The position numbers and the translations under genes are program-made. A DNA stretch of 63,060 nt, filler included, from Reclinomonas americana ATCC 50394 (taxonomy: Eukaryota): NCBI GenBank assembly GCA_048213135.1. It is 21 parts of 21 records of this genome, joined end to end, with 100 filler letters (N's around TTAATTAATTAA, not from the genome) between each part and the next. Parts side by side here need not be neighbours in the genome. Positions count along the whole stretch, not along the records: positions 45,551 to 49,483 come from AFZH01020149.1; positions 49,584 to 51,676 come from AFZH01020150.1; 19 more parts are not named here. One strand, given 5' to 3'. Below, piece by piece: positions 1 to 63,060 of this stretch; positions within the stretch are counted from its first letter, which is position 1; every line of letters begins with the position of its first letter. The notes beneath the pieces were generated by a model that did no database searches, had not been told where the DNA came from, and saw only the letters and a list, made by a program, of their open reading frames with translations.

Positions 1-397
1 TAACAAAACAAGGGAAAGAACAAAGGAGGGGCAAAGAAAGAAATAGGGGAGTTTCTTTTTTTTAGGCGGCGGGTCAGGAGGAGGAGAAAAAGAAACTGCT
101 GCAACCCAGCAGCTTTTTTCCTCCCTTCCCACACACAAACACTTATCTGACAGGGCAAATAAACAAAGAGTGGAGACCAACAAAGGAGAGAGAGCAAGGG
201 GTGGTGGCGCGCACAACACACGAAAAAAAGAGGGCGCGCCAAACTCCCACCCCTTCTACTCCTCCTGTCAGTTCCACCAACACACGGTACAACAAGCAAC
301 CACATATATCGAGCGATATGGGAATACAGAGAGAGATGAAGAAACAGAGACACACAAAGAAACAAGTATTTGGCAACAACAACACAGGGGTGCACGC

Positions 398-3300
398 TTA
401 CTGTGCACCGACAGCGGGTGCGAGCATCAGCATCTCCATCGGGTGCGCCACAAAGCAGCCCGGCGACGATGGCGACGACGACGACACCGACGAGAACGAC
501 GCCGTGGCGGTGAGCTCGTCCATGTTGAACGAGAACTCATCGTCGTCGGCGTCGTCCAGCAGTCCACCGAGCGCCGGCGAGAGCGGCGGAGTGAGACCGC
601 TGCCGCCCACCGAGTCGGCCACGCACACATCCTCCGACGTCGGGAACGTCAGCAGGTACGAAAACGCTGCTGCCGCCGCCGCCGTGGCATGCGCGTACGC
701 GTGCGAGCGCGACGTCATGGTGGTCGCCGTGGTAGCCATCGACAGCAGCGACGGAGTCACCGTGGAGCCGCAGCAGTCGAGGCCCAGCAGGCGCGACGAG
801 GCGGCCGACACAAAGTGCGCCAGTGTCAGCTGCGGGTGGGAGCGTTGCCACTCGGTGGCGTACGACGCCAACAACTGGCGCGCCTGCACCAGATCTGTCG
901 CGTAGCCGGCACCCGAACGACCCGTCGACAGGCACGCCGCCACTGCACGCTGGCACGCGTCGGCGTCATTCTCAAACGCCACGTAGGGCTCAATTCGGAG
1001 CACATTGGCATCCTGAACCCACACCTAGATATGGAAAGGAAAGGGATGTGAACACAAAGGCAGAGGAGACTTGGTTGCCGTAAAACTCACGTCTGGGCGG
1101 TCATCGAGCACCACAGCCGAGGCCACGTGCACGTGCACACCGAGGCGACGGAGATCCTTGACGCAGGCGTCGGGGTGCTGCGGCGGGCATTGCCACGCCG
1201 ACACCGACGACGTCGAGGCGGCATGACGCAGCGACTCGCGCGAAACCACATGACGAATCACGTCGCGCGACGGGTCCAACAGCGCCACCACCGCGTCCAC
1301 ATAGGCCGCCACACCGGCCGAGCAGACCACCACCTCAATCAGGTGCGACACGGAACGCAACCAGGCCATGAGGTCACGCGCACCAGGACGCACGCTGACC
1401 ACCACCGTCTCCACGACAAATTCGTCGCACGACGGCGCCGCCGCCGAAGCAGAAAACAAGGAAACGCTGTTGGCGTCTCCATCGTTACCGTCCTCGTCGT
1501 CCACCGCATCCGCGTCCGTCGCCAAAGTCGCAACGGATTGCAGCGGCGACCACAGGGGCGACGACAGGAACGACGAAGGCCAGGAAGAGGAGGAAGAAGA
1601 CAGCTTGGTCTTCGGGTGCTTCACCTCCAGCACGTGCGTGTCGTCGGGAGCGAACCAGCGATACCGGCGTACGGCGCGCTCGTCGACTTCGGAGGAGGCG
1701 TGGACCTGGGTAGGCGGGAAAGGAGGTGAGAAATGGGAATGGGGGGTGGTGAAGGGGGATGAAGGGGAAGGGGGATAGGGGGGAAGAGGGGGGGAAGAGG
1801 GGGGGAAGAGGGGAAAGAGGGGAAGGGAAGAGGCACAGGAGAGGGAAAGATACGAAGATGCAAGCGCGAGAAACTTGGCAAGTACCCGTCAAGAGAAAGA
1901 GCCGATAGATGAGAACAGAGGTCCGTAAAAGACGGCTCAAGCGTGAAGAAGATGACACAAACGCGCGAGAAACCAGCAAGTGCTCGACAATCGCATGCGA
2001 GAGAAAGAGCCGAAAGACTAGGAGGGAAGAACAGGGGAGTGAAAGACGGCTCAAGAGTAGAAACGATGAGACAAGCAAAGAAGAAGTGAGAAGAGGACGA
2101 AGGCGAGACAGGAAAAAAGAGAAGAGACAAGCAAGAAAACTGCTAAGTGCTTCATCAGGAGAGGAGAGAAGAGAAGAGAAGAGGAGAGAGACGCGAGGGG
2201 ACAAGCGCGACACACCGGCAAATGCTTCGCAGGAGAGGACGGAGAGAGGAGAGTGTGCAACGGCAGCAAAGCGAAGAGAGCTTCCGGACACAAGAAATCA
2301 ACTAGAACGGGCGATGATGCAGAGTGGAACGGTCGACACCTCCCTCCACGACCACCTCTCAAAGGGCAACACCAGGGAGCACCCGAAAGCACAGCGAAAC
2401 CAAGACAGCACAAGCAAGAAGAAAACAGAGGAAGTACACAGTAAAGAGTGACACCCTATTTGAGCGCGAATGCACCAAAGAGCAGTGCCGCACAAACGAG
2501 AACGGTCGACAACACCAAAAGGAGACCTCGTGATGATCATCGCGCGCAAACGAGAGCGAGAGCTCAGAGAGGGACACAGAGGAGAGAGTGAGAGAGCACG
2601 CGCACAAGCAGACAACACCACAATGAGGGAATCACGCAAAAAAAACAACAAGGAAACCAACACAGAATCCAAGACGCACATGCTGATCGCAAAGCAACAG
2701 AGAGGGAGAGACAGGAGGAGGAGACAAGAGACACAATACAGAGAGAGAGGTGATGATTGTCACCCGCAAATGGAAGAGGCGATGATGACTGCGTAAGAAC
2801 GGTCGGCAGCGGCAAACCACAATAAACAAAAGAAACAAACAACACAAGAAAACAATGAGACAGAAAGACAAGGAAGAGGAAGTGGAAGACGAGAGAAAGA
2901 GAAGGAAAAACCGCACAAATAAGTGAACAGACGATCACGCGCGCGCGCGGGAACGGAAATGCACAATGGACGACAGCAACACAGGGCAACAGAGAGGGAC
3001 AGCGAGTAAGGCGAGACAAGATCAGAGGAGAAGAGGGGAGAGAGGGAGAGAGAAAGAGTGAGCGTCGTGACGCGCTCATCGCCACCCGAAAAACAGGAAG
3101 AGAATCTGCAAATCAACACCATGCAACGAAACCACAACACACACAGACAGAGACACACACAGAGGGACAGCCAACAGAGAAAGAGAGCGCGCGCAACACG
3201 CCGCGTGCGAAATGCCCAACAAGAACACAAAAAAAGACGTTTTCCTTCTTCCCTCTCACACACTCACCAACGTGTGATCCAAGTCCAGCACCACCGTCAA

Positions 3301-4031
3301 CCGCGACGTGATCAACCGCGCACGCAGGCGATACCGCCCCTCTGCCTCACCACACCCACTGCTGCTCTCCAGCAACAGCGTGCGCCCGCCCGCCACAGCC
3401 ACCGCAAGCACACAAGTCTACGAGAGAGTGAGCGCAAAGAGAGAGAGAGAGGCAGGGAGCGTCACTCACCAGTGCAGAGGTGCTCTCGAGGAGGCCATCC
3501 AGCTCGGCCAGCGACGCAGAGGGCCCCAAAACGGCACCAATCACCGGTTCTGCTTGAAGCACCGCGCCACTTGTCACAGGCAACGCCATTGCGCTGTGTA
3601 ACAGAGAAGGGTGGAGGTGAGCGCGCATTAAAAAAAAAACGGTGTGATGGCCGATCATCAGCGCGCACGAGGCACACGTCTTGACTTTCTCATCTTGTGC
3701 TTTGTGTGTTATACGCAACAGTTCAGTGGAGGAGCCGATGAGCGTGAGGCGGCCGAGCACTTGGCCTTGCACAATGAGACGACGCGTGACCTGTGTGCAG
3801 ATCGAACATTTGCGTGTGTGTGTCAGTGAAGACGCGACATATGTCGTTGCTCATAATCAACACACAAACCTTTTCCATTGTTGCGTCGTGTGGGAAGAGT
3901 GGTGGTGAGGAGGTCTGCGAGGGTGTTGGTGTTGTTGTTGTTGTGGTTGTTGACTTTGGTGCAGTGGAAAACAAGCCGCCCCACATGGTGCTACTTGGTG
4001 GGGGTTGGAACAGGGAGCGCGGGGAGGACAT
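398..4031 (-). CDS. FCP1/SCP (NIF)-family HAD phosphatase (RNA Pol II CTD-phosphatase-like), 6 exons
   Basis: Spliced exons 4031-3870, 3790-3678, 3593-3470, 3417-3268, 1705-1091, 1024-398 (all GT..AG, in frame) give TVVLDLDHTL|VHAS (HAD DxDxT motif), VRPGARDL, YVDAVVALLDP, KDLRRLG, VLDDRPD|VW. No BRCT domain recognised. Confidence 0.85.
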
Positions 4032-4536
4032 TGCCAAGAGGAGGGACACAGTGTGTTGTGTTGTGAAAGAAAAGGACGCACACAGCGCGCGCTCGAAGCA
4101 CTGCGACGAAATTGGGATTGTTGTTCGATCTCCAGTCGATGGAATTTCGACGAAATTGAATGTGAAAGCTATCTTTAGCGCACACTCTCGCCGTCTTCTC
4201 TGTGTGGCGCGATAGTGATGCGTGCGGGAGTGCGAGAGTGTGCATGTGCGTTTATCGGAATTATTGGCTTTTTTGTGGTATGGGGAAGCTGGTAATTCGA
4301 TTTCGAATTCAACGCGAAATCGAAGTCGAAGCACGCGCGGGCAGTTGCAGGGCGGGTGGAACACCTGCGGTTTGACATGATGATGATGTGGTTTGGCGAA
4401 GATGTGAAGGATGCGCTGCGTGCCGAGGTGAATTTGGTGGAAAAACTGGCACGATCGATCGCAGCGCTGCGGCCGCGTTGTCGCTGGATCACCCCCGGTG
4501 TTTGTTGTTGCAAGAAATCAACATGTGACACGCCGT

Positions 4537-4992
4537 TCACTTCGTCGCCTTCTCCTCAACTCTCGGCTGCTCGAGATCGCCGTCGAACACGACAATGGTC
4601 GGCGGTGTCGTGCGAAAATCGCTGACGCGGATCCACCTCGGCCGGACGCGAAAGTAGGCCATGTCGGGATTCGTCGCTCGCTCGTGGCCATCCGGAAAGC
4701 GCTGCAGGTAGAGCTCCTTGAGTCGCAGCAATTCTGCGCCAACGGGCTCATCGGCCACACCCTCAATCTGCGCCGTCCGCCCATCGTCCCAGCCAATGAC
4801 CATGGCAGCGCGTGGATTCGCTCGCAGATTGCCGGCTTTCCGCGAAGTTGTGAGCGTGTCGAAGACGAGCTCGAGCTGGTCAGAGATCGCCACGCCGACA
4901 ACAGCCGCCTGTGGACCGCCGTCGCCTGTGACAGATGCCTCCACCGCCCACGGTTGGGAGCGCAGGAACGCCAGCAGCTCATCGCGTGTCAT
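4537..4992 (-). CDS. Pyridoxamine 5'-phosphate oxidase-like (FMN/F420 split-barrel) protein, intronless, ~151 aa
   Basis: MTRDELLAFLRSQPWAVEASVTGDGGPQAAVVG...SRKAGNLRANPRAAMVIG...AQIEGVA...YFRVRPRWIRVSDF matches the PPOX-family pattern (S-R-K-x-x-N-L-x-x-N-P). ATG at 4992 chosen over upstream in-frame starts. Confidence 0.85.
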   Translation of the reverse strand: MTRDELLAFLRSQPWAVEASVTGDGGPQAAVVGVAISDQLELVFDTLTTSRKAGNLRANPRAAMVIGWDDGRTAQIEGVADEPVGAELLRLKELYLQRFPDGHERATNPDMAYFRVRPRWIRVSDFRTTPPTIVVFDGDLEQPRVEEKATK

Positions 4993-5339
4993 TTGGTCGG
5001 ATGTGGATGTAGTGCGTGTCACCACGGCGAGTGAACGTGTTGTGTTGTGTGCACGACGCGAGTTCACGCCAGATTGATTGTCCATCAACGTGCCCGTCTG
5101 TGTCATGGGGTCATGCATGCCCAAGTACTTGAGACCGACGTCGTTCGGTCGCGTTATGGCCGTCCTATTCGAATGCCAACACTCATCACAAGCGCGGACA
5201 TACGAAGCCTTTCCCTTTCCTCTACTCTCACCTCCCGCTTCATTACCTCGCCAAATTGGCGTGAATATTTCTCCTCGCCGCCAACCTCAACGACGACACA
5301 CCCTTCTTCTCCCCCTCCTCCACCTCCTCATCCTCTTCC

Positions 5340-5439
5340 NNNNNNNNNNNNNNNNNNNNNNNNNNNNNNNNNNNNNNNNNNNNTTAATTAATTAANNNNN
5401 NNNNNNNNNNNNNNNNNNNNNNNNNNNNNNNNNNNNNNN
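5340..5439. other. Assembly gap linker N44-TTAATTAATTAA-N44 (first of 20)
   Basis: Identical 100-bp linkers start at 5340, 6671, 10638, 14612, 17316, 19634, 23581, 26989, 30225, 31988, 34486, 35999, 37378, 41400, 45451, 49484, 51677, 57755, 59447, 60636. The core gives stop codons in all six frames. Confidence 0.99.
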
Positions 5440-5802
5440 AAGGAGGAGAACGAGAGAAAGAGAGAGAAGAAAAAGAGAGAAAAGAGAGTACAGAGAAGAG
5501 AGTGTGATTGAGAGAGAGAGACGCACACACGAACACATGCACACAACCACCCCACAGAAATACAATAAACAGAATAGGTAAAGGGAGCACGCGCACGATA
5601 ACAAAAAGACGCACGCACATACAAGCACCCCGAAAACACACATACCCCACAGCAACAGCATCGACATGAAACACGCACGCGCGAACACACATACAGACAC
5701 ATCAACAACAGACATTAACAACAACAACAAAGACGCACACACGATAAAACAGTGAGCGCCGCGCAGCAGACGAGACACACCCTTCCACTTCAAAGCCCTC
5801 AC

Positions 5803-6613
5803 CTCCAGCTCCTTGGGCAAGGCATACATCTCGGCCTCCAGATTGGCCAACTGCAAGTGAGCCGCCGTCTCCGACTCCTGGCTGACCGCCGCCGCATCGT
5901 TCGTGTCACTGCCGACGGAGATGTACAGCGGCGAGAACAACCCGAGACGCGCCAGCGTTTCGGGGTGGCGTGTGAGTGTGGCGCTCACGAGAATCTTTTG
6001 CAGCTGTGCGATTCGGGAAGAGTGAGGGAGGGTGAAGCCAAGCAAAGGTCACTCCAGAAATGACGCAACGTAGGGAGTGGTGGTGACCGCGCGCGCCGCA
6101 TTGCTGAGCACGGCGTCGGGGCGTCGCGTGAGATGCTGCGGGAGGCGCGTGGCCGGCAGTGCACTCCACAGCGTGTGCAGGAAGTCGAAATAGGATTGAT
6201 TGAGCAAGCGATCCGCCTCTGCGCACAAAATGAGAACGGGAGTGAGAAAAGCAAGAGAAAACCACCTGCCTGTCCTTCCCGCTTATCACTCTCCCTTTCC
6301 CCTCGGAAAGCAAGAGAAAAAAACACCTGCCTGTCCTTCCCGCTTATCACTCTCTCTTCCCCACTGAAAGCACAAGAAAAATAACCTGTCTGACCTTCCC
6401 CCGTCTCCCATTCCTCCACTCTCCCTTTCCTCTGAAAGCACAAGAAAAATCACCTGTCTGTCCTTCCGCCCTTCCTCTTTCTTCACTCTCCCCTCTGAAA
6501 GTACAAAAAAATCACCTGTCTAACCTTCCCCTTCCCACTCTCCCTTTCCCCTCTGAAGCACAGGAAAATCACCTGTCTGACTCCCCCCTCCCTCTTTTCT
6601 TCACTCCCTGCCT

Positions 6614-6645
<32 letters not shown>

Positions 6646-8354
6646 CTCTGTCGTACGACGACGACGACGANNNNNNNNNNNNNNNNNNNNNNNNNNNNNN
6701 NNNNNNNNNNNNNNTTAATTAATTAANNNNNNNNNNNNNNNNNNNNNNNNNNNNNNNNNNNNNNNNNNNNCAGTTAGGATCTCGCACATGACTTCTTGCT
6801 TTCTTACTTTCTCCTCTCTCTCTCTCTCTCTCTGTGCGCGCGGCGAAAGAGACGCAAGGGAGCAGTACACATAGCCTTCTTCACTCAAAGCTGCGCGTGG
6901 TCACTTCCGAACACACTCAGCGAGAGGTGTCAATGCGAGAGAAAGCAAGGAAGGAAGAGTGGGTGGGGAGCTCTCCTTGAGGAAAGAAAAACTCAAGATG
7001 CTCGCGGGCAACAAAGTGACGTGGTTTCTCACATACTTCTCCTTTCCAAGTCAGCAAGTTTCGAGCTGAGACGAGTTCTCTCCCTCTCTCGTCTCTGTCC
7101 AAGTCAAGAAGAACACTCAACCACACACAATCCAGTGTCTCCCAACCTGCCTCGTTCTCGGCTTCACAGCTCCCCCCAAGTGAAGAAGAACCCTCGCACA
7201 ACCCAGCTTCTTTCACCATACCTCGCCCTCGTCTTCTCATCAGCCCAAGTCAAATAATACTCTCGACCACAAACCCAGCTTCTTTCAACCTGCCTCGCTC
7301 TCGCCTTCTGGTCTCTGTCCAAGTCAAGAGGAACACTCAACCACACAGCCCAGCTTCCCAACCTGCCTCGCTCTCGCCTTCTCATCTCTCCCCAAATGGA
7401 GAAGCCCTCTCGACCACACAGAACAGCTTCTCAACCTGCCACTCGCCTTCTGGTCTCTGTCCAAGTCAAGGAGAACTCTCAACCACACAGAACAGCTTCT
7501 CAACCTGCCTCGCGCTCGCCTTCTGGTCTCTGTCCAAGTCAAGAAGAACTCTCAACCACACAGCCCAGCTTCTCAACCTGCCTCAGTCCCGCCTTCTCAT
7601 ATCTCTCCGAGTGAAGAAGAACCCTCGCACAGCCCAGCTTCTCTTAACCCTCCTCCCTCTCTTCTCCCTCTCTCGCACTACGCACCTTCCGCATCGCCTT
7701 TGCAATGCACGGATGAAACAAATCCTCCACCGCACTCAGCGGCAACAATCCCACTCGCTCAGTCGCTCCTCTCAACGAAGAAGAAGAAGACGAAGAGTCA
7801 CCACTCTCCACTGTGGCATTCTTTGCTCGTTTCCTGCACAGAAAGAGAGACACAGAGAGAGATGGTGAGTGAGTGCAGGGAGGGAGAGGGAGAGAGCAAA
7901 GTCAGCAGCGAAATGCAGCTGTTTTCACGTGCATTCCGTCCCTCACACTGTCGCTCATACATGGACATGTGAGTGAGAGGAGAGGAGAGGTGAGGAGAGG
8001 AGAGGAGAGGAGAGGAGAGGAGAGAGAGAGAGATAGAGTAAGGAAGGGAGAGGAGAGGAGAGGTGAGGAGAGGAGAGGAGAGGAGAGAGAGGTAGAGTAA
8101 GGAAAGGGAGTGAGAATGGAAAAGAAAAGAGAGCAAGCAAGGGATAGAAAGGTGAGAGAGAGAGAGAGAGAGACAAAGAGCAAGGAAGAGATTGGGAGAA
8201 AGAGAGGACAGTGAGCCACAGGCGACAAAAGAAGGGAAAAAGAGAGAGAGAGAGAAAGAGAGAAAGAGAGACTGATGCAACACATGACTCTCAATGCATT
8301 CCTCTCTCTCTCTGCGCAAACATGCAAAGTCAACACAGAGCTCATCGCATGCAG

Positions 8355-8386
<32 letters not shown>

Positions 8387-8680
8387 GAACGTGAGTACGT
8401 GCATGACTGTGTGTGTTATTAAAGTCAGAACACTGTTCTTCACACGCAGCTCTCTTGTTCTCTTCACTCTTCTCTCTCTCTCTCTCTGTGTGTGTGTGTG
8501 CCTCTCTCTGTGTGTGTGTGCCTCTCTGTGTGCGTGTGAGAATGCATGTGTGTATGTTTCATGCAAGTATCACTCACACCCTTTCCCTCTGCCCTCCCTC
8601 TCACGCAACATCGGCCTCTCCTCCTTCTCCTCCTGCTCCACCAGCACATCCTTCTCCAACGCTCTCTTCCTCGACGACAT
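5803..8680 (-). CDS. DDX51: DEAD-box RNA helicase DDX51/Dbp6-like (partial; middle and 3' exons lost in gaps)
   Basis: Exons 8680-8610 (MSSRKRALEK..), 7833-7686 (..LFHPCIAKAMRK, pre-Q-motif), 6218-6070 (EADRLLNQSYFDF, motif II) and ~6003-5803 (LQKILVSATLTRHPETLARLGLFSP, the motif III context typical of Dbp6/DDX51; ..YALPKELE). Confidence 0.8.
6245..6600. repeat. Intronic minisatellite, ~60-70 bp unit, ~6 copies
   Basis: Recurring GAAAGCA(C)AAGAAAAATCACCTGTCTGTCCTTCCC..CACTCTCCCTTTCC. Confidence 0.85.
7035..7650. repeat. Intronic minisatellite, ~68 bp unit, ~8-9 degenerate copies
   Basis: Recurring CTGTCCAAGTCAAGAAGAACACTCAACCACACAGCCCAGCTTCTCAACCTGCCTCGCTCTCGCCTTCT. Confidence 0.85.
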
Positions 8681-8724
8681 GACACAAACAAACAAACAAC
8701 GAAACACAAAGACGGAGACAAAAT

Positions 8725-8770
<46 letters not shown>

Positions 8771-8772
<2 letters not shown>

Positions 8773-9238
8773 GGAGCTGGCCATCCCCACTCTCCTCCAC
8801 CACGCACTGCACTCCGCGTGGACGCGCCTCCACTCCCTGCTTCTCACTGCCTCGACATTGCCTAGCGCATCTGAGAATCTCTGGTCGCTCTTGTCACACT
8901 CTGCGAGTGAGAGGAGTGCGTGGTGGTGGACGTGGCGAGTGCAGGTGATGGCGAGGCGCGGCGAGTATGTGTGGTCGCATGTGCGGAAAGGGATGGCGTT
9001 GGCGAGGGAATTGGAGGGGAAGGAGGAGGAGGAAAAGGTCGTGCGGAAGGGTGTGGTGCAGGGGTTGGAGTATTGGAGGCGGGTGTATGAGTTGCGGAGG
9101 TGGTGGGAGGGAGGGGAGGGTAAGGGGAAGAGAGAAGAGTTGTCTTTATCGTCGCTTGGGGGCGGTCTCTGTTCACTGGGTAGCTGTGTCGTGAGGTGCC
9201 TTGCTTGTAATCGCCGGAAGAGCTGTCTTCATCTTTGA
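8771..9238 (+). CDS. Hypothetical protein (possible first exon of a gene divergent from DDX51)
   Basis: ATG immediately after a (CA)n tract, 90 bp from the DDX51 start. MELAIPTLLHHALHSAWTRL... looks coding but has no recognisable family, and its 3' part runs into a repeat array. Confidence 0.35.
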
Positions 9239-9860
9239 GCTGTGCTGTTCACTGGGAAGCTGTGTTGTGAGGTTTCTTGCTTGTAATCGCCGGAAGAGCT
9301 GTCTTAATCGTCACTGGGGAAGCTGGATTGTTTGCAGTCTTCAGTTGCATTGTTGCTGTGTGTGTCTGCACGATAAACTGTCTATTTTTCTTGAGAAGAG
9401 CTGTCTTGATCGTCCGTGTTGAGGCACGAGAGTTGGAAGGGTGTGGTTTCAAGGGTTGGAGTATTGGAGGAGGGTGTATGAGTTGCGGAGGAGGTGGGAG
9501 GGAGGGAGGGAGACTGGGAAGAGCTGTCTTTATCGTCGCTTGGGGGCGGTCTCTGTTCTTTGGGAAGCTGCGTTGTGAGGTGCCTTGCATGCAGCTGTGA
9601 GAAACGCTGTCTTGTTCGTCACTGGAAGCTGGATTGTTTGCTACGAGTCTGCGCGAAAAGCCTTCTCTTCTTCATCTTTGAGCTGTGCGGTTCACTGGGA
9701 AGCAGTGTCGTGAGCTGTCTTGCTTGAAATCGCCGGAAGAGCTGCCTTGATCGTCACTCGACCGTAGGATTGCTTGCTGTCTTCAGTTGCATTGTTGCTG
9801 TGTGTGTGTCTGCGCGAAAAGTTTTCTCTTGAGCTGCAGAAGCTGTGTCGAGGGCGTATC
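9040..9860. repeat. Degenerate tandem/segmental duplications
   Basis: GGTTGGAGTATTGGAGG.GGGTGTATGAGTTGCGGAGG at ~9063 and ~9454; repeated GTTCACTGGGAAGCTGTGT.GTGAG...CTTGCTTGTAATCGCCGGAAGAGCTGTCTT units. Confidence 0.8.
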
Positions 9861-10935
9861 GCTGTCTCTCTTCCAACCTTGTGGAGCTGCCTCGCTCTCA
9901 TTTTGTGGCAACAGTTCTCTTCCCCTTCCGCCCCTTCTCCTCCCGTTGCTTACTCTTCACACAGGGAACGTCACGGTCGCTCCTCCCCCTCCACCACCGA
10001 CCTCCGCATGCGTCTCCACCACCGAATCCACCCACCAGCACCACTCTCATGAGCCCATTCAAGCAACGTCGACAGCAGAAAAGCGACGGCAACATATCGA
10101 CATCGATATTTCCACGCACAAGAACGCGATCGAAAAAAAAAGCGCAAGAGCTCTGCGTTATCACCAGACGCTCTACAGTGAACCACTTCGCAAGTCGCAA
10201 TTCGCTTCCTCCCAACGCTGTAACGAACGTCGCGTGTCCTCGCAATCATCCTTGCTCTTTGCGCGCGCGCACTCAGTCTCTCTCCTCTCGCGCGATGACG
10301 TGGCGCCCTCGCCACCGACGCGACGTTCCCTGCTGTCAAGGCCTCACACATCACGTTCTCGAGAAATGCCCATGCAGTTACGACGATTCCCCTCTCTCTC
10401 TCACTCTCTCTCTCTCTCTCTCTCTCTGACTCTTTCCACAGTGTGTCAGTGGTTCCTCTGTGTGCCCTCCTGCTGTGCATGCTGTGGAGGCTGCGATAAG
10501 GCACTGTGTCTGCAGATCAGATCGTCGCTCAATCGATCGTGTCAAGGCGAAGGCGTGGCAGTCGTTGCGCAACAGAGGGAGAGAGAGAGGGAAAGAGAGA
10601 GGGAGAGAGGGAAAGAGAGAGGGAGAGAGAGAGAGAANNNNNNNNNNNNNNNNNNNNNNNNNNNNNNNNNNNNNNNNNNNNTTAATTAATTAANNNNNNN
10701 NNNNNNNNNNNNNNNNNNNNNNNNNNNNNNNNNNNNNAGAGAGAGGAGGGAGAGAGAGAGAGAGTGAATGCATAGTATGAGAGAGAGAGAGAGGGAAAGA
10801 GGAAGAGAGACAGCAACATACGGAGAAGGAGAGAGAGAGAGAGAGAGAGAGAAAGAGCGAGAGAGTGAGATAGAGAGAGGAGAGAGTGCGAGTGAGATAG
10901 AGAGAGACTGAGAGAAAGAGAGAGCGGAGCAGATC

Positions 10936-10971
<36 letters not shown>

Positions 10972-11012
10972 GGAGGAGAGACAAGCAGCTTACCCTGTCT
11001 CTCTCTTGACAG

Positions 11013-14000
11013 CCTCGTCGTCTTGCGCACCATCATCACCACGGTCACATGCTGTCTCCACAAGGCACTGAGATGCAGGATATGTCGACTCCAGCAGCAG
11101 CAGCTGCTGCAGCAGAGACTCCCAAGGCGACGACTGCCACAGGCACAGTGCCTGTGCATTTGCGCAACAAGTCGCTCAGCAACGATGCACTGCCTCGTGG
11201 ACGCGCACGGGCCAACTCTGCAGGAGGCGTTCGCGTGATGTTGAAGGACGTAGGCAGTACGTTGTCGACTCCTGCGCTTGCTGTTGGAGGAGCAGCTGGA
11301 GGAGGAGTGGCGGCAGTGCATCGGCCTCCGCGGATGGAGTCTATTGCTTCGAATGCGAGCAGCGTGGCCGCGGGCTCGGCGGGAAGCGAGGCGGCGGCGG
11401 CGGGTCTGGTGGGCGATGATTACTCGGAGATGGTGCAGACGCCGGCGAACCCGCGAAATAATCGACCGCTAGCGACTGGTGAGAGGGAGGGAGGGAGGGA
11501 GAAGAGAGGAGTAGGTGTGTGTGAGAGAGAGAGGAGAAGAGGTAGAGTGACAAACAAGAGGCACTGTCTCTCTCTTCGTGACATGAGTGGTGCTGTCTCT
11601 CCCACTCCCCGCATCCGCTTTCTTTCTTCTTGTGATCTGACTGTGGCTGGCTTGCCTTTTCTCTCTCTTTCTTTCTCTCACTCTTTCTCTGCAACTTCCC
11701 CCCCTCTCCATGCCTCTCTTCCCGAGGTGCCTCCTCACTCCTCGCTCTCTCATTCATTCCATCCCTCTTCCTCATCCACTGTCTTTCTCTTTGTGACTTG
11801 AGTGTGGCTGACTCTCCTTTTCTCCGGCGTTCTCTCTCGCTCTCCCGCTGCCTCTCACTCTTTCTACTTGACTTGGGTTAGGCTCACTTTCCGTGTCTCA
11901 CTCTTTCGTTCTCTCAGTCTTCTCTCCGGCTCACCCTCTTCCTCGTTTCGTTCTCTCCCCCACTCATCTCCTCACTCCCCCCGTCTCCGAGACATGAGTG
12001 GTGCTGTACCTCCCTCTCTCCATCTCTCTTTCGCTCTCCTTTCCTCTTTCTCTCAGTGGCTCCCTCTCTCTCCCCACTTCCTCTCTCTCGTGGTGCTGAC
12101 TCTCCCTCTCCCTCTGTCCCCCCCACAGTGACCAGCATGCCGAAACGCGTGCTGGAGATGCTCTCACGCATGAAGACCTGGCACACCATCGACAACTACT
12201 TTATGCAGCTGTACTGCAAGGAGCTTCCGGGGTTGCAGCTGCTGGCGCAGGCCCTCCCGCTGACCTCACGCGTGCAGCGCGTCGATTTTTATCGTGCGTT
12301 TTTTTTTTGAGGGCAAGGGTGTTGCCTGCGCTTGCTACAAACATGTGTGTTGCTCAGGTCGCGCATTTTCTCCCTGGGAACTGGAGCTGGTCTCCGACGC
12401 AATGGTGTACAATAGATCTGTAAAGTCGTTTTCCCTGCGCGGTGAGTGCGTGATAGGGAACTGTGTCGGCTCTGTGCTCGCCTGGCCTTGCATGCGCTGT
12501 CTGTCCTTGCTCGCCTCTCATTTCTCTCTTCACTCGCCTTGCATTCGCTGCCAGTCAGCTCTCCTTTGTTAGCTTTCACTGCACTAATCTAAGGTCCGCT
12601 GTCTTTCCGCGCTCGCGTTGCGCTGTCATTCCTCGCCTTACTATCGCCCTCACTGCACTCGCCTTGCATTTCCAGTCTCTCAACTTGCTTTGCATTTTTT
12701 GCTGTCTCTCCACACCTTCACGTTTCTGCCACTTCGGTCTTCTACCTTTGCCCTCACCGCACTCGCCTTGCGTTGCTGTCTTTCCGCGCTCGCCTTGCTG
12801 TCTCTCCTCGCCTTACTATCGCCGTCGCTCCTCTCACCCTTGCATGCTGTCGTTCGCGCTGCGCTGTCTCTCCCTTTCCGCTCTCTGCTCGTCTTCGTCT
12901 TTCGTTCTATTTCTCCCTCTTACCACCCTCACTCTCTCGCCTCTTCACACAGACTCGCGCCCACACCGCGCCGGCCTGAACCATTTTCTCGACATGCTGA
13001 CCCTCAACGCCACGATCACCGAACTCAACTTGTCCGGTGCGTGCGCGCCTGTGCGCCACCGTCTCCTATGCATCGCTCTCACCTGCAGGCACAGGTGTGG
13101 AGCTCCCGGGCGATACATTCACCCGTTTTCTCGAAGTGTTCCGTCACAACGTCACCTGGAAAACACTCGACATGTCGAGCTGCATGCGCTTTGGCAGCGG
13201 CAACTCGCCCAACGAATTCCTCGAGATTCTCGGCGGCAACTCGAGCTTGGTTGGCGTGCACCTGGATCGTTGAGTTTTCATGCCATGGCGACTGAGCGCT
13301 GCTCTCTCTTCTCACCCCCCCCCCCCCCCCCCCCCTTGTCACAGACACGTTTCTCGGCGACGCCATGCTCACATTACTCCTCAACTCGCTGGTGGAGAAC
13401 TCGACGCTGCGATACATTAGTTTGAATGGTCGGTCTCACCTTTTTTCTGTCTTCCTTGTGTCAATGATCTCATTGTCTCGCCACAGACTGCATGCTGTTT
13501 GACAAGGGCGCGTGCGACCTGTCGCGCTTGCTCCTCTCCCCGCGCACACAGCTCACCAGTTTGTCGCTTCGAGGTGCGATGAGAAGCGGAATGTGCTCTT
13601 TACCTAATTCTCTTTCTAACAATGTGAGCAGAAAACTTCCTCTCTGACCGCGGAGCCATGGCCGTGTGGGATGTGCTGAAGCACGAGGAGAGCCGGGACA
13701 GCGTTATTGTTGGCGGTGAGTGCCGTGGAGACTGGTGACTATCGCACCCTACCTTCGCCTTTCTCTTGACCCTTTGTCTCTCCACTCCTGTCCCTTCACC
13801 TCTCCTCCATCTCTCCCCTTCCCCCTCTCTCCCCTTTCCCCTTTAGACCCCGGCATGCACATCGAAGTCCGCGAAGTCATCAACACCATGAGCGGCCTCA
13901 ACCAAGAACTCCGCCTCGTCACCCTCCTCCTCGAAGCCCTCCGCCGCCAGCGCACCGATCCCGACGTCTCGCGCACCTCATCGGTCACCTCCAACAGTCC

Positions 14001-14544
14001 GAGTGAGGACGACTATCTCGAGGCCGACTTGCCGGTCCCTGTATATGCCGACGCTGTGCAGGTGCGTCTTTCCATCGCCCTTTCCCTTTCTATTCACTCT
14101 TTTCATCACGGTGGGTGCAGGACGATGAGCTCTCCGACTTGGCCTCTGTTCGCTCGCACCACCGCGGCCCCTCGTTCGTTCTGGTCCACTCACCAGCAGT
14201 GCGCGCGCGTCTGGCCAGCGGCGATGCCCCGCCGTCTCCATCGCCGTTTGAGGTAAAGTGCATTCAATGGCAGCCTGTCTCTTGTCTCTTACTCTGCTCT
14301 ATCGCTCTTTCTCTCCACCTCTGTCTGTTTGTCTGTCTGTCTGTTCGTGTCTGTCAGTGTGTCTGTTGTCTCCCTCCCTCTCTCCGTTTCCCTTTTCTGT
14401 TTGTTTGTTTTTTGTTTGTTTGTCTGTCTTTCTCTATGCTCTCTCACTTCTCTCTGCGTCAGTCATTCAGGCTGTCTCTCTGTCTCTCACTCTCTCGCAT
14501 TCTCTGTCTCTTGCTGATTTTCATTCTTCTTCTTCTCTCTCCAC

Positions 14545-14576
<32 letters not shown>

Positions 14577-14737
14577 GCCTGTCTGCCTGTTTCTCTCTTT
14601 TTTCTTTCTCTNNNNNNNNNNNNNNNNNNNNNNNNNNNNNNNNNNNNNNNNNNNNTTAATTAATTAANNNNNNNNNNNNNNNNNNNNNNNNNNNNNNNNN
14701 NNNNNNNNNNNTTATCTCCTCCCTTCCCTCCCTCTCT

Positions 14738-14772
<35 letters not shown>

Positions 14773-16819
14773 GTCTCTCTCTCTCTCTCTTCTCCGTGTG
14801 TTAGTCTGTTCGTGTCCTTGTCAGTTTGTAAGTCACTTTGTCTTTCTTTCTTACTCTCTGGTTGTCCGTCTGTCTATCTGTCTCTTTCTCCCTCCCTCCC
14901 TCCCTCCCTCCCTCCCTCCCTCCCTCCCTCCCTCTCTCCCTCTCTCCCTCTCTCCCTTCCTCCCTTCCTCCCTTCCTTCCTTCCTCTCTTTCCTCTCCCC
15001 CCCTCTCCCCCACCCTCAATTCACCTCCCTGCCTCAGCTCGACGACCCCTTCACCGGCAGTGGCGTGGGAGCACTCTTCCCCGTGCAACGCACTGGCTCC
15101 GGCTCCTCGCGCCCCGTGTCAACCACTGCCCGCCAGTCCACCACCACGCAGCACCATTTCGAAGACGGCGAGGGAGGCTTCCCAGCGCGCGGATTCGTGG
15201 AGAGCCCGCTCGACAACAGCGGGACAGACTCGGATAGCGACGACGACGACGAAGAGGAGGAAGAGGTAGAAGAGATTGCCGACGACGACGATACGCACCT
15301 GTTCGCACATCCGGGTGTGGTGGTGTTGCCGTCGCCGGCGCATCAACGACACCCGCACGATCTGTCGCAGGAGCAGACGTGTGACATTACCACTCTCGGT
15401 TCTTCGTCGTTTGTCAGCGGCGGTACACCTCCGCGGTTGTTGGGAGCCACGTCGGACTCGATAGTGTCGCCGCAGGGGACCACTCGCCTGCTGCTGGAGT
15501 TGGTGGAGAATGAGTCGCCGACGCCGGGGGTCGAGCGCGGCAACACGCTCAGACTACCGCGCACGCCGCTGTCGGAGATCGGTTCGCATGACCACCTGCT
15601 GCAGCCGGGCGAGCATGACGACGACGACGATGAAGATGATGACGATGACGCCGGGCATAGCGGCGACGACGATGCGCCGACATCGATTGCGTCGCCACCG
15701 TTGCACGCGGCGCGCGAATACGGCGACCTGCTGCGCCAGCCAGCGTCGTCGTCACACGCCATCCCGGTTGCTGTGCAGGCGCGTCGATTGCTGGGCCTGC
15801 CACATCGCATCCGCGACGGTGTGCCAGACGACTCGCACAGCGACGAAATGCACGGTTTGATGGATCGTGAGGACACAGCGACCACCGGCACCACCAACAC
15901 GGGAACGACGCCGCGCGACACACCGTACCTGTCGCCCGGCAACGAACTCCCACTGGCACGCCACAGCTTGCCCGGCGTGCGGTTGCAGGAGACGCTGCCG
16001 CCCGGCGCATCTGTCGGCACCACTGGTCATCTTGTCGGCCCACCGCTGCTGTTCCCGACGAACCGGCGTCGTGACTCTGGCAGCGCCGCCGCCGGCGTGA
16101 TTCGCCAGTCGCGCAGCATGAGTCCCGACGCACTGTCGCTGGATGCCTACCAGACGCCCCGTGTCGACTCGTCGGCACCGTCGGAGCATGCGCGCTCGGA
16201 CGACGCCATGCAGCCACTGATGGTGTCGGCCAGCGACGTGCGTGTCGGCTTCACCAGCAGCGACAAGCAGGTCCCGTCGAGTGCGAGCACCGTGGGCGAG
16301 GTCGGCGGCGATTTGCCCGACTCGGACGACGACTACCCCGCCGACGATGACCGTCGCGAGGTGGAGGAGGTGGAGCCAGTGCCGCGGCTGGCGCGAGGCA
16401 AGCAGTCGGCCATTCGTGGCACCGCGTCGCTGCCTCCAGTGCAGGCCTTCAGTGCTGCCGGTCCAAACTTGACGGCAGCCACGTCGCCACCGGCCTCGAC
16501 CGCTGCGACTACCACCACCACCACCGCTGCCACGGTCGTCACCGCGACTGCCGGCACCGCAGCCGCCGGAGCAGCACCAGCAGCACCAGCACCACCGCGG
16601 CCACTGCGCAAACCGGCAGACAGCGCGGCGCCACTACCACGACCCGGTGCCGACGCACGTCGACGCCGTCGCAAGTCGAAGAAGCCGAAACCGCTCAGCG
16701 CCGACGAGCTGGCCATTCGTTGCCTCGAGTGTGTGGCCGCCCACCTCATGCATCTCCGCAAGGTCGGCGAGCAGCGTCGGTCCGCCAGCGTGTCTTCGTA
16801 CGGCTACGGGATTAGGTAA
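11013..16819 (+). CDS. RNI-like leucine-rich-repeat protein with long low-complexity/acidic C-terminus (5' end uncertain; crosses a gap)
   Basis: Exons 11013-11478, 12129-12293, 12358-12441, 12953-13036, 13089-13268, 13345-13428, 13487-13573, 13632-13715, ~13847-14061, ~14121-14252, ~15038-16819. LRR motifs NRSVKSFSLR, NATITELNLSG, NVTWKTLDMS, NSSLVGVHLD, NSTLRYISLN, QLTSLSLRENFLSDRGA. Confidence 0.8.
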
Positions 16820-16919
16820 TAAGATGGCATCGGAATACATACAGATCGAGTTCTTTTGTTTTTTTGTTTACGATAGGAAATTGTGAGGGGAAAAACAAAG
16901 AGAGAAAAAATCACCACTT

Positions 16920-21092
<4,173 letters not shown>

Positions 21093-21218
21093 GCTCTCTC
21101 TCACACACACACTCAACCCTTGATCACACTTTGTTCGTTGTCACACAAACAGAGAGGACGACACAACGTCGCATTTCATTGTCGAAACGAACGTCGAGAG
21201 CGATAAAAGCAAGAGCGA

Positions 21219-24200
21219 TTACTTGGCATCCTCGCCGTGAGTCTCCGCATACACAATCTCCTCCTCGGTGCGCTTGTCAATGTCGAGCAGGCTGAAGGGG
21301 ATGAACTTGACACCGTCGCCGACGTAGAACTTGCTCTGGAACTCGACCCAGTGCAAGCGCAGCGCGTGCAAGAACGCCGACAGCGACTCCATCATCAGCA
21401 GCACGCCGACAGTCACGCCCGACCACACCGCGAAACCGACAAAGGTGAAGATGCCGTAGTAGTTGTCGGCGGCAATGGCCTTGGCCAGCACGAAATCCCA
21501 AAACACCTCCGACAGCTGCGCGTGCGCCAGCGACAGCGCCCACAGACGCAGGTACGAGGCGGTGTTGGAGATGGCGCCGAGCACGTACTCGATCGTGTGG
21601 ATCATCTGGTGCATCATCACGTCGCTGAACTCGAACTCGCCGTCACCGTGCTGCGGGTGGGGGGAAGGAAAGAGAGAGAGGGAAGAGTGAGCAAGGACAA
21701 GGGTATTACATACAAGTCATTCTCCCGCGAGCTGCAATGACTCCCCTCTCGCTATTCGAAAGCATATCTCTCTTCCTTCTTATCATTCTACTCTCCCGCA
21801 CACTCACAAGATCCTCCTCGACATTGTTTCCAGTCATTCAAAACTGACTACTCGCGCCTTCGTCCCTCCCACACAAGCTCTTCCTTTTGCGACAAAATGT
21901 CTCTTCTCTTCAACAGTCATTCAAAACTGAGTATCTCTTTCGTTGTCATTCGCCTTCTTCCCTCTCCCACACAAGACAAGCTCTTCCTCCTACGACAGAA
22001 TGCATCTTCTCTTCGACAGATCTTTTTCGTTGTCATTCGCCTTTTTCCCTTCCACGCACAGAGCACTTCCTCCACGGCAGAACGTCTCTTCTCTTCGACA
22101 GTCTTTCAAAAGCACGCACTCTTTCGCGTTCTCTGTCAAGCCAGCTTCTCATCACCATCACAACATCTTCCCCGGATGCCCACGCTTCCTCTCTGCCCCC
22201 ACACACTTGCTCTCTGCGACATGCTATCTCTTCTCCTTTCTCATTACACACTCTTCCTCCCTCTCCTTCTCCCCCTCCCCCCTTTACCCCACTCACCCCA
22301 TCATGACCACCGCCACCACCGCTGTTGCCACCGGCAGTCGCGGCATGATCCGAGGCCTCCACGCGCAGCGGCGCACTCGACGGCCCCTCATTCTCCTCAT
22401 CCTCGTGCGACGAGTCCGACGACAGCAGCATGGGGCGGCTCTCGTGGAACGTGTGCGGCACACCGTCGGCCGGCGCCAGCCCGCGGCGCTTCAGCTCCTG
22501 CTTGTGGCGGTAGCGCAGAATCAGGGGCTTGGGCAGCAGCAGGATCGGGATGGCCAGCACGGCAATGACCAGCAGGGCGGCTTGCACTTTCGGCTGCGTG
22601 GGTGGGAAGGGGGATGGTGAGCATGCAAGCAGTAAGCAGTAAGCCCCTACTTTTTCTTCTTCTCCTCCTCTCCCTTTCTTTTCTCTCTCAGAGCCCCTGT
22701 GTAAATCAATGTCACAGGCGGCACGGACGAAAAATTGCCCGTCGCTACCTCATACACAAAGCAAGTAACACAATCATCACCGAGAGCTCGCTCACTCAAT
22801 CTCACTTCCCCTCCAACCCTACAAAAAAGAGGCGCTCACCTGCGACTCGTAGATGAGGTCGCCATCGTTGACACCGCCGAGTTGCAGGAAGAACGAGGTC
22901 ATCATCGTTAGCAGCGACGGCGGGCCCTGGGACAGGCCAGCCGGGCGGCTCGCCGACCAGTTGATGCACCACTTGACAAAGATCATGACACACATGTAGC
23001 CGAAGGTGAACGAGAGGAAGATGAACTCCGGAATGGTCATGGTGAACACGTTGAGGTAGTTCTTGTTGTAGAGGTTGTTGAGCAGGCTCATCACCACGCC
23101 GAAGAGCATGTGGGTCACTAAACGGGGGAAGGAGGGGAAGGGTGAGATGATAAGCAGGAGGCGGTGGAGGTGAGAGAGAGAGAAGAGGGCGATGAGGGCA
23201 AGAGAGAAAGTGTGTGGGAGTGAGAAAGGCAGACAGACAGACAGAAATGCAACACACACGCATATGCACACAACGTAACATGATGAATCAATGAAGACAG
23301 AAAGGCAGAAAGAAAGAAAGAGAGAAGAGAGAGAGAGGAACACGCACACACACTCGCGCACATAGAAAGAAAGCAAGAAAGAGTGCACACACTCGCACAC
23401 ACAAGAGACACGCAGGAACGACCTGACCTCTGATTTAATAATAAAGCAAGAAAGAAGTGAGCGAGAGAGGATGAAGGAGCAACGGACTTGCACGAGGCGA
23501 CACTAAATGCTGCACCGTGCCAGACAGAAACTGCTTCTCCGTTCCCCCCCCCTTCCCCTTCCTCCCTTCCCCTTCTCCTTNNNNNNNNNNNNNNNNNNNN
23601 NNNNNNNNNNNNNNNNNNNNNNNNTTAATTAATTAANNNNNNNNNNNNNNNNNNNNNNNNNNNNNNNNNNNNNNNNNNNNGGAGAAGGGAAGAGAAAGGG
23701 AAGGGAGAAGAGAGAGAGAGAGAGTGGGAGAGAGAGAGAGAGGGAGAGATCGACGCGGGTGATGCTGAGAATTGAGAAAGAAGCACCAGCCCTCGACATG
23801 AACTAAAGAGGAGAAGGAAAGAAGGCAGGATAAAAACCCGAGACTGAATGTGAGCGCACACAGATAATGTGAGCGACTGGGACACCACAAGGTGTGACGA
23901 AGACAGCAACATTCAGATGGATCAGGAGGGACGCAGAGAACACACAACAAACAAGGAGATGGTGAGAGACTGATGCACACAGCGAGCGTGAGGAACAAGA
24001 ATAGAGACGACACACACACGCATCTCAATGAGATGAGTGATGCAGAATTCGGAAAGAACGGGTGAGACGAGAGCGACAACTACTCGCACACACAGAGAGA
24101 GAGGGGGGAGAAAGAGAAGAAGAGCGAGAGAGAAACGAGAGTTGTCAACAGCGGGAGTGCGAGAGGCAACACTGCGTGATGCAAATAGCAGAAGCGAATT

Positions 24201-24841
24201 CGGAAAGGCAGGCGACAAACGCTCACAGAGTGATGCAGAGAGCAGAGGATGAAATGAGAAGGCTTGAATCGCAAGTGATGCAGAGAAAGGAACTCTGCAA
24301 AAACACAAGCAAGGCGACACGTCGAAGAGAGAAGCGCTTGCCCTCCGTCTCTTCCTCTCCATCTCCTCCTTTCCCTTTCTCTCCCATCTCCTCCTCCCGC
24401 CTCACCTCCAGCTCCTCCAGCGAATCATTGCCCGGCGGCATGTTGAGCTGGGCCTTGAGTCCGGCCAGACGCATAGCCTTCTCAAAGTAGCGCACCTTGC
24501 GCTCCAGCTCCTCAATGCCCTTGATGTCCTCGGCGAACTCACGAGCAAACGCATTCAGTTGCGGATTCAACTATCTTACGTAGTCAGCAAATGCCGGCAG
24601 AACTGCTGCGACTGAATGCAGCACGCAACGTCCTTGAACTGCGTCAACCCCATGCGTCCAAGCTCCTCGCATGCCTCGAAACACGCCTAACACGCACACA
24701 GAGAGAGTGTTCTTGTTGTGTAAGAAGACATGTCGCACGTGCCATCTCCCCGTCCTTCGTGTGTGACAAGAGAAACGCAACATCGCGCTGCACAATGAGC
24801 TGCAGCAGCTCCATGGGCGCCGAACGCCACAACGTGCCCAT
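21219..24841 (-). CDS. VPH1: V-type H+-ATPase V0 subunit a (Vph1/ATP6V0A); central part missing in gap
   Basis: [159 protein letters not shown]. Confidence 0.97.
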
Positions 24842-24911
24842 CTTGATTGCGGGTTAAAGATAGCTGATGCAATGAGTGGGAAAGTGAGTGAAAAGTGTGA
24901 GAAAGTGCAAC

Positions 24912-24942
<31 letters not shown>

Positions 24943-25350
24943 AGGAGGGGAGAGAAGTAAAAACGGCGTGCACTGATAGAAAGATAGAGAGACAGGGAGA
25001 GAGTGTTGAAGAGACTTGTCATAAAAGTGCAACATGGCATCTCACACTCAGGCGCGAAGACAGCACACGCGCGCTCTCATGTGCTCTCTTTACACACAAG
25101 CGCGCACGTGCACATGCACGCACTCACTCAGAGAGAGAAGAGAGAAAAACGCGTGCGTGAAAGTGCAAACTCAAACAAGCACACAAACACAGAGAAACAC
25201 AGACGCACTTCCAACAACGCACACGCACGCACCTCAGTCAAAAGAGACCGCCCGCGCGCACACCAGCAATACGCGAGTCGAAAGTGAGTGAGTGACAATG
25301 GACAGTGCACTGGTGGACAGAGCGAGCACGCGTCGGTTTCGATTTCATAC

Positions 25351-26988
25351 ATGGCCGATGCGGAGGACGCGCACTCCCGTGCCGCCTCGAGCATCGAAGA
25401 GCTCTTCTTCGGCGAGGGCTTTCTGCTCAGCGCCGACGCGATGGGTCCGGTGATGCCCGCCGGCCCGCGACGTCGTCCCGTCCCGAAACTGAATGCGTCT
25501 GGATCGTCGTCATCGGCGTGGTCGCGTCGGCGCCGGAGAAGCAAGAGCGGCGGTCCCCTGTCCCCTCCACGGTGGATGCCGCCAGCGAAGCCAGTGGCGC
25601 AGGACGCGACGCCACCAACGCCGACGCAAACAGTGACGACAAAGAAAAAGAAGACGATTGTGCGACCAGTGGTGCGTTTGGTGTGTGCCTCTTCTGTGCG
25701 TCGAGTAAGAGTGCATTGTGGTGATGAGAACGTTGGTTGTGTAGAGAGTGAGCGGGGATGCGGAGGGTGGCGATGATCATGTGATCCAGCTGGTGTTGAT
25801 TGAGGAGGCGGAGATGGGGCGCACGGAATTGGTCATTCGAAGTCCGCAGGCGGGCGTGCTGCATGTTGTTGTTGCGTTTGTCCTGCTTGCTCTGAGGGGG
25901 AGAGAGCGCGCTCTTCTTATGCCTGAGCCATCGTAGCCGGTTCGGAAAATGCGACGGAGACCAGTGACACCGCCTGCTCGGGATCTTGACGCGTTGTCTG
26001 CTGCCACTGGGAATGCTGCTGGTGCTGCTGGAGGGAAGAAGCGATTGGTGTTTACGGAGTATGCGGGGCCAGGGGAAGGAGTGACGCCGGTGGAGGTGGC
26101 GACGGATGTGGGGAGGCTGGCGGAGAGGTTGTCGTCGACGCGACCGCAGAGTGCAATGCCGCTGTCGGTGGGTGTGCGATGTGAGATGTGGGAGGAGTGT
26201 ATGTGCGTTGGTGATTAGGTGCTCCTCTCCTCTCCTTCTTCCCTCCTCCTTCTCTTCTGTCTCCTCATCGATTCAACTTTTTTGTCGTCCTTGTTCACTC
26301 TCGCATTCTCCCCCTCGCCTCCTTTCATCCTTGCCTTTCCCCCTTTGTCTGTTTTCCCTTGTCTCCTTCCGTCCATCGCCTTCTCACTCCTCACGTTTTA
26401 CCTCCTTGTCGCTTGCCGTCCTTGTTTCTTGTCGCTGTAGTCTTCCCGTCTTCCCCCTCAATCTTCGTCCTTGCAGTCCCCCTTGTTGCCTGTCATCCCT
26501 TGTTTCTTGTCGCTGTAGTCTTCCCTCCTCCACTTATGTTCTCGATCTTCTTCCTTCCCCTTACCCTCCCCCCTTACCCTTCCCCCTTCCCCCTTGTCCC
26601 CCTTCTCCCCCTTTCCTAACCCTTCCCCCTCCTTCACCGTTCCCCATTTACCCCCTCAGTCGAGTCACGACAAGTTGACCGCCGCCTCCAAGCTATCACC
26701 GACCAACCTGCAGCGCTCGCCCGGCAGTCTGTCGACCACCACCACCGCGACGACCACACTGACGACCATCACCGACATGTCGTCGTCGCCGGATCGGGAG
26801 CGACTCGGCACCGTGCAAACGCTGGCACAGCGCCTGACAAGACCACAGAGTGCGGCTGTGTTGCCGGTGAGTGCGAGAGTGATGTTGTTTTGGGAACCAA
26901 CAATGCTGAGCCTGCTTGCAGGTCTCACGAGCGTGTGTGGAGGAGTCGAGGAGACTGGAGCGAGCGCATTCCAGGTCAGCGCTCTTCC
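25351..26988 (+). CDS. Hypothetical Ser/Pro/Arg-rich protein with RPQSA motifs (partial, runs into gap)
   Basis: Spliceable exons ~25351-25671, 25790-25850, 25937-26167, 26660-26866, 26922-26988; two similar ..LAERLSSTRPQSA / LAQRLTRPQSA segments. Confidence 0.55.
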
Positions 26989-27088
26989 NNNNNNNNNNNN
27001 NNNNNNNNNNNNNNNNNNNNNNNNNNNNNNNNTTAATTAATTAANNNNNNNNNNNNNNNNNNNNNNNNNNNNNNNNNNNNNNNNNNNN

Positions 27089-28437
27089 TTTTCGATTTCC
27101 TCGTCAGCATTGGTATGCGACCACTGGTGAGGAGCAGAAGGCACAGTCCTTTCTCAGTTCAGGCTGCATTCTCTGACCAAAGTTGGGGGGGGAGCAAGGT
27201 GGAGATTGGCTTCATGCCGACCCTGCTGGCCTCGGGCAACCAGACGTGGAGTCACTACATGGCCAATGTGACGCCTCCTCGCGACTGGAATCAGTGGGCG
27301 TTGCTCGTGGCCGAGTTTGTGGGTCATCTGGTGGACCGATACGGGCTGGCGGAGGTGCTGCAGTGGAACTTTGAAGTATGGAATGGTGAGAGGGTGAAAG
27401 GGCGCTGCGAGTGAGCGCAGGGAAGCTGACCTTGGGTGTCGCGCGTAGAGCCGAACTGCTGCCCGCACGACTTTTGGACCGGATCGCAGAGTGCGTTGTG
27501 TCATCGTCGCCGTCGTGTTGTTACACGGACTCATGAGGCACTGTGTGCGCATGCCAGGCGACTACTTTTACCTCTTCAAGGTCACGTCGCAGGCGGCCAA
27601 GTCGGCGGATCCTCGCATCCGCGTCGGTGGTCCGGCGACTGGTGTGTTTTTGCGCTCCACATCTCTCTCTCTCCCGCCCGCCAGTGACATGACTCGCGCG
27701 CAGCCATGTCGGCGTGGGTCGCCGACTTTGTCAACTACTGCCGCACCAACAATGTGGCGTTTGATTTCATCAGCACGCACGAGTATCCCACCGATCCGCC
27801 AGGTCCGCAGACCCGTGCGTTCTTTGGCGACCAACTCGCACGCACCCGTGCCACTGTCGGACCGGGCATTCCGATTTACTACACCGAGTACGACGACGGC
27901 TACAACGATGGCACGAGCTATGCAGCCGCCTTTGCCGCCTTCCAGGTGTTCCGTGCGAATGGTGTCGTGGATGCCATGTCGTGGTGGCCGTTCAGTGATT
28001 TGTTTGAGGAGGCGGGATTGCGGCCGGATCCGTTCAATGAGCAGTGTGAGTGGTGGGGAGGGGAGAGAGGGGGAGAGGGGGGGTGAGAAAGGGAGGACAA
28101 CGAGACGGAGAGCAGCACCTGCATGTTACCGTTGTTGCCGATGGGAGGAATGACAAGAAGAGCTGAGGTGGACAAGGATTGTGAGGGGAGGAGTGTCAAT
28201 GGAGATTCTTCTTGCTACTGTTGTTGTTGCGGGTGAAGGGAAGGTGAAAGAATGAAGCGCGTAGAAGCGGAGAAGTAGAGAGCCGGGGAGGAGTAGGCGT
28301 GCATACTGCTGTTGCAGTTGCTGGTGGTGAAGAGGACCATGCACAGGAGAGAAGCAGAGCAGAGATGTACAGAGACGGCAACAGGGTAGTGTGAGTCGAG
28401 GGCCTGCATGTCGCTGATGTTGGGGAGGAAGTAGAGG

Positions 28438-28501
<64 letters not shown>

Positions 28502-29621
28502 CGTGGAGAAGTACGGAGAAGCGACGAAGAAAGAATGGAGCGCCCGTTGTTGGGAAGGAAGGGTAGAAGGAAACAAGAGTAGAGAAGTGGAGAAGGCGAG
28601 AAAGAGGAGATGGCAATGTGGGTTGACGATGTTTTTTGGAAGCGAGTGCGGAACTTGCAAAGTTGAGCAGAGAAGTAGAGACGGAAGACGATGCGAGAAG
28701 ACAAAAGAGTAGATAAGGCCAACTTCCTTTCCTGTTGTCAGTTGGAAGCAGGTAGCGAATAACAGAGGCGAGTAGACACGGGCGTCTGCACATGCCTGTT
28801 GTTGCTAGAAGAGACGAGAAGTGGAAAATGACGGGAGGGAGTGAGGTTGAGGGGAGGGAATGGAGTGTCCATATGCTGCTGTTGATTTGGGGAAGAGAAG
28901 GAAGAGTGGAAAACGTGAGGCGAGAAGTAAGCGATGGGAGACAGCCGACAACAACAAATAATGCAATGATAGAAGAAACTTGCACTGAGCATGCACAACA
29001 ATGAGCATCTAACAGTGATCGCCAGCAAGTCTTGTGTGCTTTCCTTCTCCACATTCTCCTCCACATCGCTTTAATACAGCTCACTCTCTCCCTCCCTTCT
29101 CCCTTCCCTCTCCCTTCTCCCTTCTCGCCTTCGCCTCCAAAGGGCTCCCTGTTGCCGGCCTGCTCAACATCTACGGCATTCCGAAACCATCGTACCGCGC
29201 CTTCCAACTTCTGCACTGGACCGGCGACAAGCTGCTCGCCACCACTCCCGACTTCATGTCGCACCCGTCGGTGGGTGTCTTTGCTGTCGGCGGCAACGGC
29301 ACGTCGGTGTTTGTCGTGAACTGGAATGTGAAGAACCAGACGCCGCCACAGCCGCAGTCGGTGCAGGTGACGGTGCGCGGTCTGCCTGCCACTCCCACCC
29401 CCAAGGCCGTGGCCTACTACATTGACGAGCACAGTGCGAACGCGCTGCCGACGTGGATCAAGATGGGCCGCCCGCCGTACTTGTCGCCGGCGCAGGTCGC
29501 CGTGCTGCAGGAGGCGTCGGAGATGCAAGCCGAGCCGCTGGGGTTGCAGATCGACTCCGGTGGCGTGACATTCACCGTCACTGTCGCCTCGAATGCGCTT
29601 GTCAACGTAGTTATTCGATGA
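27089..29621 (+). CDS. Glycoside hydrolase family 39 beta-xylosidase-like (5' end in gap)
   Basis: FDFLVSIGMRPL|VEIGFMP, NVTPPRDWNQW, WNFEVWN|EPN (acid/base), RVGGPA, DFISTHEYPTD, IYYTEY (nucleophile), SWWPFSDLFEE, GLLNIYGIPKPSYRAFQLL, WIKMGRP. Confidence 0.92.
28436..28500. repeat. (GTT)n microsatellite in a GH39 intron
   Basis: About 21 perfect GTT units. Confidence 0.95.
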
Positions 29622-30556
29622 GTGTAAGCCAACAACAACAACAACACCACTGCGCCTGTGGTCAACGTCGCCTTCAACCCTCAGTCCTCTTGTTTCTCAC
29701 TGTGCGGCCACCGGTCAGTGGCTGTCACAGTGTTGCAATCCTGCTGATGCAACAACAACTTACTGCGCCTACCACCAGCCACCACCGATATGAGCCTCAC
29801 CAACAACATGACAAGCTCTCTCCTGTTTCAACCACGCCACCAACGTACGATCGCGACACCACCACTGCTTGCTTTTGCTATAAATTTGCCTGGTTCACGG
29901 ATCCGGACCTGGCTTTGCTTTATTTGCCTGGCTTATGGCCCTTTCCCGAATTCGATGTGCCCTGTATGATCGCAGAGCTCTAGAAAACGCTATTCGTCTA
30001 TTCAAGTGCATCAAATCCACTGGTCAACCACGCTTATGCGGTGTGCAGATCGCAGTTCTATAGATCTCGACTTGTTCGGAGCTCCGAGAGCGAACACACA
30101 CACGCAAGAAACCTGCTGCTGCCTCAAGATTGGTATTTGTGTTGATGTTTTTGGATACGGTCGAACTTGGTCATCAAGACAACCAGCTGTTGCTTGTTTG
30201 TTGGTGAATGAATTTTTTGTTGTTNNNNNNNNNNNNNNNNNNNNNNNNNNNNNNNNNNNNNNNNNNNNTTAATTAATTAANNNNNNNNNNNNNNNNNNNN
30301 NNNNNNNNNNNNNNNNNNNNNNNNAAAGGAAGGGGAGGGAGGGGAGGAGACGGGGGAAAAGGGGAGAGAGTGACAGCGTGAAATGGTGCATTAGTGACGC
30401 AAGGCAGGGTTCAATGGGTGAGAGAGAAGCAGGAGGGAAGCATGGAGAGCGTGAACTGCTGGAGGGGAGGAAGATTTGGAATGTGGAGGTTGCTGAGCAG
30501 AGTGCAAGGAGAGTAAGTCAGCTCGTAAGCAGAGCAGCGTGCTGTTATTATTGCAC

Positions 30557-30846
30557 CTCTTCGTGGTGTCTCTTCTGGATGACAGCAACAACGGGGGCAG
30601 TGCGTTTGTTCACCGACTGCATCTTGCTGTCATTGTTGCACTTTCTTCGCACCCTCCATGGCGTTTTCTCTGAGACGTGGGCGACGCGATGTGCTGGCAT
30701 TTTCGCATCGTCTTGACTTTCTTTGAATCTCTTCGTGGTGTCTCTTCTGGATGACAGCTACAACGGGGGCAGTGCGTTTGTTCACCGACTGCATCTTGCT
30801 GTCATTGTTGCACTTTCTTCGCACCCTCCGTGGCGTTTTCTCTGAG
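30557..30846. repeat. ~118-bp direct repeat (2 near-identical copies)
   Basis: CTCTTCGTGGTGTCTCTTCTGGATGACAGC..CGCACCCTCC.TGGCGTTTTCTCTGAG at ~30557 and ~30729, probably in a Vti1 intron. Confidence 0.9.
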
Positions 30847-31459
30847 GGAAAACCACGTCGGCGACACGATGTGCTGTCATTTTTGCTCTTTCTTCGCTTC
30901 TATTCTTGGCGTCTTCTATGAATGACAGCCGCCATGTTGGCTGTGCATTTGTTCGCTGGCCGCAGGGTGCTCTGATATCCTTTCGCTTGACGCCTTTCTG
31001 ACACCTCTTTGTGACGTCTCCTCTGACTGACACCCACGTGAACAGCGCTGCTGTATTGTGTCATTTCGCATCGTGTATGCTATCCTATCTGGGTGACAAT
31101 CGCTTGGGCGATTGCACTGTGCTCTCATATCCTGTCGTGCTCACCTTCTTTGCCCCTCTTCGTGGCCTAGAAGACCACCACTTGAGCTGCTGCTGCTGTA
31201 TCCTGTGATCGTGCGTTTTATCCAGTCGTGTTCACCTGCATCTCTTCTCTGAATGACAACCAGTTGGTCGATTCTCGTATCCTCTCGTGTTCACTCTCAT
31301 CGCACCTCTTCGTTCGTGTCGTCTCCTCAAGGAGACCATCTTCTTCACCTCCGTCACATCGCGCTATGTGCTATTCTTCTGTCCTATCACTCCACCCTCG
31401 CCATCCTTCGCGTCTCTCTCCTCTCATCTCATCGCTCACCGCCGTGCCCGACCCCACAG

Positions 31460-31609
31460 ATTGACGAAGCCGACCTGCACTACACACGAGCGTCGGGCAT
31501 CATGGGCCGCATCGCACAACGCATGAAGACCACCAAGTGCATCATCTGGCTCATCATCATCTTGCTGCTGGCTGTCATTGGCGTCATTGCATGGCTCAAG
31601 TTCCGGTAG
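31460..31609 (+). CDS. VTI1: Vti1-like Qb-SNARE, terminal exon only
   Basis: After a CAG acceptor: IDEADLHYTRASGIMGRIAQRMKTTKCIIWLIIILLLAVIGVIAWLKFR*, i.e. SNARE-motif end, tail-anchor TM and ..KF terminus typical of Vti1. Confidence 0.7.
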   Translation: MDEADLHYTRASGIMGRIAQRMKTTKCIIWLIIILLLAVIGVIAWLKFR

Positions 31610-32089
31610 CCGGTTCATCATTCGCGTGCGTGCGTGCTTGCGTATGTTTGTGTGTGCGTTGGGGATTTTTTGCTTCAGGAGTTTGTGAGCAGCATTCGCT
31701 TTATCCTTCTTTTCAACTGCTTCTATTCTTCAGCGATCAAGGAGTGTATCTTTTGTCTTTTTATCAAAAGCACAGTTTGGGAGAGAAGAAGAGAGAGCAC
31801 GTGTGGAAGCTGAGAAGTGTACAAAGCGCCACCCACCGCCGGCAATGAGCCCTCGTGAGCGATTCGTACGCGCGGAGGTGACATTGAAGCAATGGATGCC
31901 GACGTCATGGCCTCGGGCGTTCATCGGAGCCAGGTTCGTGTATTTTCTTCATCGTCAAGTGGTGCGGGCTGGTGCTCACTCTTGCGCNNNNNNNNNNNNN
32001 NNNNNNNNNNNNNNNNNNNNNNNNNNNNNNNTTAATTAATTAANNNNNNNNNNNNNNNNNNNNNNNNNNNNNNNNNNNNNNNNNNNNGT

Positions 32090-32151
<62 letters not shown>

Positions 32152-32408
32152 GGCTGTGGTTGGCGATTGTGTTGAGTCTGCATTCTGCGTGTGAGCTCCT
32201 TGTTTTGTTGTTTTCTGACTGTTTTTTCTCTCCTTTACCTTGTAATTGTGACTTCTCTTGCTTGCTGTGGCTCTCGTTTGCCTCTCCTTCCTCACTCGCC
32301 GTCACGCGACTTTCGTGTTGTGTCACTCGATTTTGTGTTGTGTAAAGTGCGCATTACAGATCGTCATTCTCCGAAGAGCGCAGAGCTCCGTTTCTCTCTG
32401 CGACGAAG

Positions 32409-34597
32409 ATGGCCTCGGCGGCTGGCTTCTCAGTCGCTGACCGCGACAGCGTGCTCTCGGCCGGTGAGTTCACGCAGTGCAGAGATGCTCCCCACTGGGA
32501 ATGCTCAACGTCATTGTTTTGTTGCTGCAGATCTTTACGACATTCCGCTCAATTATTTGAGCTCATGGTGCACAGACTGCACTTGTATGGTGCAGGGCCA
32601 ATCGTTCTGCGATCCACAATTGACAATGCAGCTGTATGTCAGTTGCGCAGCATGCGTGGAGGCCACCGACGAAGCCAGATTGGCGGTTGCAAGAAACGAT
32701 TTGCTCCACATCATCGTCCGCTGCTGCATTACGAAGGGTGTGTCTTGGCCTGCCTGTTCCTCTTTGTTTCTTTCGGTGATCTACCGGTGACCCACTCTCG
32801 TGCCTCGCAGAGCGTGTACTGCGGTTGTACACGATACATCAGATAACAGTCTTCATGCATGCTTTTGACAAGGAGTCCCAGACGTACGGCGAGTTGGCGG
32901 CCTGCAAAAGGACACTCCAGGGCCTGTCCGTGGAGCCCGACTTGTCCGTGCGAGAGCAAGTCCGCGCCGATGTGCGGCGTAAGGTAGATGGCCTGTTTGG
33001 CGTACCAGTTGAAGACGACGGTATCATGCGTATGAGCTACCATTTGGTGTGCTTCGTGAGAGCGACTCATTCGTGATGCAATGTGCTGTAGCAATGACGG
33101 ACATCAGCGGTTTCTATCTATCCAAGCATCCGCTGCGAGTCGAGCTCACTGTCGAGCACTTGTTCAACTACATGCGAGATACTGACGAGGAGCATGCATT
33201 CAGTGCCGAGCGGATGAGCAGCCTGGTGAAAGGTTTGTCGAGATGCAGATGAGAGAGGTGGTTTTGTGGTTTACTCATGGTATCTTAATGACTTTCACTC
33301 GGGCAGGCCTGTCGTACTCAGCTAACAAGCTCGCGCTGCAAGCGATCGAGCAGCTGCGACCAGACACAAGTGCGACTACGGGTGCGGGTGTGCCGTTGCT
33401 CGTAAACATTGTGCGGGAGTTTCCCGATGCTGTACGGACGCGTCTGGCGGCGTGCCAGGCAGAAGTCACCAGACTTCTCCACTTCGATGTGAATCGTGCA
33501 AGGTCAGAGGAGTCCTCTCTCTCTCTATCCGTATTACTTCTGACTTGTCGTGTTGGTGATGATGGGTGCAGCAACGATGATCATGCAGAGGACGTGCTCG
33601 CATATGATCTGCAGTTGTTTATGCATCCGGCGATGCAGTACACGATGTCTGATCTTGGCAGACGTGGTTCGTCGGCCTTGCTGTATCGTTTGACAATGAC
33701 GACGTCTCACTTTTTCGCTGCAGGGTATGTGGGCCAGTGCACCAAGAAAATGTGCGAGCTTGCGTTTACGGCAAACTTTGTACAAGTTCTGGACGCTGCG
33801 TTGGCGTTTGCGAGTCATCGGCTTGAGTTGGCGGCGGACGCTGCTCGCGTAGGCGAAGGCTTCGACGCCACGACAGCTACATCTGTTGCTGGTGATGTTG
33901 TTGAGGAGGGCCTGGCGAGCCTTGCTGCACCCGAAGCCGACTCGCTGATTCGCGTTGGTCACGGAGACCCGTTTCCATGGGGTTAGTGTGTGAGAGAATG
34001 CGCATGTCCCTGTGCGTTTCGAGACTCTCACATGGCGATGTTGCCGGTTGTAGAGTCAGCGAAGAGGGTGACAAGCACCACCAACGTGCTTGGTGTCGAA
34101 TTCATGAATCCGGAGCAAGGAGGCTTTGGATCATCGGCTGCGCCTACGCAGAATTGTGACATGTGCGTGGGCGTCGTTCGTGGATCTGCCGTCGTTGACC
34201 TGCCGTTCTTTGTTGAATGCAAGGCTGGAGCATCGCACCTGAAGTTTCGTGCACCGCAGCAACTTTCTGTGCCATGCGTCTTGTTTTTTTTCCTGACTGG
34301 CTATATGTTGCAGGAAGCATTGCGCAAAGGTGCAGAACCAGTTTCCCTCTCGTCAAGCATTCGGTCAAGCGGTGGCGGCGCTCGACTACGCACTTGTGAA
34401 TGAGCACCTCAGGCTGCATGGCGCGAAGTCGAGTGCGATGCTGTTGAACTCGCTGCTCAACACGTCGACACGCCACCCGGACTGTNNNNNNNNNNNNNNN
34501 NNNNNNNNNNNNNNNNNNNNNNNNNNNNNTTAATTAATTAANNNNNNNNNNNNNNNNNNNNNNNNNNNNNNNNNNNNNNNNNNNNCGTCGTGTGTGC

Positions 34598-34671
<74 letters not shown>

Positions 34672-34905
34672 TGTTTGTGTACTGTTTGTTGACTGCAACT
34701 CCGTCTTGCTGTGCAGTTGGTAGCATGCAGTCTCTACTCGCTGCATATTTGTTCATCGCTGAAGAGGCGGTGAAGAATGTTGACGTACTCAAGAAGTATT
34801 CTTCGAACACGTCAGTTGTGCCTGTCGCTGCGGCAGCGCATGTAGAAAAGACCATTCACTTGTTTTCGGCAAGTTTCGTGCTGTTATTGATTCCGCGCTT
34901 GCCTA

Positions 34906-34944
<39 letters not shown>

Positions 34945-35829
34945 ATCATTTTCTTGCGACCATTGTGCAGCGCCTAAACACGCACCCACGCCGTTTGTGC
35001 GCAAGACGCTCTCGAATGTCAGCAGACGATTAAACGAGGCGCAAGTAATCGACGTGCTGTGGAAGCACGTGGAAGAGGAGTCGCTTGTGCGCCGCTGCGT
35101 GGTGCAGGTGGTGGAGTACGATCGAGTGGCGCAGACGATGTGGATGCCGCGCTATCCGTGCGACTCGCTGGTGACGATGGACGATTTGGTGAACTACACG
35201 TACACGCTGCTGTTGGCGTTGCAGCACTGCCACGAGAATATGGTTGTGCACTGCGACGTGAAGCAGACGAATGTGCTGTTCGACCGCGTGCTCAAGTGCA
35301 GTCGGCTGATCGACTTTGGTCTGTCGCGAGTGGTGACGGCCGACGAACCCTACGTCAGTGGCACATTCGGCACACGTGGATACATGGTTCGTGCGTTCGC
35401 GCCACAGCGTGTGTTGGATAACTGACGCGTTTCATGCAGGCGCCAGAGACTGAGGGCGTCGACTTTGACGTGTACTGTGGTTTCGAGAGCGACATTTACA
35501 GTGCCGGTGTGACGATTGCCAGTGTGGCCATGGGCCATGCGGACCGTGCACCGGACGTCATGTACACGTGGTTGGATCCGCTGGAGCGCGTGGAGGGGGT
35601 GTTGAGGGCGTTGTGGATTTATCCGCAGCGGTGGGCGGCGACGGCGGACGAGTGGCGTGCCCTGCTTGATCTGTTGGAAGGCATGATGGCGTTCCGCGAC
35701 TACGACCGCTTGACTGCAAGCGAGGCTCTGGAGCATCGTCTGTTTGCGAGTTGCCGGTGCCATATGCATCACGTGGAGGCGAAGCAAGCAGTGGCTCCGA
35801 CAAGTGCGGCGTCGGACTCGTCGGCATGA
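32409..35829 (+). CDS. Multi-exon protein: helical N-region + PD-(D/E)xK REase-like domain + protein kinase (Crinkler/CR-effector-like); crosses a gap
   Basis: Spliced ORF from MASAAGFSVADR; ..NCDMCVGVVRGSAVVDLPFFVECK (~34155-34223) ..QAFGQAVAALDY; after the gap, kinase FVRK..E..HCDVKQTNVLFD..LIDFGLS..GTRGYM|APE..SDIYSAGV..RLTASEALEH. The kinase is certain; fusion across the gap is inferred. Confidence 0.65.
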
Positions 35830-36098
35830 AGCAGCATTGGTGGGCAGGAACAGCCACAGAACAAGGCATGTGATGCGTTGTGAAGCGAGGGATTGTTCTC
35901 ATGCTCAACATCGACTTGCAGATGCCAGGCGACACACGAATGCCAGCGTCTGGTGATCGTCATGAATGAATGAAGAAAAGCAGGGAGATGGAAGAGAGNN
36001 NNNNNNNNNNNNNNNNNNNNNNNNNNNNNNNNNNNNNNNNNNTTAATTAATTAANNNNNNNNNNNNNNNNNNNNNNNNNNNNNNNNNNNNNNNNNNNN

Positions 36099-36850
36099 GC
36101 TGTACTCACTCGGGCCTCTGGAGGAGAACAAGGGCAATCTGTACAGGTGCCTACTGCTGCTTCTCTTTTTCCTTCGCCTTGGCCCCTGCCTTTGACTCCT
36201 GCATGCAGTTTGCGTGAGCCCACCAATGCCGATGTGCAGGCCGGTGCAGTGCGCGAGTCGGTGGGCACTGTGGCGACGACCACTCTCGACTACTTTACGA
36301 TGCACGATCGTGACGCCAAGCAGCTGTTGGAGGCCGGCAAGGCCTACTTTTACATCAAATCCGACACGGAAGGCTGGGAGATGCAGGTGGCGCGTGGCAT
36401 GGAGCAGCTGATTCGTGATGGTCGAGTGCACATGGTCAGCTTTGAGTATGGCGCCATGTGGAATGGAGGTGCGTTGGCGGGGAGAGTGCGTGTGGCCGGC
36501 GCCACTACTCGCTGATAACGGCATTTTCAGAATTCCACGCTCTGGGCGTGGTGTGGGGTCGCGAAAAGACGCGCGTGGTGGGTGATTTGCCGTCGCTTAC
36601 GCTGCGCGAGTTCCAGGCCTACATCGACTCACTCGGCTTCGAGTTGTACGTGGTGGCCGACGGCCTCATGCTGCCCGTCTCCGGTCTGTGGTGGCAGGAT
36701 GCGTACGAGCTGTGCATCGATCCCGAGACCAACATGGGACTGCGATGGTGTGTGGTCGATCTACTGGCCATTCGCAAGGGCAGTCCGCTGCAGGGTGCCG
36801 TCATGCAGGCCTGGAACACCGACTTGCAATGGTGGGTCGATGCGGAATGA
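36099..36850 (+). CDS. FkbM-family SAM methyltransferase (5' end in gap)
   Basis: VATTTLDYF..YFYIKSDTEGWEMQVARGM..VHMVSFEY | ..IDSLGFELY; KxDxEGxExxVxxG is the FkbM signature. Confidence 0.8.
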
Positions 36851-37054
36851 TGATATTAGTAATAACGGATTTTGAGGGAAAGGGGGTGGGGGGAGGGAAG
36901 GAGGAGGGGAGGGGAAGGGGGAGGAGGAGGAGGAGGGGGAAGAGAAGGACAAGAAGAAGAAGAAGAACAACAACAACAACAACACGAAGAAGAAGAAGAA
37001 GAGAATGAGGAGGAGGGGTGGGGGAGGAGTGAGGAGGAGAGCCCTTCGCACAGC

Positions 37055-37477
37055 ATGGTTGCACGGCTGATCGATCGCCAGCATTCGATGTCGTTGGTGG
37101 AGGAGGCCACCGTATCGATAGCAGCTGCACTGTTGTTGTTGGTCCTCTTTTCCCTGTTGCATATAATACTGCAGCTCTTTAGCCGGGTCTCCCAAATCCC
37201 TCTCGCCTTCGGCTCGACGTCGCTGGCGAACGAATTCGAAGCTGCGCAACAAGTAAAGAGACGCAAGTGTTGAACGAGTCCTTCCACTACACTCTCACAC
37301 GCACCAACACACGCTGCTGCACTTCAGTTGTCGCCAGTCTCCACACGTGTCATAAACGTCGCCGTTCGTCCTGCCGANNNNNNNNNNNNNNNNNNNNNNN
37401 NNNNNNNNNNNNNNNNNNNNNTTAATTAATTAANNNNNNNNNNNNNNNNNNNNNNNNNNNNNNNNNNNNNNNNNNNN

Positions 37478-37514
<37 letters not shown>

Positions 37515-40500
37515 AGTACACACACACAACTCGATCACGTTGCACAGTGCTGCAGCATTGGCGGAGTATCTATTTTCCGGTAAAACGCAATGATACTGCA
37601 GGAGGGGAGCGATTACCGGGCGACGCCGTTGAGGCACTGGCAGCGATCGCGAGGAATCACACTGTTGCTTCCGCTGCTGCTGCATCGTTGCGAGAGGTGA
37701 ATGGAACGGCGATCAATGGCACGGATGCGACAAAGGGCAAGAAGGGAAAGACGGCGGAGCAGAAAGTGGACGATGCGTTGCTGGCGTCGCGGTTTCGTGA
37801 CAATGACGAGCTGAAGTTCTCGTTGCGGAGCGTGGAAAAGTATGCACCGTGGGTGCGGCGGATCTACATTGTGACGAACGGTCAGATACCTGCGGTGAGT
37901 GTGCGACGTCGTCTTGCGAGCGATCGGAGTGGTGATCCGTTTGATTGATTGATTGATTGCCTGCAGTGGTTGAACATCGATCACCCTCGGGTGCGCGTTG
38001 TCACGCACGATGAGATCTTTCTCGACAAGTCGCATCTTCCCACATTCAGCAGCCCCGGTATCGAGTCGCATCTGCACAGAATACCAGGTGTGTGTTTGTC
38101 AGAGAGGTCCGAGTGTGTCTGCCTGCCTGACTCATTTTTTCCTGCTATCAAGGTCTGAGCAAAAAGTTCATCTACCTCAACGACGATGTGTTCTTTGGCG
38201 AGGAGATCTGGCCCGAGGACTTTTACACGCACTCGAGGGGGCAGAAGGTGCCTGAGAGCGCAAGCACCCTCTCGGTTTATTCCTCCATTCTCACCACATC
38301 ACCTCCGCAGGTCTTCATGTCGTGGACGGTGCCCACGTGCGTTCCCGGTTGCCCGCTGACGTGGTTGGGCGATGGTTTTTGCGACACGGCGTGCAACAAC
38401 ACGTTGCGTCGCGGCGTGCCAGACATTCGTTCCTTCTTTCCTCAAGAGCCATCTGTTTGTGCAGTGCATGCGGATGGGATGCTGGCGAGTGTCTGGGTGT
38501 CAACGTGACCGTGCGATCACGATTCTCGAGTTGGACAGGCAGCAGCAGTTGCGTATTCTTGGTCAACGTTGGGCATGGTTGTCAGTTGCTCACTACGATG
38601 TCTGCGCAGCCTCAAACTGGGCGGGCGCCAGTCGCAACTCGAAAAAGTACTGTACCATTGGGTGCCCGGATTCGTGGCTTGGCGATCGCTACTGTGATCG
38701 TGCCTGCAATCGCCTCGAGTGCGCGTTTGACGCGGGCGATTGCGGCACCATTGATGTGCACGACTACATGCCAGGATACCAATTACCTGCCGAGGTGCGC
38801 TTCTCGCTGTCTCTCCGTGGTCACTTTGCAGAATGCTCACTTCCCTGCTCTAACGGCAGGGTGGCTCTCTGGTTCTATGTGCCAACACGCCCTCCTTCTA
38901 CGTCAACCTCACGTCGGCGTTCCCACACAAGCTCACTTCCGGCAGCCACGACAACAAGTCGGTGGTTCGCACGTCCACCATTTCGCAAAAGTTCAAAATC
39001 ATGACCGTGACGGTGTTCCCGGAGACGGCTGCTGGCGATGTACGTTGGCAATACCTTTGTATTTTGTGGTGTTGTGGAGGAGAGACTCAGGCGAATCTTC
39101 GTCGCAGGATGTTGCATTTGAGATCAGTGGCGAGGATGTGCCCGGGCACTCGATCATGTCACGACTGAACATTACGTTTGTCAGCGCCAATGCCACCGAC
39201 GGTATGTTCATCCACATCCTCTTGTTAAGGATTCGAAATGACTTATTCCACCGCCTCGTAGTGTGCGTCAAGGCGCTGTACTCGCTGCCGCCCAATTTCG
39301 TTCCGCGCGGTGTCAAGGTCCCATCGTCATCCTCGTACTCCAGCTATTCGAGCCATTCGGCGTCTCCACCGACTCCGCCGCCTCCACCACCGCCACCGTC
39401 ACCATCATCAACACCAGTGCCACCGTCGCCGTCGGATGCGCTCACGGACATTGGAAGGTCACGCAGAGGAGCAGTGCCCAATCTGTACAATCAACCAAAT
39501 GGTAAGTTGCCTGTTCTGACTGCGCGACAATGCTTCATAGATCGTCATCTCACTCGTTCCTCCCTTACTTTGCCGTGACAGCGGGTCCATACACCCCAGG
39601 GCCGTCGTCTCGGCGATCGCGATATGAACCTCCACCACCCGTGCGACCACCGCCACCATCGCTGCCTGCGGTCGACATATCGCCGGCCGAACTCAGTGAC
39701 ATTTTGGCGAGAGCGCGTATTGAGCTCATGAGGCAGTTGCGCAACTCAACAACCGCCGCCACGAGTGCCATGGACGCCGTGCTATCGCACATCGAGGATA
39801 CGCTGCAAGAGTCGTCGACGGAGGACACGTCAGCTGCCGTGCACGCCGCGGTCGCCACCAACTCAACCACTGTTGCTTCTCCGCCGGCGCCGGTGGTGCC
39901 GCCAACGGACGATGCTCGACCACCTCCGCGCACGCTGCCTCCCGCGTCTGTGGCGGCACCAGACCAGCATGTGGATGACAACGACAGTGGTGCGACGGTT
40001 GGTGAGCAGCAAAGTAGCGAGACGGCAGAGACGGCCGAACGGCTTCCGCCGAGGATGTTGCCGCCGGCCACCTCATCAACAACCACATCCCCGTCTCTGA
40101 CATCGACAGACGACGCTCCAGACGTGGCGGAAGATGACTCCGCGCCCGAAGCAGCGTCGACCGACAGCCATGTGGAAGAGGAGAAGGAAGAAGAGGAGAA
40201 AGAGACGACGACTGCGACGGAAAAGGAGGAGGAACATGAGGTTACTGCGACAGACGTGGGCGGCGAGGGTACCGTGGAGCAGCACGCCGACGATGTGGAA
40301 CCGGCCGCCATTGAGGCGGAGGTGGAGCAGGAGGCGCGCGAGGACGCAGAGCAGCAGGAGCAGGAGGAGGAGGAGCAGCGGGAGGAGGAGGCGCAGGCGG
40401 CCGAGGCGGCCTCCGCCGAGGATGCTGCTGTTGATGAAAGTGATTCGACGGAGCCCCCAGATTATGCACACGAGCTGCGGCGTCGCCACTTGCGACTGCG

Positions 40501-42911
40501 GCATTTGCTGTCGCGCGGCGATTCGCCAATCACCTACGAGCTGGAAGGTCATCGCGTTCTGTCGGACACGGATGGCGAGTTGGTGGTGGAATCGGTGACG
40601 GCAGAGCGTCGACCACTGCCTGCGCACCTGACCGAGGTGCCGGTGGTGGAGGATGAAGAGCCGTTGTTGCGGCTGACGCTGGAGGGCGATGAGGAGGACC
40701 CGGCGACCGATGTGTTCCCGCTCACCGCGGAAGAGGAGGAGGAGGTGTATCTGGCACGCTGGATTGCCGACCACAAACGCAAATTGCTGTGGCTGGAGGA
40801 CGAGGCGGCGCAGCGTGCGGAGAAGGAGGCGGCGGCAGTGGATGCCGCTCATGATTCGCCGTGGTTGCCGTGGTATGCGCCCGAGGTGGAGGAGGAGGAG
40901 GTGGTGGAGGAGCTGGAAGAGGAGGAGGAAATGGGGGAGGAGCAGGGGGTGGGAGGACGACGTCTGTTGGCGGTGTCGGTGAGACTGAGCAATGTGGTTT
41001 TGGCTTGTGTGTTTTTGAGAGGTGACTTATGTGTGTGTGCGACAGCCTATGGGTGCGCTGGAAAACACGCGACCTCGCACTGTCGGCAAGCGCAAGTTGC
41101 TGGATAATTTCGGTGATTCGCTGGTCCACGTGAATAATTTGTACTCGCGGCGCTTTGGACCAGGAACGCGAAAGGTGGGTTTGTGGTAGGGGGGAAGGGA
41201 AAGGGAAGGAGAAGGGAGAGGGTTGAGCCAAAGACGAAGCCCGCCTCCTGTTTGCAGGGGGTTCTTTCGTGAAGAAAAAGAACGTAGGAAAGGAGAAGGG
41301 ATGAAGAATGGGGAGAGTGCGTGCGCTGTCCATTCACTTATGTGTATTGCGACAGGTGCCGGCGCACATGCCACACATGATTGACAAGGACATCTTCAGN
41401 NNNNNNNNNNNNNNNNNNNNNNNNNNNNNNNNNNNNNNNNNNNTTAATTAATTAANNNNNNNNNNNNNNNNNNNNNNNNNNNNNNNNNNNNNNNNNNNNC
41501 GTATTGCTGACTGTTGAGTCCTCTGTATTCGTACAGATGCCGGCGACATTCCTACGCAAGCTGCGTGTGTCGTTGTTGAACTCGACGCACTATCATCACT
41601 TGCCGAGTGACTGGTCGTGGGAGCACGTGGATCACGGCGATTATGATCATTTTGTGACTGTCGATCAGCTGTTGGATACACCGCGAGTTCGCGATGCATT
41701 GCTGAGGGCATGGCATGATGATCGAAAGTACAGGTGGGTAGGAGGGCAGAGGGATGGAGGGGAAGGGTGGGGGGAACGAGGTGTAGAGAATGAGCACTGG
41801 AGAGAGCGTGAAATGATGCACCGGTTAATTGCTGAAGGAAAATTATTGTTGGTCTAGGGGTGAGGGGGAAGTGAAAGAGGGAGAGAGAGGGAGGGAAGAT
41901 TAGGAATTTACGTGTGCATGAGCGTGTGGGAAGAGAAAAGATATCTTGAGAGTATGGGGCACATTAGGATGCAGACTGAGGAACTAGCTTTCTATGCGCC
42001 GTTACTCATCTTCTCCTTGTCTTCCTACTACACAGGCATGAGATAATCGACGACTCTGGCGACATTGCATTCCACATGCTCCGCGAGAACGACACGAATG
42101 TGCAGTACCAGTTGGATGAGATTCGGTGAGTGGGCGGCAAGCTGATGATGGAGAGCAACTTGTTGACCCTCATCCACCGCGTCCAGGGAGCGCCATCCCA
42201 AGTTCATCTGCCTCAACGATGACATGGGCGACGGTGCGCCACCGGCTCGCATTGTGTTGCACCAGTTCCTGGAGTGGTGAGCGAAGTTGATGCATTCCCT
42301 TTTCTCTCGTCGAGAATCCGCTCATCGTGTTGTCGCCAGGTACTGGCCCGAGGCAAGTTCGTTTGAGCTGCCCGACGGCGTCTACAATCAGTATCAGCAC
42401 ATGGATGAGCTGCTTGAGGCTCGCATGGCTGCGCAAAAGGCACTGATCAACAAGGTGCTGGTATGGGTGGGCGTTGCGGTGACGCTCGTGTTATTGAGGT
42501 TTGTTGGTGTTGCCGAAGGACTTGTCGATGTTGTTCTCACTCCAGCGGACACATAGATATGTGTTGCGAAGACTTACACGCTCGACAAGCAAGCTCGGGC
42601 ACCTGGTGCGCTCGCGCTGGTGCTACTGCGTGCGTCTGGCACTGTGTGTGGATGTGACATGTCGTTGGTGTTCGTGGTGCGGGAAGCGCCGCGGGGGCGA
42701 AAGAGAGCGTGTGACGAGCACGCACTTGCCGATGCACGATCTCGACTTGAGTGCGCATCGTGCCGACAGCCCCGCCGACGGCAGTGACAGTGGCGAGGAC
42801 GAGGCGGCGCGACGCAACGCCAATGGCGTGTCGACGGCGTCGGCCACCAGTCCGCCAGGCGATGTTGCAATTTCGCATCGGCATGAGAGGAGACCACGGA
42901 TAGATGTTTGA
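37055..42911 (+). CDS. GNPTAB: GlcNAc-1-phosphotransferase alpha/beta (GNPTAB-like Stealth protein with 2 LNR repeats); crosses two gaps
   Basis: N-terminal TM; Stealth CR2 [74 protein letters not shown] repeats [17 protein letters not shown] and [42 protein letters not shown]4 [20 protein letters not shown]-terminal TM. Confidence 0.93.
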
Positions 42912-43128
42912 TGGGGAGAGGGATGATAGAATGTAAGATTGAAATTGTGTTGCTTTTACGCAAAGCTTGACGACAGCAAACCACGAAGAGGTGGAGGACG
43001 GTATTTTACGAACCACGAATCCTGAAGGCAGCAGGCGACGCTTAGTTTGACACGTGACCTTGTGGTGGTACGGTATCTCGGATATACATTGTCTTTCTTC
43101 CCCACACCTCCATTCTATAGCCCCCACC

Positions 43129-46025
<2,897 letters not shown>

Positions 46026-46385
46026 GCTTGTAGATGTGCTACTGTGTGCTTCTGTACATGGGCATTCGTGCGCGAGGTTGCGCTGCGTGTTGACGCCTTT
46101 TTGCACCCGTGGATGAGTCTCGACGTCGACGTTCGAATTCGTGATGGTTTTGCGCGAGAATGCCTCAGCATGAATTTCCCTTTGCGTGTCGCTTCTGGCG
46201 CATCAGCCTCCAGCAAATAGTCTCCGATCGACTCCCACCAACCAGTGAGAATGTGATCCGAGTCAGCTGCCGCCCGCGTGTCTGTACTGCATGCAGATTG
46301 TCGAGCATGACATCAATGCCAGCAGCAGGTGGTGTCCCATCTACGTTGCGTTCCTTTACTCTACTTATGCGCAACAAGCCTGCTG

Positions 46386-47714
46386 TCAAGACATTGTGCG
46401 TAGCTGATCGACAACCACGTCGAGATCAAGCGGAAGAACGACGCCGCTTCGTTCATCGGCATGTTCTTCTGGATGCGCAAGCTGGGACTCTGGGTTGCCA
46501 CCAGTGGCGCTGGATTGCGTTGAGTTGGACCCGGAAGCTTCCGAGCCATCGTGATCCGCCTCCACATGCGGAGTGGCGGTGGAATGCACTGATCCTGAGG
46601 CCACCGACTCATCGTGACCCGTCTCCTCCTCGCGGCCAGCTTCCGAGGCCGCCGCGGAGAGCGGCGGTGGATCAACCGGCTCATCTGCTCGCTCTGCATC
46701 CGGCGTCGTGCACGTGCCCGCATGCACACGCTGCGGAGCCTGTCAGCTCACACGATGTAGACACACAATTGTATACACCACTCGTGCACATACCTCCACC
46801 ATCATCGGTGCTGTCGGCTGCACCATGAATGCGTGCATCAGAGCGTCGCCGGCCAGCAGACGCTCCTCGGGCTCCATCACCGTCAGCCTCTTGAACAACT
46901 TGGCTGCCTGCTGCACGTACTTGGGGCACAACTCCTGCCCAGAGTGGCGGCGGTGCATCGCAGGCACCTCCTGCAACAGCACTTCTCGCGCCACATCGAG
47001 AACCTCACTCGGATCGAACGCCACGAACCCGTCGCTATCGCCATGCAACAAGAGGCCCGACATCACCTCCACCAGCAGCAGTCCGAGGCACCACGAGTCG
47101 GCGGCCGCCGAGTACTGCGGGAGCTTGTCCATGTCGCTGTCCGACACAAGGAACTCAGGCGGCTGTACACGTGCACAGGTAATGAGGGACATTCTCTCCT
47201 TCTACAACAAGAAAGTAAACACATCGCAGACATAGATACCTGGTATCCGTACGTCCCAGCACCTCCCGTCGCCAGACCGTGTTTGTCCACCTTGCGTGCG
47301 TGGTCAAAGTCGCCAAGCACGGCTCGTCGGTGCTCACGGCTGTAGAAGACGTTGCCGAGACGAACGTCGCCGTGCACAACACCGCAGCGGTGAGTGTACG
47401 CCAGCGCACGCGTCACGTCCGTAATGTACTGCCGCACTTCGCTCTCGTCGAATGGATCCGGCACGTCGTTGCCGTAAAACGGCATGCTGAATCCGAACCA
47501 GTCTCGCTTCTGGCGATGCCAGCCATGCGCGATCACCGTCGGCAAGTAGGCGACATCGTCGCTCACCAACACCCGCCGCAGTACCACGGCCTCAGCTCGT
47601 GCGCTGTTCGCCTCGCGTTTCTCCCGACTCCTTCCCCACTTGGTCACAATGCGTCGCTCTGGGACCCGCCAACAACGCGCTCTCATCAGCCACAAGAAAA
47701 GTACACATAGCGGT

Positions 47715-47768
<54 letters not shown>

Positions 47769-49583
47769 GTACGCACCCTTGTCGACCACCACCACAACGT
47801 GTGACCTTGAGTGGAGAACGTCGACAGTGTCAACGCCTGGTCCAGCCAACGGCAGCAGCGCATCCTCGTTCACGTAGTCACTCGCCGCCACCCCCTCGTC
47901 GGTCTTCTTACTGTCGTCGACACCGCCAAGGAGACTTGCCGATGGTCTCAGCGGCTATCGACGATACCATTCCAATAGGAGGAAACGAATAAACGAGTCT
48001 CGAGGGGCTCCTAACCACATCTAGGCCATCGCCAACAGCTGCCGCAGTGCGGCGAACAGCACGAAATATGCGCAGTTGAGCTTGCAGCAGCGACGCCACA
48101 GATCCGACTCCTACGATCAAGGTCAAGGATAATGAGAATGCATACACAACATCGAACTTGCATCAAAAAACGACGAAACGACGGCCACGGACGCCACCCT
48201 CTTCAAAGTCCCAGGTGCCAACCACTGTGACGCGAATACCGGTCACTTCAACAACGCCAGGCACACTGCCGCCCTTGATGTGTGGAGCAAATCGCCAGAG
48301 CGACAGGCCAAGAGGCGTCAACAGCCAGCTGAAGAACACGGCATCCTGTGCCGCGTAGCTGCCAATCACAATCAGCAGCTCCTGCCAGCACGCGCATCCG
48401 TTGACCACGGTCTTCACAAAGTCAGCATGGAACGCGGTGGTGCTGAACAGGCGCTGAAAGGCCGGGAACGAGTAGCTGCGCAGACGAGAATGAGATCGCA
48501 TCACACATGACACAGTGTGAGGGCCAATGCACCCAATACAACAGTGACGCACGCTGGTTCAAGCTCTCCGTAGTCCTTCTGCAGTTTGGCCTCGGCGGTC
48601 ACATAGTTGATGCCAAGTTTGCCGCGGTGGTGGACAACAAGGTCAGCTCGTTTCGCATTCGGCCCGGATTTCACTGCATTGACAAGCATCAGTCATACAC
48701 GATCGCAAAGATTCAAACTCTGGTACACACAGCAAATCACACACGTACGTGCACAGTCCTGTTGCGCCTGGAACAACTCGGGAAGGGAGCTGGCAAACGG
48801 TTGCGTCAACGTCTCGCCCATCATGGTGACCATGGTGGCTTCGCATGTGCTTGCTGTTGGCCATAAAAGTAAGACGCAGTGCAGCGCCAGAAGCAGCGCT
48901 TGAGGCAACGCACCAGTGTAAGCGACTCGCGTCATTCCATACCCGCGAAACGTCCGCAGCATTCGATGCAAACCGATGGTCGCGTGCTCCAAAAATGCAC
49001 TCTCCTCCGGCGCGAGGAGACCAGGAGGAAGAGCAGCCGCCACGTCGCGTGTCACTGTGAAACTGTGCAACAAAATGTCTCCGATCAGAACCCCTCTTGA
49101 CACAAACAGACACTGAATGCATAACTGCGAAGCGTCGTCTCGATGCTCATCGACCACAGCAACGAGTCGATCCACCAGCTCGATCTCCTCATCAGTGAGC
49201 AACGGTGCCCACGATCCATTGTGTGGCACGGTGTGAACATGAGCAGGCGGCGTGCTCTCGCGGAGGCGACGAACGGCGTCGAAATTCGGCGCTCCAAACA
49301 CATCTGCGTGCGCCGCGACAACAACGCTGGTGGGTACACAGTCGACGCAGGAACACAGAGCGAGAGAAGAGATACAGCCATGAAGAGGGAGGAGAGATGC
49401 AGAGGCAAGAGAGAGAGACAGGGCGATGAGTAAAGGAAAAGAGAACGAATCAGTCAGCGAGAATAAACACACACACACACACANNNNNNNNNNNNNNNNN
49501 NNNNNNNNNNNNNNNNNNNNNNNNNNNTTAATTAATTAANNNNNNNNNNNNNNNNNNNNNNNNNNNNNNNNNNNNNNNNNNNN

Positions 49584-49676
<93 letters not shown>

Positions 49677-50514
49677 AAGCAAGCTGGCAAGCAAGCAAAC
49701 GCACTATCTTGCAACCGCTGACTGAACTCCGCCGCAGTCGGATCCCCGTCAGCACCAACTTCCTGGCGCCACTGGAGATGTTGACGGAACAGCGTCATTG
49801 CTGCTTCTCCATCTCTCTTTCTTGGCAGCTTCTCGTGCAGGTCGTCATGAGCGGCCAGAGAGGCCACTTTCGCTGCGTCGTTGAGCAATGTCTCGGCCAC
49901 ATCTCGCGAGATGGAAAGAGCGCTCTCGGTGAGCGTGTCGACGCAATCATAAAGCACTGGACCAACAACCGAACAGGTCAGTGTGTGTATATAACAAGCA
50001 CAGTTAATGCACACTTACTCCCATCGCTGAAGTACATTTGTCTCTTCGCACGCAGATGATTGCGGAGAGAGAGACGCGCACATTTGAAAATGTCGTCAGT
50101 CGCTGAAGGCAATTGGTAAGTGAGCAACTGCACCAAGAACGTCGTTATGTAAAGCCATCTCAACAACCTCGATCGACGTCGCCAATGTTTGTGTAACCGG
50201 CTTCGATCAGGAGGTCGCGGAGAGCATTGGAGAGCGCTTGCGCTGCGCAAATCGCCGTCCTTGTGAGCACACGAGACAGATGAGGTGACAGAATGCAACA
50301 CCAAAACCTTTGATCGTCGCCTCTTCTAAATTCACTGGCTCTTCAGTCGGAGGCGGCGGTGCTGCTGCTGAGGGTGGCGTTGGCGTTGCTGAGGATGACA
50401 AGAGACAAGAGAGTGAATGGAAATTCGAAAGAGATCGAGGCAGTGTGAGCTTGTGCGCGTGTGTGCGCTTGCCTCACCTCCAGATGAATCGACGAGACTT
50501 GTGGGTCGACTCAT
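46386..50514 (-). CDS. Multi-exon protein: N-region + PD-(D/E)xK REase-like domain + protein kinase + acidic tail (Crinkler/CR-effector-like); crosses a gap
   Basis: MSRPTSLVDSSG|ATPTPP..; KRADLVVHHRGKLGINYVTAEAK (~48652-48586); CWQELLIVIGSYAAQDAVFFSWLLT; kinase IVTKW..AEA..YLPTVIAHG..HRCGVVHGDVRLGNVFY..VLGDFDHA..GTYGYQ|PPE..ADSWCLG..RLLAGDALMHAF. REase-like and kinase exons lie on one contig; linkage of the 5' exons across the gap is inferred. Confidence 0.7.
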
Positions 50515-50743
50515 GCGCGCAAAAGAAAGAAAGAGACAAGTGAGAAAACTATCAAAGCAGGACGTGCCTTGTGTAAACACTGAAACGTTCAGCAGTTACC
50601 TCTCATGCTGACACCGATCTTGTACTTCTTGTCATTGTCAATCAACGAGCGCTTTCGTCAGCGCTGCGGGCTTCGTTGGGTGTGCTTCGTGTCCTATGCG
50701 TGTCCCACTATTTCTTTTTTTGTTGTTTCGTTTGTGAGTTGCA

Positions 50744-51027
50744 ATGTTGCGCTCGATTGGTGAGAAGCTGCGCAAGGCGATTGGAGGAACGTACGACTCG
50801 GCGATTATCTTGGCGGAGTCGTATCGTTATCCCGCACCTGCGTTGCGTCACTGAGAGAGAGAGAGAGCGCAGAAGGAGAAGGATGTGTGTGAGAGAGAGA
50901 GAGAGAGAGTTAGAGACGTGTTGTGTGAGAGAGAGAAAGACACACACACACAGATAGAGAGAGGTTCTGTGCATTTGAGAGAGAGAGGAATGAGAAAGTG
51001 AGTGACTGTTAGAGAGACACAGTAGTT

Positions 51028-51075
<48 letters not shown>

Positions 51076-51498
51076 TGTGTGCCTTGAGTGTGTGCTTTAG
51101 AGAGAGAAATGCACGCATTTTCAGTGTGTGTGTTGTGTGTGTGTGTGTTGTGTAGTGTGTGTGTGCATCTTGCGAGTCACATGCGCGCATAGTATGTGAG
51201 ATTGATCAGTGAGAGAGAGGGAGAGAGCAGCGTGTGTATGTGTTACTCGAGCGCACACACTCTCAATGCAACATGCACAGAGAACACGTACTGTGCCGAG
51301 TCTCTCTCTCTCTCTCTCTCACTCACTTTCCTCTTCTCCTTTCCGTGTTTTTTTCTTTTTGCAGTTCGCAGCCGCACGTGTGGGTGCCTCGCAATGAGCC
51401 GGCGCACGAGTTCAACATCAAGTACTTTACTCGTGACACTCGTCGTGGGAAGAGCGACACGGTGGTGTTGACTCCGCAGGCGGCGCAGGATGCGGCAG
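50744..51498 (+). CDS. NDUFA7: NADH:ubiquinone oxidoreductase subunit B14.5a/NDUFA7-like (first two exons; rest in gap)
   Basis: Exons 50744-50841 and 51365-51498 splice to MLRSIGEKLRKAIGG..YRYPAPA|SQPHVWVPRNEPAHEFNIKYFTRDTRR; the Y-x-RD-x-RR and YRxPxPxSQP motifs are characteristic. Confidence 0.75.
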
Positions 51499-51602
51499 GT
51501 GGGTGCAGTGGAGAATGAGGGGAAGTGAGGGGGAAAGGAGATTGGGAGCAAGACTGAGAGCAATAGAGAGAGAGAGAGCAAGAGAGAACGGAGGGAAAGG
51601 AT

Positions 51603-51650
<48 letters not shown>

Positions 51651-51776
51651 GAGAGAGAGGAGGGAGGGAGGGAGGANNNNNNNNNNNNNNNNNNNNNNNN
51701 NNNNNNNNNNNNNNNNNNNNTTAATTAATTAANNNNNNNNNNNNNNNNNNNNNNNNNNNNNNNNNNNNNNNNNNNN

Positions 51777-51815
<39 letters not shown>

Positions 51816-52417
51816 CTTGAAGGGAATGAAACGAAGAGAGACGTGAAGGGGGGAGGAGAGAGAGAGAGACCTGAAGGGAATGAATAGAAGAGAGACCTGA
51901 AGGGATAGAGAAGAAGATAGGCTTGAAGGGAGATAGAAGAGAGCGTTGATCTTTTCAATAGAAGAAGAGAGCCTTGAAGGGAATGAAAAGAGAAGCTCGA
52001 ATGGAGAGAAAGAAGTAACGCGAAGGGAGAGAGAAAGAGAGAGAGAGAGACCTGCAGGAAATGAAAAGAAGAGAGACCTGAAGGGATAAAGAAGAGAGGC
52101 TTAAAATAAGAGAGACTTGATGGGAGCAAAACGAAGAGAGACATGAAAGAAGAGCCAGAGATGACTTAAGGAAGGCAGAGAGACAGGCTTTATGAAAGGA
52201 TTGCGAGGGAGAGCGACACATATACCAAACTTTTGTTGACTCTCTCGGTCCCCTCTTCAAGTCTTCTCTCTCGCACACACTTGACTCCAAATTCTTTTCT
52301 CGAGCCTCACTCTCTCATCCTCTTGACAAGGGCAACTTCGCCCAGTCACCTCACTCGCGTCTTACTTCACTCCCTTGCCCTCTCCCTTGACCCCCTCTCC
52401 CTTCGCGTGCACAAACC

Positions 52418-55400
52418 TGGGTTCCCAGACGCGGCAATGGGAATGGCGGCCAGCACTCCCGCCACACTCTCGCCCGTGATGAGACCGGCGGCAAACAGCA
52501 GCGCCCTCGTGGTATGATTCATCCACGAGGAGCCGCCGACGGCCTCTGTCAATCGCTCCTCGGCAGTCTGCGCACCCGTCCGTGAGCAACAAAATCACCA
52601 TTTCCACAGCACACGTTGCGACGCAACTTGCTTGCGAATGCACTTGACAATCATGTGGGCGATCCAGGCCAGCAGACCGCCGAGGAATGTGGTGAAAATG
52701 AGGCCAAACGGCAGGTACAGCCCTGGTGAGCAAGGGTGAGCGACGCACGAGCAATGGCCTCTCCCTTCAGCCTCTCACCCAGTGCAAATGCCAACGTCGG
52801 GAACCGGAAGGAAGCCTTCTTCCACTCGAGAATCCAGTCGAGAATGAGCACCGCGAAGCAAATGCCAGCTCCAATGCCGACAAACGCCCACGGGAGATTG
52901 CCCTGCATAGATGGATAAGCGAAGACTGCCACGAAGCAATCGACAGGGCACGTCAAAAATACCTCAAACATTCCCTGCGCCACGCTGGCCATCAGGTGGC
53001 TCTGTGGTGCCACCAACGGGTCTGGAGGGCAGGTGGGAGGGGGAGGAGGGACGGAGAGAAGGAGAGGAGAGGGAGAGAGGCGAAGAGGAAGAGACACGAT
53101 GATAGAGAGAGAAAGAGGAAGAGCCAAAGAGTGAGAGAAAGAGAGAACATCGGGGACAGAGAGGCCAATAACGAAGGAAGGGTGGAGAGACAAGAAGAAA
53201 GATGAAGGGAAGAGGCGATACACAACCAGGGTAACAGAGAGATGGACAGAGAGATGCGTATAGAGGGAGAAAGTCAATGAAAAGGGAACGAGAGACAAAT
53301 GGAGGGGAAGGGGAGAGACAGACAAAAAGAGTGAGAAGGAAAGCGAGAGAGAGACAAAGAAGGGGAAACGAGAGACAAAGGAGAGCAAGGGGGAAAGAGA
53401 CAGACAACAGAGACGCAAACAGTGAGAAGGAAAGCGAGAGAGACAGAGACACACACAGACACAGAGGGAGAAAGTCGATGAAAAGGGAACGAGAGACAAA
53501 TGGAGGGGAAGGGGAGAGACAGACAAAAGAGACCCAACAGTGAGAAGGAAAGCGAGAGAGGACAAAGGAAACGGAATGTAAGTCAATATGGAGAGGAAGG
53601 GGAGAAAAAACAGAGAAAGACAAGAAAAGGGGCGAGGCACAAAGAAGACACGCGGAGAAAGAGGGGAAGAGAGAGAGAGAGAGAGAGAGGACGTGAGTGC
53701 GACACATATGTGAGTAACGAGCTTGGCAACGAAAGCGCAACGAGGATGCTGCGGCGTCGGCACGCCAATGCCGTACGCGTCAAGGAGCAAATTCATCACA
53801 GGCGCGGCGACGAGAGCCGGCAAGACGACGCCCACCATTTGCATAATTTGCTGGCGGTACGGTGTGCTGCCGAGAAGCGCGCCGGCCTGCACGAAGTGAA
53901 AAGGAGGGAACACAAACACAAGAGAGAGAAAGTGAGCGAACTAAATCAAATTTCGCCGCCCATGTGCGCACGCTCTTTTCGCTTCTCTCTCCCCTTTCTG
54001 TCTCTGTGCGTAGCCGCTCAAGATACCCTCTCCTTTCCTTTCCTCTCTTCCTTTCCTTCTTTCCCCCTCCCCTCTCCCCGTGCCAAACCTTCAGATCCTG
54101 CATATTGTCACCCGCAATCTGCGCATGAACCCGAGTGAGTGACCAGAGCCCACAAACCCCAATATTCCGCACACGCACGCAACTCCTGCCGCCGTGCACA
54201 CTGCTGCTCCACAAAAGATGGCCGCGCCAGGTCCCTGTGCCCCGCACAAGCACCACATCAGTACCAACCCTCAACACACACACACACGAGTATCAAATGG
54301 AACGCACCAACTGATCGCCCTTGCCGAGGAAGCCGAGCAGCAGGCCCGAGCACACCATGACGGTGAGGATGGTGACGCCAGACACAGGATTGTTGCTGCA
54401 GCGGGAGGTCAGTACGCGCACGCAGGCGGCAGTGCGCGGCACACACACACACCTGCTGCCGACGACAGCCGCCATGTACGCGCCGACGGAGCTAAAGAGG
54501 AAGGATGCGAGGAGCATGAAGAAGCCCATGAAGATGGACAGCCAGATGGACTTGCTGCTCACACAGTCTATCAGTAAGCACGCAGCACAACAGGCGACGA
54601 TTGCCACTCGCGCACGCAACGTAAACACCCAGCAGATGAACACGAGTGGAATCGTAAAGACGAGCGTGGACACTGCGTGTAGCGAGTGAATGCAAGCCAA
54701 CAAACTCCTCAAACACTGCAAAATTTCGACAAACCAGCGGCCCAGTGCAATGGGATTTCGCGCTCCGTTCGCGGGATGATGGCTGCAGCAAGTATCGCGT
54801 CAAATGAAGAGCAGAGCCCTTCTTCCGAAAAACAGCATCACTCACCGCCTCTGTTCCTCCTCATTGCGCGGTAGTCTCGGAACGCTTGAATGACACCGCG
54901 CCACACTTTGGGTGCCAATCCCACGAACGCACCAACGCCACCGATGAGCATTCCGCCGACACCCACGAATCCTGCCCCGCATCGCACGAATGAATAAATG
55001 GAGAAAAAGAAACAAGTGAGCATCACATGCAACGCACTCGTATACTTGGACCACAGCGCATTGTAGACGTGGATGGCGTCCTCGCCAGGCACCACGTCGC
55101 GCTTCAGCATGCACACAATCGGCATGATGATGGAGATCACCAGCGAGCCACACATCTGCGACATGATTGAGTCTCACTCGACACTAAAGGCAGAAGCGTC
55201 GGATAGCACACGCACCATTACAGTGCCCGTCGGCAACGCCACCACATAGCCGACGCACAGATTGGCAATGCTGAGGCTGACGCCAAAGTAAATAATGCCG
55301 CCACCCACAAAGGCGGCCATCTCAAAGTCCTCGCTCCAAAATCTGCCACAGGGGTCAACGCGTGGCACTCAAAACGCGATCTGGCAGCACGCGCGAGCAC

Positions 55401-57718
55401 ACACCTCAACCCAGTCTCCATGCTGCGCCAGCACACCATGCACGAGTGAGAAAAACTCACCACCGCCACCATTTGTGCCCTTCACCCTCGACGCAACAAT
55501 TTTAACAAGAACCCGACGGCGGTGCCATACAGAATGAATTGCATGGCCACCCGAGTGAGGTCGGTGCCCTTGTCGCCGCCGGAACCACCGCCTCTCCTCA
55601 CCAGTGGCGTCTCGTCCGTCTCTCGCGACTTGCCGTTCGCCGGCGAGGAGAGAGCACCGGCACCGTCGTCGTCGGAGCCTGGTGAACCGGGATCCGCCGG
55701 CAGCGACGCTGCTCCCGTCGAGCCGCTTCCTCCAGCCCCGTCGCCGGCGCCGGTGGTGCCGTCGGACTCGGTGTCGAGAATGTCGACCGAGGTCGCAATG
55801 CCGCGACTCCGTGCCGACTTGCGCGGTCCGCCGCGGCGCACGTACATGCCACCTTGCACTGAGGTGCTGCTCTCGCTGCCAATGTCGCGATCGGTGTCGC
55901 GCCCCTCCTCCTCGTCGTTGGCGGTCGTGTTGGTGTCAGCGGCAGCTTTGAGGCACTCCTCGCTGACGTCGGGGACGTTGCCCTTGGCGGCCTTGAGGAC
56001 GTGGACCACGGCGTAACTGCGTGAAGGGGAAAGGGGTGTGAGGGAAAGGTGGTATTGGGGAAAGGGAAGGAGGGGGAAGGAGAGGATTTGGCGGAATGGA
56101 GTGAGGGGAAAAAAGGATTTAGGGATGGGGGATATAGTGAAGACGGATACAAGGGAAACGGGATGTGGAATGAGAGAGATGGCTTGAGGGGGATGCGACA
56201 CGGAAAAGAAGACACAGGGAAGAGGATGAGGGGAGGGAGGGAGGGAATGACGGAAAGAGAGAACGATGAAGAGGGATCAAAGGAGCGGGGAATGGGAGTG
56301 AGGGGAAGGAGGACACAGGGAAGGAGGATGAGGGGCAAGCAGGTGGAGGGAACGTGGGAAGAGAAAAAGTTGGAGAGGGACCGAAGGAAAGGGAATGGGA
56401 ACGAAGGACATGCGAAGTAAGGGAAGGTCTCTCCATTTCTCTCTCTCTCTCTTCCTTCCCCTCACATCCCCATTCGCGCATCCTCCTTCTTTCTCATTTC
56501 CTTTTGTCGATCAAATCTAGGGCGGAAGGAAAGAGTGGAGAGAGAAAGAGAGCGGGATAAACATCTACAAGGGCTTTCTCAGCGGCCTCTCCGAAGCTCT
56601 AGCTGGTGTGCCTCGCCTGCGTTCCTATCGTCCCACTCGTGCTCTCTGTCTATCCCTCTCTCCTGCTTTGTTTCTCCGCCCTCCCTCACCAGAAAGAAAG
56701 AATGGAGGAGAGAGAACTAAGAGCAAACATTTGCGCTGACTCTCAAGAATGAGGACGATAAGAGAACGTAGACAGAGGATCGAATCTGCGCTGACAAACA
56801 AACCCTTCTGGAAAACGCAGATCGGGGTCGAAGCAGAGGATGCGTCGCAGCGGCACGGTTAGGAGCACGCCAAGGATGCCACCGATGCTCATCACCAGCG
56901 TTGTTTCCAAGTATTTGAAATCGGACCACACAGAGAGGATGATCAGTGCAGGTAGTGCTGTGAATGAATGAGGGAAAGAGTTTCAGTTTGCCGTGCAGTG
57001 CTGAATAGAGAAGGGCGAGGGCGCAACTGTACACCGCCTGCGTAAGGTGACGCGAGGGAGAGGTGAGCGAGACAGTCCGCGGTGAGACACGCTGCAACAA
57101 GGCAAACAAACCCCAGCCATGGCTGACGATCCGGCGCTGACGCCCGTCTGGATCATGTTGGTTTCCTGTCACCAAGCAGAGATGAGGGCGAAGGGGAGGG
57201 GAGAAAGTGTGCGAGTGAGAGAGAGAGAGAGTATCATCATGAGGATGGATGGAAGAGCACAAGAGTCGCGGTAGCGTCTGAATGTCACGTACCAACAAGG
57301 TCGAGTCATTCGTGCACCGCAACACCGACAAGCTCAAAATGGAGCTGGGAATCGACACAGAGATTGTTGTGCCCAGGAACCTGTGCACAGAAAAATGCAA
57401 TTAGCAGACCGACAACACACAGCAAGAAAGGGAGAGCGCCACGCAACAATCCGAGATATGTATTCGCCGAACTGAGCACAATCTGCACATGCAGGAGCGG
57501 AGAGAGACGTGAGTGACAGGAAAAGAAACGCCAAAGTCGCGGAATGTGACGCCTATCTCGCGGCTTGCACGCTGCCTGCCTATCTCTGCATGCGCGAAGG
57601 TGTGCTTCTATTGTATTGATTTGGCGAAGTGTAAAGTCGCCCCTGCCTCGCGTGCTGCACGCTGTTCGCCAGGATCTTCCTCTGTGTGCGTGCTATGAGA
57701 GAGAGACTTGCTCGCGGT

Positions 57719-57750
<32 letters not shown>

Positions 57751-57870
57751 GACTNNNNNNNNNNNNNNNNNNNNNNNNNNNNNNNNNNNNNNNNNNNNTT
57801 AATTAATTAANNNNNNNNNNNNNNNNNNNNNNNNNNNNNNNNNNNNNNNNNNNNACGTACGTACGTCCGT

Positions 57871-57902
<32 letters not shown>

Positions 57903-57983
57903 ACGTCGTCGTCGTCGTCGTCGTCGTTCGTCGTCGTCGTCGTACGTACGTACGTAGTACGTACGTACGTCGTCGTCGTCGTC

Positions 57984-58054
<71 letters not shown>

Positions 58055-58765
58055 CTTTCTCATTTCCCTTTCCCCACACCTCTCCCTCGCTCTCCCTCTC
58101 CCTCTCCCACTCATCACACACTCAACCGACAACAACAACGTGATGATAAACGAGCGAAAAAGGCGATCTCCAGTGGCCACTTGCTCACACAATCACTCTC
58201 TCCTCACACACACAATCACAATGCATTCAAAATCACATGATCTCACCTTCCTCATTCTCCCTCCCTCTCTCACACACACAAACACAAACGCTTACGCTCT
58301 CCCTGTCTCTCTCTCTCTCTGTTACTCACACACTCCCTCGCACACACAATCACAATGCACTCAAAATCACAATGCAATCTCCCCTTCCCTCTCCCTCCCT
58401 CTCCCCTCTCCCCTCTCCCCTCTCCCCTCTCCCTCTCCCTCTCCCACTCATCACTCAACCGACAACAACAACGTGATGATAAACGAGCGAAAGGTGATCT
58501 CCAGCGGCCACTTGCTCTTATCAGGTCCATTCATCGGCAACAAAGCAACTTCGCCTTCTCCCTCCACTGCTGCTGCTGCTGCTGCTGATCCTCCTGCAAC
58601 ACGCTCTTCTGCGGGAGCAGCAGCAGAGGAGTCCTGAGGCAACTCTGTGAGAGAGAGAGACAGTGGGGGTCAGTGTCGCCTCCTGCTTTCTTTTCTCTTG
58701 CTTGCTGTGTGGGCCACACCTGCGCTCAGGCCCTCTGGCTCCTGCAGAATGCGGGAGGTGGCCAT
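52418..58765 (-). CDS. OPT-family oligopeptide/metal-chelate transporter, many exons (3' end not found)
   Basis: MATSRILQEP..; EITFRSFIITLLLS|IVLSSANTYLGL|FLGTTISVSIPSSILS; ETNMIQTGVSAGSS; GGILGVLLTVPLRRIL; SNNPVSGVTIL; AGDNMQDLK|AGALLGSTPYRQQ; PLVAPQSHLM; ALLFAAGLITGESVAGV. Confidence 0.92.
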
Positions 58766-59277
58766 ACTATGCGCGCGTGATGAGGAAAGATTAGAGTGAG
58801 TTGCGTGCGTGTCCTGCGACGTTGATTGGTTTTATTAGCAGTTGCAGCTTGCTCACGTACAAACGCGTGGTGTTGCTCGCTTGCACAGGATCCTGTGAGC
58901 ACGCGCGCCACACACTGCAATTTCATGTTGTGCAGCGCGCGACGTTATTTACTTGTGCACAATGCATGCAGAGATTCGATGTGTAAGCTGACCGCCTGGC
59001 TGTTGTCGGGTTTCCCCACATCAGTGTAAGCACCCCGACTTGCACCGAACGCTTTCCAAGTCGCCTCTTCGAATTCAAACACGACGGTCAGAGTTTTGTC
59101 ATGTTTGTTTTCACTCACTTGCATTTTCCGTATCCTTGCTGCGCCCATGTCATCCGCTGCCTCCGGTTCCTCTTCCTCTTCATCTGCTGCTGTGCCACCG
59201 ACCATTCACGGATATGGTGTTCCGGCATACAAGTTGAGAGAGAACGAGAGAGAGGGATAGGGAGAGAGAGAGCGAGA

Positions 59278-59339
<62 letters not shown>

Positions 59340-59608
59340 TAGTAGTAGTACGTACGACGTACGTACGTAACGTAACGTAACGAACGAAACGAACGACGAC
59401 GACGACGACGACGACGACGACGTAGGTAGGTAGGTAACGTACGTACNNNNNNNNNNNNNNNNNNNNNNNNNNNNNNNNNNNNNNNNNNNNTTAATTAATT
59501 AANNNNNNNNNNNNNNNNNNNNNNNNNNNNNNNNNNNNNNNNNNNNTAAGGACTACGTGACTACGTACGTACGTACACGTCCGTACGGTCGGTACGAGAG
59601 AGAGAGTA

Positions 59609-59666
<58 letters not shown>

Positions 59667-59705
59667 GTGAGTGTACTGCAGACTGACTAACGTGAGAAAC
59701 ACAGA

Positions 59706-62700
59706 GCGCAACTGGAGCCCATGGAGTGGAAGACTCCTGATCTCGGTCAGTCATGGGTTTTCTCTCTGCAAGTGTGCTGAGAGAAGCGCAGAGATCTTTG
59801 CATTTGTGTGTGTGTGTGTGCATGTGTGTTGTACGTGTGTGTGTGTTGAGAGGCAGTGAGAGATGCTGACAGATTCGATGCATGCCTGCAGGTCCGGGAG
59901 ACATTTTCGTGAAGGTTCTTGTTTTCTTTGTTTTTCCTTGTGTTTTTCTTGCATTCTCTCGCTGATGTTGTGGTTTCGTGTGTTAGATCACTGCGTGTGG
60001 CATCTGCTACACTGACTGCCATGTGATGGACGGTGACTGGGGAGGTGCGTGTTCTGATATCGAAATAGTTTCCGGAAATGCAGGGCAGGGGCAAAGGGAG
60101 AGTGGTGGAGAGAGGAAGAGGAGGGAGGAAAGAGTGGGGAGGGGAAGGCGAGAGTGGTTGGAATGCAAGAAGACGCAGATGCAAGTGATGTGTTGGGAGG
60201 AATACTGCATGTGCTCGGCCTTCATCCTCATTCCCTTTTCTTCCCTGTGCATTCTCAATCCCTCCCCCTTTTCCCCTCCCCCACCCCCCTCACCCTTCCC
60301 CTTCTCTCTGCAGACGTCTCCAAGATGCCCCTCGTCCCCGGCCACGAGATCGTGGGCCGCGTGGTGGCCTTTGGCGCTGACGTCAAGGGCTTCCATGAGG
60401 GCGAGCGCGTCGCCATCGGCTCGCTGTGCGGCGCCTGCATGTCGTTGCGTTCTCCCCCATTCCACCCTCCTTCTCCGACTCCCTCTCATTGCCTCCCTGA
60501 TGTGCAGGTGCGAATGCTGCTCGCGTGGCGAGGTCAACATGTGCCGCTACCAGCGTTACACGTACAACTGTCCCACGCATGGAGGTGCGTGAGTGAATGC
60601 GAGGGGTGCATTATACTGTTCGCCGCTCACTCTCTNNNNNNNNNNNNNNNNNNNNNNNNNNNNNNNNNNNNNNNNNNNNTTAATTAATTAANNNNNNNNN
60701 NNNNNNNNNNNNNNNNNNNNNNNNNNNNNNNNNNNGGGTCGGGTGGGGGGGGGGCGGGGTGGAGGGGGAGAGAGTGAAAGTGGCACCTGATGCAGTCTTG
60801 GTGACGATTTAGGTGACAACTCTGTGTAGGTGCATGTGTAAGAGAGAGGAAGAGAGAGTGAATGTGGCACATGATGCGGTCTTGGTGATGACAAGATGAT
60901 GAATCTGTGTGTGTGCGTGTGTGAGAGAGAGGAAGAGAGAGTGAATGTGGTACCTGATGCAGTCTTGGTGACGATTTAGGTGACAGATTTGTGTGTGTGT
61001 GTGTGTGTGTGTGCATGCGCGAGAGAAAGAGAGAGAGAAAGAGTGAAAGTGACACATGATGAAGTCTTGCATGTGTGAGAGAGAGGAAGAAGAGAGACAA
61101 GTGGTACCTGATACAATCTTGGTGGTGCTAAGTGACGACTGTGTGTGATTGTGGGTGAGAGAGAGTGAAAGTGACACATGATACTGTCTTGGTTGTGTGT
61201 GTACATGAGTGAGTGAGAGAGAGAGAGGAAGAGAGTGTGAAAGTGGCACCTGATACAGTCTTGTGTGTGTGTGTGTGTGCATGTGTGTGTGAGAGAAAAT
61301 GAAAGTAGAGCCTGATACAGTTTACGAGGCGATTCAGGTGACAACTCTGTGTGTGTGCATGTGTGAGAGAGAGAGGGAGAGAGTATGAAAGTGACACATG
61401 ATGCAGTCTTGGTTGTGTGTGTACATGAGTGTGTGAGAGAGAGTGTGAAAGTAGCACATGATGCAGTCTTTGTGATGTCTTAGGTGACAGTTCTGTGTAT
61501 GTGCATGTGTGAGAGAGACGGAGAGAGTGTGAACGTATAACCTGATACAGTTTAGGAGGCGATTTAGGTGACAACTCTGTGTATGTACATGTGTGAGAGA
61601 GAGGAAGAGAGAGTGAAAGTGACATATGATGCAGTCTTGGGTGACGATTTAGGTGACAACTCTGTGTGTGTACATGAGTGCGTGCGTGCGGCCACGAGTG
61701 TTCTTACCCCCCCGTGCAATACAGATGCTATGCGGTGGCATCACCGTGTACGGTGAGTTTTTTTGTGCACCCCTGCCCCGCCGTGCACACCTTCATTCAA
61801 TTCCACTCCTGTCACAGCTCCTCTGGACCACCACAATGTGCGCCCGCATCACCACGTCGGCATTATCGGTGTCGGCGGCCTTGGTCACTTGGTTCGTGGG
61901 ATTTTCTCAATTCCTTCTTCGAGGTATTCGCTGATCATGTTTTCTTGTGCAGGCCATTCAGTTCGCCAGCAAGTTCGGCTGCCACGTGACGGCCATCTCG
62001 ACCTCGGCCAACAAGCGGTTCGTCTCGTGCCCGGTGCCATTCGCCAGCAGCGTTCGCTCACATGCTGGTGTGTCGCAGTGAGGAGTGCGAGCAGCTCGGT
62101 GCCACTGGCTTTATCAACATGAAGAACGTGGAGGAGCTGAAGGCTGCTGCATTCACTTTTGGTGCGCACGCGATGAATTCTCATGCCCTCCCTGTGTACG
62201 CCTCACTTCCGCACTCGGCAGACTTTATCCTGGCCACCGCGCACGCGGACTGCGACTGGGATGTGAGTGCACTTGTATTTTGCTCCCGACCACTGCCAGT
62301 GTCGCTCACATGTTCTCTCAATTGCCAGCTCATTCTGAGCATGCTGAAGCCCGACGGTTTGCAACCTTCGACATTTGCTCTCGTCCTTTCTTCTCACCAA
62401 TCGGTGCAGGCAAGCTGTGCCTGGTCGGTATTCCGCCATCGGCTATCTCTTTCAAGGCCTTCTCGTTGATTCCGTACCGCCGCTCGATTGTCAGCAACCC
62501 GGCCGGCAGCGTGCAGCAGACGATTGACATGATGCATTTTGCCGCGCGCCACGGGATTCGCACGTGGACTGAGACCTTCCCGCACCAGGAGATCAACGCG
62601 GCGGTGGCCAAGCTGAAGCGGTGCGTGTGTACAAATGAGAGATGTACGTGTGTGTACAAATGAGAGATGTGTGTGTACGTATGTGCGAGTGTGTGAGCCT

Positions 62701-62984
62701 GTGCGTGTGTGTGTGCGTGTGAGACGAGTGCGGGTGTGTCCAAAATGAGAAATGTGCGTGTACGTATGTGTCGATGTGTGAGCCTGTGCGTGTGTGTGGG
62801 AACTCGAGGGGTGTGCGTGTGTACAAAATGAGAAATGTGTGTGTACGTATGTGCGGGTGTGTGTGTGTGTGCGTGCAGTATGAGAATGTGTGTAGAACGC
62901 GAGAGATGTGCTCATGCATCGAATCCGTATTGCAGTGGCGAGGTCCGCTACCGCGCGGTGGTGCTCTTCAACCAGGACGAGTAA
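59706..62984 (+). CDS. Zn-dependent NADP(H) alcohol dehydrogenase (cinnamyl-ADH/YahK-like); 5' end and one segment in gaps
   Basis: ITACGICYTDCH, PLVPGHEIVGRV (GHE motif), ACMS|CECCSRGEVNMC (structural Zn), MLCGGITVY, VGIIGVGGLGHL|AIQFA, GKLCLVG, FAARHGIR, EINAA, GEVRYRAVV..*. Confidence 0.95.
60770..61680. repeat. Intronic minisatellite, ~70-80 bp unit, ~12 copies (ADH intron)
   Basis: Recurring GTGAAAGTGGCACCTGATGCAGTCTTGGTGACGATTTAGGTGACAACTCTGTGT..GAGAGAGAGGAAGAGAGA. Confidence 0.9.
62625..62900. repeat. Degenerate GT-rich minisatellite in the last ADH intron
   Basis: Recurring GTACAAA(A)TGAGA(G/A)ATGTGTGTGTACGTATGTG. Confidence 0.8.
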
Positions 62985-63060
62985 CAAGTCTAAGGGTGGC
63001 GCGTTCACCAGGAGGCATGCAATGAACCCTCATTTTCTCCCCTTTCTAGAATCATAGCTT

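Follow-up and report, generated by a model that had tools for sequence, protein, structure and literature searches.

The locus at 46386-50514 raises the question of whether its minus strand encodes a nuclease fused to a protein kinase, as in the Crinkler/CR class of effectors, or a kinase preceded by a region of some other kind. The first-pass annotation had proposed the fusion. The window (the whole stretch of DNA analysed, 63,060 nucleotides) consists of 21 contigs and 20 spacers of 100 bases, each spacer made of 44 N, TTAATTAATTAA and another 44 N. In the reading that we prefer, to which we give a probability of about one half, the locus would be one gene for an active divergent kinase with a lineage-specific regulatory or targeting region at its N terminus rather than a nuclease.

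Gene Structure of the Locus

The motif letters quoted for this locus (RADLVV, TAEAK, Q..SY, FFSWLLT, HGDVRLGN and DFD) were all found on the minus strand, where a chain of GT-AG exons can be followed from about 49326 to a stop at 46386. The chain, here called copy B, has seven introns of 61-118 nt with compatible phases at every junction, and a codon score ranked the proposed frame first of six in six of the eight segments. The exons and the spacer are as follows.

49706-50514, minus strand: tentative 5' exons, placed by eye: four or five, all short, after an ATG at 50514-50512
about 49705-49956, minus strand: last tentative 5' exon, on the next contig, its linkage crossing the spacer
49484-49583, no strand: contig spacer of 100 bases, flanked at either end by (TG)n and probably within an intron
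48749-49326, minus strand: exon E1, 192 in-frame codons, orphan; acceptor ccag, donor gtacgt
48553-48673, minus strand: exon E2, 39 codons, with the D...ExK pattern; read from the sequence
48198-48475, minus strand: exon E3, 92 codons, with FPAFQ, QELLIVIGSY and FFSWLLT; read from the sequence
48016-48110, minus strand: exon E4, 31 codons, the proposed "linker helix"; phase-1 acceptor and phase-0 donor fit
47777-47954, minus strand: exon Kn, putative start of the kinase N-lobe, assigned by eye
47240-47658, minus strand: exon K1, alphaC to activation segment; Pfam Pkinase
46794-47162, minus strand: exon K2, kinase C-lobe, beginning at PPE; Pfam Pkinase
46386-46730, minus strand: last exon, an acidic and Ser-rich tail of 114 codons read from the sequence, with no Pfam family, and the stop at 46386-46388

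E1 and E2 lie in one frame, with a single TGA within their 75-nt intron. Among the orphan exons, the codon score was highest for E3; the proposed frame of E1 came top of the six by a small margin (-0.03 against -0.18 for the next best), and those of E2 and E4 were not favoured, E4 being the least certain exon in the chain. Read together, the exons would form one multi-exon minus-strand gene and presumably one transcript. The part on the main contig would encode about 800 residues, rising to about 975 if the gene also takes in five upstream exons from the next contig. A single-gene fusion is a plausible reading of copy B.

The motif and kinase exons had been described as lying on one contig, and they do share one. 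The stretch 49584-50514 is on the next contig, so that the feature as delimited crosses the spacer at 49484-49583. The two flanking contigs are likely to be adjacent in the genome, given the (TG)n on both flanks and a gene for V-ATPase a that spans another spacer in consistent order. The best-looking splice sites across the spacer at 49484-49583 have phases that do not fit. The flanks had also been assigned to two housekeeping genes, katanin and NDUFA7. A katanin-like gene is present at 43132-44388 (AAA, AAA_lid_3 and Vps4_C domains), whereas the NDUFA7-like exon is a weak call (CI-B14_5a, E 0.019, 15.2 bits, under the cut-off of 25); both are on neighbouring contigs.

A Divergent Protein Kinase

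The kinase half of the earlier description held up well. Pfam Pkinase matched two of the six exon pieces, K1 above its cut-off (PF00069, E 2.6e-11, 43.9 bits against 31.7) and K2 below it (E 5.5e-5, 23.1 bits). In searches of PDB sequences, the best match of K1 was PLK1 (E 1.1e-5), with 122 kinase sequences at E ≤ 1e-3, and that of K2 was MAPK13 (E 0.002), with 68 at E ≤ 0.1. Kn by itself matched nothing in Pfam or PDB. The kinase motifs are as follows.

47823-47849, minus strand: degenerate glycine loop LAGPGVDTV, in Kn, by eye
47778-47798, minus strand: VVVVVDK with the candidate beta3 Lys, in Kn, by eye
47351-47374, minus strand: HGDVRLGN, catalytic Asp and Asn, in K1
47303-47311, minus strand: DFD, metal-binding Asp, in K1
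47240-47257, minus strand: GTYGYQ, in K1
47154-47162, minus strand: PPE, start of K2
47082-47099, minus strand: DSWCLG, in K2

HGDVRLGN, DFD and PPE have the canonical spacing of the catalytic Asp/Asn, the metal-binding Asp and the Glu of APE, and a candidate alphaC Glu was placed by eye in AEAVV. The remark that the domain has no obvious glycine loop was half right: the loop is degenerate, and the LAGPGVDTV candidate had been missed. As in eukaryotic protein kinases (PF00069), the catalytic core, alphaC through subdomain XI, shows HxD...N, D-F-x, GT..Y..PE and DxWxxG in canonical order. The nearest solved sequences, PLK1, CDC7, CK2alpha and p38delta, are all weakly similar (best PDB E 1e-5). 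Unlike typical Pkinase members, copy B has Gly for Arg in HRD (non-RD), Arg for Lys two residues past the catalytic Asp, DFD rather than DFG, a candidate glycine loop shrunk to GPG..T and an acidic residue immediately before the candidate beta3 Lys.

At the level of sequence, the C-terminal half is confirmed as a real but divergent protein kinase, and a domain of eukaryotic type would make up the last 320 residues or so. The residues for phosphotransfer appear to be retained (Lys of VVVDK, Glu of AEAVV, Asp and Asn of HGDVRLGN, Asp of DFD, GT.GY.PPE and DSWCLG), and because of this we read the domain as a probably active, non-RD kinase of Ser/Thr type, which would not depend on phosphorylation of the activation loop.

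Wider searches with the kinase gave no relatives. A word-indexed search of longer proteins returned 938 candidates for K1, and 133 for the kinase of the second gene described below (copy A), none of which scored, and the nine pattern matches of K1 in viral contigs gave none that was confirmed. In metagenome contigs, the sole confirmed one of 134 pattern matches to K1 (L001) was a hydrophobic bacterial open frame sharing QKRDWFGF and was rejected.

The Region Upstream of the Kinase

About 360 residues precede the kinase, or about 360-530 when the upstream exons are counted. No Pfam family was found in E1, E2, E3 or E4, and none at E ≤ 1 in the four tentative N-terminal exon pieces; Pfam includes a model of the Crinkler header. 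PADLOC gave no family, NCBIfam gave noise alone (E 0.12-0.14), and the motif-bearing exons had no match among PDB sequences at E ≤ 10. For E3, a word-indexed search of longer proteins yielded 146 candidates, of which none scored, and metagenome contigs yielded 427 pattern matches, of which none was confirmed; the ESM Atlas had no usable match to E3 or E1. The sole match of E1 in a full HMMER search of 1.84 billion protein representatives (P0001), a repetitive protein of 944 residues matched in five stretches at 24% identity, was of low complexity by eye and was rejected as spurious. The exon boundaries divide the putative REase core among E1, E2 and E3, and AlphaFold2, run on single exons, gave models too poor for a fold search (pLDDT 44.1 for E3 and 41.4 for E1).

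The letters behind the nuclease call are in E2 and E3.

48633-48650, minus strand: RADLVV, in E2, D at 48642-48644
48585-48599, minus strand: TAEAK, in E2, E at 48591-48593 and K at 48585-48587
48355-48384, minus strand: QELLIVIGSY, in E3
48316-48336, minus strand: FFSWLLT, in E3

As the N-terminal region matches no family, the call rests on one pattern, the D-x16-ExK of E2. A generic form, D-hhh...hh[DE]hK, had six matches in the six-frame open frames of the window, which total 75,794 residues, against a mean of 2.7 (range 0-7) in 100 shuffles, so one such pattern per region of about 500 residues is unremarkable. Two of the six lie on the N-terminal side of a kinase, one in each of the two kinase genes that the window yielded, a placement that is suggestive, with the pattern written after both had been seen. 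A tuned form matched twice in the window, both times N-terminal of the two kinase genes.

We also compared the region with profiles of known nucleases. We built the REase, kinase and response-regulator profiles from loci of prokaryotes, after removing those truncated at a contig end, those that matched in part, those with both strands or neither open, and two from a genome flagged as unpublished (G216). With hhalign, all eight query-by-family comparisons to VRR_NUC, Hjc, Mrr_cat and UPF0102 gave probabilities of 0.1-0.6%, a test of low power, as true REases of different families also stayed at or below 0.6% in 9 of 36 comparisons. Each of the eight scores was below the maximum of the 25 shuffles made for it, and between 1 and 21 of these shuffles equalled or exceeded it. 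E2 resembles minimal PD-(D/E)xK nucleases (Hjc, VRR-NUC, YraN/UPF0102) in its hairpin-like pattern of D-hhh, a turn with G and hh-E-h-K, of similar length, but differs from them in lacking this profile similarity.

The Other Kinase Gene of the Window

In tblastn searches of the window with six exon pieces, self matches were the only ones at E ≤ 0.01, and the chance-level matches at E ≤ 50 led to a second kinase gene.

33186-35826, plus strand: copy A, a kinase gene with a similar D...ExK pattern

Copy A repeats the order of copy B, with large upstream open frames and then the kinase on one strand, and both have a phase-2 intron shortly past the K of the pattern (at 11 residues in one gene and 7 in the other), followed by FPxxQ. 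Its exons E2A and E3A gave no family in Pfam, PADLOC or NCBIfam. Weak matches of its large exon to an exotoxin A translocation domain, in Pfam (E 0.0017, below the cut-off) and in PDB (E 0.65), were rejected as noise, the exon being helical there.

The N-terminal regions of the two copies did not align above chance. Their Smith-Waterman score was 34, against 35.5 ± 5.0 for shuffles, 172 of 300 of which were at or above the observed value; hhalign gave 13.3, with shuffles reaching 18.7; and MAFFT left the two motifs unaligned to each other. The best local match pairs CDMCVGVVRG of copy A with CIQCLFVSRG of copy B. Kinase subdomains IX-X are an equally good reading of the pattern in copy A.

Weighing the Readings

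That the locus holds two adjacent genes, an upstream one ending at the stop at 48163-48165 and a separate kinase, or that the upstream frames are partly non-coding, seems improbable to us. This stop lies in the E3 frame only 11 codons beyond the proposed donor, the codon score favours neither the 31 codons of E4 nor the 39 of E2 and favours E1 weakly, and long open frames are common in the window (307 of at least 100 codons in 63 kb). On the other hand, a kinase on its own would have no in-frame ATG before the N-lobe, there being none upstream of Kn within the Kn open frame, barring a 31-nt intron that would be short beside the others of 61-118 nt. The joining of all seven GT-AG junctions in fitting phases and the same gene order in copy A also argue for one gene. 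If the exons are joined, the upstream part could be a PD-(D/E)xK nuclease formed by E2, E3 and the end of E1, followed by a linker and the kinase as in Crinkler/CR proteins, where the nuclease is thought to be toxic and the kinase its regulator; we regard this as unlikely. By the account of Zhang et al. 2016 in the available text of PMC5289972, REase plus kinase accounts for about one sixth of CR C-termini, and CRN homologues, some with degenerate N-terminal domains, are described for free-living lineages in the available text of PMC12957317; both would suit such a protein here. The motif letters are present, the D-x16-ExK with hydrophobic residues alternating around E and K resembles the PD-(D/E)xK hairpin, and the shared phase-2 introns and FPxxQ point the same way. 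The pattern is moreover rare, its coding-frame occurrences upstream of a kinase both being in the two kinase genes. If the motif were a nuclease site, copy B would share with CR modules such as Phytophthora CRN8 (as presented in the available text of PMC5289972) a D...ExK region of about 150 residues, a linker and a kinase. Against this stand the missing support from families, PDB and profiles, the failure of the two N-terminal regions to align, the alternative kinase reading of the copy A motif and, by eye, the spacing in copy B, where the helix LPELFQAQQDCA is too close to the D strand to leave space for beta1. CR effectors carry an N-terminal Ubl header with an LxLFLAK-type motif, as given in the available texts of PMC12957317 and PMC5289972; no string like LxLFLAK, LYLAK or HVLVxxP occurs in any minus-strand frame of 46386-50600, and the proposed start MSRPTSLVDSSGG has, as judged by eye, no hydrophobic stretch that would make a signal peptide of the kind by which pathogen CRNs are secreted. 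Copy B further differs from effectors such as CRN8 in being multi-exon and beside housekeeping genes. Judged from these sequence features, a REase domain and a CR effector in copy B are currently unsupported. It is more doubtful still that copies A and B are divergent members of a REase-kinase family with introns and without a header, akin to CR toxin modules and residing among housekeeping genes in a protist that is probably free-living. In such a family the nuclease would be gated by the attached non-RD kinase and act inside the cell in self/non-self or anti-invader conflict.

The upstream region might instead be a degenerate second kinase-like domain, a reading that we hold to be as unlikely as the nuclease. 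The "REase" letters, or at any rate those of copy A, would then be what is left of kinase subdomains. Tandem pseudokinase-kinase proteins are exemplified by JAK JH2-JH1, and the genes here would resemble them in carrying faint kinase-like motifs, in colinear order, along an extended N-terminal region before an intact kinase, with statistical support that is borderline and confined to copy A. Compared by hhalign with a profile of 19 bacterial Ser/Thr kinases, the N-terminal region of copy A reached 22.4 (P 0.024) across 167 columns, above all 20 shuffles (maximum 20.7), and a shorter query scored 22.6, above all 25. The alignment is colinear, setting FMHPAMQY on HPNIV, LGVEFMNPEQ on GT..Y.SPEQ, CDMCVGVV on SDIYSLGI and LPFF on G..PF. 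Copy B has FSDG...AAHDDLHEKL with a spacing of 37 residues from hinge to catalytic loop, which in PKA is 39; one hhalign alignment sets its HDDLHE on HRDIKP, and the best local match of the two copies pairs its CIQCLFVSRG with the CDMCVGVVRG of copy A. The signal was not robust, however: with the two window kinases added to the profile, copy A scored 18.8, which 4 of 30 shuffles reached, and against these two kinases alone 11.9, which 29 of 30 reached. Copy B never exceeded its shuffles, Pfam Pkinase reported no N-terminal exon at E ≤ 10, and a PDB phmmer search with the large exon of copy A returned no kinase. Twelve query-by-family comparisons were made, under which P 0.024 fails correction, and several mutually incompatible mappings by eye can be drawn.

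Discussion

On the reading that we prefer, an active divergent kinase in one gene, the N-terminal 360-530 residues or so would be a lineage-specific orphan region with a regulatory or targeting role and not a nuclease. Divergent kinases with orphan N-terminal regions are common in protist kinomes, and as it stands the finding of one more such protein is of modest significance. If the N-terminal region were a nuclease, REase-kinase toxin modules of CR type would occur in chromosomes as ordinary genes with introns and no delivery header, which would bear on effectors arising from, or decaying into, host genes. If the N-terminal region were instead a decayed kinase copy, the locus would be a protist case of tandem pseudokinase-kinase regulation.

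Contig order and gene model of copy B

The 63,060 bases of the window are not contiguous. They comprise 21 short contigs (1.1–6 kb) with 20 joins, each filled by an identical 100-base spacer (44 N + TTAATTAATTAA + 44 N; for example, 5340–5439, 45451–45550, and 49484–49583) whose insert carries a six-frame stop linker. As contigs are joined by spacers and several of them end in (TG)n or (GA)n microsatellites, apparent neighbors are scaffold neighbors with gaps of unknown size. The contig order looks like that of a real scaffold, the best evidence being the V-ATPase subunit a gene (21222–24570, minus strand), whose successive Pfam-matched parts remain ordered on one strand across the spacer at 23581–23680.

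The spacer at 49484–49583 falls inside the span of copy B (46386–50514), the minus-strand candidate gene, and is flanked on both sides by (TG)n, as expected of an assembly break in an intronic microsatellite. Contig 45551–49483 holds the gene from E1 to the stop codon; its proposed 5′ exons are located on the contig that follows.

Exons of copy B
49326–48749, minus strand, exon E1
48673–48553, minus strand, exon E2 (39 codons)
48475–48198, minus strand, exon E3
48110–48016, minus strand, exon E4 (31 codons)
47954–47777, minus strand, exon Kn, putative N-lobe
47658–47240, minus strand, exon K1, kinase
47162–46794, minus strand, exon K2, kinase
46730–46386, minus strand, last exon, ending in the stop codon

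All introns in this chain are GT–AG, 61–118 nt long, and of compatible phases. By a codon log-likelihood for which Pfam-matched stretches of the other window genes supplied 1,449 training codons, the proposed frame ranked top of six in 6 of the 8 segments, weakly so for E1; the exceptions were the two shortest, E2 and E4. At the junction 49705/49326 across the spacer, the best upstream donor is in phase 1 and the first E1 acceptor in phase 2, and this mismatch leaves the 5′ end of the gene tentative. A second AG ∼22 bases downstream of the first acceptor would restore the phase fit; alternatively, the gap at 49484–49583 may contain a hidden exon. Unless a 31-nt intron is assumed, no in-frame ATG precedes the N-lobe exon, which makes it unlikely that the kinase is a separate gene. 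We regard a single-gene chain as plausible and a wrong gene model as quite improbable.

The kinase domain and its relation to copy A

The copy B kinase is real and unusual. The Pfam family Pkinase matched K1 (E 2.6e-11, 43.9 bits, cut-off 31.7) and K2 (E 5.5e-5), and among PDB sequences K1 had 122 kinase matches, the top one PLK1 (1.1e-5), and K2 had 68, led by MAPK13 (0.002). The HGDVRLGN (47351–47374) and DFD (47303–47311) motifs reported in the first-pass annotation are both present. Its description of a kinase with no obvious glycine loop needs correcting: Kn contains LAGPGVDTV, followed 10 residues further on by VVVVVDK, and K1 starts with an alphaC-like ARAEAVV. As Kn searched alone gave no match in Pfam or PDB, these N-lobe assignments are made by eye. 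Since it retains the catalytic Asp, the Asn, the metal-binding Asp, GT.GY.PPE, and DSWCLG, copy B probably encodes an active non-RD kinase of Ser/Thr type, judging from these residues.

The second kinase gene of the window, copy A (33186–35826, plus strand), occupies contigs 32088–34485 and 34586–35998, with one exon entering the spacer at 34486.

Features of copy A
33186–33956, plus strand, large exon
34056–34241, plus strand, motif exon reading CDMCVGVV...FFVECK
34719–35826, plus strand, kinase with HCDVKQTN and DFG

The loop position in its N-lobe exon is without glycine (IAEEAVKNVDVL). The two kinases are 33% identical over 83 residues (E 4e-8). In both, a phase-0 intron separates GT.GY[QM] from [AP]PE at an identical position (47239|47163 in copy B, 35387|35439 in copy A), which suggests that a single kinase gene with introns was ancestral to the two. 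Within the large exon, 33297–33590 (plus strand; residues 38–134 of 33186–33956) weakly resembles the translocation domain of exotoxin A (Pfam E 0.0017, 18.8 bits against a cut-off of 25; PE-like toxin in PDB, E 0.65), a match rejected as probable helical-region noise.

In both genes a phase-2 intron lies 11 or 7 residues past the motif lysine and is followed by FPxxQ. The N-terminal regions did not align above shuffled sequences, in Smith–Waterman comparison (34 versus 35.5 ± 5.0, the observed score being equaled or exceeded by 172 of 300 shuffles), in the motif neighborhood only (21 versus 26.1 ± 4.3, 957 of 1,000), or in hhalign (13.3, with shuffles up to 18.7), and MAFFT pairs the two motifs differently. 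This counts against homology of the motif regions.

Nature of the N-terminal region

Searches with the N-terminal exons of copy B found no relatives. Pfam searches with E1 to E4, at thresholds of E <= 1 or 10, matched no family; PADLOC and the ESM Atlas gave nothing, NCBIfam nothing beyond noise at E 0.12–0.14, PDB sequences no match to E2 at E <= 10, and a word-indexed search of longer proteins nothing for E3 and K1. Metagenome and viral contig scans produced no real match, and when 1.84 billion representatives were searched in full with HMMER, the sole match to E1 was judged spurious. Within these collections the region is an orphan, the organism's own proteins being evidently absent from them.

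The reading of this region as a PD-(D/E)xK nuclease (REase) fused to the kinase depends on the letters RADLVV...TAEAK. The window's six-frame open frames, 75,794 residues in all, contain 6 matches to a generic pattern (D, next mostly hydrophobic residues, next 6–30 residues, and finally hh[DE]hK), against a mean of 2.7 over 100 shuffles, so that a single occurrence within a region of ∼500 residues is unremarkable. Notably, two of the six sit N-terminal of kinase genes, and these are the only two such genes that Pfam identified (of 213 screened open frames, 199 were searched and the remaining 14 overlap copy B). A pattern tuned to the two motifs matches those two only; both patterns were written after the motifs had been seen. 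The putative core is divided among three exons, and E3 and E1, folded singly with AlphaFold2, reached a mean pLDDT of 44.1 and 41.4, too poor for a fold search. Exon translations linked by X were compared by hhalign with profiles from prokaryote loci (VRR_NUC, n = 11; Hjc, n = 11; Mrr_cat, n = 22; UPF0102, n = 21), and both copies scored a probability of 0.1–0.6% in this low-power test, all eight scores being below the top of their own 25 shuffles (1 to 21 of which reached the observed score). True REases also score low across families (of 36 comparisons of a single REase with another family, 8 gave more than 10% and 9 gave 0.6% or less), and an unrelated response-regulator profile (n = 18) reached up to 11.5%; for these profiles, the negative result therefore says little. 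The REase domain of copy B is putative, and we hold the fusion to be unlikely.

We find a pseudokinase–kinase tandem similarly doubtful. The N-terminal region of copy A scored a borderline 22.4–22.6 against a bacterial kinase profile (n = 19; hhalign), above 20 of 20 and 25 of 25 shuffles (P 0.024), although the query-by-family comparisons total twelve and, with two other kinase profiles, its score was reached or exceeded by 4 and by 29 of 30 shuffles. As the alignment spans 167 columns colinear with kinase subdomains IV–X and pairs LGVEFMNPEQ with GT..Y.SPEQ, CDMCVGVV with SDIYSLGI, and LPFF with G..PF, one may read the "D...ExK" letters of copy A as an alphaF region belonging to a kinase copy that has decayed. 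Locally, the two N-terminal regions match best, though not significantly, where the CDMCVGVV stretch faces CIQCLFVSRG, which is in E1 of copy B and not in E2. In an upstream exon of copy B, a hinge-like FSDG and AAHDDLHEKL are spaced as in a kinase. Copy B, however, never exceeds shuffles against kinase profiles, and the Pfam and PDB searches of these N-terminal exons revealed no kinase; a kinase-like reading of the N-terminal regions is not robust. With a probability of about 0.5, we favor an orphan N-terminal region that would be regulatory, attached to an active non-RD kinase.

The first-pass annotation had also likened copy B to the Crinkler/RHS-related (CR) effectors, and membership of this class is not supported. 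PMC5289972 puts REase plus kinase at about a sixth of CR C-termini, the REase being thought the toxic part, and PMC12957317 describes Crinkler homologs with degenerate N-termini in free-living eukaryotes. Copy B resembles CR effectors in proposed domain order only: no LxLFLAK/HVLVxxP-like string of a CR header occurs in any of its frames, its N-terminal exons have no Pfam family, and no secretion signal was seen in it.

Neighboring genes

The proposed housekeeping flanks were confirmed on one side, where a gene with AAA, AAA_lid_3, and Vps4_C domains (katanin/Vps4-type) lies at 43132–44388 (minus strand); on the other, the NDUFA7-like exon at 51213–51515 (plus strand) is weak, its CI-B14_5a match (E 0.019) being under the cut-off. 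Elsewhere in the window, we observed a glycosyl hydrolase family 39 gene at 27091–29618 (plus strand), which we take to be iduronidase-like, and a gene with Stealth CR2 and LNR (Notch) domains at 37478–39001 (plus strand), presumably GlcNAc-1-phosphotransferase-like. If these two readings are true, they would suggest a lysosomal mannose-6-phosphate pathway in the organism.
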